Below, in pieces: positions 1 to 64,000 of a stretch of 64,000 nucleotides of DNA; positions within the stretch are counted from its first letter, which is position 1, and every line of letters begins with the position of its first letter. Made by a program: the position numbers and the translations under genes. A model generated the notes under the pieces. That model saw nothing but the letters and a program-made list of their open reading frames with translations, searched no databases and was not told the DNA's origin. Location: positions 3,872,001-3,936,000 of the forward strand of contig OZ220089.1 of assembly GCA_964291625.2 (NCBI GenBank), in the 5' to 3' direction. Source of the stretch: Candidatus Latescibacterota bacterium. Its GTDB lineage: Bacteria > Latescibacterota > UBA2968 > UBA8231.

Positions 1-351
1 CCGCCGGGCTTCTTCGACTACTCCGACGAGGACGGGGCCCACATCCTCGAGGCCTCGGTCGGCGTGGACCTCGGCATGGCCAGCGTCATGGCAGCCTTCA
101 ACTTCCTCGGCGACGCCGACGACTCCTTCTGGGTGGAGGCCTCCATCCCGCTGGCGGCGCTCTCCGGCGACACCGAGGTCGGCCTCACCGTGGGCGCCGG
201 CAACGGCATCTACACCAATGACGGCGCCGCCGAGGGCGATCCGATGGTGGCGAGCGTCTCCCTGGACGTCTCCGACGGCGACTACTTCGCCTCGTTCATC
301 CTCAACCCCGACTCGGAGACCACCTTCCTGGTCTTCGGACGCAGCTTCTGA
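1..351 (+). CDS. C-terminal part of a putative outer-membrane beta-barrel (TorF-like porin), 5' truncated by the window
   Basis: Frame is open from base 1 (PPGFFDYSDEDGAHILEASVG...). Alternating amphipathic strands and a terminal Phe (LVFGRSF). Lies directly upstream of glnA, as TorF-like porins often do in nitrogen-assimilation loci. Confidence 0.55.
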   Translation, partial: PPGFFDYSDEDGAHILEASVGVDLGMASVMAAFNFLGDADDSFWVEASIPLAALSGDTEVGLTVGAGNGIYTNDGAAEGDPMVASVSLDVSDGDYFASFILNPDSETTFLVFGRSF

Positions 352-474
352 GGACCCGGCTCTCCCCGGGTGGGCGGCGCCGCTCCAGGTGGCCCGCCCG
401 GGGATCAGGCCCTATCATTTTCCGGTTCCCCGCGAAACACACCCTTCCGCTCAATCCCCTGCAGGAGGACAGGA

Positions 475-1947
475 ATGGCAAAGACCAAGACCGCAGCAAG
501 GAAGAAGAAGGCACCGGCGCCGAGCGCCCCCTCGGGCGGCTCCGTCGTCGCCCAGGCCAAGCGCGACGGCGTGCAGATGGTCGACTTCAAGTTCGTCGAC
601 TTCCCGGGCACCTGGCAGCACTTCTCGATCCCGGTGAACGAGTTCGAGGCCGACATGTTCGAGGACGGCCTCGGTTTCGACGGCTCGAGCATCCGCGGCT
701 GGCAGGCGATCAACGAGTCGGACATGCTCGTCATGCCCGACCCGTCGACGGCGTTCATGGACCCCTTCACCCAGCACAAGACGCTGTCTCTCATCTGCGA
801 CATCGTCGACCCGATCACGCGCGAGGACTACGGCCGGGACCCGCGCAACGTCGCCCGCCGGGCCGACGCCTACCTGAAGGGGACGGGCATCGCCGACACG
901 GCCTACTTCGGCCCCGAGGCGGAGTTCTTCGTCTTCGACAGCATCCAGTACGACCAGAACGCCCACTCCGGGTACTACTTCATCGACTCCGTCGAGGGCC
1001 GCTGGAACTCGGGCGCCGCCGAGGAGCCCGGCAACCTCGGCTACAAGCCGCCGTACAAGGGCGGCTACTTCCCGGTGCCCCCCCACGACACGCTGCAGGA
1101 CATCCGCTCGGAGATGGTCCTCACCATGATCGACTGCGGCCTCGAGATCGAGCTGCAGCACCACGAGGTCGGCACCGCCGGCCAGGGGGAGATCGACATC
1201 AAGTACTGCCCCATGGTCGAGTGCGGCGACGGCATGATGATCTACAAGTACGTGGTCAAGAACGTGGCCCGGAAGCACGGCAAGACCGCGACCTTCATGC
1301 CCAAGCCCCTCTTCGAGGACAACGGCACCGGCATGCACTGCCACCAGAGCCTGTGGAAGGGCGGCAACCCCCTCTTCGCGGGCAACGGCTACGCCGGCCT
1401 GAGCGACATGGCCATCTACTACATCGGCGGCATCCTCCGCCACGCCCGGTCCATCCTGGCCTTCACCAACCCGACGACCAATTCCTACCGGCGCCTGGTG
1501 CCCGGGTACGAGGCGCCCGTCAATCTGGCATACAGCCAGCGCAACCGCTCGGCGGCGGTGCGCATCCCCATGTACTCGGCCAGTCCCAAGGCCAAGCGCA
1601 TCGAGTTCCGCTGCCCCGACCCGAGCTGCAACATCTACCTGGCCATGTCGGCGATGCTCATGGCGGGCCTCGACGGCATCCAGAACAAGATCGATCCGGG
1701 CGAGCCGATGGATAAGGACATCTACGACCTCGAGGCCGATGAGCGCGGGTCCGTGCCCCTGACCCCGGCGTCGCTGGACGAGGCGATCCAGGCCCTGGAG
1801 GAGGACCACGAGTTCCTGCTCAAGGGCGACGTCTTCACCGAGGACGTGATCCAGGCGTGGATCACCTACAAGCGCGAGGAGGAGGTCGACGCCATCCGCC
1901 TGCGTCCGCACCCGTACGAGTTCGCTCTGTACTACGACATGGTCTGA
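475..1947 (+). CDS. glnA: Type I glutamine synthetase
   Basis: Motifs [48 protein letters not shown] and [16 protein letters not shown] at 463-468 precedes ATG 475. Confidence 0.97.
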
Positions 1948-1976
1948 GCCACCCCGCACCGACCGCGGGTCGACAC

Positions 1977-2020
1977 CAGGGGAGGTCCCCACAAGCATCG
2001 GGGATCTCCCCTGTTTTGTT
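1977..2020 (+). terminator. Rho-independent terminator after glnA
   Basis: 14-bp stem caggggaggtcccc / ggggatctcccctg (one G-U pair), 9-nt loop, followed by ttttgtt. Confidence 0.85.
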
Positions 2021-2027
2021 GCCGGCC

Positions 2028-2033
2028 TATATT
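2028..2033 (+). promoter_or_regulatory. Putative -10 box of a leaderless hemC promoter
   Basis: TATATT lies 7 nt before the hemC ATG, and no SD sequence is present. Confidence 0.45.
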
Positions 2034-2040
2034 CCCGGGC

Positions 2041-2970
2041 ATGCCACCCGACGCCCCAGCCCTCGTCATCGGGACCCGCGGCAGCCCCCTGGCCACGAGG
2101 CAGGCCGGCCTCGTGCGCGACGCCCTGGCCGGGCGCTTCGGGGACGAGCTGCCGGCGGAGGTGCGGGTGGTGCGCACCCGGGGCGACGTCGACCGCCGCT
2201 CCCTGTCGCAGATCGGCGGCCAGGGGGTGTTCACCGCCGAGCTGGAGCGGGCCCTGGTCGACGGCCGCGTCGACCTCGCCGTCCACAGCCTGAAGGACCT
2301 GCCCACGACCATGGACCCGCGCCTGCGGCTGGCCGCCGTGCCCGAGCGCGAGGACGTGCGCGACATCCTCGTCAGCCGCGGCGGCGCCGGCCTCGAGGAC
2401 CTGCCCGCGGGCGCCGCGGTGGCCACCGGCAGCGCCCGCCGCCGGGCGCTGCTGGCCGCGGTCCGGCCCGACCTGACCTTCGTCGACCTGCGCGGCAACG
2501 TCGACACCCGCCTCGCCAAGGTCGCCGCCGGCCGGGTGGACGCCGTGGTCCTGGCCGCCGCCGGCCTGCGTCGCCTCGGCCGCGAGCAGGAGATCAGCTG
2601 CTTTCTCGACCCCCTCACCGTGCTGCCCGCCCCCGGCCAGGGCGCCCTCGGCCTGCAGATGCGCGCCGATGACGGCCGCGCCGGCCTCGTGGAGGCGCTC
2701 AGCCACCCCCCCACCCTGGCGGCGGTCACCGCCGAGCGCGCCTTCCTCGCCGGCCTCGGCGGCGGCTGCGGCACCCCCATCGGCGCCTGGGGCCGGCCCG
2801 AGGACGGAGAGCTGCGCGTCGACGGCGCCGTACTGAGCCCGGACGGCCGCGACTCGACCCGGGACTCGGTGCGCGGCCCCCTGGAGGCGGCGGACCAACT
2901 GGGCGCCGACCTGGCCGGGCGCGTGAAGGCCGGCGGCGGCCAGGCGATCCTCTCGGCCTGCGCCGCCTGA
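2041..2970 (+). CDS. hemC: Hydroxymethylbilane synthase (porphobilinogen deaminase)
   Basis: IGTRGSPLA, AVHSLKDLP, TGSARRRA, LRGNVDTRL, LPAPGQGALG and the cofactor Cys in GGGCGTPIG. Confidence 0.96.
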   Translation: MPPDAPALVIGTRGSPLATRQAGLVRDALAGRFGDELPAEVRVVRTRGDVDRRSLSQIGGQGVFTAELERALVDGRVDLAVHSLKDLPTTMDPRLRLAAVPEREDVRDILVSRGGAGLEDLPAGAAVATGSARRRALLAAVRPDLTFVDLRGNVDTRLAKVAAGRVDAVVLAAAGLRRLGREQEISCFLDPLTVLPAPGQGALGLQMRADDGRAGLVEALSHPPTLAAVTAERAFLAGLGGGCGTPIGAWGRPEDGELRVDGAVLSPDGRDSTRDSVRGPLEAADQLGADLAGRVKAGGGQAILSACAA

Positions 2971-2981
2971 GCCGCCCCCCC

Positions 2982-4526
2982 GTGGAGCATCCCCCCGAGG
3001 CCGTCGAGGGCCGCGTCTACATCGTCGGCGCCGGTCCCGGCGACCCCGGCCTGCTGACCCTCAAGGGCGCCCGCCTTCTCGCGGAGGCGGACATCGTGTT
3101 CTACGACGACCTGGTCGACCGGCGGCTGCTGGAGCACACCCGGCGGGGGTGCGAGCTGGTGGCCGCCGGCCACCGCGGCGGCGGCAGCGCCCGCCGCCAG
3201 GAGGAGCTGAGCCGGCGGCTGGTGGCCGAGGCCCGCGCCGGGCGCCGGGTGGTGCGCCTGAAGGGCGGCGATCCCTACATCTTCGGCCGCGGCGGCGAGG
3301 AGGCCCTGGCCCTGGCCGAGGCGGGGGTGCCCTTCGAGGTCGTCTGCGGCGTCACCGCCGCCTCCGGGGCCCCGACCTACGCCGGCATCCCCCTCACCCA
3401 CCGGGGCCTGGCCGCCGCCGCGGTCCTGGTCACCGGCCACGAGGACCCGTCGAAGCCGGAGTCCGGCGTCGACTGGCCGCGGCTGGCCCGGGTGCCGGGG
3501 ACCCTGGTCGTCTTCATGGGCAGCCGCAAGGTCGGCGCCATCTGCGAGGCCCTGGTCGCCGGCGGTCGGGCGCCGGAGACGCCGGCGGCGGCGATCCAGT
3601 GGGGCACCTGGCCCCGGCAGAAGACGGTGACGGCCACCCTGGAGAGCCTCGCCGGGCAGGTGGAGTCCGCGGGCCTGGCGTCGCCGACCCTGATCGTCGT
3701 GGGCGAGGTCGTCGGCCTGCAGGACAAGCTCTCCTGGTTCGAGACCCGCCCCCTCTTCGGCCGCCGCATCCTGATCACCCGCAGCCGCGAGCAGGCCGGC
3801 CCCCTGCGGCTGATGCTGGAGTCGGAGGGCGCCGAGGTCCACCTGCTGCCGCTGCTGGAGATCGGCCCCCCCGACGACTGGACCGCCCTCGACGGCGCCC
3901 TGTCGAGGCTCGCCGACTTCGCCTGGGTCGTGTTCACCAGTCCCAACAGCGTCGAGTTCGTCCACGACCGCCTGCGCCGGCTGGGGCGGGACTCGCGCGC
4001 CTACGGCGGCGCCCGGGTGGCCGCCGTCGGCCTGTCCACGGGCCAGCTGCTGCGGGAGCGCGGCGTCGAGCCGGATCTCGTGCCCGAGGTCCACTCCGCC
4101 GCCGGCCTGGCCGCCGCCTTCGAGGCCGTCGACCTCACCGGCGCCGAGGTCCTCCTGCCCGCCTCCTCCATCGGCCGCACCGAGCTGGACGAGAGCCTCG
4201 CCGGCCGCGGCGCCCTCGTGTTCCGGGTGACGGCCTACGAGAACCGCCCTCCCGACCCCGCCTCCGTCGAGCTGCCCGAGGCCCTGACCGGGGGCCGCCT
4301 CGACTGCGCCGTCTTCGCCAGCCCCTCCAGCGTGCGCAACTTCCTCGCCGTCACCGGCCGCGAGGCCGGCCTGGAGCACCTCCGCCGCCTCGACGTCGCC
4401 GCCATCGGCCCGACCACGGCCCGGGCGGTGGCCGACCTCGGCCTGGAGGTGGCCGTGCAGCCGGCCCAGAGCAGCGTGCCCGCCCTCGTGCGGGCCCTGT
4501 GCGAGCACTATGGCGGCCGGCGCTGA
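2982..4526 (+). CDS. cobA: Fused uroporphyrinogen-III C-methyltransferase / uroporphyrinogen-III synthase (CobA-HemD)
   Basis: N-terminal VGAGPGDPGLLT and RLKGGDPYIFGRGGEE. C-terminal HemD motifs ILITRSREQ, VFTSPNSV, FASPSSVRNF and AIGPTTA. Confidence 0.93.
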   Translation: MEHPPEAVEGRVYIVGAGPGDPGLLTLKGARLLAEADIVFYDDLVDRRLLEHTRRGCELVAAGHRGGGSARRQEELSRRLVAEARAGRRVVRLKGGDPYIFGRGGEEALALAEAGVPFEVVCGVTAASGAPTYAGIPLTHRGLAAAAVLVTGHEDPSKPESGVDWPRLARVPGTLVVFMGSRKVGAICEALVAGGRAPETPAAAIQWGTWPRQKTVTATLESLAGQVESAGLASPTLIVVGEVVGLQDKLSWFETRPLFGRRILITRSREQAGPLRLMLESEGAEVHLLPLLEIGPPDDWTALDGALSRLADFAWVVFTSPNSVEFVHDRLRRLGRDSRAYGGARVAAVGLSTGQLLRERGVEPDLVPEVHSAAGLAAAFEAVDLTGAEVLLPASSIGRTELDESLAGRGALVFRVTAYENRPPDPASVELPEALTGGRLDCAVFASPSSVRNFLAVTGREAGLEHLRRLDVAAIGPTTARAVADLGLEVAVQPAQSSVPALVRALCEHYGGRR

Positions 4527-5550
4527 GGGGGAGCGCCGCTTCGGCGCCGGCAAGCTGCCCGCGACGGTTCTGGATGAACTGCTGACTCGCTTTGCGGGGG
4601 GACCTGATCCTCGCCTCCTGGTGCCCCCCGGCGTCGGCGAGGACGCCGCCGTCGTCGACTTCGGCGACCGCTGCCTGGTGGCCAAGACCGATCCCATCAC
4701 CTTCGCCACCGACCGCATCGGCTGGTACGCCGTCCACGTCAACGCCAACGACATCGCCGCCATGGGGGCGGTGCCGAAGTGGTTCCTGGCCTCGGTGATC
4801 GTCCCCGAGGAGCTGGCCACCCGGGCCCTCTTCGAGCAGGTGATGGGGCAGATCCACCAGGCCTGCGGGGAGCTGGGCGTGACCGTGGCCGGCGGCCACA
4901 CGGAGGTCTCCTTCGGCATGGACCGGCCCCTCGTGGTGGGCCAGATGCTCGGCGAGGTGAGCCGCGGCGGCGTGGTCCGTTCCTCCGGCCTGCGGCCGGG
5001 GGACGCGCTGCTGCTGACCAAGGGGATGGCCATCGAGGCCACGGCGATCATCGCCGCCGAGAAGCGGGACGAGCTGCGGTCCCGCGGCTGGAGCGAGGCC
5101 GACCTGGACCGCTGCGCCGGCTACCTGGACGACCCCGGGATCAGCGTCGTCGCCGACGCCCGGACGGCGCTGGCGGCCGGGGGCGTCCACGCCCTGCACG
5201 ACCCCACCGAGGGCGGCGTGGCCACGGGGCTGGCGGAGATGGCCTGGGCCTCGGGTGCGGGGCTGGAGATCGACGGCGGGGCCCTGCCGGTCAGCGACGA
5301 GTCGCGGCGCCTGTGTGCGGAGTTCGGGCTGGACCCCTTCGGCGTGATCTCCTCGGGCGCCCTGCTCATCGGCTGCGATCCGGAGGCGGCCGCGGACGTG
5401 ATCTCCGCGCTCCAAGGGCAGGGCATCGCCTGCGCCCGCATCGGCACGGCGAGGGAGGCGGGATTCGGCCTGCGCCTGCGTCAGCCGGACGGCGCCCTCG
5501 TCGAGCTGCCCCGGTTCGAGGTCGACGAGATCACCCGGCTCTTCGCGTGA
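4510..5550 (+). CDS. AIR synthase-related (PurM/HypE/ThiL superfamily) ATP-dependent protein
   Basis: GKLP..GEDAAVVD, KTDPITF, VNANDIAAMG, GGHTE and LHDPTEGG. Overlaps the cobA-hemD stop. Confidence 0.85.
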   Translation: MAAGAEGERRFGAGKLPATVLDELLTRFAGGPDPRLLVPPGVGEDAAVVDFGDRCLVAKTDPITFATDRIGWYAVHVNANDIAAMGAVPKWFLASVIVPEELATRALFEQVMGQIHQACGELGVTVAGGHTEVSFGMDRPLVVGQMLGEVSRGGVVRSSGLRPGDALLLTKGMAIEATAIIAAEKRDELRSRGWSEADLDRCAGYLDDPGISVVADARTALAAGGVHALHDPTEGGVATGLAEMAWASGAGLEIDGGALPVSDESRRLCAEFGLDPFGVISSGALLIGCDPEAAADVISALQGQGIACARIGTAREAGFGLRLRQPDGALVELPRFEVDEITRLFA

Positions 5551-5584
5551 CAGCGCCCGGCGACTGGGACCCCGGGCGGCGTCT

Positions 5585-5610
5585 GCCCGGGAGACCCGGG
5601 CGTTTTTCTT
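5585..5610 (+). terminator. Rho-independent terminator
   Basis: Stem gcccggg/cccgggc followed by gtttttctt. Confidence 0.6.
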
Positions 5611-5648
5611 CGAGGTGAGAGGCGGACTACAATCAGAGGAGGAGACAG

Positions 5649-6422
5649 ATGCGCGACCGGCGGATCCTGATCGGCGACTACACACGAAGGGAGTTCCGGG
5701 AGATGCTCCAGGCCGGCACCCTGAAGGCGGCCATCGTGCCCACGGGGACCACGGAGCAGCACCTCGAGCACCTGGAGATGTGTCACGACAGCGCCAGCGT
5801 GACGCTGGTGGCGCACCGGGCGGCCACCGCCTTGCACCCGGCCGTGGTCGTGGCGCCCACGGTCCAGGTGGGCGTGTCCGAGCACCACATGATGCATCCG
5901 GGCACGCTGACGACGCGGGTGGGCACCTTCCTGGACTACGTCTTCGACATCTGTGAGAGCATCACCCGCGCCGGCATCGAGCGCGTGCTGATCCTCAACG
6001 GCCACGGGGGGCACATGCACCCGCTGCGCAAGGAGCTGACCCGCTACCGCCAGCTGCTGGGCCCCGGCATCGTCTACGCCACGTACTGGGATCTCTACTC
6101 CGACGACGAGGTCTACTCCCTGGTGCGCAGCCAGCGGGTGCCGGGTCACGCCAACGAGTTCGAGACCGCCTTCGCCCTGGCCGCCTTCCCCGAGCGGGTG
6201 CGCGAGGAAGCGATCGAAGACGCGGGCGCCGGCCTCGCCACGCGCGAGCAGGGGGAGCGGGCCATCGAGATCGTCGTGCCCCACGTGGAGCGCCTGCTGC
6301 GCCGCATGATCGCCGGCGAGAGCCCGACCGTGGAGCCCCGCTCCTTCCGCCCGGAGGGCACCGTTGTCGGGGCCGAGAGCTTCCCCTACCAGGCCGGCCG
6401 AGCGGAGTCGGACCGATGTTGA
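5649..6422 (+). CDS. Creatininase / amidohydrolase family protein
   Basis: PTGTTEQHLEHL..HD, GVSEHH, NGHGG and GHANEFET metal-binding motifs. Strong RBS (gaggagg), with TACAAT at 5628-5633. Confidence 0.88.
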   Translation: MRDRRILIGDYTRREFREMLQAGTLKAAIVPTGTTEQHLEHLEMCHDSASVTLVAHRAATALHPAVVVAPTVQVGVSEHHMMHPGTLTTRVGTFLDYVFDICESITRAGIERVLILNGHGGHMHPLRKELTRYRQLLGPGIVYATYWDLYSDDEVYSLVRSQRVPGHANEFETAFALAAFPERVREEAIEDAGAGLATREQGERAIEIVVPHVERLLRRMIAGESPTVEPRSFRPEGTVVGAESFPYQAGRAESDRC

Positions 6423-7270
6423 CGGAAGCACAGGTCGCCGCCTACCGCCGCGACGGCTTCACGGTCTGCGGGGGATTCCTGTCGCAGGCCGAGGTGGACG
6501 ACCTGCTGGGCGAGGCCGACGCGGTCTGCGCCGGCAGCACCCGGCGGAGCCACGACGCCGCACGCCTGGAGATGGAGCCCGACCAGCCGCCGGAGGGCAC
6601 GGCGGTGCGCCGCCTGTACGAGCCGTGCTCCTACTACCCGGTGGCCCGCGCCCTGTCGGAGCTGGACCGCCTGCTGAGCGTGGTCGAGCAGCTGTGCGGG
6701 CCGAACCTGGTGTTCCACTACAGCAAGCTGAACGTGAAGCCGGCCGAGGTCGGCTCCGTGGTCGAGTGGCACCAGGACCTGGCATACTACCCGCTGACGA
6801 ACCGCGACAGCCTGGCGGTGCTGTTCTACCTGGACCAGACCGACGGCGACAACGGCGCCCTGCAGCTGCTGCCCGGCCGCCACGACTCGGTGCTGCTGGA
6901 GCACACCCGGGACGGCTACTTCCAGGGGCGCGTCACCGAGGCGGTGGACGAGGCGGAGGCGGTCTCGGTCGAGGGCCGCGCCGGCACGGCCATCTTCATG
7001 CACGGCCTGACGCCCCACGCCTCGGCGCCGAACCGGTCGCGGAGGCCGCGGCGGACCCTGATCCTCAGCTACCGGGCGGCCGACGCCTTCCCCATCTACT
7101 GTGGTCCCATGACCCACAAGGCGGAGGCCCACGTGCGCCTGATTCGAGGGGAGCCGGCGCGGGAGGCGCGCTTCGATCAGGACAGCTTCCCGATCCCGCG
7201 ATACCAGGGCGAGATCGCCTCCCTGTACGACCTGCAGGAACGGTCCCGGCTGGCCGGGCAGGGATCGTAG
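6416..7270 (+). CDS. Phytanoyl-CoA dioxygenase (PhyH) family Fe(II)/2OG oxygenase
   Basis: Start LTEAQVAAYRRDGF, WHQD, NGALQLLPG and PHASAPNRSRRPR. Confidence 0.9.
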   Translation: MLTEAQVAAYRRDGFTVCGGFLSQAEVDDLLGEADAVCAGSTRRSHDAARLEMEPDQPPEGTAVRRLYEPCSYYPVARALSELDRLLSVVEQLCGPNLVFHYSKLNVKPAEVGSVVEWHQDLAYYPLTNRDSLAVLFYLDQTDGDNGALQLLPGRHDSVLLEHTRDGYFQGRVTEAVDEAEAVSVEGRAGTAIFMHGLTPHASAPNRSRRPRRTLILSYRAADAFPIYCGPMTHKAEAHVRLIRGEPAREARFDQDSFPIPRYQGEIASLYDLQERSRLAGQGS

Positions 7271-7289
7271 GCTGGGTCATGGTCTTCGC

Positions 7290-8042
7290 GTGACGCCCAA
7301 GGACAGGGACCTCAGGCGGCGGCTGCAGGCCCAGTGGGAGGAGGCGGTGGAGGACTGGATCGGCCACGACCAGGCGGTGCGCACCGACTTCCTCGACGAC
7401 TGGGTCCTCGCCGCCCTCGGCGAGGTCGCCGGCCGCCGCGTCCTCGACATCGGCTGCGGCGAGGGCCGCTTCTGCCGGGTGCTGGCCGGCCTCGGCGCGG
7501 AAGTCACCGGCCTCGATCTCACGGCGGCCCTCATCGACCGGGCCCGCTCCGAAGGCTCCGACGGCGAGACCTACCTCGTGGGCGACGCCGAGGAGTTGGC
7601 TGGTCTCGGCGACGGGGCGTTCGACCTCGCCGTCTCCTACATCGTCCTGGTCGACGTCCACGACCACCGCCGCGCCATCGACGCGGCCTTCCGCGTCCTG
7701 CGCCCGGGCGGCCGCCTGGTGGTCTGCAACATCCACCCCATGCGCATGTCCCAGCCCGGCGGCTGGATCCGCCAGGGCCCGCGCAAGCTGTTCTATCCCG
7801 TGGACGACTACATGCGCGAAGGCCCGCGGGAGTTCCACTGGTGGCGCCCCGGCTTCCTCAACATGCACCGGACCCTGTCCAGCTACGTCTCCGCCTTCCT
7901 GGAGGCGGGGTTCGTCCTGGAGGCGCTGCATGAGCCGGTGCCGACGGCGGAGCAGCTGGAGCGGAACCCGACCTGGGAGGACGAGTTCCGCGCGCCGAAC
8001 TTCATCGTGTACGTGCTGGGGAAGGCGGGGGACTCTTGCTGA
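7290..8042 (+). CDS. Class I SAM-dependent methyltransferase
   Basis: VLDIGCGEG motif I, FDL, VLRPGGRL and HRTLSSY. Confidence 0.9.
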   Translation: MTPKDRDLRRRLQAQWEEAVEDWIGHDQAVRTDFLDDWVLAALGEVAGRRVLDIGCGEGRFCRVLAGLGAEVTGLDLTAALIDRARSEGSDGETYLVGDAEELAGLGDGAFDLAVSYIVLVDVHDHRRAIDAAFRVLRPGGRLVVCNIHPMRMSQPGGWIRQGPRKLFYPVDDYMREGPREFHWWRPGFLNMHRTLSSYVSAFLEAGFVLEALHEPVPTAEQLERNPTWEDEFRAPNFIVYVLGKAGDSC

Positions 8043-8105
8043 GGGTTTGGCGGCGGGGAGCCTTTCCTCTCGAGATGGCGCAGTAGTTCATGCAAGGAAA
8101 CCCGA

Positions 8106-11100
8106 ATGCATCTCACTGATTGGTACGACGACTGCCGCCGGCTGGCGGCACTGGTCCACCGGCTCGGAATCTGCCTTCTGAGCGCCGGGATGGCCGGGTG
8201 GGCAGAGCCGGCGGCGGCGCAGGATGGTGAGGCCGCTGAGCTGTGTCGGAACGGGGTAGTCGTGCCCGACCCGCAGGACCATCCAGGCTTGGTGGCTGAT
8301 TGCGGGGCCCTTCTGGGTGCACGAAACAGGTGGGCAGAAACAGTTGTCAGTTGGCAAATCGACAAGACTCCGACATGGAGCGTGGAAACACCGATCACCC
8401 AGTGGGAGGGTATCTCGGTGAGCGATACCGGGGTCACCGAACTAAGCCTCGTCGACAGGAGGCTGAGAGGAGAGATCCCTGCCGAATTGGGTCAACTCAC
8501 CCAACTGGAGAGGCTGGATCTGCGAAATAACTACCAGACGGTGATACCTCCTGAGATAGGACAACTGAAGAAGCTCGAGATCCTGCTACTCTCCAGGAAC
8601 CGATTCGAGGCGATCCCTCTCGAACTGAGCCAACTGACTGACCTGAGGAGACTGGAACTCGGAAGCAATAAGCTGAATGGTCCGATCCCGCCTGGACTTG
8701 CCAACCTAACCCAACTGGAGAGGCTTGGCTTGGGCTGGAACTGCTTGTCCGGGGCGATTCTCCCCGAGTTGGGTCAGTTGGCTCGGCTGCAGAGGCTGGA
8801 CCTCGCGGGCAACCTGCTGACCGGTGGGCTTCCGCCCGAGTTGGGGCGATTGCATTCCCTGCAGCGGCTGGAGCTCCAGGATAACGACCTGACCGGTGCC
8901 ATCCCCGCCGAGTGGGGTCAACTGGCGGAAGTTGAGTGGTTGGATCTCAAGGACAACGACTTGAGCGGCGTGCTCCCCGCCGAGATGGGCCGATTGGCCT
9001 CGCTGGAGCGGCTGTATCTCTCGAACAATGACCTGACGGGGGAACTTCCTCCCGAGTGGGGCCAACTGTCGGAACTGATGTGGCTGGAACTCGAGGACAA
9101 CGACTTGTCCGGTGTGATTCCTCCCGAGTTGGGGCAACTGGCGGCCCTGCTGCGGTTGGACCTCTCTCGCAACGGGTTGGAGGTGATTCCATCCGAGTTG
9201 GGCAGGATGAGTTCCTTGCGGGAGTTGTACCTGGGCGACAACGAGTTGAGGAGCCCCATACCGCCGGGGCTGGGCGAGCTCGCCGAGCTGCGTAGGCTGG
9301 TCCTATCGGAGAACAAGCTGACCGGAACGATCCCGGCCGAGTTGGGTCAATTGAGCGAACTGCAGTGGTTGTATCTCTCGAACAACGACTTGATGGGCAG
9401 AATCCCTCCCGAGTTGGGTCAACTGGCCGCCTTGCAGGAGTTGCACCTCTCCGGCAATGCCCTGAGTGGGCCGATTCCGCCCGAGCTGGGCCATCTGACG
9501 GAGCTCAGGAATCTCAACCTTTCCCACAACCAGTTGACGGGGTCGGTCTCATCCGCATTGGGATTTCTGATGGAACTGGGGGCTCTCAGGAACTTGGACC
9601 TCTCCCACAACCGGCTGATCGGGCCAATACCGCCAGGTTACCCGCCCTCGCGGCCCAAGGTGAACCTCTCCGGCAACGAGATGATCTGCCTGCCGGATTC
9701 GCTGGCAGGTGCCTTTGGCGGCGTTCCGGCCTGTGGAGAGCCGCCTCACCTGGTGCCGACGGAGGGCAGGATCTACTGGACGGACCTGCCTTCGGGAGAC
9801 GTCCGGCGGGCCGACCTGGATGGCTCGAACATCAAAGTGATACTCGATGGGGGAGTCAGGAGCCCGGAGGCCGTCGCACTGGATCTGGCCGCAGGCAAGA
9901 TGTACTGGGCGAATTGGGACGGAGTTGCCGGGAAGATCCAACGAAGTGATCTGGACGGCTCGAGTCTCGAAACCATCTTGACCGGGCTGGGTCACCCAGG
10001 AAGGATCGCCTTGGATCCGGATGCCGGCAGGATCTACTACACGACCTACTTCCACTATTGGAACGAGGTGCAGTTTACAGGTGGCAGTATTCAGCGCGCA
10101 CGACTGGATGGCTCGGATGTGGAGATTCTGCTGGAGGGTCATGTCTACGACCACAACTTCGGCCCCTTCGCCGACATCGCCCTGGACTTGAGCGCAGGCA
10201 AGATGTACATGACAGACGGGCTTACCATCGAGCGAGCCGACCTGGACGGCTCGGACCTCGGATTCTGTCTGGACCCGCACACCAGCATCAATGGCATCGC
10301 CTTGGACGTTCCCCGGGGCAAGATGTACTGGTCGGATGCCCACGGCATCCACCGGGCGGACCTGGACGGCTCGAACAGGGAACCTCTCGTCACATTGTCC
10401 GGGCAAGCGAAGCCGAGGAGCCTCACTCTGGACCTCGAGGGCGGCACCATGTACTGGATGGACTCGAGACGCGTGATCCACCGGGCGGACCTGGACGGCT
10501 CCGATCCCAAGCCCTTCTTCACCGAGGCGGAGGATCTTGGAGGGCTCGCCTTCGACATGCCGGGCAACAAGATCTACTGGACGGAGACCGAAGCGGAGAC
10601 GATTCAGCGGGCCGACCTGGATGGAAGGAATGTCGAAGCCCTGTTCACACGAATACCGAGGACTCCTGTCGGCCTGGCCCTGGACTTGGCCGGCAACAGG
10701 ATCTATTGGACGGACTGGGCAACGAACATGATTCATCGGGCGGACCTCGACGGAGCCAATGTGGAAGCCCTGGCCGGAGGATTGACGGCCCCGGTGGGGA
10801 TTGCCCTGGACGCGCCCCGGGGCAGGATGTATTGGACGTATCGGGACACGAGCGTGATCCAGCGGGCGGATCTGGACGGCGCGAACACCGAGGATCTCTT
10901 CACGGTAGAGGATCTCCTCATGGCACCAGATCATCCTGATGAACACCCACGCCTGCGTCCACGGAGCATCGGGCCGGGAATGGGGGGCCTGGCCCTGGAC
11001 CTGGCGGCGGGCAGGATGTACTGGACAGTCTGGCGCAGGGCGCGCGATGGACCGTCCCGCGACTATTGTTTCGGTATGACCTATAGCATTCGGCGAGCCC

Positions 11101-11845
11101 TCCTGGATGGCGCCGGAGTCGAAATCCTGCGCCGTAACACCGTCGACGCAATTCGGGAGTACTACTCCCCCCGGGTTACAGATGGAATCGCGCTGGACCC
11201 CGTTGGAGGCAAGATGTACTGGGCGGCCAGGCATTTTGTCGAACACGACACGTGGACCGAGGCATCGAACACGACACGTGGACCGATGAATTCGAAGTAC
11301 AGCGTGCCGTCCTTCACCGCTCCAACCTGGACGGTTCCAGCATCGAGGGTCTCCACATCCAGATGGGAAGCTCAGATGTCATCGCTCTGGATCCCGTTGG
11401 AAGCAAGTTGTACTGGTCGCGTGGGAGTTCGATCCATCGCTCCGGCCTGGACGGCGACAACCAGGAGACACTGGTCACGGGACTGGGCCGGGTAGGGAGC
11501 ATCGCCCTGGATGTTTCCCGACCCGACACCATGGTCGCGACTTCCCCCACCGAGTCCGGTCTGCCGGCCCTCAGCGGACTGGCGCCCAATTACCCCAATC
11601 CCTTCAACGCCGGCACCTGGCTCGTCTACCGTCTGGCCGATCCGGGACCAGTGCGGCTGGAGGTCTACAACGTTCTGGGTCAGCGGGTTCGGACGCTGGT
11701 TGACGAGGTCCGGAATGCCGGCTCCTACCAGGTCCACTGGGACGCGAGAGATCAGGGGGGCACCCCGGCCGCGGCCGGGGTCTATGTGACCCGCCTGCAG
11801 TACCCCGGCGGGGAGCAGACGCGCCGGCTGCTTCTGCTCAAGTGA
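8106..11845 (+). pseudogene. Secreted LRR + YWTD (LDL-receptor class B) repeat protein with FlgD-Ig C-terminal domain, frameshifted near 11265
   Basis: Signal peptide, about 17-18 plant-type 24-aa LRRs (LxLxxNxLxGxIPxELGxL), then many IYWTD/KMYW..RADLDG repeats. The last repeats and the NYPNPFN..WD..YV..LLLK tail are in another frame (ORF 11252-11845) after a 26-bp duplication. Confidence 0.8.
11239..11286 (+). repeat. Tandem duplication (22-bp exact unit, 26-bp period)
   Basis: tcgaacacgacacgtggaccga at 11239-11260 and 11265-11286, separated by ggca. Confidence 0.95.
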
Positions 11846-11875
11846 TTGGGTCCATACCCCTCTGAAGGAGGACCC

Positions 11876-14242
11876 ATGTCCGAGCCTGTGACCTCCGACC
11901 GCGCCGTCACCGTCATCGTCTACACCCGGTACGAGTACCGGAAGGTCCACGCCCGGGTGCACCTGCTCGGCGAGACCCACCTCGCCGCCGGCGGGCGGGT
12001 GGAGCTGGTCCTCTTCAGCCAGCGGTCCCGGGAGGACCGCCAGCGCCGGGTCATCCGGGGGATCGGGCGGGAGGAGGTCTGCTTCGACACCAGCGAGATC
12101 CCCTCGGGCTGCTGTGACTTCCGCGCCACCTTCATCAGCCGCGAGGGGGTCCGCTTCGACACGCGGACGCTGCTGGACAAGTGGCCGGGGCCGTTCCCGT
12201 GGCTGGGCTCGCGGGCCGGGATCACCCGCAAGGTGCGGGCGCCCTGGACGCCGCTGGAAACATCCGCAACCTCAAGGGGTCTGACCGTCGACTGCTGGGG
12301 GCGGACCCACACCTTCACCAAGACCGCCTTCGCCTCGCAGATCACCTCCGCCGGCCGCCGGCTCCTCGCCGCGCCGCTGCGCCCAACCGCCACCGTGAAC
12401 GGCCGGGAAGTCCGCTGGACCCGCGGCCAGATCGCGCCGGTCGCCGCCGGGAACGACCGGGTGGTCTTCGACCGGCGCCTGGAATCGCCCTCCGGCCTGG
12501 TGCTCACGGCCCGCACCGAGATCGACTTCGACGGCATGGTCCGCGTCGACTGGTCGGTCACCTCCAAGGCGGTGGTGCGCCTGGACGCGCTCTCCGTGGA
12601 GATGGCCTTGCCCGAAGATCAGGCCCGCTACCTCTACCACTTCCCCGGGAGCTGGGGCGAGGCCCGAAACGTGGGGGCCCTGCCGGAGAAGGACCTCCGC
12701 CTCGGGTTCCGGCCCTACGTCTGGCTGGGCGACGAGGAGCGCGGGATCTCCTGGTTCGCCGAGTCCGACGCCGGGTTCCACCTTGCCGACCCCGGGGGCG
12801 TCACCGAGATCCTGCGCCGCGAGGACCGGGTGGTGCTGCGGATCAACCACGTCACCACGCCGGTCAAGCTCGTCCCCGGGGCCGCCTCCGGGGGCGGGTT
12901 CACCGGCTTCGGCACCGAGGACCTGGAGCCGCTCGCGCCGGGCGGCGTGGTCACCGAGCGGCTGAGCTACACCTTCGGCTTCCAGGCCACGCCCGTGAAG
13001 GAGATCCGCGAGGACGCCTGGGACCACCGCATCCTGTGCATCAACCAGTCGAGCACCACGGGCCGGCTGGAGGTCCCCGAGGCGCTGCTGGACAAGTGCG
13101 TAGAGTCCGGCGTGCGGGCGGTGGTCCTCTTCGAGCACTGGTCCGACGCCGAGGGCTACACCAGCACCCCCCACGGCGCCGAGGTCCGCAAGTTCGTCGC
13201 GGACTGCAAGGAGCGGGGCCTGCAGGTCCTGCTCTACTTCGGCTTCCTCATCTCCGACATCATCTCCGAGTGGCAGGCCGTGGGCAAGGACGCCCTCATC
13301 CTGCCCAAGGGAGGCTATCCCGTCTTCCACTACCAGCCCCAGCCCGAGCAGTCGGCGTGGCGGGTCTGCCTCAACAGCGCTTGGCAGGACCTGCTGGTGG
13401 ACGGCATGGCCCGCATCATGGACGACTTCGGCATCGACGGCGTCTACCTCGACGGCACCGAGTACCCCTTCGGCTGCTGCAACACCGAGCACGGCTGCGG
13501 CCACGTGCGGCCCGACGGCAGCATCGCGCCGAGCTATCCGATCTTCGCGGTGCGCTCCGCCATGCGCCGCATCCACGAGGTCGTGAGGTCGCGCCGGCGC
13601 AAGGGACACGTGAACGTCCACAACTCGACCTGCATGACCATGCCCACCCTCGGCTGGGCGACCAGCTACTGGGACGGCGAGCAGTTCCAGGGCGTCGGCC
13701 GCGGCGTCGACGTGGCCGAGCTGCTGCCCCTCGACGCCTTCCGCGCCGAGTTCATGGGCCGCCAGTGGGGGGTGCCGGCCGAGTTCCTCCACGCCGGCGC
13801 CGCCTACACCTACGAGCAGGCCTGGGCCTTCACCCTCCTCCACGACGTCCCCGTGCGCCCCCACTACCCCGACGACAAGCTCGACCTGGCGGCCTCCATC
13901 TGGCGCGTCATGGACACATTCGGACGCAAGAAGGCGGAATGGCTCCCCTACTGGAACAACGGAAATGTGGTGAGCGTCTCCCCCGCCAACGCCCACGTCA
14001 GCCTCTACCGCCACCCGCGCAACGGGGTCCTCGCCGTGGTCTCCAACATGGACGGCGAGGAGCGCACGGTCACCGTGGAGCTCGACCTCGCGCGGCTGGG
14101 GCTGACGCCGGAGGCCGAGGCTGTCGACGCTCTCGGGGACGAGGCCATTCCGATGCGGAACGGCGCCATGAGTCTGACACTTCCCACGCTCGGATGGAAG
14201 CTCATCCGCGTGCGGGCCATCCGGAAGCGAGGCGAGCGATGA
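11876..14242 (+). CDS. Putative glycoside hydrolase-like TIM-barrel protein (DUF6067-like)
   Basis: RBS aaggagga. PWTPL..VDCWGR, EIDFDG, WLGDEERG, DGVYLDG, WDGEQ, LLHDV and WLPYW are typical of this uncharacterised GH-like family. Confidence 0.6.
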   Translation: MSEPVTSDRAVTVIVYTRYEYRKVHARVHLLGETHLAAGGRVELVLFSQRSREDRQRRVIRGIGREEVCFDTSEIPSGCCDFRATFISREGVRFDTRTLLDKWPGPFPWLGSRAGITRKVRAPWTPLETSATSRGLTVDCWGRTHTFTKTAFASQITSAGRRLLAAPLRPTATVNGREVRWTRGQIAPVAAGNDRVVFDRRLESPSGLVLTARTEIDFDGMVRVDWSVTSKAVVRLDALSVEMALPEDQARYLYHFPGSWGEARNVGALPEKDLRLGFRPYVWLGDEERGISWFAESDAGFHLADPGGVTEILRREDRVVLRINHVTTPVKLVPGAASGGGFTGFGTEDLEPLAPGGVVTERLSYTFGFQATPVKEIREDAWDHRILCINQSSTTGRLEVPEALLDKCVESGVRAVVLFEHWSDAEGYTSTPHGAEVRKFVADCKERGLQVLLYFGFLISDIISEWQAVGKDALILPKGGYPVFHYQPQPEQSAWRVCLNSAWQDLLVDGMARIMDDFGIDGVYLDGTEYPFGCCNTEHGCGHVRPDGSIAPSYPIFAVRSAMRRIHEVVRSRRRKGHVNVHNSTCMTMPTLGWATSYWDGEQFQGVGRGVDVAELLPLDAFRAEFMGRQWGVPAEFLHAGAAYTYEQAWAFTLLHDVPVRPHYPDDKLDLAASIWRVMDTFGRKKAEWLPYWNNGNVVSVSPANAHVSLYRHPRNGVLAVVSNMDGEERTVTVELDLARLGLTPEAEAVDALGDEAIPMRNGAMSLTLPTLGWKLIRVRAIRKRGER

Positions 14243-15006
14243 CCATCCTCGAGGCGCTGGAGAGCCTGGGCGTTCACGACGGCGTGCTGAGCGCGGAGGA
14301 GCGGGAGTTCCTCGACGAGCAGGGCTACCTGCCGCTGCCCGGAGTCCTGACGGCCGCGGAGGCGGCGGCCTGGCGCCGGCGGCTCGAGGAGCTGGCCGAG
14401 GCCGAAGGGGAGCGCGCCGGCCTGGAGGTTCACCAGGAGGAAGGGACGGTGCGGCTCTCCAACCTCATCGACAAGGACCCCGTCTTCGAGAAGTGCATCA
14501 CCGAGCCGCGGCTGCTGGCGGTGATCCGCCACGTCCTGGGGCCGCGGTTCCGGCTCTCCTCCCTCAACGCCCGCGCCGCCCTGCCCGGAGAGGGACTGCA
14601 GGGCCTGCACGCCGACTGGGGCGAAGGGGTGGCGGCCGGCGAGTACCGGGTCTGCAACTCGATCTGGCTCCTCACCGACTTCACCGAGGAGAACGGGGCC
14701 ACGCGCGTGGTGCCGGGTTCCCATCGCAGCGGGCGGATACCGCGTGAAGCGATGGAGGACCCCACGGCCGACCACCCCGACCAGGTGCAGCTGCTGGGGC
14801 CGGCCGGCACGGTGGTCGTCTTCAACTCGCACCTGTGGCACGGCGGGACCCTCAACCGCAGCAACTCCCGGCGGGCGGCCCTGCACTGCTACTACTGCCA
14901 CCGGGACGAGAAGCAGCAGACCGACCAGCGCAAGTGGCTGAGCCCGGAAACCGTGCGGCGCCTGTCGCCGGAGGCGAGGGCCGTCGTCGACGTGGAGGAT
15001 CCCTGA
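14239..15006 (+). CDS. Phytanoyl-CoA dioxygenase (PhyH) family protein
   Basis: ATGA overlap with the upstream stop. EFLDEQGYL, LHAD, NGATRVVPGSH and WHGG..NRS..R. Confidence 0.9.
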   Translation: MTILEALESLGVHDGVLSAEEREFLDEQGYLPLPGVLTAAEAAAWRRRLEELAEAEGERAGLEVHQEEGTVRLSNLIDKDPVFEKCITEPRLLAVIRHVLGPRFRLSSLNARAALPGEGLQGLHADWGEGVAAGEYRVCNSIWLLTDFTEENGATRVVPGSHRSGRIPREAMEDPTADHPDQVQLLGPAGTVVVFNSHLWHGGTLNRSNSRRAALHCYYCHRDEKQQTDQRKWLSPETVRRLSPEARAVVDVEDP

Positions 15007-16061
15007 TGGCGCGCAGGAAACGGAACGTGAGGATGGCCGTCATCGGCCTGGGCAATGGGCGGGAGCACGCCCAGGGGTACCACTCCCATGGCCGGGCGGA
15101 TCTCGTCGCCCTCTGCGACCAGGATCCCGGGCGCCTCTCCCGGGTGGCGGCGGAACTTGGGGTGGAGCGTACCTACACCGACACCGAAGAGATGTTCGAG
15201 GCCGAGGCCCTCGACGGGGTCAGCGTCGCCCTGCCCAACCACCTGCACGCGCCGGTGACCATCGCCGCCCTGAAGCGCGGCCTCCACGTGTTGTGCGAGA
15301 AGCCGATGGCGATGACGGTGAAGGAAGGGGAGCGCATGAACGAGGCCGCGCGCCGGGCGCGGCGCAACCTGATGATCAACTTCTCCTTCCGCTTCACCGA
15401 GGCCAGCTACGCTCTCAAGCGGCAGGTCGACGCCGGCGCCGTGGGCGACATCTACTTCGGCCGCAGCGTATGGCACCGCCGCCGCGGCATCCCCGGCCTG
15501 GGCGGCTGGTTCACCGACCGCGAGCGCTCCGGCGGGGGCCCGCTCATCGACATAGGCGTCCACCGCCTCGACCTGGCCCTGTGGCTGATGGGCTACCCCG
15601 AGCCGGTGGCCGTCACCGGATCGACGTACAGCGCCATCGCCCCGGAGATCGCCCGCAAGGCGGGGGAGAGCTACACCGTGGAGGACCTGGCCTGCGGCCT
15701 GGTGAAGTGCGCTGACGGCGCGACCCTGATCCTGGAGGCCAGCTGGGCGCTGAACCAGGGGGAGCGGGAACACATGGAGACCCGCCTCTACGGCGACCGG
15801 GGCGGGCTGGTCCACCGCTCCGGCGACGACTACACCCACGAGGCCGAGATCTACACCGACGAAGGCGGCGACATGTTCACCAAGCGCCTCGACTACCGCA
15901 CCGACCCCACGCCCTCCTCGTACCACGAGTTCGTCGACAGCATCATCGAGCGGCGGAAGCCGCTGGCCACGGGGGAGCAGGGGCTGAAGGTGATGAAGGT
16001 CCTCGAGGGGATCTACCGGAGCGCGGAGACCGGCCGCGAGGTGCGCTTCCGCCGCCGCTGA
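15006..16061 (+). CDS. Gfo/Idh/MocA family NAD(P)-dependent oxidoreductase
   Basis: VIGLG, LPNHLH, HVLCEKPMA and GGGPLIDIGVHRLD. TGATG coupling to the upstream gene. Confidence 0.92.
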   Translation: MARRKRNVRMAVIGLGNGREHAQGYHSHGRADLVALCDQDPGRLSRVAAELGVERTYTDTEEMFEAEALDGVSVALPNHLHAPVTIAALKRGLHVLCEKPMAMTVKEGERMNEAARRARRNLMINFSFRFTEASYALKRQVDAGAVGDIYFGRSVWHRRRGIPGLGGWFTDRERSGGGPLIDIGVHRLDLALWLMGYPEPVAVTGSTYSAIAPEIARKAGESYTVEDLACGLVKCADGATLILEASWALNQGEREHMETRLYGDRGGLVHRSGDDYTHEAEIYTDEGGDMFTKRLDYRTDPTPSSYHEFVDSIIERRKPLATGEQGLKVMKVLEGIYRSAETGREVRFRRR

Positions 16062-16077
16062 CAGGGGAGAGAACGAC

Positions 16078-17235
16078 ATGGTAGAAAGGGAGGCCGACAC
16101 GGGTCGGCAGGATCTGCGCCAGGGACCGATCGGCCCGGACGAGTCGATCAAGGTCACGGCGATCGAGACCTTCGTCCTGCGCAACTCGTGGGTCTTCGTG
16201 AAGATCTCCACCGACGCCGGCATCAGCGGCTGGGGGGAGATGCTCAAGGACGACGCCCGGGCCTGCGCCGCCGGCGCCCACGAGGTCGCCGACTATCTCG
16301 TGGGCCAGGACCCGCGGCCCGTGGCCCATCACTGGCAGGCGATCCACCGGGGCGCCTTCTACCGCGGCGGCCCGATCAAGACGGCGATCCTCTCCGGGAT
16401 CGACCAGGCCCTGTGGGACATCACCGGCAAGTGCTTCGGCGTTCCCGTCTACCGCCTGCTCGGCGGACCCACCCGCGACCGCGTGCGCGTCTACGGCACG
16501 ATCAGCGACGAGACGGGCGTCACGGCGATGAAGACGGGACCCCGGGTCGACTCACGCCAGCCTCACAAGTACGTGGAGGGCCCGCGCGCCATCGAGGCCG
16601 CCGTCGAGCACCTCCGGGCCCTGCGCGACGAGCACGGCGACGGCGTCGACATCGGCGTCGATTTCCACGGCGCCGTGCAGCCGCCCACGGCGCTGCTCCT
16701 GATGAAGGCCCTGGAGCCCTTCAACCCGTGGTTCTTCGAGGAGATCGTGCAGGCCCTCAACGTCGACGTCATGGCCGAGCTGGCGCGCCAGACCCACGTG
16801 CCGATCGCCACCGGCGAGCGGATCTTCACCAAGTGGGGCTTCCGCGACGTGCTCGAGAAACGCGCGGCGACCATCGTCCAGCCCGACGTCTGCTACGCCG
16901 GCGGCATCACCGAGCTGCGCCTCATCGCCGGCATGGCCGAGTCGTACTACACGCCCCTGGCGCCCCACAACCCCCAGGGCCCGTGCTCCCTGGCGGCGAG
17001 CCTGCAGATCGCCGCCTGCATCCCCAACTTCCTCGCCCAGGAGGGCGGCGACCACGAGTACCTCGACCTGCTCGCCGAACCCCTGCCTCCGGTCGTCGGG
17101 GGCTACCGCCTGCTGCCCACCGGCCCCGGCCTCGGCATCACCATCGACGAGGACAAGCTCCGGGCCCAGGTCGGCGAGCCCGGCCCCTACCGCGTGGAGT
17201 ACGACGCCGACGACGGGTCGGTGGTCGACTGGTAG
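16078..17235 (+). CDS. Mandelate racemase/enolase-superfamily acid-sugar dehydratase (galactonate dehydratase-like)
   Basis: GIDQALWDITGK, VDFHG, FFEE, ATGER, QPD and APHNPQGP. Confidence 0.85.
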   Translation: MVEREADTGRQDLRQGPIGPDESIKVTAIETFVLRNSWVFVKISTDAGISGWGEMLKDDARACAAGAHEVADYLVGQDPRPVAHHWQAIHRGAFYRGGPIKTAILSGIDQALWDITGKCFGVPVYRLLGGPTRDRVRVYGTISDETGVTAMKTGPRVDSRQPHKYVEGPRAIEAAVEHLRALRDEHGDGVDIGVDFHGAVQPPTALLLMKALEPFNPWFFEEIVQALNVDVMAELARQTHVPIATGERIFTKWGFRDVLEKRAATIVQPDVCYAGGITELRLIAGMAESYYTPLAPHNPQGPCSLAASLQIAACIPNFLAQEGGDHEYLDLLAEPLPPVVGGYRLLPTGPGLGITIDEDKLRAQVGEPGPYRVEYDADDGSVVDW

Positions 17236-17281
17236 GGGTGAAGCCCCGAGGCCGCGGCAGAGTCCGCTGAGGAGGGGAAGA

Positions 17282-18856
17282 GTGTCGTCCTGTCTGGTCG
17301 CGAGGCGAGAGATAGCGGGCACCCTCAGTTCGCCCCGGTTCTGGGTTCTTGCAGCCGTCGCCCTCCTTGCCACCCTGGCTGTCTCACGCCTGTCAAGTCA
17401 GACCTACCTCCATCAGGAGTCGGAGCTGAGACGGGGCCTGCGCGAGCATCGGCAGGCGGTCAATAATCTGCGGACGCACGCGGAGGCGTGGCTGAGATCT
17501 GCCCACCTGCCGTCGATCCTGGCGGTATACGAGGCGCGGGCGCTGGATCTGATGCCGTCAACCATCGACGTACGACTGGGGCGGGTGCCGTCGATTGCGT
17601 CCTCGGGGGCGGAAGTGGAGTTCACGAGAGCTTTCTCCAGTGCATTCTTCGTATCGGGCAACTACCGTCTGACCGCAGGACAGACCAGCCTGGGGGACAG
17701 GATCCTCTCTGGCGCATTGAGTCGGATCTCGGTTGGTGAGCTGTTGGGAATCCTCTTCAGTCTGTTGGGCATCGTCTCCTCCTTTGACGCCATCGCAGGC
17801 GAGAGAGAGAGAGGGACGTTGAGACTGTGCTTCTGCGGTCCACTTAGCCGTGCTTCCTTCATCTGGGGGAAGTTCCTGGGATGCGCCGCGATCGCCGTCC
17901 TGCCCGCCATCGCCTGTCAGGTTCTCTTTCTGGCGGTCCTGATTTGGACCTTTGGAGGCCGGATCACCAATGAGGTCTGGGGAATCGCGGCGCTGACAGG
18001 GCTTCTGGTCGTGCAGGTCCTGACCTATGTGGCCATGGGACTGGGCATATCCCTGGGCAGCCGCGATTCCGGTTCCGCTCTCGTGAGGGCCCTTGGCTTG
18101 TGGGTGTTGGCGGCGGTGGTGGCGCCAACCGGGGTGCATCATCTGATGCAGTTGGCCTATCCCTCGGCGGATGAGACCGACCTTGACCTGAAGCGGTCCG
18201 ACATTCTCAGGAACCACGGTAAGGCGACGTATGAGATCATCATGAGCAACATGCCGGAAGACTACTTCATGGTCATTGGCGAAGGAAGCTACCAGACGGC
18301 GAGCCTTCGGTTCGTCACGGCTACACGGGAAGTCGTTGACGGCGTGTCAAAGGCACTTGAGGAGATAGGGCCCCTGGCCATCGAGCGCGCGGAAAACATC
18401 TACCGGGCCGAAAGGGAGTTCGAGGGGCAGCTTGAGCAATGGTGGCGTGCCAAGGAGGTACTGGGCAGCCTGTCGCCTTCCGTGGCGGCCAGGACCGCGG
18501 CCCTGGCCATCTGTGGCGTTGACGTCTGGTCGTTTTCCAGATGGATGCAAGGGGCGCGCAGAGACCGGGATACCATGACCCGGGCACTCGCTGCCAGGTT
18601 TGGCGACCTCGACTACTTCAGCGGAATAGGCAGGGGCGCCGAGATCCTCGAGGACCGCGCCCCCTATGGTCGGTTGCCCACATGGTCTGATGTGAGTGTC
18701 ATTCGTCCTTCCTATGCGCTGGTCCATGAGCCGTTTTCCGAGTCTCTCGGTGAACGGCTTGAGGGATCCGGACGGACTCTTCTGACCCCCATCCTCAATA
18801 TGCTGCTGTGGTCGCTGTGGATGCTCCTCAGGGGGAGGAGGATGCGGGTTGAGTGA
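17282..18856 (+). CDS. ABC-2 type transporter permease subunit with large extracytoplasmic loops
   Basis: ARREI start, FDAIAGERERGTLRL and GKFLG, with several TM helices. Confidence 0.8.
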   Translation: MSSCLVARREIAGTLSSPRFWVLAAVALLATLAVSRLSSQTYLHQESELRRGLREHRQAVNNLRTHAEAWLRSAHLPSILAVYEARALDLMPSTIDVRLGRVPSIASSGAEVEFTRAFSSAFFVSGNYRLTAGQTSLGDRILSGALSRISVGELLGILFSLLGIVSSFDAIAGERERGTLRLCFCGPLSRASFIWGKFLGCAAIAVLPAIACQVLFLAVLIWTFGGRITNEVWGIAALTGLLVVQVLTYVAMGLGISLGSRDSGSALVRALGLWVLAAVVAPTGVHHLMQLAYPSADETDLDLKRSDILRNHGKATYEIIMSNMPEDYFMVIGEGSYQTASLRFVTATREVVDGVSKALEEIGPLAIERAENIYRAEREFEGQLEQWWRAKEVLGSLSPSVAARTAALAICGVDVWSFSRWMQGARRDRDTMTRALAARFGDLDYFSGIGRGAEILEDRAPYGRLPTWSDVSVIRPSYALVHEPFSESLGERLEGSGRTLLTPILNMLLWSLWMLLRGRRMRVE

Positions 18857-20198
18857 CAGGAGAGATGGAGCGGCGGCCGGGACATGGCTGATCGCCGCCC
18901 ACGAGATGAACGAGCTCTTCAGGACCTTTCGCTTCCATGCCTGCGCCCTGCTGGTCGTCCTGAGCTTCCTTGCTTCGGGCGTGCTGTTCCTGGCAAGGTA
19001 CTCCTCACTCACGGCGGACTACGAGGAGCAAGAGCGACGCAACGAGAGGCGGCGGACCAGGAACGTGGAGACCTCCCGGGCGCACTCGATCTCTTTCACT
19101 CACATGTGGCCTCCTTCGATCGGGATGCTGTTTGCCGACGGGGAACGCGATGCGCTTCCCAACAAGGTGACCGCCAATGCAAGCCGCATGGTCGCCTTCA
19201 AACGTCTCCTGGGGAATGAGGAACTGCTTCGCTCCGGCACCCTGGTCGACTGGGCGTTGGTGTTGGGCCTCATTGTGAGTTTCTCGGCAGGAGCTCTCTC
19301 TTTCGACACGATATCGCGGGAGAAACGACGGGGGACACTTGCCCTGATGCTGGCGAGCGGGACCCCGCGCAGCGCCATCTTCCTGGGCAAGTACCTGGGT
19401 CTGACCTTGCTCACGGCGATCCCGATACTCCTTGGAGGAGCTCTGTCCCTATATATCGTCGTGAGCAGCGAGCTGGTGGAAATGACCCCGAGCCTGGCAG
19501 GTCTGGCCGGGTTGGTGTTGCTCATGGGCTGGCTCCATACCTCTCTCTTCGTCCTGCTTGGCGTGGGATCGTCGGCCCTGGCATCGAGTGGAACATCAAG
19601 CGCCATTGCTTTCCTCAATGTGTGGCTGATACTCGCTGTAGTCCTGCCGAACTGTGGTGCGTATCTGTACCAGGCACCCGAGCGAAGGTGGGCGGACCTG
19701 GTGGATCAGGCCCGGCAAGAGGTGGTGCAGGTCAGAGCAGCGGCGAAGGCCGACGGCACAGAGTACAACCGCCGGCTGGAGATGACCGATGAGATCCTCC
19801 ACGAGGCGCTCATGGAGCACCTTCGGAGGCTGTTGCGGGGCGTGGAGAGAGTCAGGCATCTCATGTCGATCTCTCCAAGATCGGCGTTGCAGACCGGCCT
19901 CGAGGCCGTGAGCGGGACAGGAGTGGCCGGGTGGATGGGCTTTGTGATGGATGTGGACCGGCATCGGCAGACCCTTCGGGATCACTTCGATCGAGTGGAC
20001 GCGGCGCCGCGGAGTACCACGGATCGGGGGTACTCCATGCGGGATGTCCCGCGGTTCTCCAGGTCGGAGGACAGCACCGTGTCGAGGGTTTCATCAGCCG
20101 CGGTCCCACTGCTGCTGCTCGTGATCGAGAACGTAGCGCTCTTCCTGGGTGGGTACCTGGTCTTCGTCAGGATGGAAGTCGCTCCGCTGGCGGAGTGA
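18849..20198 (+). CDS. ABC-2 type transporter permease subunit
   Basis: FDTISREKRRGTLALML, FLGKYLG, TM helices and a terminal FVRME. Confidence 0.82.
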   Translation: MSDRRDGAAAGTWLIAAHEMNELFRTFRFHACALLVVLSFLASGVLFLARYSSLTADYEEQERRNERRRTRNVETSRAHSISFTHMWPPSIGMLFADGERDALPNKVTANASRMVAFKRLLGNEELLRSGTLVDWALVLGLIVSFSAGALSFDTISREKRRGTLALMLASGTPRSAIFLGKYLGLTLLTAIPILLGGALSLYIVVSSELVEMTPSLAGLAGLVLLMGWLHTSLFVLLGVGSSALASSGTSSAIAFLNVWLILAVVLPNCGAYLYQAPERRWADLVDQARQEVVQVRAAAKADGTEYNRRLEMTDEILHEALMEHLRRLLRGVERVRHLMSISPRSALQTGLEAVSGTGVAGWMGFVMDVDRHRQTLRDHFDRVDAAPRSTTDRGYSMRDVPRFSRSEDSTVSRVSSAAVPLLLLVIENVALFLGGYLVFVRMEVAPLAE

Positions 20199-20277
20199 CG
20201 GGCGGCCCTGATCGCTCCAGTTGGCCTTGCTGGTGTGCAGGGGACTGCCAGCTGGCTCAGCCTCACTTCCAGGGCCG

Positions 20278-23052
20278 CTACCGCAGCAGGGTGAGCTTGC
20301 GGGTCTGCGCCCCCGCGGACGTCACCAGCCGGTACACGTAGACGCCGCTGGCCAGCGGCCGTCCCCGGTCGTCCCGGCCATCCCAGCCCAGGCGGTGCAT
20401 CCCGGCCTCCCGCGGACCCACGTGCAGCACCGCCACCCGCTGGCCCGTCAGGGCGAAGACCTCCAGGCGCGCCGGACCGGACCTCAGCTGGAGCCAGGGG
20501 ATCACCGTCCGGCTGTTGAAGGGGTTGGGGGCGTTCTGCTGCAGGCCGGGGGCCTCGGGCAGCCCGATCCGCTCCCGGGCCATGGCCACCAGTCTGGCCC
20601 GGGCCGGCTGGCCGAAGTGCTCTGCGAAGAGGTAGAAGTCGGCCAGGTCCACCGTGCCGCCGGCGTCCAGGTCGAAGCGGGGGTCGCTGCCGCCGAAGGC
20701 CTCGACGAAGAGGAAGAAGTCGGGGAAGCCGACCTCGCCGTCGAGGTCGAAGTCGGGCGTGGCCCTGGCGCCGGCGGTGAAGGTCACCGGCTCCAGCCCG
20801 GCCACGGCGGCCGCGACGGTGTTCGTCCCCGGGTCGCGCCCGAGGGTCAGGGTCGTGGCGGCGCGGCCTTGGGCGTCGGTCGTGTCCACGGCCGCCGACA
20901 GCGTCCCCCCGCCGGCGGTGACCTCGAAGGTGACCTCGGCGCCCTCGAGGAGGTCGCCGTGCTGATCTCTCACTTCCACCACGAAGGGACTGTGCAGCTG
21001 CGACTGGAGCGGTCCTTCCTGCTCCTCGCCGCCGACCGCGGCCAGCGCTTTGGGATTCGGGAGAATGGACGCCACGTCCCACAGCAGGATCGTGCCGTCC
21101 TGGGAGGAGGAAGCGAGGACCGTCCCGTCGGGTGAGAACACTACCGTGCTGACGATGTGTCCGTGTCCATCCAGGGTGGCGAGAATGTCGCCCGTGGCCA
21201 CCTCCCACAGCCTGACCCGCCCGTCCTGGTGGCCGGCAGCGAAGAGGGTCCCGTCAGGGGAGAGATCCACGCCCTGGGCCCAGTCCCGTTGCAGCGTCCT
21301 GATATTGGCGCCCCTCGCCACGTCCCAGAGGTTGACGCGATTGCTCGACCCGGATAGCAGGGACCCGCCGTCCGGGGAGAACGAGAGGGCCTGAACGCCA
21401 TATTCATGCCCGGAGGCGGAAGCGGCCGTGGAGGTGCCTTCCGCCAGGTCCCAGAGCCGGACCCTTCCCTTCGACGAACCCGACGCCAGGGTCCTGCCAT
21501 CGGGTGAGAACAGGAGGGATGTGACCGCTATGGTCAGATGTCCGTCCGGGCCGATCTGGATCCGGTCCACATCGCCGAGGAGGGAGCGGATCCTCGTCTT
21601 CGACTCCAGGTCCCACAGGTAGATCACATCCTCGTCGGTACCTGCCGCGAGGGTCATGCCATCCGGTGCAAAGGCTACGGATGTGATCTTCGGTACATAG
21701 TGCTCCGACGGGATCGTGCGCATGGGACCGAGACTGCCGATCGGGGCGCCCGTGGCCGCGTCCAGAAGTCGCACCTCGCCGCCATGGACCCCTTGAGCGA
21801 GAGTCCCGCCGTCGGGCGAAAAGGCCAGCACCCTGTCCCGGCTCGCCCCGGTGAGGGTGGCGGTCCTTCGTCCCGTCGCCACATCCCACAGGTCGATCGA
21901 CGCGTCCCAGGCGTAGGCGGTCGTCGCCAGCGTCGATCCGTCGGGCGAAAAGGCCAGGCCGGGGAGGACCTCCATGTGCTCTGAGAGAGCGGTGGCCTCT
22001 CCCGTGGTCAGATCCCAGAGGAAGACCGATCCTTCCGTGGCCGAGGCGATGGTCCTGCCATCCGGGGAAAAGGCGACCGACTCAACAAGGTCTCCCTGTC
22101 CGTAGAAGGTGTGGATTTTCGCTTTGGCCAGATCCCACACCTGGACGGTACCAAGCGGGCCCCCGGAGGCGAGGATGGCTGGATCCGGGGAATACGAGAC
22201 CGAGAAGACCTGGAGCTTTACTCCCAGATGCTGGCGTCCTCGCATGCGGAGCTCGAGGGTGAGGGCATGGGTACCGGTCTCCACGTCCCACAGCTGGACC
22301 GTGCCATCCCTGGATGCCGAGGCTACGGTCGTCCCGTCCGGGGAGAAGGAGACGGACCGGATCTCCTCCCAGTGCCTGAAGGTGACGGTGTTGGCTCCGG
22401 TCGCCAGGTCCCACAGCCGGACCGATCCGTCCATTTCCCCTGCCACGAGCGCCGTTCCGCCTGGAGAGAAGGACACGGAAGTGACCTCGGAGGTCTCTCC
22501 ATCGAGGGTGGTGGCAAGCCGGCTGCCCGTCGCCAGGTCCCACAGTTCGACCGGCGAACCTCCCGTGCCGGTGGCGAGGGTTCCCCCATCGGGAGCAAGG
22601 GCCATGGCCTCGATCCAGGCCTCCCCGCCGAGTGCGGCGGTTCGGGTGCCCGCCGCGACGTCCCACAGCTCGATCCCCCCCTGCGAGCCAAGCACGAGAG
22701 TCGTGCCGTCGGTGGTGTAGGCCACCGCCTGGGCCCTCTCGACGGGCAGCAGCGTCAGCCTGCTCCGGTCCTCCAGGTCGTACAGCCATACGCCGATGAC
22801 GGTCGCCACGGCGAGGGATCGCCCATCCGGGGCAAAGGTGACCGCCCTGTCGCTCTGGCTGACGCGTCCCTTCCCCAGGCGGACCGTGGCGCCATCGGGC
22901 AGGTTCCACGTGGGGTACTCTGCCTCCGAGAGGGACACGGCCGAGAGTCCGTCTCCCGCGCTGCCGTCCGGTCCGTTCGTGGCATGGGCGCCCGCCAGGT
23001 GCACAACGAGAGCGGGCAGCGCCAACAGGACGGGGTGAACGGGGATTCTCAT
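20278..23052 (-). CDS. Secreted WD40-repeat protein with Big_1 Ig domain, dockerin/EF-hand-like pair and FlgD-Ig C-terminal domain
   Basis: Signal peptide, WNLPDGATVRLGKG cap, many SVxFSPDGxxLASGxxDGTVxLWD repeats, VEVRDQ..VTF..GGG, DFDLDGEVGFPDF and NAPNPFN..WDGRD..ASGVY. Confidence 0.9.
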   Translation of the reverse strand: MRIPVHPVLLALPALVVHLAGAHATNGPDGSAGDGLSAVSLSEAEYPTWNLPDGATVRLGKGRVSQSDRAVTFAPDGRSLAVATVIGVWLYDLEDRSRLTLLPVERAQAVAYTTDGTTLVLGSQGGIELWDVAAGTRTAALGGEAWIEAMALAPDGGTLATGTGGSPVELWDLATGSRLATTLDGETSEVTSVSFSPGGTALVAGEMDGSVRLWDLATGANTVTFRHWEEIRSVSFSPDGTTVASASRDGTVQLWDVETGTHALTLELRMRGRQHLGVKLQVFSVSYSPDPAILASGGPLGTVQVWDLAKAKIHTFYGQGDLVESVAFSPDGRTIASATEGSVFLWDLTTGEATALSEHMEVLPGLAFSPDGSTLATTAYAWDASIDLWDVATGRRTATLTGASRDRVLAFSPDGGTLAQGVHGGEVRLLDAATGAPIGSLGPMRTIPSEHYVPKITSVAFAPDGMTLAAGTDEDVIYLWDLESKTRIRSLLGDVDRIQIGPDGHLTIAVTSLLFSPDGRTLASGSSKGRVRLWDLAEGTSTAASASGHEYGVQALSFSPDGGSLLSGSSNRVNLWDVARGANIRTLQRDWAQGVDLSPDGTLFAAGHQDGRVRLWEVATGDILATLDGHGHIVSTVVFSPDGTVLASSSQDGTILLWDVASILPNPKALAAVGGEEQEGPLQSQLHSPFVVEVRDQHGDLLEGAEVTFEVTAGGGTLSAAVDTTDAQGRAATTLTLGRDPGTNTVAAAVAGLEPVTFTAGARATPDFDLDGEVGFPDFFLFVEAFGGSDPRFDLDAGGTVDLADFYLFAEHFGQPARARLVAMARERIGLPEAPGLQQNAPNPFNSRTVIPWLQLRSGPARLEVFALTGQRVAVLHVGPREAGMHRLGWDGRDDRGRPLASGVYVYRLVTSAGAQTRKLTLLR

Positions 23053-23070
23053 GGGACCCTCGGGCCGCCC

Positions 23071-26000
23071 TCAGCGCAGCAGGGTGAGCTTGCGCGTCTG
23101 CGCGGCCCCGGCGGTCATCAGCCGGCACACGTAGACGCCGCTGGCCAGCGGCCGGCCCTGGTCGTCGCGGCCGTCCCAGCGCAGGTGGTGCAGGCCGGCC
23201 TCCTGCGGACCATCATGCAGCACCGCGACTCTCTGGCCCGTCAGGGCGAACACCTCCAGGCGGGCCACCCCCGGATCCAGCACGAACCAGGAAATCACCG
23301 TCTGGCTGTTGAAGGGGTTGGGCGCGTTCTGCTGCAGTCCGGGTCCCTCGGGGAGCCCGATCAGTCCCTGGGCCAGGGCCACCAGCCTGGCCCGCGCCGG
23401 CTGGCCGAAGTGCTCGGAGAAGAGGAAGAAGTCGGCGAAGTCCACCGAGCCGCTGGCGTCCAGGTCGAAGCGGGGGTCACCGCTTCCGAAGTGCTCGGCG
23501 AAGAGGTAGAAGTCGGCGAGGCCGACCTCGCCGTCGCCGTCGAAGTCGGGTGCCGGCACCCGGGTGGCCGTGAAGGCCACCGGCTCCAGACCCTCCACGG
23601 CGGCCTCCACGGTGATCGGCCCCAGCTCCTCGCCCAGGGTCAGGGTGGTGGACGCCAGCCCCTCCGCGTCGGTGGTGTCGGCGGCGGCCGAGAGCGTCCC
23701 GTCCCCGGCGGCGGTGACGGCAAAGGTGACGGCCACGCCGGGCAGGGCCTCCCCGTTCTGATCGAGCACCGAGACGACGAAGGGCTCGGCGAGGGCGCCC
23801 CCGGCCGCCAGCTGTCCGTCCCCGGAGAGCTTCGCCAGGCTCCGGGGAACGGCGATGCCGACGGCGGTGAAGGTCACCGGCGCCAGCCCGGCCACCGTCA
23901 CCTCGACCGCATTGGGCCCCGGAGTGCGGCCCAGGGTCAGGGTGGTGGCCGCCTGTCCGCGGGCGTCGGTGGTGGCCGTGGCCGCCGAGAGGGTGCCGCC
24001 GCCGGCGGTGACGGCGAAGGTGACGGCCACCCCGGCCATCGGCGAGCCCGCCTGGTCGAGCAGGGAAACGACGAGAGGGGCGGCCAGGGGGGAGCCGCTC
24101 GCTCCCTGCTGTTCATCGCCCCCGACCTTGTCCAGGGTCGTGGGGGCAGCCCGCGTATGGGCGGAGAACGTCACGGCCTCGAGATCGTCCACAATGGCCA
24201 GCACGGTGTTCGGTCCTGGTGAGCTGCCCAGGGTCAGGGTGGTGGCGGCCCGGCCGCGGGCGTCGGTCTCGCTCGTCTCGACCGACAGGGACCCGCCGCC
24301 GCCGATGATCCGGAAGAGAACGCGGACGCCTTCCAGGGGATCTCCGTTCTGATCCCTGACCTCGATGACAAAGGGCTCGGAGAGGACGGCATCGGGCCCG
24401 CCTTCCTGTGCGTCGCCGGACACCCCGGTCACGGTCCGCGGCTGGAGCAGAACACGCCCGAGGTCCCAGACCAGGGCGGTGCCGTCCTCCGATCCCGAGG
24501 CGAAGGTCGATCCGTCGGGGGCAAAGGCCAGGCTCCCGACGTGACCTCCATGGCCTTCGAGGGTGGCGATCAGGGTGCCCGTGGCAACGTCCCGCACCTC
24601 CAGCACGTCGACATTGTGCAGGTCGAGAGTTCCCGAGACGACGATCGATCCGTCGGGGGAAAAGAGCGCGTTGGAAGCGTATCCCGGGTATTCGATCGAC
24701 AAGGTGGCCTGGTTGCTCCCGGGAGGGACTTTCCAGATGGAGATCGTCTCACGGTCGGGCCGTGCAAGTGCGAGAGCTGTCCCGTCGGGAGTGAAGGACG
24801 CCCCGTAGATCGGGTCGGAGACGCCCCGGGCGAGGATGCTCGCGCCCGTGGCCAGGTCCCACATGTCCAGACCGGCTGCCGCCGCGGCCAGTGTCGTCCC
24901 GTCCGGGGAGAAGGCCAGGGAGCCGATCCCCTGGACATCTCCCTCGTAGGTGGCGGTAGACTCCCCGGACACCACGTCCCAGAGCGTGACCTTGCCCCTG
25001 GCATCCCCCGAGGCGATCGACCCACCGTCCGGCGAGAAGGCCACGGCGCTGATCCAGCTGCCATCTGGCGCTGCGAGAGTGGTGATCTCGGCGGCCGTGG
25101 CCACGTCCCACAGCTTGACCGTCCGATCCGACGAGGCGGAGGCCAGGGTAGCCCCATCCGGCGAGAAGACCACGGAATTGAGCCGGCCCGTGTGGCCCTC
25201 GAGAATGGCGGTGTTGGTCGCTGTCCCCAGGTCCCAGAGGTGGACCTCGTCGAAGCCCATGACCGCAGCCAGCGTTTTCCCATCCGGAGCCAGGGCCACG
25301 GAACGGGACGCCCCGCCGAAATGTCCCTCCGCAATCGTGACGGCGCTTCTCCTGGCCAGGTCCCAGAGCGCGACACTCGCGTTGCCGACGAATCCGGAGG
25401 CCAACGCCCTGCCATCGGGCGAGAAGGCTACAAGACCGCCGCTCCCCGCGGCGATGGTGGTAGCGTGTCCCGTGGAGAGGTCCCACAACCGGACATCGTA
25501 CGACCCCGAGGCGAGGGTGCTGCCATCAGGGGAGAAGTCCAGGGAGACGACCCATCTCTCGTGCCCCTCAAGGGTGGTGACGGCGCCGGTGACCACGTCC
25601 CAGAGCTTGATCGTGTGGTCGAGGGACGCGGAAGCAACTGTCCCTCCGTCGGGCGAGAAGGAGACGTCCCAGACCTCGGCGCCATGGCCCCGGAAGATCT
25701 CGGTCCCGGCAGCCGTCTCCACGTCCCACAAGCGGACCGTATGGTCATGCAATCCCCCCGCCAGGGTCTTCCCGTCGGGGGAGAACGCCACGGACCGGAT
25801 CCCCCACAGGCCTGCCTCGGAAATGGCAGCCCTCAGGGTCGCCGTCTCCACGTCCCACAGCTCGATGCCAGTGGATGCGGAAGCGAGTGTGCTCCCATCG
25901 GGCGAGAAGGCGACGCTTTCAGCAGTTACCTCGAGAGCCACTATCTGGTGGCCTGTCTCCACGTCCCACAGCCTGACCTTGTCCTTGTGACTCCCGCAGG

Positions 26001-28500
26001 AGGCGAGGGTGGTCCCATCGGGCGAGAAGGCCAGGTCCCTGGCTGGACGGGCGGGCAGCAGGGCCAATTCCCGGTAGGTCGCTGCATCGTACAACCAGAT
26101 ACCGGCATCCGTTCCCACGGCGAGAACCTCGCCATCGGGTGAGAAGGCGAAGTCCCGGATCCGGCCCTTTCCCAGACGGACGGTGGCGGCATGGGGCAGA
26201 CGCCAGGTATGGAAGTCACCTTCCATGCGGGGTGGGTCCAGGCCTCCGGCCCCTGCGGCGCTGAAGGAGAAGCCCTGGAGCCCGGGGGAGGAGACCTCCA
26301 CGATGTTCGTGCCCTGGAGGGGGCCGAGGGTGAGCACCGCCTCGACCCGGCCGCTGTCGTCCGTCGTCCTGCTCTGCAGCGTGAACCGCCCGCCGACGCT
26401 CCCATCTCCCTGGGTGACCGCGAAGGTGACCTCCACACCCGGCAGGGGGGCGTCGTACTGATCCCGCACCTCGACGACGAGCGGGTTCGCCAATACCTCT
26501 CCGCCCGCTCCCCGCTGCTGGTCCCCCGAGACCATCACCAGCCTCCGAGGCCGCGGCACCTGCCATTCGGCAATCTCCCAGAGCCCGATTCTGCCGTCCT
26601 CCGTTCCCGCGGCCAGCGTCGCTCCATCGGGCGAGAACGCCACCGTGTTGACTCTCCTGCCCTCCCCCTGCAGCGTGGCGAGCCTGTCCTTCGTCACCGG
26701 GTCCCACAGGCAGACAGCCAGGTCGGCCCCCGAAGCGAGCAGGGACCCGTCGGCGGAGAAGGCCACCGATCGGACGGGCCCGTCGTGTCCTTCGAGCACG
26801 GCGACGCTCTCCCCTTCGGCCACGTCCCACAGCCGCACGGTGAAATCCTCCCATGCGGATGCGATCAGGGTCCCCTCCGGTGAGAAGGCCACGGCGTTGA
26901 CGCCGCCGCCTCCACCGGTGCCGCCGGGCCGATAGGCCGCGACTTCGGTCCGTCTCTCCAGGTCCCACAGTCGAACCCAATCCCTGGAGCCGGAAGCGAG
27001 ACTCGCGCCGTCGGGGGAGAAGGCCACCGAGGAAGCGTCCGTGGGCAAGGTCGCGGCAGTGGTCTGCGCCGCCATGTCCCACAGCCGGATGCCGTCCGCC
27101 GCCCCGGAGGCCAGCATCGCTCCGTCGGGCGAGAAAGCGAGGGAGCGGATCGACTCGGTATGGCCGCCGAGATTGCCGACCACCTGGCCGCCTTCCAGGT
27201 CCAGCAGCTGAAGCAGTCCGCCGGCTGTGGACGCCAGGATCGTGCCGTCGGGCGAAATAGCCACCGCTCTGGTTCCACCAAAGAGGGAGGTCGTCCCTGT
27301 CAGCGTCTCCAGGTCCCACAGTACAGTCCCCCCGAACGACGCGGAGGCCAGGATTTCGCCTCCGGGGGCAAATGTCACTGCATGGACCTGGTCGTCTGCC
27401 TCGAGGGTGGCGAGATGCTGCCGCGACAGTTGCCACAGGTCGAAGCTGAGATAGCTCCTGTTTCCGTCGGTATCGAGCACGGTGATGCTGATTGGATGCA
27501 CCGGGGGGTTGGACAGATCCGACAGGCCATAGGCGCTGCCGGAGGGGATCACGCCATCGTAGTCGATTTCGACGACAGCCTCTTTCTCGCCCATCAATCC
27601 GCGGCAACCCTTCAGTTCATCGCCTACTGGATGGATGGCGTACGTCTGCCTCGTGGGAACCCTCAGGCGCAACTGCTGAAGTCCGTCCGGGTCGCTGAGC
27701 TCGAGCCGGATGGGAGCGCTCGCCGAGCCTTCCGGGTAGATCGACGGGGAAAGCAGTCTGATAGCTGGCGCCTCTCCCCATTCGACTCCCACAGCGGGGT
27801 TGAAGTAGGGATGAGCGGCCAGGAATTCGGCGCTGCACGGAGACAGGGAGTCATTTGAGCCGTAGGACAGGACGTATGAACCATCGCGGAAGTCGTGTCC
27901 CATACCGAAGGCGTGGGCCAGCTCATGGGCCAGAATCCGCCGGGTGAATCGACCGCCCACCAGGGCGGCACCTCCCTGTTTCGACCACCAGGTTCCCTCT
28001 CCGCCATGTTTCCGATTGATCCGGTTGTTGCTGATGTCGATGACAAAGAGACTGATGCTCTTGGACAGATCGAACCCCTGCCTGATCTCATCGGCCAGGG
28101 CCCAGGTGCCGTCGATGTAGTGACTGTCGGGGTATTGCCCATCCACGCGGTGAACGACCGGGTCGCCCTCGTCATCCCTCTCCAACCGGAAGGTCCTGTA
28201 CCCGAACCCGTGGGCCTCCATCTGCCTGCCGTACCAGACCTGAACGCTGTCCATCTCGTCCCGGATCCTCTGGACCACGTGCACGCGCAGCCGGCGGTCA
28301 CTGGGCAGGAAGTAGAACATCCGCACCGTGCGCGGCTCACCGGCGTCGAGATTCGCCAGCCGCTTGCCGGCGGCACGGATGAAGGACGGAGACTGTCCGG
28401 GCTCCAGGAACAGGCAGGTATGCAGGCTGTCGGAGGGAGACGGCGAGGCGTGGCAGACGGCCGGGGGGAAGAGCAGGAGAGCGAGTACCAGCTTCTTCAC
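23071..28500 (-). CDS. Giant secreted protein: zinc-metalloprotease-like domain + two WD40 blocks + Big_1 Ig repeats + dockerin-like pair + FlgD-Ig CTD
   Basis: GTG start MKKLVLALLLFPPAVCHA, HELAHAFGMGH (HExxHxxGxxH), WD40 repeats, four Ig-like repeats, and the same C-terminal cassette as the neighbouring gene. Confidence 0.88.
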   Translation of the reverse strand: MKKLVLALLLFPPAVCHASPSPSDSLHTCLFLEPGQSPSFIRAAGKRLANLDAGEPRTVRMFYFLPSDRRLRVHVVQRIRDEMDSVQVWYGRQMEAHGFGYRTFRLERDDEGDPVVHRVDGQYPDSHYIDGTWALADEIRQGFDLSKSISLFVIDISNNRINRKHGGEGTWWSKQGGAALVGGRFTRRILAHELAHAFGMGHDFRDGSYVLSYGSNDSLSPCSAEFLAAHPYFNPAVGVEWGEAPAIRLLSPSIYPEGSASAPIRLELSDPDGLQQLRLRVPTRQTYAIHPVGDELKGCRGLMGEKEAVVEIDYDGVIPSGSAYGLSDLSNPPVHPISITVLDTDGNRSYLSFDLWQLSRQHLATLEADDQVHAVTFAPGGEILASASFGGTVLWDLETLTGTTSLFGGTRAVAISPDGTILASTAGGLLQLLDLEGGQVVGNLGGHTESIRSLAFSPDGAMLASGAADGIRLWDMAAQTTAATLPTDASSVAFSPDGASLASGSRDWVRLWDLERRTEVAAYRPGGTGGGGGVNAVAFSPEGTLIASAWEDFTVRLWDVAEGESVAVLEGHDGPVRSVAFSADGSLLASGADLAVCLWDPVTKDRLATLQGEGRRVNTVAFSPDGATLAAGTEDGRIGLWEIAEWQVPRPRRLVMVSGDQQRGAGGEVLANPLVVEVRDQYDAPLPGVEVTFAVTQGDGSVGGRFTLQSRTTDDSGRVEAVLTLGPLQGTNIVEVSSPGLQGFSFSAAGAGGLDPPRMEGDFHTWRLPHAATVRLGKGRIRDFAFSPDGEVLAVGTDAGIWLYDAATYRELALLPARPARDLAFSPDGTTLASCGSHKDKVRLWDVETGHQIVALEVTAESVAFSPDGSTLASASTGIELWDVETATLRAAISEAGLWGIRSVAFSPDGKTLAGGLHDHTVRLWDVETAAGTEIFRGHGAEVWDVSFSPDGGTVASASLDHTIKLWDVVTGAVTTLEGHERWVVSLDFSPDGSTLASGSYDVRLWDLSTGHATTIAAGSGGLVAFSPDGRALASGFVGNASVALWDLARRSAVTIAEGHFGGASRSVALAPDGKTLAAVMGFDEVHLWDLGTATNTAILEGHTGRLNSVVFSPDGATLASASSDRTVKLWDVATAAEITTLAAPDGSWISAVAFSPDGGSIASGDARGKVTLWDVVSGESTATYEGDVQGIGSLAFSPDGTTLAAAAAGLDMWDLATGASILARGVSDPIYGASFTPDGTALALARPDRETISIWKVPPGSNQATLSIEYPGYASNALFSPDGSIVVSGTLDLHNVDVLEVRDVATGTLIATLEGHGGHVGSLAFAPDGSTFASGSEDGTALVWDLGRVLLQPRTVTGVSGDAQEGGPDAVLSEPFVIEVRDQNGDPLEGVRVLFRIIGGGGSLSVETSETDARGRAATTLTLGSSPGPNTVLAIVDDLEAVTFSAHTRAAPTTLDKVGGDEQQGASGSPLAAPLVVSLLDQAGSPMAGVAVTFAVTAGGGTLSAATATTDARGQAATTLTLGRTPGPNAVEVTVAGLAPVTFTAVGIAVPRSLAKLSGDGQLAAGGALAEPFVVSVLDQNGEALPGVAVTFAVTAAGDGTLSAAADTTDAEGLASTTLTLGEELGPITVEAAVEGLEPVAFTATRVPAPDFDGDGEVGLADFYLFAEHFGSGDPRFDLDASGSVDFADFFLFSEHFGQPARARLVALAQGLIGLPEGPGLQQNAPNPFNSQTVISWFVLDPGVARLEVFALTGQRVAVLHDGPQEAGLHHLRWDGRDDQGRPLASGVYVCRLMTAGAAQTRKLTLLR

Positions 28501-28892
28501 TTCTCGAAGCCCCTTGAAACGCTGTGAGCACGCCCGTCCGCGTCCCTGTGGCCGTCACCGACGGGAACACGTATTCCGACTCTCCTTCCATGTCAAGGGA
28601 TCTCTCTTGTCCTCCAACATCACCTGCCGCAGCATGCTGTTTGTGTATGCGATACGTCTTTGTCGTATCTGCTTGGGAAGTCTCCGTGGCAGTCCCGGAT
28701 GTGTATGGGGTATTCGGGCCCTCTTGCGCAGTCACCTCCTCATACGGAATTCTCGTAGATCGTCGTATTCCGGGTGCGTGGCAGCCCCTGGAGGAGGCTG
28801 GTGGATCCTGCAGTAACGGCGCCCCAGGGAAGGCGCAAGGACGGGGGTTCCGCCCCGGGATCGATGGGGGTCCGCTTCTCTACAAGGGCAGT

Positions 28893-31109
28893 CTACGGCC
28901 GCGGCGACCACAGCATCGCCGGCGCCGTGATGCCGCCGGTGCCGATCTCGTTCAGCTCCTCGTTGAGGATTCTCACGGCCACGGTGTTGGCCGCGCCTGG
29001 CCGCAGGGCGGCGGTGGCGTCGAACTCGAAGGGCTTGAAGCTGCGCCCCGGGCTGTCGCCGAGCAGGCGGCCGTTCACCCAGACCCGGGCCTGCTCGTCG
29101 ACGCTGCCGAAGAAGAGGTGGATCTGCCGGCCCTGCCATGCGGCCGGCACCTCGACCTCGGTCCGGTACCAGGCCGCTCCCTTGTAGTAGTGCAGCCCCT
29201 GCTCGCTCCAGGTGGCGGTGCTGGTGTGCATGGGCTGCCAGTTGCCGCCGATCTCCCCCTCCCGGAACCAGCCCAGGCTCTCGCCCACGCCGGTGGGATC
29301 GATGAGGAATTCCCAGACCTCGGGCAGGGGGGCCACCAGCTCGCCGCCCTCGACGGTGCGCTCGTGGGCCTGCTCCACGGCGGGGCTCCAGAAGCGGTCG
29401 AGGTAGGAGTGGGCGATGCGCGGCCACAGCAGGTGGGCGTTCTCGGCCAGGGGGTAGGCGAGCATCGTGTCGGTGAGGGCCCGCACCTGTTGCAGGCGCT
29501 CGTTGGCGGCGGCGAAGTCGAAGGCGTCGCGATACTCCAGCATGGCGAGGAAGGCCTCCAGCCGCTCGTGGGCGAGGGCGTAGACGCGCACCCGCTCGGC
29601 GTGGACGCCCTCCGCCAGACCGGAGGCTTCCGCCAGCAGGCGGGCGGCCTGCGCCCGCCAGGGGGCGTCGAAGACGCGGGGCAGGCAGTGGCTGCTGCCG
29701 GCGTGGCAGTCGGTGTCGCGGTAGGCGCGGTCGATGGCGTCGAGGTAGGCGCCCATGGGGGCCGCGGCGGGGCCGAAGAAGGACGCGTAGAAGTCGGCCA
29801 GCAGCGCGTCCACGTCGGTCTCGACGTCCCACATGAGCCGCGCCGCCACGTAGAGGGTGGGCGTGTGCGCGGACCACGCCGGCATGCACTCGACGCGCCA
29901 GCCGCGGATGCCGGCGCCGTGAGCGAAGGGGGTCTCCTGGCGGAGGGCGTGGACCTTGCTGAAGGGAAACCCCGGGTCGGCGAGGTTGAAGTAGTAGCCG
30001 CGCTCGAAGATCTCCGGCACCAGCTCTCCCCAGCGCCGCATGAGGCTCTTGTAGAAGGAGCGGTCGGGGCAGACCGGGTTGTCGAGCCCGTGGAGGCGGC
30101 AGAGGGTGATCGGCGCGAAGGCGGGCACGATGCGGGGGTCGGGCTTCACCCGGCGCGGCGGCAGCTTGTACGCGTCGTAGGCGTAGAAGCCGATCTTCTT
30201 GTCGGGGAAGCGGTCCTCCATGCCCTCGAGGATCCGGTTGAAGAGCCAGACATAGCGGTCGGTCATCGACGGTCCCGCGGCGTGGGGGTCCCACTCGCCG
30301 CCGTCGAGGGCCCGGCAGCGGTCGCCCTCGCAGAACCCCCGCCCGTCGTCGGGGCCCAGTCCGATCCAGGGCCGCTCCGGGTGCTCCTCGAAGTAGGCGA
30401 TAACGGCGGCCGTGGCCCGGCGCACGACCTCGGGATGGCTGACGCAGAGCTGCCCGCCCGCGCGTCGCCCGTCCACGAGGGCGAACAGCTCGGGCTCGGT
30501 CTCCACGTCGGCCGGCGGCAGCAAGTGGATGCCGTGGGCGCCGGGGAACCAGTCGCCGCCGAGGCGCTGCCGGCGGTACCAGGGCAGGGCCCGCGTCACC
30601 GCCTGCAGGTTGCGGGCGGCGAAGGAGGGGAAGCGCACGCTCCGCTGCAGGGCGGCGGTCACCGTCGGCCGGCGGGGGACCACCGTGCCCAGCTCTCCGG
30701 GCATGTACCAGCGGACGCCGAGCTGCTCCAGCAGCTCGTAGGCGGCGAAGAGCGTTCCCGCGGGCGTCAGGCCGGCCAGGGTCACTCCGTCCCCTGTCAC
30801 CTCCAGGAGGAAGGCGGCGCGGTCACCGCTGCGGGCCCGGATGAGTTGTACTGCCTCCGGGCTCAGCTCCAGGCCGATGCGCACGGGCGCCAGGCCGGCG
30901 GGGGCCGCGCCCTCGACAATGGGCAGCTCGACGCCGCTCATGAGCCGCAGGTGGTCCCGCAGCTCGCGCGCGGCCAGGGCCTCGTCCTCGTGGGGGTCCG
31001 GCGGCAGCACCAGGGCGGCCAGGGGCTGCCCGCCGTCGATCAGGGGGATCCCGGCGGCGGCCGGCCCGCAGAGGGCGGGAATGCACAGGATGGCGGCGGT
31101 GAATCTCAT
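28893..31109 (-). CDS. Exported DUF4838-like glycoside-hydrolase-related protein with C-terminal GH2-type sugar-binding domain
   Basis: Signal MRFTAAILCIPALCGPAAA. GTLFAAYELLEQLGVRWY, QLCVSHPEV, PDDG..FC, FYAY, RLMWD; C-terminal WEF..DP..G and GAAWYR..FGSVDE..VWVNG. Confidence 0.75.
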   Translation of the reverse strand: MRFTAAILCIPALCGPAAAGIPLIDGGQPLAALVLPPDPHEDEALAARELRDHLRLMSGVELPIVEGAAPAGLAPVRIGLELSPEAVQLIRARSGDRAAFLLEVTGDGVTLAGLTPAGTLFAAYELLEQLGVRWYMPGELGTVVPRRPTVTAALQRSVRFPSFAARNLQAVTRALPWYRRQRLGGDWFPGAHGIHLLPPADVETEPELFALVDGRRAGGQLCVSHPEVVRRATAAVIAYFEEHPERPWIGLGPDDGRGFCEGDRCRALDGGEWDPHAAGPSMTDRYVWLFNRILEGMEDRFPDKKIGFYAYDAYKLPPRRVKPDPRIVPAFAPITLCRLHGLDNPVCPDRSFYKSLMRRWGELVPEIFERGYYFNLADPGFPFSKVHALRQETPFAHGAGIRGWRVECMPAWSAHTPTLYVAARLMWDVETDVDALLADFYASFFGPAAAPMGAYLDAIDRAYRDTDCHAGSSHCLPRVFDAPWRAQAARLLAEASGLAEGVHAERVRVYALAHERLEAFLAMLEYRDAFDFAAANERLQQVRALTDTMLAYPLAENAHLLWPRIAHSYLDRFWSPAVEQAHERTVEGGELVAPLPEVWEFLIDPTGVGESLGWFREGEIGGNWQPMHTSTATWSEQGLHYYKGAAWYRTEVEVPAAWQGRQIHLFFGSVDEQARVWVNGRLLGDSPGRSFKPFEFDATAALRPGAANTVAVRILNEELNEIGTGGITAPAMLWSPRP

Positions 31110-31445
31110 GGGGGACCTCCTCGGGAGGAGAGGCAAGGCGGCGGCGAATCTCGGGGAGACCTTCCGGTCAAGGAGGCTCGGCGGTGACCCGCACGCAGAA
31201 GGCCGGAACGCACAGGAAGGCTGGCGGCGAATCCCATGGGAGATCCCTGCGGCCACCAGGCGGCGGGGCCACTGTCACCGGCCCCTGGAGCGGCGTCGAA
31301 ACTGTTGGGCACCTTCCGGGCGGCGAGGCACGGCGGCGGCCGAACCGATGGGGGCACCCTCCATGGCGGCGGGGCTCGGCGGCTTCAGGGTGCCCCGCGC
31401 CGGCCCGGCGGCGGACCCGGGAGCGGTCCGCTCGGCGTGCCTCGA

Positions 31446-33416
31446 TCACGAGTCGTCCCTCCGGCAGCGCCAGGGCCAGCAGCTGCGGCGCCCCGTGGTC
31501 GCCGTTGATGGGGACCACCAGGTACTGGCGGCCGTCGACCATGTAGCTGATGGGGTTCCCCCGGGCTGGTCCCGGAGCCTGATCTCCGCCAGGACCGCGC
31601 CCGTCTCCAGGTCGAAGGCGCGCAGGCGGGGCCACGGGTCGACGAAAGCCTCGAAGCCCGGGCTGGCCATCCCGCGAGGCCAGCTGGTGGCCAGGACCAG
31701 CATCGTCTCCGTGGCCAGCGGGAAGCTGCGGTCGAACCAGCCCAGGGGCGGCAGGTCGAGATCGCGCAGGGCCGGATGGTTGACCGGGCCCTCGCCGACC
31801 GGGCTCATCCACAGGTGCTCTCCCGTGTCCAGGTCGATGGCGGTGACGCGGCCGTAGGGGGGCCTGGTCAGCGGCAGGCCGTCGACGAAGGGGACGTCCC
31901 ACTTGGAGCTGGTCCAGTCGGAAGCGCGGGAGGGACGCAGGAAGGCGTCCAGGACTCCCACCTTCTCCACCCGGACGACATCGGGCTCGGTGCGCGAGGG
32001 CACGTAGAGCACGTTCGTTCCCGGCACCAGGGCCGCGCCGTTCCAGTCCGTGGCGCCCTGGCCCCCGGGCAGGGTCAGGGTGCCACGCTCGGAGGGCGGC
32101 GTGTACAGGGGCCCGTGCTCGAACTGGCGCAGATGTTCCAGGGCCCTGCGCCTCAACTCGGGCGTGAAGTCGATGAGGTCTTCCTCCTGCAGGCCCTGGT
32201 AATCGTATGGCGCGGGCCGGGTGGGGAAGGGCTGGGTGGGCCAGCTCCTCTCGCCGGGGACCTTCGACACCGGCACCGGGCGTTCCTCGATCGGCCAGAC
32301 CGGCTCCCCCGTGGTGCGGTCGAGGACATAGCAGAAGGCTTGCTTGCTCACCTGGGCCAGGGCCTTGACCGGCCTGCCGTCGACCGTGATGTCGGCCAGC
32401 ACCGGCGGCGCCGACAGGTCGTAGTTCCACAGGCCGTGGTGGATCATCTGGTAGTGCCAGACCCGCATCCCCGTGGCGGCCTCGACGCAGACCAGGCTCT
32501 GGCTGAAGAGGTTGGCCCCGGGGCGGTCGCCGCCGTAGTAGTTGTGGGTGGTCGCGCTGGTCGGCAGGTAGACGTGGCCCAGCTCCTCGTCGGCGCTCAT
32601 GGCCGACCACACGTTGGCCTGCCCGAAGTACCGCCACGCCTCGTTCTCCCAGGTCTCGTTGCCGGGCTCCCCCTCCTGCGGCACCGTGTGGAAGATCCAG
32701 AGCTGCTCGCCGGTGCGGGCGTCGAAGCCGCGCACGTCCCCCGGGGTGGAGTACTCTTCGGGGGTCTCGCTGTGCCAGTCGACGATGCCGGCGCCGACGA
32801 CCACGACGCCGCGGCAGACGATGGGCGGCGAGGTGACGCAGTAGCGCTCGCGGTCGATCGGCCGCCGCAGCCCCGCGCCCAGGTCGACGAAGCCGCCCTC
32901 GCCGAAGGCCGGGTCGGGGCGGCCGGTCTCGGCGTCGATGGAGTAGAGGCGGTCGTCGGCGGTGCCGTAGAACACCCGCTTCACGCCGCCGCTGCGCCAG
33001 TAGGCGACGCCGCGGGCGGTGCCGCGGTAGCCGTCGGCCTCCCAGGCCCGGGGGTCGAAGGCCCACAGCTCCTCGCCGCTGGCCGGGTCGACGGCGCAGA
33101 GGATGTTGAAGGGGGAGCCGTAGTAGAGGACACCGTCGGCCACCAGGGGCGTGCCCTTGTTCCACCTGGGGCCGAAGCCCTCGGCCTCGGCGACCGCCAG
33201 GTCGGGCGCCGTGTAGCGCCAGGCCTCCCGCAGCTGGTGGAAGTTGCCGCCGTCGATCTGCGACAGGGGCGCGAACCGGGTGCTGGCGGCGTCGGCGGCG
33301 TACGAGGACCACTCCCAGCCGCGGGCTGCGCAGGGGGCCAGGAGAAGCAAGGCCGCAAGGCATGGTGTGACTGCAGAGCGCATGGGCGGCTCCACCGTCA
33401 CCGGCGCTTCGATCAC
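31446..33416 (-). CDS. PQQ-dependent dehydrogenase (glucose/quinate DH-like), paralog 2, with frame-altered C-terminal ~35 codons
   Basis: TRFAPLSQI, TPLVADGVLY, RGVAYW, PGDVRGFDARTG and PPYGRVTAIDL. The start is either the GTGA overlap at 33416 or ATG 33383. The homologous tail NPISYMVDGRQY is out of frame from about 31560. Confidence 0.8.
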   Translation of the reverse strand: MIEAPVTVEPPMRSAVTPCLAALLLLAPCAARGWEWSSYAADAASTRFAPLSQIDGGNFHQLREAWRYTAPDLAVAEAEGFGPRWNKGTPLVADGVLYYGSPFNILCAVDPASGEELWAFDPRAWEADGYRGTARGVAYWRSGGVKRVFYGTADDRLYSIDAETGRPDPAFGEGGFVDLGAGLRRPIDRERYCVTSPPIVCRGVVVVGAGIVDWHSETPEEYSTPGDVRGFDARTGEQLWIFHTVPQEGEPGNETWENEAWRYFGQANVWSAMSADEELGHVYLPTSATTHNYYGGDRPGANLFSQSLVCVEAATGMRVWHYQMIHHGLWNYDLSAPPVLADITVDGRPVKALAQVSKQAFCYVLDRTTGEPVWPIEERPVPVSKVPGERSWPTQPFPTRPAPYDYQGLQEEDLIDFTPELRRRALEHLRQFEHGPLYTPPSERGTLTLPGGQGATDWNGAALVPGTNVLYVPSRTEPDVVRVEKVGVLDAFLRPSRASDWTSSKWDVPFVDGLPLTRPPYGRVTAIDLDTGEHLWMSPVGEGPVNHPALRDLDLPPLGWFDRSFPLATETMLVLATSWPRGMASPGFEAFVDPWPRLRAFDLETGAVLAEIRLRDQPGGTPSATWSTAASTWWSPSTATTGRRSCWPWRCRRDDS

Positions 33417-35347
33417 GGGTCTCCCTCCGGCAGCGCCAGGGCCAGCAACTCCGGCGCCCACCGGTCGCCGTTGACGGGGATGACCAGGTACTGGCGCCCG
33501 TCCACCATGTAGCTCATGGGGTGGCCGCCGGGCTGGTCCTGGAGCTTCAGCTCCGCCAGGACCGCCCCCGTCTCCAGGTCGAAGGCCCGCAGACGGGGGG
33601 CCCGCTCGACGAAGGCCTCGGGGAGCCAGAGCAGCCCGCGAGTGCTCCCGGTGGCCAGGACCAGGACCGTCTCGGTGGCCAGCGGATAGCTGCGGTCGAC
33701 CCAGCCGAGGGGCGGCAGGTCGAGGCCGCGCAGGGCCGGATGGTTGACCGGACCCTCGCCGACCGGGCTCATCCACAGGTGCTCTCCCGAGTCCAGGTCG
33801 ATGGCGGTGACCCGGCCGTAGGGGGGCTTCACCAGCGGCAGGCCGTCGACGTGGTCATCGCCCCCCGTGAAGCTGGCGTAGTCCGAGACGCGGAAGGGAC
33901 GCACGAGGCCGCCCAGGGCTCCCACCTTCTCCACGCGGACGATGTCGATCTCGATGCTGGAGGGGACGTAGAGCACGTTCGTTCCCGGCGCGAGGGCCGG
34001 GCCGTTCCAGTCGGTGGCGCCCCAGCCTCCGGGCAGGACCACCGTGCCCCGCTCGGAGGGCGGCGTGAACAGGGGCCCGTGCTCGAACCGGCGGAGACGG
34101 TCCAGGGCCCTGCGCCTCAGCTCGGGCGTGAAGTCGATGAGGTCCTCTTCCTGCAGGCCCTGGCGGTCGTAGGGCGCTGGCCGGGTGGGGAAGGGCTGGG
34201 TGGGCCAGCTCCTCTCGCCGGGGACCTTCGACACCGGCACCGGGCGTTCCTCGATGGGCCAGACCGGCTCCCCCGTGGTCCGGTCGAGGACGTAGCAGAA
34301 GGCCTGCTTGCTCACTTGGGCCAGGGCCTTGATCCGCCTGCCGTCCACGGTGATGTCGGCCAGCACCGGCGGCGCCGACAGGTCGTAGTTCCACAGGCCG
34401 TGGTGCACGAACTGGTAGTGCCAGACACGCCTGCCGGTGGCGGCCTCCAGGCAGACCAGGCTCTGGCTGAAGAGGTTGGCCCCGGGACGGTCGCCGCCGT
34501 AGTAGTTGTGGGTGGTCGCGCTCGTCGGCAGATAGACGTAGCCCAGCTCCGGGTCGGCGCTCATGGCCGACCACACGTTGGCCTGCCCGAAGGTTCGCCA
34601 GGCCTCGTTCTCCCAGGTCTCGTTGCCGGCCTCGCCCTCCTGCGGCACCGTGTGGAAGACCCAGAGCTGCTCGCCGGTGCGGGCGTCGAAGCCGCGCACG
34701 TCGCCCGGGGTGGCGTACTCTTCGGGGGGCTTCGCGTGCCAGTCGACGATGCCGGAGCCGACCACCACCACGCCGCGGCAGACGATGGGCGGCGAGGTGA
34801 CGCAGTAGCGCTCGCGGTCGATGGGCCGCCGCAGGCCCTCGCCCAGATCGACGAAGCCGCCCTCGCCGAAGGCCGGGTCGGGGCGGCCGGTCTCGGCGTC
34901 GATGGAGTAGAGGCGATCGGTGGCGGTGCCGTAGAACACCCGCTTCACCCCGCCGCTGCGCCAGTAGGCGACGCCGCGGGAGGTGCCGCGGAAGCCGTTG
35001 TCCTCCCAGGCCCGGGGGTCGAAGGTCCACAGCTCCTCGCCGCTGGCCGGGTCGACGGCGCACAGGACGTTGAAGGGGGAGCCGTAGTAGAGGACACCGT
35101 CGGCCACCAGGGGCGTGCCCTTGTTCTGGTAGACCCCCGGGCCACCGGCCGCGGCGATCACCTTGTCGGGCGCGGTGTAGCGCCAGACCTCCCGCAGCTG
35201 GTGGAAGTTGCCGCCGTCGATCTGCGACAGGGGCGCGAACCGGGTGCTGGCGGCGTCGGCGGCATAGGCGGACCATTCCCAGGCGCGGGCAGCGCCGGCG
35301 GCCAGGAGCAGCAGCGCCGCAAGGCAGGGTATCCTGAGGCCACTCAT
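33413..35347 (-). CDS. PQQ-dependent dehydrogenase (glucose/quinate DH-like), paralog 1
   Basis: Signal peptide, the same PQQ propeller motifs, and an intact tail HPMSYMVDGRQYLVI. Confidence 0.88.
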   Translation of the reverse strand: MSGLRIPCLAALLLLAAGAARAWEWSAYAADAASTRFAPLSQIDGGNFHQLREVWRYTAPDKVIAAAGGPGVYQNKGTPLVADGVLYYGSPFNVLCAVDPASGEELWTFDPRAWEDNGFRGTSRGVAYWRSGGVKRVFYGTATDRLYSIDAETGRPDPAFGEGGFVDLGEGLRRPIDRERYCVTSPPIVCRGVVVVGSGIVDWHAKPPEEYATPGDVRGFDARTGEQLWVFHTVPQEGEAGNETWENEAWRTFGQANVWSAMSADPELGYVYLPTSATTHNYYGGDRPGANLFSQSLVCLEAATGRRVWHYQFVHHGLWNYDLSAPPVLADITVDGRRIKALAQVSKQAFCYVLDRTTGEPVWPIEERPVPVSKVPGERSWPTQPFPTRPAPYDRQGLQEEDLIDFTPELRRRALDRLRRFEHGPLFTPPSERGTVVLPGGWGATDWNGPALAPGTNVLYVPSSIEIDIVRVEKVGALGGLVRPFRVSDYASFTGGDDHVDGLPLVKPPYGRVTAIDLDSGEHLWMSPVGEGPVNHPALRGLDLPPLGWVDRSYPLATETVLVLATGSTRGLLWLPEAFVERAPRLRAFDLETGAVLAELKLQDQPGGHPMSYMVDGRQYLVIPVNGDRWAPELLALALPEGDP

Positions 35348-35361
35348 CGGAGGACGATTCA

Positions 35362-36402
35362 ATGCAGAACGCATGGGCGGGCGTGGAAGAGAGCGATCTC
35401 GCGATCCGAATCGAGACCGACCAACTCGAGGCCGTCATACCCAGGAGGGACCCCAGGCAGTGGATGACCGGCATCGAGAAGGGATCGTTCGTCGACAAGG
35501 CCACCGGCTTCCGGGAGATCGGCGACGGCCTGATGGTCGTCGACTGGCTCATGGAAGCGGGCAGCGACGAGGACTACGGCGACCGGGTGATCGCCCCGGA
35601 CGGACACGGTGTCGGCCGGTACTCGTGGTACGAGAACGAGACCGACCCGGGGCGGCGCTACTACACGCGCATGTCTCACGGCAGCAGCCACCGCAAGCGC
35701 ATGGTCGAGGGGCCGCAGCTCTGTCACCGGATGAAGCCCGTCCAGCCGGAGGTGATCCACGCGGCGGAGTTCGTCGCCGTCACGACCACCTGCCGGTTCG
35801 AGTACGCCGCCCCCGGCCGCAAGACCGGGTCGCGCTGGACGCAGCGGATCGTCTTTCCCCGGGGGGAGCGGTTCTTCGTCCTCATGGACCGGATCGACAG
35901 CGTCAACGATTCGCCGGAGATGTTTCTGCGCAACGACACGCCGGGATGCGTCCGCCACGAGAGAGGGGATACGTTCAGCGAGATCTACCTCAGCTATCTC
36001 GGCGGTCCCAAGGGGGTGCGCATCCCGTCCGGCGAGTTCTTCACCCCCTTCCCGCCGGACCTGAAGTTCGGCTACCGCCGGGACCTGAACCGGACGCCGG
36101 AGCACTTCATTCGTGCATACCATACGCGGGACAGCCGGACGGGTGAGCAAGGTCCCTGGCTGGCGGGGTTGACCCTCGAGCCGTCCGTGGTCTACGAGGC
36201 GTGGTGCAGCCAGCGGCCCGGCGGCATCATCGTCATGATCGAGGAGATTCACGGGAAGCCGGTAAAGGCGGGCGACTCCTTCGGTGCGGCCCACATCGTC
36301 GGCTGGTTCGACACGATCGAGGAGATGCACCGGATCTTCGACCGGTACAGGGGACACACCGCGCTGGCCGCTGACGCCTCGGGCTGGCAGCTGGTGAGAT
36401 AG
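35362..36402 (+). CDS. Hypothetical protein
   Basis: 346-aa ORF with host-like GC3 bias and protein-like composition. No motif recognised. Confidence 0.7.
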   Translation: MQNAWAGVEESDLAIRIETDQLEAVIPRRDPRQWMTGIEKGSFVDKATGFREIGDGLMVVDWLMEAGSDEDYGDRVIAPDGHGVGRYSWYENETDPGRRYYTRMSHGSSHRKRMVEGPQLCHRMKPVQPEVIHAAEFVAVTTTCRFEYAAPGRKTGSRWTQRIVFPRGERFFVLMDRIDSVNDSPEMFLRNDTPGCVRHERGDTFSEIYLSYLGGPKGVRIPSGEFFTPFPPDLKFGYRRDLNRTPEHFIRAYHTRDSRTGEQGPWLAGLTLEPSVVYEAWCSQRPGGIIVMIEEIHGKPVKAGDSFGAAHIVGWFDTIEEMHRIFDRYRGHTALAADASGWQLVR

Positions 36403-36408
36403 GATCCG

Positions 36409-37134
36409 TTACCCGGTCTCTTCGAGAGCTGCCTTCAGCCGGGCCGGGTAGTTCGTCAGGATCCCGTCGACGCCGATGTCGATGAAGGCCCGCATGTCTT
36501 CGGGGGTATCCGCGTAGAAGACGTGCACGATGCGTCCCGCCTCGTGCGCCTTCCGCACGAACTCCGCCGTCGTGATGTCCCGCCCCGGCTGCATCGTCCG
36601 CAGCCCCATCTCCGCCGACTTCCGGATGTACTCCTCCGGCGTGCGGCTGCCGCGGAAGATCCGGCACTCGATCCGGGGGTCGATCCCGGCGAAGATGCCG
36701 ACGCTTTCATCACGGCACGTCACGACCGACCTCTCCACCATCCCGAAGCGGTCCATCGCCTCGGCAACCCTGCGCTCATAGGCGCCATCCGGGTCGCCCC
36801 CCTCCTTGAGGTGGACGTTGAGTCCAACCCTCCCCTGCACGAAGTCCAACGCCTCTTCCCACGTCGGCACACGTTCGCCCCGGAACCGTCCATCGAAGGC
36901 GCTTCCCGCATCGAGGGCCTTGATCTCGGCCACCGTCATCTCCGCGATGGCGCCCGTGCCGTCGGTGGTCCGATCCACCGTCGCATCGTGCATGATGACG
37001 AGATGGCCGTCCTTCGTCGAGTGGAGGTCGAGCTCGATCTCGTCGACACCGATCTCCAAGGCCTTCTCAAATGCGAGCAGCGTGTTCTCGGGGTAGTCTC
37101 CCGACGCCCCACGGTGGGCCACATTGACAACCAT
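36409..37134 (-). CDS. Glycerophosphodiester phosphodiesterase family protein
   Basis: AHRGASG..PENTL, ELDLH, HDATVDRTT and GVDGILTNYP. Confidence 0.92.
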   Translation of the reverse strand: MVVNVAHRGASGDYPENTLLAFEKALEIGVDEIELDLHSTKDGHLVIMHDATVDRTTDGTGAIAEMTVAEIKALDAGSAFDGRFRGERVPTWEEALDFVQGRVGLNVHLKEGGDPDGAYERRVAEAMDRFGMVERSVVTCRDESVGIFAGIDPRIECRIFRGSRTPEEYIRKSAEMGLRTMQPGRDITTAEFVRKAHEAGRIVHVFYADTPEDMRAFIDIGVDGILTNYPARLKAALEETG

Positions 37135-37142
37135 CGCTCCTC

Positions 37143-38105
37143 CTACAGACGCGTGATGTCGACGCGGACGGGGATGGCGCTGGTCCAGGCCCGGCGCCCG
37201 TTCTCCTGCTCCACGCACGCGAAGACCCAGTCCTGCATGCGGTAGCCGTCCACGGTCAGGTCGACCTCGAACCGCTCGGCCGGCGTCTTCGACTGGACGC
37301 TGCGGACACCGAAGCCGATCGAGCGGACGTGGCACGCCGTGCACGGGCTGCACTCGACGACGATCGCTCCCCGCGGCTCCAGGCGGACAGCGCGGATCTC
37401 GGGACCCTCGCTGGCATAGGTGCGGTGGGCCCGGACCGCCTCCAGGACTCCCGCCGCGCCGGGGCGGCGGACGAGCACCCCCGTCCACGTCTGTCCGGTC
37501 ACGGCCGCGTCCTCCAGCACGGTCGCATCGTCCACGCCGATGGCGGGCAACCGGGCCCCGGCGTTGAGGAGCATCTGCCACAGCTCCTCGGCCCGCTCCT
37601 TGCCGTTGATCTGCCACGACAGGCGGTTGCTCAGCTCGAAACCCGCAAGGCCGGAACGGGCCAGGGTGAGGGCCCTCTCCCAGGTATAGCCGCTCCAGGC
37701 CGGATGGGGGAGCGTGGCCAGACCGCCCTGGGCCTCGGTCTCCCGCGCCAGCCGGGCGACATCCTCCACCGTGCCGTCGAGGGGCCGCGGCACCTCTCGC
37801 AGGCCCAGGCAGATGATGTGCATCAGGTCGTCGTATTCCGGCCAGAAGACCTCCGCTCCCGGGATCGTGAAGAAGGACTCCGTCGCCTCGGGCATGGGCG
37901 TGATGCTGAGATAGTCGGTCGTGGCGAGGAAGTCGAAGCCCATCGCTCGATAGTGATCGCAGACCGCTTCGGGCTCGCCCATCTGCGCCACGTGGCTGTG
38001 GAGGCCGCCCCGGAGCCACCGTCCCCCGCCCTCGAACTGGTTGTCGGCGTCGACGGCCAGCCGGATCGGCCCCACCTTGTCCCGCCCTTCAATCTCGAAG
38101 GTCAT
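37143..38105 (-). CDS. PHP-domain metallohydrolase (CehA/McbA-like)
   Basis: GGLHSH, DFLATTD, GAE, HP, GVDDA, YASEGP and AWTSAI. Confidence 0.8.
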   Translation of the reverse strand: MTFEIEGRDKVGPIRLAVDADNQFEGGGRWLRGGLHSHVAQMGEPEAVCDHYRAMGFDFLATTDYLSITPMPEATESFFTIPGAEVFWPEYDDLMHIICLGLREVPRPLDGTVEDVARLARETEAQGGLATLPHPAWSGYTWERALTLARSGLAGFELSNRLSWQINGKERAEELWQMLLNAGARLPAIGVDDATVLEDAAVTGQTWTGVLVRRPGAAGVLEAVRAHRTYASEGPEIRAVRLEPRGAIVVECSPCTACHVRSIGFGVRSVQSKTPAERFEVDLTVDGYRMQDWVFACVEQENGRRAWTSAIPVRVDITRL

Positions 38106-39142
38106 GAGAATGGCCTCCTCAGCGGCGCCGTCCTCTCCGCCTTGTCGTACCACCCCTGGGGCGCGTAGTCGCTCATGTGGAGGTAGCACTTGATGTTGAC
38201 CTCCGCCGCCCCTTCGCAGAAGGTCAACAGCCGGCTCATGGAGACGTTCCTGCGGCCGTGGTATCTCGAAATCGCCGCCACGTTGACGAAGGTCACCCCC
38301 CACTTCCGCTCCACGTGGGACCGGCCGCCGTGTGTGTCATCCGGGTTCGTGTGGGTATGCCCTCCCAGCCACAGGTCGATCGCCCCCGGGTTCGCCTCCA
38401 GCCAGGACTCGAAGGCCCCCGCGTCGGGCTCTCCTCCCACGAAATGGAGATACGATGCGCCGATGGGGGCCCCGTCCTCGAAGCGGCCGTGGTAGCCGCC
38501 GTCGACCCCCTCCCAGGGGCCGGAGGCCACTGTCGTCTCCTTCAGCATGTGATGGTGGGCGGTTACGATGATCCGGTCCTGGTGCGCTTCGACCTGCTGT
38601 CGCCACCACTCGAAGGTCTCCCGCGTCACGGCGCCCGCGGGATATCCGCCTCTCTCGCCCCGCCCGACCGGAGGCCCGCCGTCGTTGCGGTCGCCCATGG
38701 CCAGAAAGAGGATGTTCCCCACCTGGAAGGAATACCGCTCCCAGGTCCCTTCCACCGGCCAGGGCCGCCGGTGGGCGTGAACGCCGGAGTGCTCGCTGTT
38801 CTCCCCGGTGGGATCGACCCACTTGCGGAACCACCACTGGCAGGGCTCGTCCGGGCCGCTGGCGTCGTGGTTGCCGACGATGTTGTAGAAGTCCTCCCGG
38901 GGATGCAGGGTCGAGACGCCGTACTGCCGCACCACCTCTTCTCCCTCCTCGTCGTCCGGCGGCGTCTGCGACCCCGACAGGTCCCCGATGTCGAGCATGA
39001 TGTCCCACTCGAAGGGAGGACCGCCGTCGGCGCCGCCCCCTTCGGCCTGCAGGATCGCCTCGGCAAGACTGCGGCGGCCACCGCGCCCCAGGTCCGTGCC
39101 CACGTGCGCATCCCCGCCCGCCCACAGCCGCAAGGTCCTCAT
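38102..39142 (-). CDS. Calcineurin-like metallophosphoesterase
   Basis: DAH, GD, GNHD, HH and GHTH motifs in the canonical order. Confidence 0.88.
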   Translation of the reverse strand: MRTLRLWAGGDAHVGTDLGRGGRRSLAEAILQAEGGGADGGPPFEWDIMLDIGDLSGSQTPPDDEEGEEVVRQYGVSTLHPREDFYNIVGNHDASGPDEPCQWWFRKWVDPTGENSEHSGVHAHRRPWPVEGTWERYSFQVGNILFLAMGDRNDGGPPVGRGERGGYPAGAVTRETFEWWRQQVEAHQDRIIVTAHHHMLKETTVASGPWEGVDGGYHGRFEDGAPIGASYLHFVGGEPDAGAFESWLEANPGAIDLWLGGHTHTNPDDTHGGRSHVERKWGVTFVNVAAISRYHGRRNVSMSRLLTFCEGAAEVNIKCYLHMSDYAPQGWYDKAERTAPLRRPFS

Positions 39143-40503
39143 GACAGTTTCCGGAACACGAAGGCCCCCAACTCGTAGCTGATCGCCCTGTCCTCGTCGA
39201 AGGAGAAGAGGGCTGTCTCTCCCGTGGCCCGGCCGCCGCGGACGAGCCACTCCTCCGCCTTGTCCGTCGGGTCGAGGACGGCCGGGGCGTGCAGGGCGAG
39301 GGCACCGCCGTGGGGGACCAGCCGCAGGGCGCCGTCGCGCCACTCGATGTTCACGTCGATCCCCGGCTCGGCGCGGTAGTGGCCGAGGAATCGCCGCAGT
39401 GCCTCCGGCGTCGGTTCGAGCTTCGTCGGCTCGGGGACGGACGGCGCCGCCTCGTCGGCGTTCAGGACCATCTCGAGGACCTCCTGCGCCGTCTCGAGGC
39501 CGCCGTGGGGGGGCCACATGTTGATGAGCAGCACCACGCCCGTGCGAGCCGGAACGTTGTACCACACCTGCGTCCCGAAGCCGTGGATGCCGCCGCCGTG
39601 ATTGTGGTAGACGCGGTCGCCGATGCGGGTGGCGCGCCAGCCCAGGCACTGGCCCGCGGACCAGTCGGGCTCGACGTATTGCGGTTGCTGAATCTCCACC
39701 AGTGTCTCGGCCTTGAGCACCCGCGCGTCGCCGTGGAACTGGAAGGAGATCCACCTCGCCAGGTCGCTCACCGTGGAGTGCAGCTGGCCCGCCGACGAGA
39801 TCCCGTTGAGGTGGGCGTAGGGGGCGCGCTCGGGGCGGTCCTGCAAGGGGGACGGGTTGTAGCCGGTGAAGAAGCGGGGGCGCAGCTCGTCGGTGAGGTC
39901 GAAGACCGTGGAGGTCAACCCGAGGGGCTCGATGATGTTGGTGTGTACGTACTCCGTGTATGGCGTGCCGGTGACCCGGTAGACCACCTCGCCGAGGAGG
40001 CCGAAGGCGAGGTTGGAGTACTTGAAGGCCGAGTCCTGGGCGATGACGATCCCCGTCTCCGGCAGCCTGGCCAGCATCTCCTCCCGGCTGGGGAAGTCGA
40101 GGGCGTCCCAGCCCTGCGTCGGAGACTCGGTGACCAGTCCCGAGCGGTGGGTCAGCAGGCGCCGCAGCGTCACCCCTTCCACGTCGCCGCCGACGGCGCG
40201 GGCCTCGGCGAACTCGGGGACGTGCCTGGCCAGCGGGTCCTCCAGCGTGAGCCGGCCCTCGTCCCGCAACCGCAGGATCGCCGTGGCGGTGAAGGTCTTG
40301 GTCACCGAGGCGACGCGGGCGATCGTCTCCTCGGTGGGCCTTGCGCCCGAGTCGAGGTCGGCCGCGCCGAAGCCGCCGAACCAGGCGAGCTCCCGGCCGC
40401 GGACGATGCCGAGGGCCATGCCGGGGAGCCTGTGCTCGGCGACCTTGGTCTGCGCCAGGGGCTCGATCCGGGGTATCAGGCCCTCCAGAACACGGTCGGT
40501 CAC
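39139..40503 (-). CDS. Serine hydrolase, beta-lactamase/penicillin-binding protein family
   Basis: SVTK (SxxK), LLTHRSG, YSN and HGGG. Confidence 0.9.
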   Translation of the reverse strand: MTDRVLEGLIPRIEPLAQTKVAEHRLPGMALGIVRGRELAWFGGFGAADLDSGARPTEETIARVASVTKTFTATAILRLRDEGRLTLEDPLARHVPEFAEARAVGGDVEGVTLRRLLTHRSGLVTESPTQGWDALDFPSREEMLARLPETGIVIAQDSAFKYSNLAFGLLGEVVYRVTGTPYTEYVHTNIIEPLGLTSTVFDLTDELRPRFFTGYNPSPLQDRPERAPYAHLNGISSAGQLHSTVSDLARWISFQFHGDARVLKAETLVEIQQPQYVEPDWSAGQCLGWRATRIGDRVYHNHGGGIHGFGTQVWYNVPARTGVVLLINMWPPHGGLETAQEVLEMVLNADEAAPSVPEPTKLEPTPEALRRFLGHYRAEPGIDVNIEWRDGALRLVPHGGALALHAPAVLDPTDKAEEWLVRGGRATGETALFSFDEDRAISYELGAFVFRKLS

Positions 40504-41729
40504 TCGGAGTCCTCCTGGGCCAGGACCGCCTCTGGAGTTCTGCCGACGAGGTGGCGGTAGACCTCCGGATCGGTGGCCCCCTCGGTCGCGATGATGACGA
40601 CACGGCTGCCGGCATCGAGTCCAAGCCGCTGCTTCAACCCTTCGTCACGGGTCGCTGCCAGGAATCCGGCCCACGCCGCGATCCCCGTCTCGCCGATGAC
40701 CAGCGGGGGATCGCCGCCGACACCGGCCGCCGCCTGGCGCATGGCATCGCCCGCCGCCTCGTCCGGGACCGTGAGAAAGGCGAAGGCGCCGCCCCTCAGG
40801 ATCTCCCACGCCTGGGGTGAGGCGGACTCGACCACCAGTCCGTCCATGACCGACCGGCCGTCCCCGCCGAGGGTCTGCGGGCTGTCTTCGAGGGCGCTGT
40901 GGTAGAGGCAGGCGGAGTTGGTGGGCTCGACGACGACGACCCGCGGATGGCCGCTCCCGTACCGCTCCCACAGGTGGCCGCAGGTGGCCGCGGCCAGGCG
41001 TCCGCCGCCGCCGGGGACGAGGAGATGCGTGGGCGGCCGGCCGCCGCTGCACTGCTTGAAGATCTCGTCGGCCACCATGGCGTAGCCCTGAATGATGTCG
41101 CGGGAGATGTGGGGGTACTGCGAGGACTTCTCGTCCGATATGGGGAAGTAGCCGAGCCTCTCGGCGTCCTCGTAGGAGCGCTGCACGGTTCGATCGTAGC
41201 TCCCCGGCACGCGCACCACCTCGGCGCCGTAGGCGGCGATCGCCTCCTCCCGGCCGGCGCTGACACCGTCGTTCATGTAGATCACGCAACGACAGCCGAA
41301 CATGCGCGCGCCCCAGGCCAGGGCCCGCCCGTGGTTCCCCGATGTCGCCGCCGAGACGGTGATCTCCCGCGTCACCGATCCATACATGCGATCCATCAGA
41401 TCCTGCGTCGTGACCGTTTCCGCTCCGGTCGCTTTCCCGACTTCACCCTTCAACACGGACAACATCGCGTAGACGGGCCCCGTCGGCTTGAAGCTGCCCA
41501 CCTCGAACCGATGCCCTTCGTGCTTGCACCACAGGCCATCGACACCGCTGGCGGAAGCGAGACCGTCCAGCGCGATCAGCGGCGTCGGCTCGTACCCGGG
41601 GAAGCGCGTCACCTCCGCCTCCACGTCGGCGAAGGCCCCGCGGTTCAGCAGCGCCTTCTGCGCCGGACCGTACTCCGGCGGAGGGTGGGCCCGCGCATTG
41701 ATGGAGAGATACGTCGGGTAGGCCCTCAT
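40500..41729 (-). CDS. Diaminopropionate ammonia-lyase family PLP enzyme
   Basis: YEPTPL, KHEGHRF..SFK (PLP Lys), ATSGNHGRA, VVEP, GETG and TEGATDP. Confidence 0.82.
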   Translation of the reverse strand: MRAYPTYLSINARAHPPPEYGPAQKALLNRGAFADVEAEVTRFPGYEPTPLIALDGLASASGVDGLWCKHEGHRFEVGSFKPTGPVYAMLSVLKGEVGKATGAETVTTQDLMDRMYGSVTREITVSAATSGNHGRALAWGARMFGCRCVIYMNDGVSAGREEAIAAYGAEVVRVPGSYDRTVQRSYEDAERLGYFPISDEKSSQYPHISRDIIQGYAMVADEIFKQCSGGRPPTHLLVPGGGGRLAAATCGHLWERYGSGHPRVVVVEPTNSACLYHSALEDSPQTLGGDGRSVMDGLVVESASPQAWEILRGGAFAFLTVPDEAAGDAMRQAAAGVGGDPPLVIGETGIAAWAGFLAATRDEGLKQRLGLDAGSRVVIIATEGATDPEVYRHLVGRTPEAVLAQEDSE

Positions 41730-42913
41730 GCCGGCATGTCGGGGGCGTTCGGATCGAGGCAGGCGCCGGCCGGCCGGGGCCCCCGCGGGCGCAGGGGCAT
41801 CTCGTCGTAGGACTCGTAGCGGATGTCGAGCCAGGGCGTCTCGATGACGCGGCACTCCTCGCTGCGGGAGTTCATGACCGCGTCGATGACGCCCGTGATC
41901 AGCAGGGTGCGCTCGCAGGGGTACGGCGGCACCCCGGTGCGGAAGAACCGCTCGATGTTGCGGGTGAGGTAGCCGAAGTGGGCGAAGGGGCCGCCTTCCT
42001 GGGTGTGGAACTCGCAGGCGTCGACGGTGCCGTCCCGCCGCCGCGCGGCGTAGGCGAAGGTGCTCACGCCCTTGAGATGCAGGACCGAGGCCTTCAGGCC
42101 GTCGGCGTAGCGCACCAGGAAGACGGTTGGCTCGGGGTACTTCTCGGGGTCGTCGCTCCTGGCCTTTGCCGCGGCGGCCAGCATGGCCGCGGCCAGGTCC
42201 TGGGACCACTCGCCCCGGTCCCGGGCCCGCCACACGTCGTCGCCCTCCAGGCACTGCACCGAGACGACGCCGGTCTCGCCGCCGGCGCGCCGCTCGGCCA
42301 TGCACTGCAGGGTCTCGAGGGCGTGAAATCCGTAGGCCTCCACCGATCCGTAGCTGAGGGCCATGACCTCCTCCAGCTCGACGCCCTTGTCGTACTCCAG
42401 CCACGGCCGGCGCCAGCACAGGGGCAGGGAGGACCCGGCCATGAGGGGGATGCCGAGCTCCTGCTTGCGGGCCCACATCCAGGCCGCGTCGTCCCAGCTG
42501 TAGGCCAGGTGCTTGTCGCTGAAGACCGGGACCACGCGGCCGCTCTCGGCGAAGACGCCGGCGATCTGCTCGAAGAAGTAGCGCCGCGGGTACATGTGCC
42601 GGCCGCGCTCGTTCCACGGGTAGTCCCCGTGCTCGCCCACGAGGAGCACGGCGTCCACGTCCAGCTCCCTGGACCCGGCGTGCAGGGCGCGGCGGATGCT
42701 GGGGTGATGGGGGACGCCGTGCTTGGCCAGGCGCCCCAGGCCGACGTCGTTCTCCAGCACGTGGTCGATGTACGCGGAGGTGACGCGCACATCGTCGAAG
42801 GGCCGGAAGCCGTCGTCCGTGGACGCCCCCTCCAGGAACTTGGTGACGATCACGTCGGCGTGGGACTTGGGGTAGTAGATGGTGCAGATGGCGGCGACGC
42901 GGAGGGGATCCAT
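41726..42913 (-). CDS. Conserved hypothetical protein, Gfo/Idh/MocA-like fold
   Basis: SHADVI, DAVLLVGEHGDYP, VFSDKHL, MAGSSLP, YGFHALE and PYPCERTLL. Confidence 0.7.
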   Translation of the reverse strand: MDPLRVAAICTIYYPKSHADVIVTKFLEGASTDDGFRPFDDVRVTSAYIDHVLENDVGLGRLAKHGVPHHPSIRRALHAGSRELDVDAVLLVGEHGDYPWNERGRHMYPRRYFFEQIAGVFAESGRVVPVFSDKHLAYSWDDAAWMWARKQELGIPLMAGSSLPLCWRRPWLEYDKGVELEEVMALSYGSVEAYGFHALETLQCMAERRAGGETGVVSVQCLEGDDVWRARDRGEWSQDLAAAMLAAAAKARSDDPEKYPEPTVFLVRYADGLKASVLHLKGVSTFAYAARRRDGTVDACEFHTQEGGPFAHFGYLTRNIERFFRTGVPPYPCERTLLITGVIDAVMNSRSEECRVIETPWLDIRYESYDEMPLRPRGPRPAGACLDPNAPDMPA

Positions 42914-43092
42914 GGGGGGGCTCGCTCGGGGTGCGGGGTGCGGATCGGGGTCTTGCCGGGGCGGCATAGGTTCCGCGAGGCCGGGGGCAGCGTCAAGGGC
43001 GAGGAAGCCCTGGCCGATGGCGAAGCGATTGATCCCGGCTCCGGGGCGGCGGTACCTTGCCGAGGCTGGAAGTCGACTCGAGGAGGCACCCG

Positions 43093-44499
43093 ATGAGACC
43101 GATCCCGACATGGCCGGCCGCCGCGGCCGGCCTCGCGCTGCTCACCCCTGGCGAAGGGCAGGCCCAGGTGACCGGATTCGACCGCGAGGCCCTGATCGCG
43201 GAGTTCATCGCTTTCGACGACTCGCGCAACGAGGGACGGGCGTACTCGGACCAGACGACATCGTCGGCCCTGGCCTGGGGCGAGAGCTACTACCTCAACG
43301 CCTACATCAAGATGTACCGCGTCATCGGGGACGCGCGCTGGCTGGACAAGGTCGTCGACCACTTCGACCGCATGGCGGCGAACATGGGCGACCACGACGG
43401 CGACGGCATCCCGGGGTGGCAGGCGGACCGGTACTCCGTCTCCCGCATGCGCGCCGGGGAACTGCACAACCGCGGGACGGCGAGGATCCTGCCCGGGGCG
43501 AAGGTGGAGACGAACATCCAGCAGGCCCACGAAGCGGTGGACGCGGAGTACATCGTCGAGCGCACCGGGGACGACCGCTACACGGTGAGGCAGAGGAGCG
43601 GCGGCCCGTGGGAAGTGGTCCACGACGGGCCCCACGCCGTGGGAGAGCCGATCCCCGGCATCGCCGGCTTCGAGGTGAAGCTGGAGGGCGTGCCCGAGAT
43701 CGGGGACCGCTTCCGCGTCGAGACCTGGGGACCGGCGCCGCTGGAGTACGCCGTGCACGAGGGGATGATCCTCTACCCCGTCGCCCAGTTCATCGAGCTG
43801 GCCCTGAAGGACCCGCGCCTCAAGGGGCGTTACGAGGAGAAGGCCCGGTCCTACCTCCAACTGATCGAGGAGCGGGTCCTGCGGAAGCAGGAGCGCCACT
43901 GGGTGGACGTGGGCCCCGGCATGGGGGCCTACCGGTTCACCGAGTCCCCGGCCGAGCGCTTTCCCAACCGCGTCATGCCCCACAACCAGTACCTCGCCCC
44001 GGCCCGGGTCTGGCTGGTGCTCAAGGACGTCTCGGAGAATCCTCTGTACCTGGAGCGCGCCACGAAGATGGCCGCCCACTTCCGGCACTTCCTCCAAGAG
44101 ACGGGAGATGCCTGGACCTGGAACTACTGGGACTGGACCGAGGCCGGGGAGCCGGACCACAGCCGCCCCGAGGACAGCAGCCACGGGCAGATCGACGTGA
44201 CCTTCGCCGTCGAGGCCTTCCGCCGGGGCGTGGTCTTCACGCGGGAGGACATGCTGCGGTTCGCGCGGACCCTGACGGACCAGATGTGGAACGGCTCGCT
44301 GGAGGAACCGCGCATCGGGGGCCGCGTGGACGGACCCGACGGCGACAGCAAGATCATCCGCGGCTGGATCGAGCTGTGCCGCTGGGACCCGCGGATCTGG
44401 GAGATCCAGTGGGCCCGGTTCAACCGGCTCGAGCGGCCGGGGCTGGACATCCCCCACATTCTGTACGGGCGGGCGCTGCTCGACGGCGAGGTGGAGTAG
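43093..44499 (+). CDS. Exported hypothetical protein, possibly an alpha/alpha-toroid carbohydrate-active fold
   Basis: AGGAGG RBS, signal peptide, LAWGESYY, PHNQ, WNYW and EDSSH. Confidence 0.7.
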   Translation: MRPIPTWPAAAAGLALLTPGEGQAQVTGFDREALIAEFIAFDDSRNEGRAYSDQTTSSALAWGESYYLNAYIKMYRVIGDARWLDKVVDHFDRMAANMGDHDGDGIPGWQADRYSVSRMRAGELHNRGTARILPGAKVETNIQQAHEAVDAEYIVERTGDDRYTVRQRSGGPWEVVHDGPHAVGEPIPGIAGFEVKLEGVPEIGDRFRVETWGPAPLEYAVHEGMILYPVAQFIELALKDPRLKGRYEEKARSYLQLIEERVLRKQERHWVDVGPGMGAYRFTESPAERFPNRVMPHNQYLAPARVWLVLKDVSENPLYLERATKMAAHFRHFLQETGDAWTWNYWDWTEAGEPDHSRPEDSSHGQIDVTFAVEAFRRGVVFTREDMLRFARTLTDQMWNGSLEEPRIGGRVDGPDGDSKIIRGWIELCRWDPRIWEIQWARFNRLERPGLDIPHILYGRALLDGEVE

Positions 44500-44576
44500 C
44501 GGCCTGCACCGCGCCGGCTGCTCCGCCACCCACTCGCCGTGTCCCCGGCGGCCACAGTCGGGAGGGCCCTCCAGCC

Positions 44577-44605
44577 TTGACGCGGCGGGAGAGCCTCAGC
44601 ATAAT
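44577..44605 (+). promoter_or_regulatory. Sigma70-type promoter
   Basis: TTGACG (44577-82), 17-bp spacer, CATAAT (44600-05). A perfect palindrome ggagggccctcc lies at 44561-44572 just upstream. Confidence 0.75.
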
Positions 44606-44611
44606 CCGGCC

Positions 44612-44829
44612 GGCTCGCAGGGAGCCTCCAGTCCGCGGGAAGGGCCCAGCCCACCTGTGCACCGCAGCACGCAGCGCCCGCCTAGCACCTCCTTTCAGCC
44701 CCGGATGCGGACCGTGGGCCTTCCTTCGAGAGGAGGCTGCACCTTGTTCCGCCCAATCACCCCCATCGCCGTCCCGAACCATCCCGCAGTTGCCCGTAGT
44801 CCGTCGGTCCGCGGCCGGGGAGGTGCGTG
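44612..44829 (+). ncRNA. Candidate structured cis-regulatory leader RNA
   Basis: Complementary pairs ggctc/gagcc, agcctcc/ggaggct, gtccgc/gcggac and ggaag(g)gccca/tgggccttcc, plus gcacctcc complementary to the downstream SD ggaggtgc. Confidence 0.5.
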
Positions 44830-44830
44830 A
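44744..44830 (+). CDS. Putative 28-aa leader peptide (uORF)
   Basis: AGGAGG 7 nt before TTG. Reads MFRPITPIAVPNHPAVARSPSVRGRGGA, and its TGA overlaps the ankyrin ATG (TGATG). Confidence 0.4.
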   Translation: MFRPITPIAVPNHPAVARSPSVRGRGGA

Positions 44831-46065
44831 TGCCGGTCCGCCATCTTCCCAACGATCCCGACCTGGACCACCTCAGGGGCCAGGCGAAGTCGCTCCTCGC
44901 CGCCTGCCGGTCCGGCGACCCCGACGCCGTGGCCGACTTCGCCGAGTTCCATCCCCGCGGGGTGGAGCCCGCCGAGGCGAAGCTCGCCGACGCCCAGCTC
45001 GTGCTCGCGAGGGCCTACCAGCAGTCGAGCTGGCCCCGCCTGCGGGTCAAGGTGGAGCTGCTGCGCGCCATCTGGAACGACGACGTGCAGCGGGTCCGCG
45101 ACATCGTGACCGAGCACCCCGACCTGCTGGCAGAGAACGTGCGCAACGAGGACTGGGGCCCGCCCATGTCGCAGGCCGCCAACCTCGGCCGGGACGCGGT
45201 CGTGGAGGCCCTGGCCTCCCTCGGCGCGCAGGACCTCGAGAAGGCCTTCGCCCGCGCGGCCCTGCAGGGCAAGGTGAGCACCATGCGCAAGCTGGTTGCT
45301 CTCGGCGCGACGGTCCCGCGGGGGATCATCATGGGCTGCTGCGAGACGGTGAACGGCGACGGCCTGAGGGAGCTGGTCGAGGTCGGCGCCGAGCTGTGCG
45401 ACTCCGAGGGCGACCGCCTGGCGCCCGTCGCCCTGGCCCTGAGCACCTACTCCCGCAACCCCGCCGGCAAGCACGAGGTCCTGCGCATCCTGGAGGCCAA
45501 CGTCGACTACCCCGACACGCCCGCCATGGCCGTGCACCGGGGGCGGGTCGACCTGCTCGAGGCCCTGTACGAGCGGGACCCCGGCTTCGTCGGCCGTCCG
45601 CTTACCGGCGAGGAGACCTACCCCCGGGCGTGCGGCTGCGGCGGAGACGACGGCTACGGCCTGCACGGCACCCCGCTGCAGGGCGCCACCCTGCTGCACA
45701 TGGCGATCGACTACCACGAGCGCGAGATCTTCGACTGGCTCCTGGACCACGGCGCCGACCCGAACGCCCGCGCGGCGGTCGACGCCGACGGCTTCGGCGG
45801 GCACACGCCGTTGTTCAGCGCCGTGGTGGTGCAGCCGGCGACGGTGAGAGGCCTGGAGGCCGATCACTTCGCCCGGGCCCTGCTCGAGCGCGGCGCCGAC
45901 CCTTCCGTGCGCGCCTCGATCCGCAAGCAGCTGATGTTCATCGACGACGAGGAGCACGAGTACCGCGAGGTGACGGCCCTGGAGTACGGGCGGGCCTTCC
46001 ACGAGCTGCGGTTCGTCAACATGGCGGCCCTGAACCTGCTGCAGGCGCACGTCGAGGCCGGCTGA
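44830..46065 (+). CDS. Ankyrin-repeat protein with N-terminal 'LPxxPDLDHLRxQAK..AQLVLAR.Y...SW' helical domain
   Basis: GATLLHMAI, LLDHGADPNA, GHTPLFSAV and LLERGADP. Confidence 0.88.
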   Translation: MPVRHLPNDPDLDHLRGQAKSLLAACRSGDPDAVADFAEFHPRGVEPAEAKLADAQLVLARAYQQSSWPRLRVKVELLRAIWNDDVQRVRDIVTEHPDLLAENVRNEDWGPPMSQAANLGRDAVVEALASLGAQDLEKAFARAALQGKVSTMRKLVALGATVPRGIIMGCCETVNGDGLRELVEVGAELCDSEGDRLAPVALALSTYSRNPAGKHEVLRILEANVDYPDTPAMAVHRGRVDLLEALYERDPGFVGRPLTGEETYPRACGCGGDDGYGLHGTPLQGATLLHMAIDYHEREIFDWLLDHGADPNARAAVDADGFGGHTPLFSAVVVQPATVRGLEADHFARALLERGADPSVRASIRKQLMFIDDEEHEYREVTALEYGRAFHELRFVNMAALNLLQAHVEAG

Positions 46066-46067
46066 AG

Positions 46068-47765
46068 TTGACCCACCAGCGAACCATCTACTCCGGGGAT
46101 CGGACCGGCCATCGGATCCTCCTCGCCGGTCTGAGCTTCCTGGTCCCGGTGTTCCCCCTTTCGGCGCTGCCGCCGTGCGGGGAGCCGGGCACGATCAGCA
46201 CCGTGACCGCCCCCGACGGCGGCGACTACATCGCCGCCTTCAGTGACTACAAGGTCTACCCCCCGGTAGAGGGGGGCTTTGGAGGTGCAGATGGCCCCGT
46301 CGATCTGGTCGCGGCGCCGGAGTACCGCAGTCACCATCCGCGGCACTTGGCCGTCGGTCCCCGAGGCCGCGTCCATATCGCCGACTGGACGATCATCTAC
46401 CGCCTCGAAGCCGATGGCAGCGCCACCCGCCTCGTCGGCGTACCGCAGTATCGTGACATCGGAACCGGCATCGGCAACGGCCATTACGAGCGGCCGCCCC
46501 TGCTGCAGGAATTCAATGTCCTGGAGGACTCCGTGGCGGCCCAGGTCGCCCGTATTGCGCCGGGTGCGATGGCCTTCGACCAGCAGGGGCGGCTCTACTT
46601 CGTCGACTATGTCGATGCGTGGCAGATCTTCTTGCACAGCAGCGACTACTCGAAGATAGTGGCGCGCATCGCTCGCGTGGAGCCCGATGGGCGGGTGGTC
46701 ACCTTCGCCGGCCCGGCGGCGTTCGGTGGCATTGGTTCGCTGGTCTTCGATGTCCAGGGGGATCTGCTGTTGTCGGGCTATGGAGGGATCTGGCGCATCG
46801 ACGACCAGGGAGGTGTCTCCGGCCCCATGGGGCCACCTGGGCGAGGATCCCTGCAGATGGATGATCAGGGGAGACTGTACTTCAGGACGCGTATCCAGGT
46901 CTTCCGCCGCCATGCCGACGGCACGATCGAGCACGTGGCGGGGTCGGCCTGGGAGGACGAAAAGGCCATGCGCGAGGCGGCGCTGGAAGGGGAGTGGTCG
47001 GAGGAGCGCCCGGGCGGGTACTATGTCGCCAATGGCGGGCCAGCGACCGAGGCTCCGATTCACTATGTCTCCGGCCTGGCCCTCGACTCGGACGGGTCGC
47101 TGTATGTGGCCAATGCCTACTTCCACCGCATCCATCGCGTCCGTCCCGACGGCGTCATTGAGACCGTCGCCGGCAACGGCCGGGACTTCATGAGCTCACC
47201 CGGTTGTGGGGCGCGCGAAAAGCGAGTGGCCGGGGGCATACCCATTCCCCGATGCCTGGACCATATCGGCGACGGCGGGCCGGCGGTGGAGGCCCCGGTC
47301 TGGGATCCACTTCTGCTGCAGATGACGCCGGACGGCGATCTCCTGGTGGCGATGGGGAAGGGAGGATTCATGTGGCTCGGGGGCGACATCTCCCACCTGC
47401 GCCGCATCTGCCGGGTCCGCGAGTGGATGACGGCCACGGCGGTGGACGCGGTCGAGGAGCAGGTGCCTGCGAGTGGCGCCGAAGGAGCGCTACCCTCCGT
47501 GCGGCTGTACCCGAATCCCTCCAACGCCGCCGTCACGATCGCCTTCGAGTTGGACCGCACGGCGTCCGTATCGGTGCGGGTCTACGACGAGCTGGGGCAG
47601 CGGGTGCGGGTGCTGGCCGCGGAGGCCGAGCGCCCGGCGGGCTCCTACCAGTTCGTCTGGGACGGGCTCGACCAGGCGGGGTGGGTGCAGGCCTCCGGCA
47701 CCTACTTTCTGGTGGTCTCGGTCGATGGGACTACGGAGAGCCACAAGCTGACCCTGCTGCACTGA
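46068..47765 (+). CDS. Secreted NHL-like beta-propeller protein with FlgD-Ig CTD, array copy 1
   Basis: 3' part of ORF 42879-47765. Probable TTG start 2 nt after the ankyrin stop. LAVGPRGRVHIAD, LALDSDGSLYVAN, IETVAGNG, GDGGPAVEA and YPNP..WDGLD..ASGTY. Confidence 0.8.
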   Translation: MTHQRTIYSGDRTGHRILLAGLSFLVPVFPLSALPPCGEPGTISTVTAPDGGDYIAAFSDYKVYPPVEGGFGGADGPVDLVAAPEYRSHHPRHLAVGPRGRVHIADWTIIYRLEADGSATRLVGVPQYRDIGTGIGNGHYERPPLLQEFNVLEDSVAAQVARIAPGAMAFDQQGRLYFVDYVDAWQIFLHSSDYSKIVARIARVEPDGRVVTFAGPAAFGGIGSLVFDVQGDLLLSGYGGIWRIDDQGGVSGPMGPPGRGSLQMDDQGRLYFRTRIQVFRRHADGTIEHVAGSAWEDEKAMREAALEGEWSEERPGGYYVANGGPATEAPIHYVSGLALDSDGSLYVANAYFHRIHRVRPDGVIETVAGNGRDFMSSPGCGAREKRVAGGIPIPRCLDHIGDGGPAVEAPVWDPLLLQMTPDGDLLVAMGKGGFMWLGGDISHLRRICRVREWMTATAVDAVEEQVPASGAEGALPSVRLYPNPSNAAVTIAFELDRTASVSVRVYDELGQRVRVLAAEAERPAGSYQFVWDGLDQAGWVQASGTYFLVVSVDGTTESHKLTLLH

Positions 47766-47778
47766 GGGACGGAAGGAC

Positions 47779-49422
47779 ATGCCAACCCGGCTTCATGGCC
47801 TCCTCTTCCTGTCGTGGCTTGCCCTGGCGGCCCCAGTGGGGGCGCTGCCGCCGTGCGGTGAGCCGGGCACGATCAGCACCGTGACCGCTCCCGACGGCGG
47901 GGACTACATCGCCGCCTTCAGTGGCTACAAAGTCTACCCGCCGCAGGACGTACCCGGCTACGGGGACCGGGCCGCCGCGCCGGAGTACCGCAGTCGCTAT
48001 CCGCAATACCTGGCCGTCGGTCCCCGAGGGCGCGTCCATGTCGCCGACTGGACGATCATCTACCGTTTGGAGGCCGATGGCAGCGCTACCCGCATCGTCG
48101 GTGTCCCTCAGTATTGGGCCGATGACACCGGCATAGGCAGCGACGGGCCCTACCCACCCTCTCTGCAGAAGGTGAATGTCCTCGTGGACACGGCGGCGGC
48201 GCTGGAGGCCCGCATCGCGCCGGGGGCAATGGCCTTCGACCGGCAGGGGCGGCTCCACTTCGTCGACTATGTCGATGCGTGGCAGGCGACCAGGGTTGAA
48301 GGCCCGCCGGGCGTGTCACGCATTGCACGCGTGGAGACCGATGGTCGGGTCGTCACCTTCGCCGGTCCGGCGGCGTTCGGTTGGGCAAGCTCGCTGGTCT
48401 TCGATCTGGAGGGACATCTGCTGTTGTCGGGTCACGGAGGGATCTGGCGCATTGACGACCAGGGAGGTGTCTCCGGCCCCATGGGGCCACCTGGACAAGG
48501 AGCTCTGCAAGTGGATGACCAGGGGAGACTGTATTTCCGGGCGGGTGACCAGGTCTTCCGCCGCAATGCCGACGGCACGATCGAGCACCTCGCCGGATCG
48601 GTCTGGGACAACTGGAGGGCCATGCGTGAGGCGGCGTTGGAAGGGGAGTGGTCGGAGGAGCGCCCGGGCGGGTACTATGTCGCCAATGGCGGGCCGGCGA
48701 CCGAGGCTCTCTTCGACTTTGTGTCGGCCCTGGCTCTCGACTCGGACGGGTCCCTGTACGTGGCCAATTACAACTTCCACCGCATCCATCGGGTCCGCCC
48801 CGACGGTGTCATCGAGACGGTCGCCGGCAACGGCCTGGACTGGCACTGGTCCCCCGGCTGTGCGGCGTCCGAAAAGCGGGTGGCCGGGGGCATACCCATT
48901 CCCAGATGCCTGGACAATATCGGCGACGGCGGTCCGGCGCGGGAGGCCCCGGTCTGGGAGCCCTCTCAACTGCAGATGACGCCGGACGGGGATCTATTGG
49001 TAGGCATGTGGCCGGCGGGGGGCATGTTGTGGGCGGGTGGCGACTTCTCCCACCTGCGCCGCATCTGCCGGGTTCGCGAGTGGATGGTGGCCACGGGGGT
49101 GGAGGCGGTCGAGGAGGAAGTGCCGGCAAGTGGCGCTGAAGAAGCGCTACCCTCCTTGCGCCTGTGGCCGAATCCCTTCAATGCCGCCGTTACGGTCGCC
49201 TTCGAGCTGGACCGCACGGCGTCAGTGTCCGTGCGGGTCTACGACGAGTTGGGGCAGCGGGTACGGGTGCTGGCCGCCGAGGCCGAGCGCCCGGCGGGCG
49301 CCTACCAGTTCGTCTGGGACGGGCTCGACCAGGCGGGGCGGGTGCAGGCCTCGGGCACCTACTTCCTGGTGGTCTCGGTCGATGGGACGGCTGAGAGCCA
49401 CAAGCTGACGTTGCTGCACTGA
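47779..49422 (+). CDS. Secreted NHL-like beta-propeller protein with FlgD-Ig CTD, array copy 2
   Basis: Paralog of copy 1, with signal peptide and WPNPFN..WDGLD. Confidence 0.88.
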   Translation: MPTRLHGLLFLSWLALAAPVGALPPCGEPGTISTVTAPDGGDYIAAFSGYKVYPPQDVPGYGDRAAAPEYRSRYPQYLAVGPRGRVHVADWTIIYRLEADGSATRIVGVPQYWADDTGIGSDGPYPPSLQKVNVLVDTAAALEARIAPGAMAFDRQGRLHFVDYVDAWQATRVEGPPGVSRIARVETDGRVVTFAGPAAFGWASSLVFDLEGHLLLSGHGGIWRIDDQGGVSGPMGPPGQGALQVDDQGRLYFRAGDQVFRRNADGTIEHLAGSVWDNWRAMREAALEGEWSEERPGGYYVANGGPATEALFDFVSALALDSDGSLYVANYNFHRIHRVRPDGVIETVAGNGLDWHWSPGCAASEKRVAGGIPIPRCLDNIGDGGPAREAPVWEPSQLQMTPDGDLLVGMWPAGGMLWAGGDFSHLRRICRVREWMVATGVEAVEEEVPASGAEEALPSLRLWPNPFNAAVTVAFELDRTASVSVRVYDELGQRVRVLAAEAERPAGAYQFVWDGLDQAGRVQASGTYFLVVSVDGTAESHKLTLLH

Positions 49423-49433
49423 GGAGTAGGGTT

Positions 49434-51026
49434 GTGGCACTTCGTCTCCATGGCTTGCTCTCCCTGTCGTGGCTTGCCTTGGCGGTCCCGGTGGGGGCAC
49501 TCCCGCCGTGCGGCCCAGCGGGGACCATCACCACCGTGACCGCCCCGGACGGCGGCGACTACATCGCCGTCTTCCGCGACTACACGATCTACCCGCCCGA
49601 GCGGGTCAACGTCGGAGGCGGCCGGGACCTGGTGGCCGCGCCGGAGTACCGCAGCTACTATCCGCAGTATCTGGCCCTGGGGCCCCAAGGGCGCGTCCAC
49701 GTGGCCGACCACACGATCATCTATCGTCTCGAAGCCGACGGCAGCGCCACCCGCCTTGTCGGCGTGCCCCAGTACTCGGCGGAGGAAGACAACGTGCACC
49801 AGGCCGCTGTGGCTCCGCTGCTGCAGCAGACGAACGTCCTGCAGGATACCGTGGCGGCCCTGGACGCGCGCATTGCGCCCGGGCCGATGGCGTTCGACCG
49901 GGAAGGCCGTCTCTACTTCGTTGACTATGTCAGAGGAGGGCGGAGGAAGGAGGCCCGCATCGCGCGTCTCGAAGCCGACGGACAGGTGACCACCTTTGCC
50001 GCCCGGGTCGAGTCTGCCCCCCACACTTCGCTGCTCTTCGAGCCCGGGGGGGATCTGCTCGTCGCCGGGTGGGGAGGCGTACAACGAATCGATGCGCAAG
50101 GGGGCATATCCAGGCTGCTGGAGGAGCGTCTGGTAGGGGCCTTGAGGCTGGGTCCTCAAGGGAGACTGTACTTCACCAACGGTCAACAGGTTTACCGCCG
50201 TCTCGACGACGGCACCCTCGAGGTTGTCGCCGGCTATGACTGGGGCGACCCGGACAACCCGGACCACAGGGGCGTCATCTATCGGGCGGGGGTGACAGGA
50301 CGCGGGGAGGAGCCTCGCCTTGGAGGGGTTTATGTGGGCAATGGCAGGCCGGCGACCGAGGCGCCTCTCCTTCGGGCCTTTGATTTCGTGATCGATGCCC
50401 GGGGGGTGATGTACATCGCCAACCGGGGATTCGACCGCATCCACCGCGTGGGCATCGACGGCGTCCTCGAGACGATCGCCGGTGATGGGACGCTCTGGGT
50501 CCTGGGCTGTACCAGGCACACTTGCCGAGACGAGATGGGCGATGGCCGTCCAGCCTTGGACGCCCCGATCCCGCTGCCGCTGCATGTTCTTCTCACGTCG
50601 CAGAACGATCTCCTCGTGCCGATGAGCCCGCCGGGGGCCTTCTGGGTGGGAGGGGTCTTTTCCTTCCTGCGCCGCATCTGCGGCGTCGGCGACCTCGTGC
50701 CGACGGCCGTGGCGGCGGTCGAGGAGGAGGTGCCGACTCCAGGAGGGACACCCTCCTCCGTACGCCTGTGGCCGAATCCCTTCAATGCCTCTGTCACCGT
50801 CGCCTTCGAGTTGGACCACCCAGCCTCCGTCTCGGTGCAGGTCTACGACGAGTTGGGGCAGCGGGTGCGGGTGCTGGCCGCCGAGGCCGAGCGCCCGGCG
50901 GGGTCCTACCAGTTCGTCTGGGACGGGCTCGACCAGGCGGGGCGGGTGCAGGCCTCGGGCATCTACTTTCTGGTCGTCTCAGTCGATGGGACTACGGAGA
51001 GCCACAAGCTGACCCTGCTGCACTGA
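49434..51026 (+). CDS. Secreted NHL-like beta-propeller protein with FlgD-Ig CTD, array copy 3
   Basis: Most divergent paralog, with the same N-terminal LPPCG..APDGGDYIA and C-terminal domain. Confidence 0.88.
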   Translation: MALRLHGLLSLSWLALAVPVGALPPCGPAGTITTVTAPDGGDYIAVFRDYTIYPPERVNVGGGRDLVAAPEYRSYYPQYLALGPQGRVHVADHTIIYRLEADGSATRLVGVPQYSAEEDNVHQAAVAPLLQQTNVLQDTVAALDARIAPGPMAFDREGRLYFVDYVRGGRRKEARIARLEADGQVTTFAARVESAPHTSLLFEPGGDLLVAGWGGVQRIDAQGGISRLLEERLVGALRLGPQGRLYFTNGQQVYRRLDDGTLEVVAGYDWGDPDNPDHRGVIYRAGVTGRGEEPRLGGVYVGNGRPATEAPLLRAFDFVIDARGVMYIANRGFDRIHRVGIDGVLETIAGDGTLWVLGCTRHTCRDEMGDGRPALDAPIPLPLHVLLTSQNDLLVPMSPPGAFWVGGVFSFLRRICGVGDLVPTAVAAVEEEVPTPGGTPSSVRLWPNPFNASVTVAFELDHPASVSVQVYDELGQRVRVLAAEAERPAGSYQFVWDGLDQAGRVQASGIYFLVVSVDGTTESHKLTLLH

Positions 51027-51039
51027 GGGAAGGCAGGAC

Positions 51040-52704
51040 ATGCCAACCCGTCTCCACGGCCTCCTCGCATTGTGGTGCCTTGCCTTGGCGGGCAGGGTGG
51101 GGGCTCTGCCGCCGTGCGGGGAGCCGGGTACGATCAGCACCGTGACCGCTCCCGACGGCGGCGACTACATCGCCGCCTTCAGTGACTACAAGGTCTATCC
51201 TCCGGTAGAGGGGGGCTTCGGAGGTGCAGATGGCCCGGTCGACCTGGTCGCGGCGCCGGAGTACCACAGTCACCATCCGCGGCACTTGGCCGTCGGTCCC
51301 CGGGGCCGCGTCCATGTCGCCGACTGGACGATCATCTACCGCCTCGAAGCCGATGGCAGCGCCACCCGTCTCGTCGGCGTACCGCAGTATCGTGACATCG
51401 GAACCGGTATCGGCAACGGCAAATACGAGCGGCCACCCTTGTTGCAGGAATTCAATGTCCTTGAAGACACCGTGGCGGCCCAGGTCGCCCGGATTGCGCC
51501 GGGTGCGATGGCCTTCGACCGGCAGGGGCGCCTCTACTTCGTCGACTATGTCGATGCGTGGCAGATCTTCTTGCACAGGAGGGACTACTCGAAGATAGTG
51601 GCGCGCATCGCTCGCGTGGAGCCCGATGGGCGGGTGGTCACCTTCGCCGGCCCGGCGGCATTCGGTTACGTAGGTTCGCTGGTCTTCGATGTCCAGGGGG
51701 CTCTGCTGTTGTCGGGCTATGGAGGGATCTGGCGCATCGACGACCAGGGAGGTGTCTCCGGCCCCATGGGGCCACCTGGGCGAGGATCCCTGCAGATGGA
51801 TGACCAGGGGAGACTGTACTTCAGGACGCGTATCCAGGTCTTCCGCTGCCATGCCGACGGCACGATCGAGCACGTAGCGGGGTCGGCTTGGGAGGACGAA
51901 AAGGCCATGCGCGAGGCGGCGCTGGAAGGGGAGTGGTCGGAGGAGCGCCCGGGCGGGTACTATGTCGCCAATGGCGGGCCGGCGACCGAGGCTCCGATTC
52001 ACTATGTCTCCGGGCTGGCTCTCGACTCGGACGGGTCGCTGTATGTGGCCAATGCCTACTTCCACCGCATCCATCGGGTCCGTCCCGACGGCATCCTCGA
52101 GACCGTCGCCGGCAACGGCCGGGACTTCATGAGCTCACCCGGTTGTGGGGCGCGCGAAAAGCGAGTGGCCGGGGGCATACCCATTCCCCGATGCCTGGAC
52201 CATATCGGCGACGGCGGGCCGGCGGTGGAGGCCCCGGTCTGGGATCCACTTCTGCTGCAGATGACGCCGGACGGCGATCTCCTGGTGGCGATGGGGAAGG
52301 GAGGATTCATGTGGCTCGGGGGCGACATCTCCCACCTGCGCCGCATCTGCCGGGTCCGCGAGTGGATGACGGCCACGGCGGTGGAGGCGGTCGAGGAGCA
52401 GGTGCCTGCGAGTGGCGCCGAAGGAGCGCTACCCTCCGTGCGGCTGTACCCGAATCCCTCCAACGCCGCCGTCACGATCGCCTTCGAGTTGGACCGCACG
52501 GCGTCCGTATCGGTGCGGGTCTACGACGAGCTGGGGCAGCGGGTGCGGGTGCTGGCCGCGGAGGCCCGGCGCCCGGCGGGCTCCTACCAGTTCGTCTGGG
52601 ACGGGCTCGACCAGGCGGGGCGGTCGCAAGCCTCGGGCACCTACTTTCTGGTGGTCTCGGTCGATGGGACTACGGAGAGCCACAAGCTGACCCTGCTGCA
52701 CTGA
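51040..52704 (+). CDS. Secreted NHL-like beta-propeller protein with FlgD-Ig CTD, array copy 4
   Basis: Nearly identical to copy 1 over the mature protein. Confidence 0.88.
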   Translation: MPTRLHGLLALWCLALAGRVGALPPCGEPGTISTVTAPDGGDYIAAFSDYKVYPPVEGGFGGADGPVDLVAAPEYHSHHPRHLAVGPRGRVHVADWTIIYRLEADGSATRLVGVPQYRDIGTGIGNGKYERPPLLQEFNVLEDTVAAQVARIAPGAMAFDRQGRLYFVDYVDAWQIFLHRRDYSKIVARIARVEPDGRVVTFAGPAAFGYVGSLVFDVQGALLLSGYGGIWRIDDQGGVSGPMGPPGRGSLQMDDQGRLYFRTRIQVFRCHADGTIEHVAGSAWEDEKAMREAALEGEWSEERPGGYYVANGGPATEAPIHYVSGLALDSDGSLYVANAYFHRIHRVRPDGILETVAGNGRDFMSSPGCGAREKRVAGGIPIPRCLDHIGDGGPAVEAPVWDPLLLQMTPDGDLLVAMGKGGFMWLGGDISHLRRICRVREWMTATAVEAVEEQVPASGAEGALPSVRLYPNPSNAAVTIAFELDRTASVSVRVYDELGQRVRVLAAEARRPAGSYQFVWDGLDQAGRSQASGTYFLVVSVDGTTESHKLTLLH

Positions 52705-52817
52705 GCGACGAACGAGGACCCCCTTGCCCTGGCCAGCCCCGCGGATGGCCCTGCGGCCGGGCGCATCGTAAGCCCCGCGTCGGAGGGGTGGAGGGCTCCT
52801 GACGGCCGGTCCGGCGG

Positions 52818-53552
52818 CTACTGGCCGGAGAAGTCGCGCGCCACTTGGCCGTAGCCCTCGGTGTAGTCCATCTCCAGGTACCAGGCGCCGTGGATGGAGA
52901 GGGGGGCGAAGTCGGAGAGGTCGAAGACGGGGGAGGGGTTGAACTGGACGACGCCGTCGCCGGCGCGGCACAGGTGGACCTCCCGGTCGGTGCTGACCTC
53001 GTCGGTGTCGATGACCTGCATCACCTCGGGGCCGCGGCCGTCGGCCCGGGGGATCACCTTGAGGCGCCAGTTGGGGCTGGTGGGGGGCACGTCCTCGGGG
53101 CGGGCCTCCCGGTGCATGGTGGAGCGCACGCTCATGACGGAGCTGCCGCCCGCCACCGTGTCGGTGCACATGACGCGCTCGTCCATGGAGACCGTGATCC
53201 CGGCGTGGACCTTCGGGGTCCCGTAGATCTCGCGGCCGGCGGAGATGCTGGAGCGGGAGTTGAGAAAGGCCACGGCGCAGAAGTGGCCGGAGCGGCCCTC
53301 GAAGGTGCAGGGCACGGAGAGGGCGCTCTCCTCGAAGGCGCCGTAGCTGGAGCTCCAGGGCACGGCCAGGCCCATGGCCACGCACAGGCCGTCCTCCGGG
53401 GTGAAGCACTCGGGCAGGACCCGGTCGACGGCCGCCGGATCGGCGCGGAAGAAGACGAGCTGGAACCGGGCCCGGCGGTAGCGGCAGGGCGGCATGGGGT
53501 AGGAGAAGGAGAAGGCCGGCATGCCGGTGATCTCGCGCAGGGGGATCGCCAT
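52818..53552 (-). CDS. Acetoacetate decarboxylase family protein
   Basis: MP..S.SYP.PP, GREIYGTPK (Schiff-base Lys) and LKVIPRADG. Confidence 0.85.
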   Translation of the reverse strand: MAIPLREITGMPAFSFSYPMPPCRYRRARFQLVFFRADPAAVDRVLPECFTPEDGLCVAMGLAVPWSSSYGAFEESALSVPCTFEGRSGHFCAVAFLNSRSSISAGREIYGTPKVHAGITVSMDERVMCTDTVAGGSSVMSVRSTMHREARPEDVPPTSPNWRLKVIPRADGRGPEVMQVIDTDEVSTDREVHLCRAGDGVVQFNPSPVFDLSDFAPLSIHGAWYLEMDYTEGYGQVARDFSGQ

Positions 53553-53654
53553 GGGGTTTCCTCGAGGAGAAGAGGATCGCAGAGAGCCTGGAATTCATCA
53601 GGCGGGGAGGAGGCGGTCAAGCGGCATGCGGTGCGCGCACGGGCACCCGCTCCG

Positions 53655-53683
53655 TTGGCCGCGGTACGGAGGCCCTCTATACT
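53655..53683 (+). promoter_or_regulatory. Putative sigma70 promoter
   Basis: TTGGCC, 17 bp, TATACT upstream of the 53820 gene. Confidence 0.5.
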
Positions 53684-53819
53684 CCGCCCGACCCGCGACG
53701 CCAACCCCCCATAGCTCCCTTGGCCGCGGCGATCTCCGGCCCTTCCCGGTCCTGACTCTCGAGCAGCGGATGCGCTTCGAGCTCTTCGGGTACACCGTCT
53801 GAGCAAAGAGGAGTAACCG

Positions 53820-55334
53820 ATGAACACCGACCGAGGCAGCGGCGACGGCTTCCTGCTCATGGACCGGGTCGAGTCCACCCATCACGTGGACCGGACCGTC
53901 TGCGAGGCCGAGAAGCATCCACTCAACCCGGTCCTGCCCCTGGGGGACGTGCACGAGTGGGACTGCTCCCACTGCGGGCCCTGGTCCTCGCCCACGGTGC
54001 TCTACGACGAGGAGGACGGGCTCTTCAAGGCGTGGTACGCCGGCTCGGACATCACCACCCGGCGCTGGTGGGCCATGGGCTACGCCGAGAGCGAGGACGG
54101 CGTCAACTGGAACAAGCCCGTCCTCGGCCTGCACGAGTACAACGGCAGCAAGCGGAACAACATCGTCCTCGACGGGCGGGGTCCGATCATCAAGGACGAT
54201 TCCGAGCCGGACCCGGCAAAGCGCTTCAAGGGGATCAAGCGGCCTTTCTCCAAGCCGATGCCCGTGGGCCAGCGCGACCCCGAGTACATCGCCATCGGCG
54301 CCCGGGCCAACTACTCGCCCGACGGCATCCACTGGACCGAGGGCCCGCGGATCGACCTGCCGGAATGGGTGAAGGACGGACCGCCCGACATCGGCGTCCT
54401 CGTGCGCGACGACCAGGACCCCGACCCCTCGCGGCGCTACAAGGCCGTCTTCCAGGAGGTGGTCCCCTTCGACAAGCCGGACATCAAGCGGCGGGCCAGG
54501 AAATACCACGGACTGGGGCGCGCCAAGATGCTGGCCTACGGCCCCGACATCGAGCACTTCCGCCGGGCCGGGGAGAACCCCCTGATCTCGCCGGCGGACG
54601 GCCTGGAGTACGAGGACCACCACATCATGATGTCGCCCTACGGTGGGGCGTGGATCATGGCCTACGAGTACGGCTGGTATGTGCCCAACCGCTACGGCCT
54701 CTACGGCATGTACGCCGCCGACATCCGCCTGGCCGTCAGCGGCGACGGCCTCCGCTTCGACCGCGTGAACCCGCACCAGAAGGTGATCGCCCGCGGCTCC
54801 CACAACGAGTGGGACGGCGGCCTCCTGGTGATCACCGACAAGCCGGCGGTCAAGGACGGGACGATCCACCTGTTCTACGGCGGCGCGGGCGAGGACTTCA
54901 CCAGTTGGCCGCCGGAGAACCAGAGCCCCGAGTTCCGCCACGAGTTGGGCAGCGGCGGCGCCCGGGTGATGCGCATGGGTCTGGCCACCCTGCGCGAGGA
55001 CGGCTTCACCTGCCTCGAGACCCCCGACCGCGAGACCCCGGGCCACGCCACCACCACGCCCCTGCAGCTCACCGACCGCTCCACCCGCCTCACGGTGAAC
55101 GTGGGCGACGTGCGCAACGACCGCAGCTGGGTGGAGGTGGAAGTCCTCGACGCCGACACCGGCGAGCCCCTCCCCGGGTACGGGTGCGAGGACTGCGGCG
55201 ACCTCTGCGTCGACGGACTGCGACGGCCGGCGGAGTGGGACGGGAGGGGTCTGGCCGATATCGGGCGGGACCGCTTCAGGCTGCGCTTCTGGTTGTACGG
55301 GGCGGCGCGTCTGTACGGGTACCGGTTCGTCTGA
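53820..55334 (+). CDS. Five-bladed beta-propeller glycosidase-like protein (GH32/43/130-like superfamily)
   Basis: KHPLNPVL, FKAWY, YAESEDGVNWNKP, SPDGIHW, LATLREDGF and terminal RLRFWLYGAARLYGYRF. Confidence 0.7.
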   Translation: MNTDRGSGDGFLLMDRVESTHHVDRTVCEAEKHPLNPVLPLGDVHEWDCSHCGPWSSPTVLYDEEDGLFKAWYAGSDITTRRWWAMGYAESEDGVNWNKPVLGLHEYNGSKRNNIVLDGRGPIIKDDSEPDPAKRFKGIKRPFSKPMPVGQRDPEYIAIGARANYSPDGIHWTEGPRIDLPEWVKDGPPDIGVLVRDDQDPDPSRRYKAVFQEVVPFDKPDIKRRARKYHGLGRAKMLAYGPDIEHFRRAGENPLISPADGLEYEDHHIMMSPYGGAWIMAYEYGWYVPNRYGLYGMYAADIRLAVSGDGLRFDRVNPHQKVIARGSHNEWDGGLLVITDKPAVKDGTIHLFYGGAGEDFTSWPPENQSPEFRHELGSGGARVMRMGLATLREDGFTCLETPDRETPGHATTTPLQLTDRSTRLTVNVGDVRNDRSWVEVEVLDADTGEPLPGYGCEDCGDLCVDGLRRPAEWDGRGLADIGRDRFRLRFWLYGAARLYGYRFV

Positions 55335-55433
55335 GGGGCGCCCCCGCCGGGTTGACGGGAGTTCCCGCAACACGGGGATCTCGGATCCGGTCCGGGCGGC
55401 GCTGACGTGACCCTCTGACGCAGCTCGACTGAC

Positions 55434-56414
55434 CTATCTTCCCAGGCTGGCCTTGATCTGGCCCCAACTTCTGGAACTGACACCCGTGTCGGCGGCGTCG
55501 ACATCAATGGTCTTCCACATCGCGCCATCGAGCAGAATCCAGTCGCTGAGCAGGTTGCTGTCCACGTACCACCTGGCGGCTTCAGGGCCTCCCGAGGACC
55601 ACCTTGTGTTGTGACCATTGACGTCGGGGGCGTCAATATCACAGAAGGCGATGCCCATGCCGATGATCTGGCCGGGCGACAATGGAGCAACCACGCTGTG
55701 TTCTGGGCACTCGTGGACCAGTTCGTTGAAGTAGACGCTCCACCACTCGGAGGTCAGCTCAGCGTCAGTGCCATGTTCGCCCAGTATGTCGTAGGAATCG
55801 GGGCAGCAGGAATAGGGCTCTTTGTCGTGCCAGGTGGCCGCACTGGCCCACATCCAGTTCCATGACGCAGGGCCATCTCCAACAGGAGGCCATCTCCACA
55901 GGGACTGTTGAGCTCTTCTGCCGTTGTGCTTGATGCGTTCTGCCCGCCCCTCGGCGGTGTCAGGGAACTCGTCGCCCGAGTAGAACATGGGTCCACCGCT
56001 ATGGTCGGCATCCACATGGATTTCAATGGCATCGTCTCCTCCACAAATGCCGGGAGGCTCCGCCATATCGCGATCGAAGGAGTCGTCATAGCGCTCCTGG
56101 GCAAAGTAGAGGCGGTCGAACTGGTCATTCCAGGCTACGGCTACACGGATGCTAAGGTCCGAAGGATCGGAGTCGGTGCCGTCCAAACCCCGGTGACCGC
56201 CACCGGTGCCGTGAAACAGTGGGTTCCCGTCGTTGTCCAGGGTGTAGGGGGTGATCCACAGCCACTCGGGAATGATCTCCCATTCACTGATGTCGCCGTC
56301 CATGGTGGGCAACCAACCAGAAGGCCATTCCCAGACGCCGAAGACATTGCCTGCCGGGACATGGGCTTGTGAGGAGCTGAGGCTCAGAAGCAAGATGGAG
56401 ATGATCCTCTTCAT
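55434..56414 (-). CDS. Exported protein with DOMON/CBM9-like sugar-binding domain and C-terminal SWGQIK motif
   Basis: Signal MKRIISILLLSLSSSQA, PTMDGDISEW, DAIEIHVDADHSGG, GMGIAFCDID and tail TGVSSRSWGQIKASL. Confidence 0.72.
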   Translation of the reverse strand: MKRIISILLLSLSSSQAHVPAGNVFGVWEWPSGWLPTMDGDISEWEIIPEWLWITPYTLDNDGNPLFHGTGGGHRGLDGTDSDPSDLSIRVAVAWNDQFDRLYFAQERYDDSFDRDMAEPPGICGGDDAIEIHVDADHSGGPMFYSGDEFPDTAEGRAERIKHNGRRAQQSLWRWPPVGDGPASWNWMWASAATWHDKEPYSCCPDSYDILGEHGTDAELTSEWWSVYFNELVHECPEHSVVAPLSPGQIIGMGIAFCDIDAPDVNGHNTRWSSGGPEAARWYVDSNLLSDWILLDGAMWKTIDVDAADTGVSSRSWGQIKASLGR

Positions 56415-56460
56415 GGGGTTCCTCCAGTGCGACTGTTCGTGATGGGAAATCCGCGTTGGC

Positions 56461-58266
56461 TTACCGCAGCAAGAGCATGCGCCGATAGGCGCTCCAGGAT
56501 CCGGCTTCTATTCGGTAGAGGTAGACGCCGCTCGCGGCGGAGCGACCTTCCTGGTCGAGTCCGTCCCATGTGACAATACCTCTCTGGCCGGCACCGTGGA
56601 GGGCCAAGTCCCGCACGAGTTGCCCTCGCAGATTGTAGACCCCGAGGCGTACTTCGTCCCCAGCAGATCCAGTGGGCAGGATGAAGGAGACGACGGTCGA
56701 GGAGTTGAACGGATTCGGGGCATTCTGGTGTAGAATCAGCCGACCTGGCTGGATCTCGTAGGCATGGCCGTCCACTACGACGAGCAGCTCCTGGCCGAGC
56801 TCCATGAAGTCAGCCAGCAAGGCGGGCTGATGGAGGTGTCCCTCGTATATTTCGCGAGGCATTTCCGGCCGGTAGTCCACATCAACCCATATCCCATCCT
56901 CTTGGATGAAATCATGCCCGAGCCACTGGGCGATCCCAGTGTCCGCAATGCCGGTCGCCCCGTAGCCCCATCCTCCCCGTTCCCTTATCTCTGGATCCAC
57001 CTGCACGGTCTCGTCTGGAGCGAAGAGCGAGGTGTACCTCGTCACGAGGCGATACTCAACGGCAAGATCAACGATCTCCTGGATCAGATCGCCGGTACAG
57101 TTTTCCTCGGCAATGTCCTGGAGAGCCCTGATCTTGTGATAGGCCCATAGTCTCGGGATGAATCGAGTCAGGCCGCCTCGCCGGCCATCACTGTCTGCAG
57201 ACGTGGCCAACCTGGCATCGTAGGATACCGATACCTCTTCATCATTCAGGCGGCCCGAGGCCCATACGGAGACAGGTCCTCCTCTCCGATAGCGCCCTGC
57301 TCGGGAAACCCCTCGTGGGCCGCTGTAGGCGAAGCCCAGGACATGCTGATCAGAAGTGAGGTCGCCGAGTCCGCTGTCGTCGGTGGCGGTCATGCCGAAA
57401 TCCTCCAATACGAACTCATGGCCCTTTGAGTTGCGTACCAACCTTGGTGCCCACAGGAGGTAATACCCGATCTGGTAGGTGTCGGTGGCCTTGTGGTGGC
57501 CAGGCCCATAGGCCAACAGAACCGGCAACAGTGGATTGTCTGTGCGCTCCATGTTGATGTGAAAGTCTGTCGATGGGGAGTAGTTGACAGACTGGAAGAA
57601 CACCGCCGCATAGTGCGGGGCGCGCTGGTAGACCGCCGAGTCCGACATCCCTGTAGAGGTGGCTTTCATGGGATGCTGGCTCTGGACATGGGCTGAAAAC
57701 CTCAACCTCTTGATGCGACCGTCAGAGCGCCTCCGAGGATCTTCTGGCAGTATGGAGAAGGAGTACTCCATATGACCGTCCCCAGACTCAAGGACCTGAG
57801 CATACTCCATGGCCACTCGGCGGCTGCCCCTTCCAGGGAAGGGCCAGATTCTCATTGTGAAGTCGCTGTCGCCGATGTGCTCCACCAGGGCGGGGTCGAT
57901 CAGAACCGGGTCGGGGGTCCGGTCGATGACAGATTCGTACGTCGCGCGGGCCTCGGCCTTCTCCATGATGAGCCCCTGTACAGGCTCTCCCTCGATCCAG
58001 AGCCACAGGTCGGTAATGATGGCACCGGCCGGCAGGGTAAACTCGTAGACCGCCTCTTCCGCCCGATCCGAGTGGTTGGTGAAGACCTGGTCGACGTAGG
58101 TGACCGCTATGTGGTCCTCAATGGACACCCGTACCGTCGTGGAGGTGAGTTCCATGAATCCCCCCCGGATCCCCGCGTAGACTCGTCCGATGCCGGAGGA
58201 CGACGCGGGTACAAGCAGGATCAGGAGTATGGTCAAGAGTCCCGGAGCGACTCGACGTATGCCCAT
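56461..58266 (-). CDS. Secreted VIT (vault/inter-alpha-trypsin) domain protein with FlgD-Ig CTD
   Basis: VDQVFTN..EAVYEFTLPAGA, ARATYE, DPALVE, RLWA, LVTRYTS and LHQNAPNPFN..WDGLD..ASGVY. Confidence 0.85.
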   Translation of the reverse strand: MGIRRVAPGLLTILLILLVPASSSGIGRVYAGIRGGFMELTSTTVRVSIEDHIAVTYVDQVFTNHSDRAEEAVYEFTLPAGAIITDLWLWIEGEPVQGLIMEKAEARATYESVIDRTPDPVLIDPALVEHIGDSDFTMRIWPFPGRGSRRVAMEYAQVLESGDGHMEYSFSILPEDPRRRSDGRIKRLRFSAHVQSQHPMKATSTGMSDSAVYQRAPHYAAVFFQSVNYSPSTDFHINMERTDNPLLPVLLAYGPGHHKATDTYQIGYYLLWAPRLVRNSKGHEFVLEDFGMTATDDSGLGDLTSDQHVLGFAYSGPRGVSRAGRYRRGGPVSVWASGRLNDEEVSVSYDARLATSADSDGRRGGLTRFIPRLWAYHKIRALQDIAEENCTGDLIQEIVDLAVEYRLVTRYTSLFAPDETVQVDPEIRERGGWGYGATGIADTGIAQWLGHDFIQEDGIWVDVDYRPEMPREIYEGHLHQPALLADFMELGQELLVVVDGHAYEIQPGRLILHQNAPNPFNSSTVVSFILPTGSAGDEVRLGVYNLRGQLVRDLALHGAGQRGIVTWDGLDQEGRSAASGVYLYRIEAGSWSAYRRMLLLR

Positions 58267-58916
58267 GAGCGCGCCTCCTTGAGCAAGTGGGGCATGGACG
58301 GAGCCCAGCCTCCCGGACGGGGGAAGTGTACCCCGTCAACTGGACAGGGATTGGGCTTGTACAAGCGAGAGTCTCGAGATGTGATAGAGCGGTCCTGCGC
58401 CCCGGCGCGCGGATCGAGGCCCGGCGTCCCGGACTTGCACCAGGCCGGGCCACGGGGGCCGTGAGGAGCCCCCCCACGCTCAGGCCGCCCGGTGGTAGAC
58501 ATCGCTGGGGGCTTCGCAAGACGCCGGCCCCCACCGACTGCCCCGACGCATCCGCGGCGCCCCACTCGGCGGTGTGAGATCCGGCCGGCCGCTCACCAGT
58601 ATGGCGGAAGTAACAGTATTGTGTGCGCATTCTGTTCCTCCCCAGGCAGTCGCGGAGACGGCCGCTTTGACCGTGCCGCATGTGGCGGGCCGGCCGATAC
58701 CTCCCTGGGAAGGGAATGCAAGAAGCGTGCCTTCAGGTTCTCACCGTGCATCATCTCTCGACCGGCCCCCGCGGCTGCTCAAATCGACAATCCTTCCAGT
58801 TTCCTGGACAACCAGTCCCTCGCAGGCCGGACTCGTCCGGTTTCCCGGACTGGAGTTACCCCGGTTTCGCGCACAGGTTCCCGTGTTGGGTCTTGTGTAT
58901 GTGAGCACCTGAGGAT

Positions 58917-59080
58917 CGCGACCAGCTCTCATCCTCGACGCCCTGGTCCTCTTCCGCCCGCTGGGGGCCGCCGACGAGTTGGCCGCGGAGGTGGCCCAGG
59001 GCGTCAACTGGGGCTGGCACTCCACCCGGACCACCGGGGCCGCCCTGCTCGCTCTGGGCAAGTACGACCGCGCCCGGCAG
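58917..59080 (+). pseudogene. Degenerate fragment of an alpha-2-macroglobulin thioester-domain region
   Basis: Reads RDQ/(frameshift)ALILDALVLFRPLGAADELAAEVAQGVNWGWHSTRTTGAALLALGKY, matching the bacterial A2M pattern RDxAxIL...WxSTQxTAxALLALGKY. Confidence 0.55.
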
Positions 59081-59264
59081 GGGCGGCGATCCCCGGCGCC
59101 CGCCTCTGCGGGTACCGGTTCGCCTGAGGGGCGGGGGGAACGCCCGCGCCCCCTGGAGCCTCCTACCGTGCATCGGACCGCCGCAACACCGTCATTACGG
59201 GGCCGGACGGGCATCCTGCCTTGATCGCGCCGCCCATCCGCAGGCCCTGACGGAAGGAGAAGTC

Positions 59265-62200
59265 ATGCACGGGAGACCGAAGATCCCGGGAACCCGCACT
59301 CCAGACCCGGCGGTCTCCCGGCACCGGCCTCCTCGCCGGCCCGGCGGCCGGACGGCCCTCCCGAGTCTGATCCTGCCCCTCGCCCTGCCCCTCGCCCTGG
59401 CCCTCGGCTGCGCCCGCGAGCCGGTGGAGGACCTGCCAGCCGCCGTGGCGCCCGAGACGGCGCGGCTGGTGAGCACGGTGACCTCCGGCACGGTGTCGTC
59501 CCGCGGTCCCGTCAAGGTCCGCTTCACGAAGCGCGTCGTCGACGGCAGCCTCCTCGACCACCCGCTGAAGAAGCGGGTCTTCGCCTTCACCCCGCCCATC
59601 GACGGCACCGCCCGGTGGGAGAGCACGCGGGACCTGGTCTTCCGGCCCAACCGGCCCCTGCCCGCGGGCGCGGCCTACCGGGGCCGCCTCGACCTGGCGG
59701 CCCTGCTGCCGGACCGCCCCGACCTCGAGCCCCTGGAGTTCGACTTCACCGTCGCCGGCCGCGAGATCCTCTCCCTCGAAGGCGACTTCGACCTGCGCAC
59801 CGCGGGCGACCCGAAGTACCTGATCTACCGGGGCCGCCTGGAGCTGACCGAAGCGGCGGAGCTGGAGCGCGTGCGCCGGGCCGCGACCCTGCGCCGGGGG
59901 GAGGAGCCGCTGCCCCTGGCCTGGGAGGCGGACGAGGAGGGCCGGGTCTTCACCTTCACCAGCGCCGTCATGAAGAGAGACACCACCGGCCAGACCTACG
60001 TCTTCGCCGTCGACCACGAGGAGCTGGAGGTCTCCCACGCCTGGGAGCGGGAGGTCCCCCTGGCGCCGCTGCAGGAGATGCGGCTGGAGAAGGTGGACAA
60101 GGACGAGGACGGGGACGTGCCCCGGCTGGCCCTGGTGTTCTCGGACGAGCTGGACCCGCGCCAGGACGCGGCGGGGCTGGTGCAGGTGTCCGGCGTCGAG
60201 GTCCGCCTGAAGGCCTCGGGCAAGGAGATCCTCGTGGACGGGGAGTTCGAGCACGGCCGCCGCTACGAGCTGGTCGTCCACCCCGGGATCCGCAGCCGCT
60301 GGGGCACCCGCACGAAGGAGGCCAGTCGGCAGCAGGTCGGGTTCTCCGACCGCAAGCCGGAACTGCGCTTCGCCCGCGACGGCGTCTTCCTGCCGTCGTC
60401 CCGCGACCGGCGGCTGCGCTTCGCCACCCTCAACCTGGGGCGGGTCTACCTGGAGGTGAAGAAGGTCTTCGCTTCCAACCTCGGGCCCTTCCTGCAGAGC
60501 GAGAGCCTGCGCAGCGGCCGGGAGCGCCGCAACTCCTTCCGCGGCTACAACGTGCGCCGCGTCGGCGTGCGCGTCGCCCTCGACACCCTTCAGATCCCCG
60601 ACCAGCGCAACGCCTGGCTGGAGCACGAGCTGGACCTGGGGGCCCTGATCGCCGAGGGGGACCGGGGGATCTTCCTGGTGGAGCTGCGCTTCGCCCACGA
60701 GGACATGTTCTACCGGCCCGCCGGCGGCGCCGAGGAGATCCGCCGCCACTACGACCAGCGGGGCGGACGCCGGCGGGGCCGCGACTACTACTCGGACCCG
60801 CTGTCCGAGGGCTATGCCCGCGCCCACGGCCGGGCGGCCAAGGCCGTGATCGTCAGCGACATCGGGCTCACATACAAGCGGGGCCACGGCCAGCACCTCG
60901 TGTACGCCACCCGCCTCGGCGACGCCCGGCCCCTGTCCGGCGTCGAGGTGATCCTGCGCACCTACCAGGACCAGGTTGCCGCCCGGGGCCGGACCGACGG
61001 CCGCGGGCTGGCGCGGTTCGAGGGCGTCACCGACGAGATCTTCTACGTCGAGGCCGAGCACGAGGGGCAGCGCAGCGTGATCAAGCCGGGCGACATGGCC
61101 TGGAACCTGTCGACCTTCGACGTGGGCGGCGCCGAGGCCCGCCCCGGGCCCCGGGCCTTCATCTACACCGAGCGCGGCGTCTACCGGCCCGGGGACGAGA
61201 TCAACCTCTCCGTCGTCGCCCGGCACCCGGACTACACCTTCCCCGACGACCATCCCGCCACCTGCCGGATCTACAACCCCCGGAACCAGGTGGTCTTCGA
61301 GCAGGTGCGCCGGGGGGCGCGCGAGGGGCTCTACACCTTCTCCTTCGCCACCGGCCCCGACGACCCCACGGGCAACTGGCGGGCCCGGGTGCGCATCGGC
61401 GACAGCACCTTCGACCACGTCCTCAAGATCGAGACCGTCGTCCCCTTCCGGCTCAAGACCGAGATCGCCCCGGACAGGGAACGCCTGGGGAGGGACGACG
61501 AGGTCCTGAAGGCGGACCTGAAGAGCGCCTACCTCTTCGGCGCGCCGGCGGCCGGGCTGCGGGCGGAGCTGAGCGTCTCCCTGCAGAGCGCGCCCAGGAG
61601 CTTCCCGCGCTACGAGGGGTTCACCTTCACCAACGAGGCCGTCGACTACCGGCCGGTGAGCGCCGTGATCTTCAAGGGGACCCTCGACGCCGAGGGGAAA
61701 GCCCGCGCCGAGTGGACCCTGCCCGACCTGTCCGGCGCGCCCTCGGCCCTGCAGGCCCTGCTCAGCGCGCGGGTCCTGGAGAAGGGGGGGCGCCCCAACC
61801 ACGGTCGGCGGCAGATCCCCATCGACCCCTACGACTTCTACGTGGGGCTGAAGAAGCCGGACCTCGACTACGGCTACACCCGCGTCGGGGCGCCGGTGGC
61901 GGTCCCGGTGGTGGTGGCCGACGTCGACGGCCACCCCGTGGCCGGCCGCGGCCTGCGCTGCCGCGTCTACCGCGGCACCACCCACTGGTGGTGGGAGTAC
62001 GAGAGCCGCGACGCCTTCCGCCGGCGCTTCAAGAGCGACCGCCGCACCGAGCGGGTCTCGGAGGAGCGGATCGTCTCGGCCCTGACGCCGGTGGACCTGC
62101 ACTTCGAGCCGGAGGAGCGGGGGGAGTACCTCATCGAGGTCGCCGACGACGGCGGCCGGGGCCACGCCGCCGCGTTCTTCGTGCGCGCCTACCACTGGGG

Positions 62201-64000
62201 CCGCACCCCGGGGGGCGAGGGCAGCGAGGGGGTGATGGTCCTCAAGACCGACCGGGAGCGCTACCGGCCCGGCGACGAGGCCCTCATCCGCTTCCCCGTG
62301 CCCGGCGAGGGCTCCGTCCTGTTCTCCGTCGAGCGGGGCGGACGGGTCCTCGACTCCCGGTGGTACCGCCTCGACGGCCGCCGCGAGGAGGCCAGCATCC
62401 CGGTGCCGGTCACCGCCGACATGATCCCCACCGCCTACGCCACCGTCTCCCTCATCCAGCCCTACGCCCAGACCGGCAACGACCGGCCCCTGCGCCTCTA
62501 CGGCGTCGTGCCGATCGAGGTCCACGACCGGGAGACCCGTCTCGACTTCGACATCCGCATGCCGGAGCCGCTGCGGCCGGGGGAGCCCTTCGAGGTGGAG
62601 GTGCAGGCTTCCGTCGACTTGGCCGCCTTCACCCTCGCCGTGGTCGACGAGGGCCTGCTGGCCCTGACCGACTTCGCCACCCCGGACCCGTGGAAGGCGT
62701 TCTTCCGCAAGCAGCGGCTGGGGGTGAGCACCTTCGACCTCTTCGCCCACGTCATCGGCGCCGCGCGGGGCGACCCCTTCCGCGTCTTCGCCATCGGCGG
62801 CGGCCTGGCCGCCAAGAGGGCGGCGCGGGAGGAGGAGGCCCGCCGCCGGCGCTTCCCACCCGTCTCCATGTTCGCCGGCCCCCTGAGCACCGACGCCTCC
62901 GGCCATGCCCGGGTGCGCTTTGACATGCCCAACTACGTCGGCGCCGTGCGGGCAATGGTCGTGGGTGCCCGGGGGAAGCGCTTCGGCCGCGCCGAGAAGA
63001 CGGTGGCGGTGAAGAGCGACCTCATGGTGCTCTCCACCCTGCCGCGGGTCATCGGCCCCGGGGACCGCGTCGAGGTGCCGGTCACCCTCTTCGGCATGGC
63101 CGACAGCCTCGGCGCCGTGGAGATCACCATCGGGGTGGAGGGACCGCTGACCGCCGTCGGGGAGACCCGCAAGCAGGTGGAATTCACCGCCCCCGGGGAG
63201 CGGGACCTGACCTTCGAGCTGGAGGCCGCCCTGGCCGTGGGTCCGGCGACGGTGGTGGTCGAGGCCTCCTCCGCCTCCGGGGCCCGAGCCTCGCGGCGGA
63301 CCGACCTGGAGGTCCGGGCCTCGTCGCCGGTGGTCTACGAGAGCGAGGAGCGCGCGGTCCGTCCCGGAGAGGCCGTCACCCTCACCGTGCCGGACAAGGG
63401 GATGCCCGGAACCAACCGGGCCCGGGTCAGCGTGCGCCGCCGGCCCGGCTTCAACTTCGACAACCAGATGCTCGGCCTGGTGCGCTACCCGTACGGCTGC
63501 CTGGAGCAGATCGTCTCCTCCGTCTTCCCCCAGCTCTACCTCAAGGACCTGGTCGACCTGACGCCGGAGGAGCGCCGCATCGTCGCCGCCGACATCGACG
63601 AGCGCGTCAACGAGGCGATCGCCCGCCTGCGGCGCTTCCGCCTGCCCGACGCCTCCTTCAGCCTGTGGCCGGGGCAGCGGCAGCCGTCGGCCTGGGGCAG
63701 CACCTGGGCCGGGCACTTCCTCATCGAGGCCCGGGCCCTCGGCTACCACGTGCCCGAGGAGCTGCTCCAGGGATGGCTGCGCTACCAGCACCTCCAGTCG
63801 GGCCTGACCCGCGACCGCCTGAAGGTGCGCGTCTACCGCGTCTACCTCCTGGCCCTGGCCGGCGACCCCGCCCTCGGCGCCATGAACCTGCTCAAGGAGA
63901 ACGAGGTCGGCAGCATGTCCAACCTGGAGAAGTGGCTGATGGCCTCGGCCTACCAGCTCGCCGGGATCCAGGAGACGGCCGACGAGATCGCCCGCGCCGC
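59265..64000 (+). CDS. Bacterial alpha-2-macroglobulin lipoprotein (YfhM-like), 3' truncated by the window
   Basis: RBS aaggag, lipobox LALGC (Cys 59409), YTERGVYRPGD, AVVDEGLL and thioester motif YPYGCLEQ (CLEQ at 63498-63509). Missing from the ORF track because no stop falls in the window. Confidence 0.95.
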   Translation, partial: MHGRPKIPGTRTPDPAVSRHRPPRRPGGRTALPSLILPLALPLALALGCAREPVEDLPAAVAPETARLVSTVTSGTVSSRGPVKVRFTKRVVDGSLLDHPLKKRVFAFTPPIDGTARWESTRDLVFRPNRPLPAGAAYRGRLDLAALLPDRPDLEPLEFDFTVAGREILSLEGDFDLRTAGDPKYLIYRGRLELTEAAELERVRRAATLRRGEEPLPLAWEADEEGRVFTFTSAVMKRDTTGQTYVFAVDHEELEVSHAWEREVPLAPLQEMRLEKVDKDEDGDVPRLALVFSDELDPRQDAAGLVQVSGVEVRLKASGKEILVDGEFEHGRRYELVVHPGIRSRWGTRTKEASRQQVGFSDRKPELRFARDGVFLPSSRDRRLRFATLNLGRVYLEVKKVFASNLGPFLQSESLRSGRERRNSFRGYNVRRVGVRVALDTLQIPDQRNAWLEHELDLGALIAEGDRGIFLVELRFAHEDMFYRPAGGAEEIRRHYDQRGGRRRGRDYYSDPLSEGYARAHGRAAKAVIVSDIGLTYKRGHGQHLVYATRLGDARPLSGVEVILRTYQDQVAARGRTDGRGLARFEGVTDEIFYVEAEHEGQRSVIKPGDMAWNLSTFDVGGAEARPGPRAFIYTERGVYRPGDEINLSVVARHPDYTFPDDHPATCRIYNPRNQVVFEQVRRGAREGLYTFSFATGPDDPTGNWRARVRIGDSTFDHVLKIETVVPFRLKTEIAPDRERLGRDDEVLKADLKSAYLFGAPAAGLRAELSVSLQSAPRSFPRYEGFTFTNEAVDYRPVSAVIFKGTLDAEGKARAEWTLPDLSGAPSALQALLSARVLEKGGRPNHGRRQIPIDPYDFYVGLKKPDLDYGYTRVGAPVAVPVVVADVDGHPVAGRGLRCRVYRGTTHWWWEYESRDAFRRRFKSDRRTERVSEERIVSALTPVDLHFEPEERGEYLIEVADDGGRGHAAAFFVRAYHWGRTPGGEGSEGVMVLKTDRERYRPGDEALIRFPVPGEGSVLFSVERGGRVLDSRWYRLDGRREEASIPVPVTADMIPTAYATVSLIQPYAQTGNDRPLRLYGVVPIEVHDRETRLDFDIRMPEPLRPGEPFEVEVQASVDLAAFTLAVVDEGLLALTDFATPDPWKAFFRKQRLGVSTFDLFAHVIGAARGDPFRVFAIGGGLAAKRAAREEEARRRRFPPVSMFAGPLSTDASGHARVRFDMPNYVGAVRAMVVGARGKRFGRAEKTVAVKSDLMVLSTLPRVIGPGDRVEVPVTLFGMADSLGAVEITIGVEGPLTAVGETRKQVEFTAPGERDLTFELEAALAVGPATVVVEASSASGARASRRTDLEVRASSPVVYESEERAVRPGEAVTLTVPDKGMPGTNRARVSVRRRPGFNFDNQMLGLVRYPYGCLEQIVSSVFPQLYLKDLVDLTPEERRIVAADIDERVNEAIARLRRFRLPDASFSLWPGQRQPSAWGSTWAGHFLIEARALGYHVPEELLQGWLRYQHLQSGLTRDRLKVRVYRVYLLALAGDPALGAMNLLKENEVGSMSNLEKWLMASAYQLAGIQETADEIARA

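Follow-up and report, generated by a model that had tools for sequence, protein, structure and literature searches.

SAM-II, SAM-V, preQ1-II, preQ1-III and guanidine-III are riboswitches of the translational OFF type, in which the Shine-Dalgarno (SD) sequence is itself part of a pseudoknotted aptamer. The ZTP (pfl) riboswitch is composed of two sub-domains; a linker, variable in length, connects them, and a long-range pairing locks them together. The orphan motifs yjdF and raiA are each tied to a single gene family, and the leaders of the ribosomal proteins L20 and S15 are autoregulatory. The rpsF (S6:S18) leader, according to PMC3895269, is autoregulatory and bound by its own gene product.

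The RNA described here is a 5' leader from Candidatus Latescibacterota, located at positions 44609-44746 of a 64,000-nucleotide stretch of contig OZ220089.1 (the window; all of the features discussed lie on its forward strand). Like the SAM-II, SAM-V, preQ1-II/III and guanidine-III riboswitches, it brings a pseudoknot and the SD together in one 5' fold, and its control of translation would be terminator-free. It is unlike them in being larger (~125-135 nt, with six helices and two long-range pairings), in having no Rfam match, and in being tied to one protein domain instead of a pathway. Its architecture of two sub-domains, variable linker and long-range pairing resembles that of the ZTP riboswitch, but neither its consensus nor its helices are related to those of ZTP, and it matches no Rfam model. 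As with yjdF and raiA, the link to one downstream gene class is nearly exclusive, the difference being that this leader is linked to the N-terminal domain of proteins whose C-termini are unrelated. What it has in common with ribosomal-protein leaders is that, in many phyla, a conserved structured RNA immediately precedes the genes of a single protein family, with the start region occluded. In contrast to those leaders, the putative binding partner is a non-ribosomal product in whose model no known RNA-binding fold is recognized, and a single genome can hold up to 16 paralogous leader-gene pairs.

The leader occupies an intergenic segment (44500-44829) between a 480-residue open reading frame (ORF; 43057-44499), for which no Pfam family was found, and a 411-residue ankyrin-repeat ORF (44830-46065). 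A preliminary description of this segment had proposed a structured leader RNA transcribed from a near-consensus promoter; the strings that it quoted are all present where it placed them, and the predicted promoter (44577-44605; -35 TTGACG at 44577-82, 17-nt spacer, -10 CATAAT at 44600-05) is the sole σ70-like site between 43000 and 48000 (0.3 expected). Its hexamers match the σ70 consensus at 10 of 12 positions. Among copies of the leader (see below), a TTGnnn-N16-18-nAnnnT pattern ending 0-8 nt before the start of the model is found in 43 of 77, as against 59 of 1540 random windows from the same loci. This conserved position implies that the RNA most likely starts at its first hairpin, P1, and the predicted transcription start is at ~44611-13, the foot of P1. 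No terminator-like or processing site was found in a scan of 43000-48000. One RNA-library run (X10), whose library may contain DNA, yields contigs from a close relative that cover 44464-44663, 44837-45232 and 45256-45750 and leave 44666-44813 without cover; these contigs are uninformative on start, strand or level. The first of them crosses the promoter and, if it is RNA, would mean read-through from the upstream gene.

Relatives of the leader were sought by blastn in 40 related genomes. A single orthologous leader (93% identity over 44564-44830) was found, together with matches confined to ~44 nt (44613-44656) at 17 places in 10 genomes (E<=4.2e-5); within the window's own genome, blastn found the window copy only. 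Twenty-seven such places were retrieved and 26 full copies aligned with MAFFT (alignment A1), the partial L015 and L019 being excluded, and a covariance model (R1; 132 positions, 25 nested pairs) was built on A1. The window copy matches model positions 1-132 at 44609-44746 with 88.5 bits (E 4e-21), the runner-up in the window scoring 7.6 bits. The model also finds a second copy in the window's genome (61 bits); since blastn had missed it, the covariance model is needed for its detection. Matches are present in 32 of 61 close genomes and, among 151 genomes drawn from the window's phylum, in 59 (E<=1e-5), with up to 16 copies per genome. The places that were lined up share a leader of ~125 nt, which starts a few bases past a promoter-like site and ends at a start codon.

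The family extends well beyond this phylum. A pattern scan restricted to one genome per species yielded at least 119 stretches, of which 80 were taken as loci, and the model finds 58 full-length matches (47.6-111 bits) in 56 of these 80, with weak matches in two more. Among the matches listed, the records are named as at least eight phyla besides Latescibacterota: Gemmatimonadota, Planctomycetota, Verrucomicrobiota (Opitutales), Poribacteria, Armatimonadota (Fimbriimonadales) and Chloroflexota (Dehalococcoidia) are represented, as are Actinomycetota (Kutzneria, Actinoplanes, Streptosporangiaceae, Acidimicrobiia) and Alphaproteobacteria (Methylocystis, Methylosinus, Roseomonas, Roseococcus, Geminicoccus and others). 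Cultured carriers exist: Kutzneria, Methylocystis, Methylosinus, Roseomonas and Actinoplanes.

The preliminary description could assign the leader to no named RNA family, and no family of Rfam 15 matches it. At gathering scores there is no match in the whole window or in 12 loci from other lineages; at E<=10, segment 44400-44950 and a copy from Kutzneria return only microRNA, lncRNA and L31-leader noise at 12.8-16.5 bits (the cut-offs are 33-105). A full-text literature search found no paper on the leader RNA or on the N-terminal protein domain encoded behind it (the N-domain); a supplementary or unpublished listing is possible. The main texts of two motif-discovery papers (PMC11109978, PMC5737381) do not mention ankyrin, FliG or Clp, and their motif-listing supplements might hold the leader. 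Segment 44609-44746 is a copy of a previously uncatalogued, widespread 5' leader RNA family.

The structure was tested on 78 model-aligned copies (alignment A2), 77 of them distinct. In these 77, 90.5% of pairing cells can pair, against 80.1% in column shuffles (none of 500 shuffles is as high), and there are 302 cells with double-sided changes against 67.7 in shuffles; copies from kin are not independent, so these shuffle controls overstate significance, and the double changes nevertheless recur across phyla. When partners are slid by 1-3 columns, pairing is 42-53%. The structure-blind MAFFT alignment of 26 copies behaves in the same sense: pairing stands at 84.6% vs 79.0% and double changes number 66 vs 26.3, values that none of 500 shuffles reaches. 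RNAalifold, applied to the model-fitted A2, predicts P2, P4, P5 and the CC/GG pairs described below, with 17 of 19 pairs double-changed. On the evidence of these alignments, six helices covary, and two of them are long-range pairings.

The folding energy of the single sequence tells none of this. It is no better than that of dinucleotide shuffles: for 44612-44840, z is +0.53 (the energy is equaled or bettered by 143 of 200 shuffles) and for 44612-44746 it is -0.22, the reported range over folds being -0.2 to -2.0, and such z-scores, which ignore pseudoknots, are uninformative for this GC-rich RNA. (Poor folding energy is nonetheless what one would cite in favor of chance complementarity in a GC-rich intergenic region. 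That reading is refuted by the covariation in all six helices and by the 58 matches of at least 47.6 bits in loci of other genomes, and its probability is negligible.) The claim of a structured leader is thus borne out by conserved and covarying helices across 77 distinct copies, and it is practically certain that the element is a real conserved structured leader.

The 5' hairpin GGCTC/GAGCC of the preliminary description is P1 (44612-44626; GGCUC 44612-16, GAGCC 44622-26, loop GCAGG 44617-21), which is both conserved and covarying. P1 is just 71.4% paired in the model alignment because the model mis-registers loops that differ in length; with loop length left free, at least four of five pairs form in 74 of 77 copies and all five in 38 (in shuffled upstream sequence, 37% and 4%, respectively). 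Its variants include GCGC/GCGC, GCGU/ACGC and CUUC/GAAG. The 3' part of the P1 loop (44617-44621) pairs in turn with CCUGU at 44654-44658, the bases just past hairpin P2. This long-range helix, PK-A, escaped the earlier reading; it is 82.0% paired (alignment columns 9-15/53-57), has double changes in four of five pairs and occurs as AGG/CCU, GGG/CCC and, in Alphaproteobacteria, UCG/CGA. P2 itself (44642-44652; GGGC 44642-45, GCCC 44649-52, loop CCA) is 99.7% paired, with double changes in three of four pairs.

The second long-range helix, P3, joins GUCCGC at 44631-44636 to GCGGAC at 44707-44712, as the preliminary description had proposed. It is conserved and covarying, though near-invariant: 99.8% paired, with double changes in one of six pairs (CG to UA, three copies), and, in the MAFFT-only alignment, 99.4% paired with three of six pairs double-changed. 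PK-A and P3 are both absent from the structure of the covariance model, which therefore cannot have shaped the alignment in their favor. The 3' strand of P3 lies within the loop of P4 (5' strand GCCCC, 44698-44702; 3' strand GUGGGC, 44714-44719), which is 98.2% paired and double-changed in five of five pairs (GCCUG/CAGGC, GCCCG/CGGGC, GUCUG/CAGAC). The resulting strand order, P3(5')-P4(5')-P3(3')-P4(3'), makes this a pseudoknot or kissing loop. An interleaved arrangement of this kind had been foreseen, and it does involve GTCCGC/GCGGAC; its other two strands were misplaced, since what crosses P3 is P4. The pairing that had been offered for them, GGAAGGGCCCA (44638-48) with TGGGCCTTCC (44715-24), is 47.9% paired vs 48.8% in shuffles, and AGCCTCC (44623-29) with GGAGGCT (44732-38), which had been credited with occluding the SD, fares no better (58.2% vs 58.3%).

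The 5' strand of P3 is flanked by two short and highly conserved junctions. In the first, UCCA (44627-44630), C44628 and C44629 are each C in 75 of 77 copies; the second, GGGAA (44637-44641; consensus GGnAA), has G in 76, G in 76, A in 71 and A in 77 of the 77 copies. The two C residues probably pair with G44637 and G44638, judging by the alignment (99.4% paired, with one compensatory change to U-A). This CC/GG mini-helix would close the loop that holds the P3 5' strand, and P3 is therefore probably a kissing-loop contact. C44628, C44629, G44637, G44638, A44640 and A44641 are the bases outside the six main helices that are conserved at 90% or more. The linker at 44659-44684, which in the window copy contains a local hairpin in the minimum-free-energy fold, differs in length among copies.

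P5 is the helix that bears on translation. Its 5' strand, at 44685-44696, is a pyrimidine-rich anti-SD, GCACCUCCUUUC; its 3' strand, at 44728-44740, consists of the SD, GAGAGGAGG, followed by CUGC and lies 7 nt ahead of a TTG codon at 44744. P5 is 91.4% paired, with double changes in ten of ten pairs, and is present in the window's minimum-free-energy fold. Across copies the SD is the P5 3' strand and is placed 5-9 nt ahead of the start codon. An anti-SD role had in fact been assigned to GCACCTCC (44685-92) in the preliminary description, and rightly so; the partner assigned to it, the SD of the ankyrin gene (GGAGGTGC, 44819-26), is not the one that the family conserves, which is the proximal SD at 44728-36. 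A pairing of the anti-SD with GGnAAGGG, considered as an ON-state alternative, is possible in 82.6% of cases vs 81.2% in shuffles (76-88% when slid), which does not set it apart from generic purine/pyrimidine complementarity.

What this means for function can be put as follows. Transcription would begin at the foot of P1, and the RNA would fold into P1, PK-A, P2 and a long P5-P4 hairpin, with P3 as a contact of six pairs that GUCCGC, presented in the small loop closed by CC/GG, makes with GCGGAC in the loop of P4. Since the SD is the P5 3' strand, the fully folded RNA would block translation initiation; that is, the leader is most likely a translational OFF switch. That it acts on translation by sequestering the SD is highly probable. 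Some factor would shift the balance, either by stabilizing the fold or by opening it. It can be asked whether any effector is required at all, because sequestration of the SD in P5 in principle needs no ligand and P4-P5 is already present when single copies are folded to minimum free energy: the leader could be a constitutive throttle, or might respond to temperature, to the supply of ribosomes or helicases, or to the decay or localization of the mRNA. A simple attenuator, however, would not need six covarying helices, and the invariant six-pair kissing helix and junction bases that are kept across phyla would be superfluous for it. Effector-independent control is, on balance, distinctly unlikely.

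In the window, the codon in the place where the other copies have their start codon, TTG 44744, opens an upstream ORF (uORF) of 28 codons (44744-44830), whose stop codon (TGA 44828-30) overlaps the ATG of the ankyrin gene (44830-32). Among the 78 aligned copies the uORF is found in two, the window copy (L036) and L100; L009, from the relative G002 and outside the 78, has the same uORF. Two of the 28 residues differ between two uORF peptides, as compared with one silent change, so that the peptide itself is probably not the point. Copies that precede close relatives of the ankyrin gene (52-54% identity) run right up to the ATG, implying that the window's ~85-nt spacer is derived. A second SD, GGGGAGGUGC (44817-44826), precedes the ankyrin ATG and is likewise complementary to the anti-SD at 44685-92, with which it pairs in a 229-nt minimum-free-energy fold. 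This second complementarity is specific to the window's lineage. The start regulated directly by the leader in the window would be that of the uORF. From there, control would extend to the ankyrin gene along two routes: its translation would be coupled to that of the uORF, and the two SDs would compete for one and the same anti-SD.

The ankyrin gene (44830-46065) encodes the N-domain, four helices at residues ~5-85, followed by ankyrin repeats (Pfam Ank). The next ORF may start at TTG 46068, 2 nt past the ankyrin stop, and three further paralogs with NHL and FlgD_ig/T9SS-type domains follow at 10-14 nt spacing. This close spacing makes co-transcription of the ankyrin gene with the array of secreted-protein genes plausible, which is as much as it says on the control of that array by the leader put forward in the preliminary description.

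The gene that follows the leader is almost always of one kind. The preliminary description guessed that such a leader is common to genes carrying an LPxxPxLxxLxxQAK motif, and a shared leader is indeed found upstream of genes of this kind. N-domain profile matches lie within 450 nt downstream of 69 of 78 leader copies; three of the remaining nine are cut by contig ends and the rest look frameshifted or deleted. Coordinates were compared in 15 genomes holding the RNA or the domain. Of the 55 RNA matches, 54 are followed within 0-400 nt by a domain match on the same strand; of the 59 domain matches, 54 come with the RNA. The numbers keep pace with each other in individual genomes, RNA matches and domain matches numbering, respectively, two and two in the window's own (G000), 12 and 12 in G001, 16 and 17 (genes) in G044, four and four (genes) in G059, two and two in Kutzneria (G155), one and one in Methylocystis (G156), two and two in Opitutales (G157), four and five (with two more partial) in Dehalococcoidia (G158) and five and five in Fimbriimonadales (G159). 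In G007, one RNA and one domain match are at different places: the RNA stands before a gene that has lost its domain, and in the ortholog of the window's ankyrin gene a transposase-like ORF ends 44 nt before the ATG and the leader is absent. Across 41 genomes of the order to which Kutzneria belongs, RNA (eight matches) and domain (eight) adjoin in the same six and both are missing from the other 35. The leader, then, is located upstream of one protein domain and co-occurs with it, in the manner expected of an autoregulatory leader.

An RNA that is linked in cis to its protein domain almost without exception also brings to mind retrons and type III toxin-antitoxin pairs, in which an RNA is encoded beside its protein. 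By this analogy the leader would be mainly the RNA subunit of a ribonucleoprotein with the N-domain, and any influence that it has on translation would be a secondary matter. The SD and start codon, on the other hand, are within the conserved fold, and neither a processing site nor a terminator is seen; a role of this sort is very unlikely.

The proteins encoded downstream of the leader share the N-domain only. It comprises ~80-85 residues with the motif LPxRPNLExLKKQAKxLL ... LxxAQxVIAREYGFxSW, and was represented by a profile (A4) of the N-terminal ~85 residues of 45 encoded proteins. Searched against 1.84 billion representative proteins (50%-identity clusters), the profile has 10,534 matches at E<=0.001 and 5,684 at E<=1e-10; in 147 of the best 150 library matches the domain is within the first 20 residues. 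What follows it varies: the C-termini of 59 proteins include ankyrin (21), FliG_C (12), DUF1835 (11), Clp_N (three), Sigma54_activat (σ54 AAA+; two), FliM (one) and Glyoxalase_8 (one). No family of Pfam or NCBIfam covers the N-domain, and PADLOC returns nothing beyond generic ankyrin and AAA+ matches. The AlphaFold2 model is of four helices (pLDDT 87.6). Its fold finds nothing at E<=0.001 in a Foldseek comparison with the PDB, the best Z-score in a wide search with VIA is 4.0, and neither search reveals a recognizable RNA-binding fold; the ESM Atlas contributes only clusters of 'hypothetical protein' (best score 0.88). The N-domain is basic (median pI 9.5), whereas the whole proteins are acidic (median pI 5.6).

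These properties make the N-domain protein itself the favored candidate for the effector, at a probability that we put somewhat short of even: the leader is linked nearly one-to-one to a domain that is basic and located at the extreme N-terminus, whatever comes after it. In this scheme of product feedback, the basic four-helix domain would bind the invariant core of the leader and lock P5, and all N-domain genes would thereby come under one homeostatic control. Against it, no RNA-binding fold is recognized in the modeled domain by Foldseek or VIA, and the up to 16 copies in one genome would all cross-react.

A further consideration points in another direction. Across phyla the 5' core of the RNA is 78% identical (nucleotides; nine named phyla) and the domain 39% (amino acids), and this far stronger conservation of the RNA core is easier to reconcile with an invariant small ligand or universal partner than with a co-evolving protein. 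The leader can accordingly be read as a new class of riboswitch for a small molecule or ion, whose binding site would be the invariant core (the P3 loop with its CC/GG closure, GGnAA and PK-A). Binding would stabilize P3 and then P4-P5, and so conceal the SD; the N-domain proteins would have their part in the physiology of the ligand, for example as its receptors. The leader does have two features that are generic to riboswitches, to judge from its alignment: a covarying, aptamer-like fold and a putative expression platform that overlaps the SD. The double-pseudoknot architecture with near-invariant junction nucleotides is of this type, the location of the SD inside the conserved fold is that of translational riboswitches such as SAM-II and preQ1-II, and varied C-terminal modules behind a single N-domain have the look of a sensor plus outputs. 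What fits less well is the near one-to-one coupling to a protein domain and not to a pathway. Moreover, transporter or biosynthetic genes were not seen downstream of any copy, and there is no candidate ligand to propose. A riboswitch is a serious possibility all the same, at roughly one chance in three, and ranks below feedback by the N-domain protein.

The two ideas may be combined. Leader and N-domain could be two readers of one signal, the leader constituting a new riboswitch class whose ligand is shared with a family of sensor domains. This is rather unlikely. The sensor would then be the N-domain, a new and very large family (10,534 clusters of 50% identity) that lacks a Pfam model, the motor-like, ankyrin, Clp_N and AAA+ modules fused to it would be the outputs, and an unrecognized signaling pathway would be common to at least nine phyla.

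The leader constitutes a large and deeply conserved class of structured RNA, with clear covariation and a readable mechanism of SD sequestration, that is lacking in Rfam 15. Its linkage to the N-domain is the first functional handle on an uncharacterized domain family of more than 10,000 clusters (50% identity). If the N-domain is the effector, it would be an RNA-binding module of a new kind, in control of its own production; if the leader is a riboswitch, its ligand would point to the function of all of the N-domain proteins.

In the window, the leader (44609-44746, + strand) is preceded by a 480-residue open reading frame at 43057-44499, in which a Pfam scan at E<=0.01 returned no family, and followed by the ankyrin gene (44830-46065, + strand). 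Beyond the latter lie four tandem paralogs of about 530-565 residues (46068-52704), spaced 10-14 nt apart, with NHL/Teneurin-NHL repeats and a C-terminus of the FlgD_ig / Por_Secre_tail type. The first of these may start 2 nt past the ankyrin stop codon.

Between leader and ankyrin gene runs a 28-codon upstream open reading frame (uORF) with a TTG start (44744-44830), the stop codon of which shares its last base with the ankyrin ATG (TGATG). Within the aligned set of 78 leader copies, the uORF is confined to the window copy and one other (L100); it is also present in L009, a copy from the relative G002 that lies outside this set. The two uORF peptides compared differ at 2 of 28 residues.

The window's genome carries a second leader copy outside the window (L037; G000:C1:1478111-1478236, - strand; 61 bits with the covariance model). 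It lies directly 5' of a 242-residue open reading frame in which the same N-domain (the ~80-residue N-terminal four-helix domain encoded behind leader copies) is followed by Clp_N repeats. Elsewhere, N-domain genes form tandem pairs, each gene with its own leader, encoding soluble proteins that join the N-domain to two FliG_C domains and a MotA-like segment. One such pair is found in L092 (leader copies at 2761-2895 and 4528-4660), with further pairs in G001:C73, G014:C8, G044:C95 and G005:C60. There is also a FliM-like partner at another location. Five N-domain matches fall inside 16 kb of a Dehalococcoidia genome (G158, C1:3472979-3488935): two with a leader, one full-length without a leader, and two that consist of the second half of the domain only. 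A profile search of the protein library matched 10,534 cluster representatives; because many of the best matches show 2-3 matched stretches, some proteins may carry the N-domain in repeated or internally duplicated form.

Two unrelated copies (L148:3480-3540 and L072:3597-3650) have an in-frame TAA one codon before the conserved LP, at a position where their relatives have CAA (Gln). Both reading frames are open apart from this codon. These may be pseudogenes, or the stop codon may be read through.

Run X4, labeled as a sponge metagenome, and run X10, labeled as a sponge metatranscriptome, contain contigs 88-99% similar to window 44000-46200; in total, part of this segment is present in 22 runs from 13 studies. 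In genome G007, the window's ankyrin gene has an ortholog that has lost its leader (L188; G007:C1:2654600-2656900): the covariance model has no match at positions 560-1100 of L188, and 44 nt separate the end of a transposase-like open reading frame from the ATG. This ortholog represents a naturally occurring leader-less allele.
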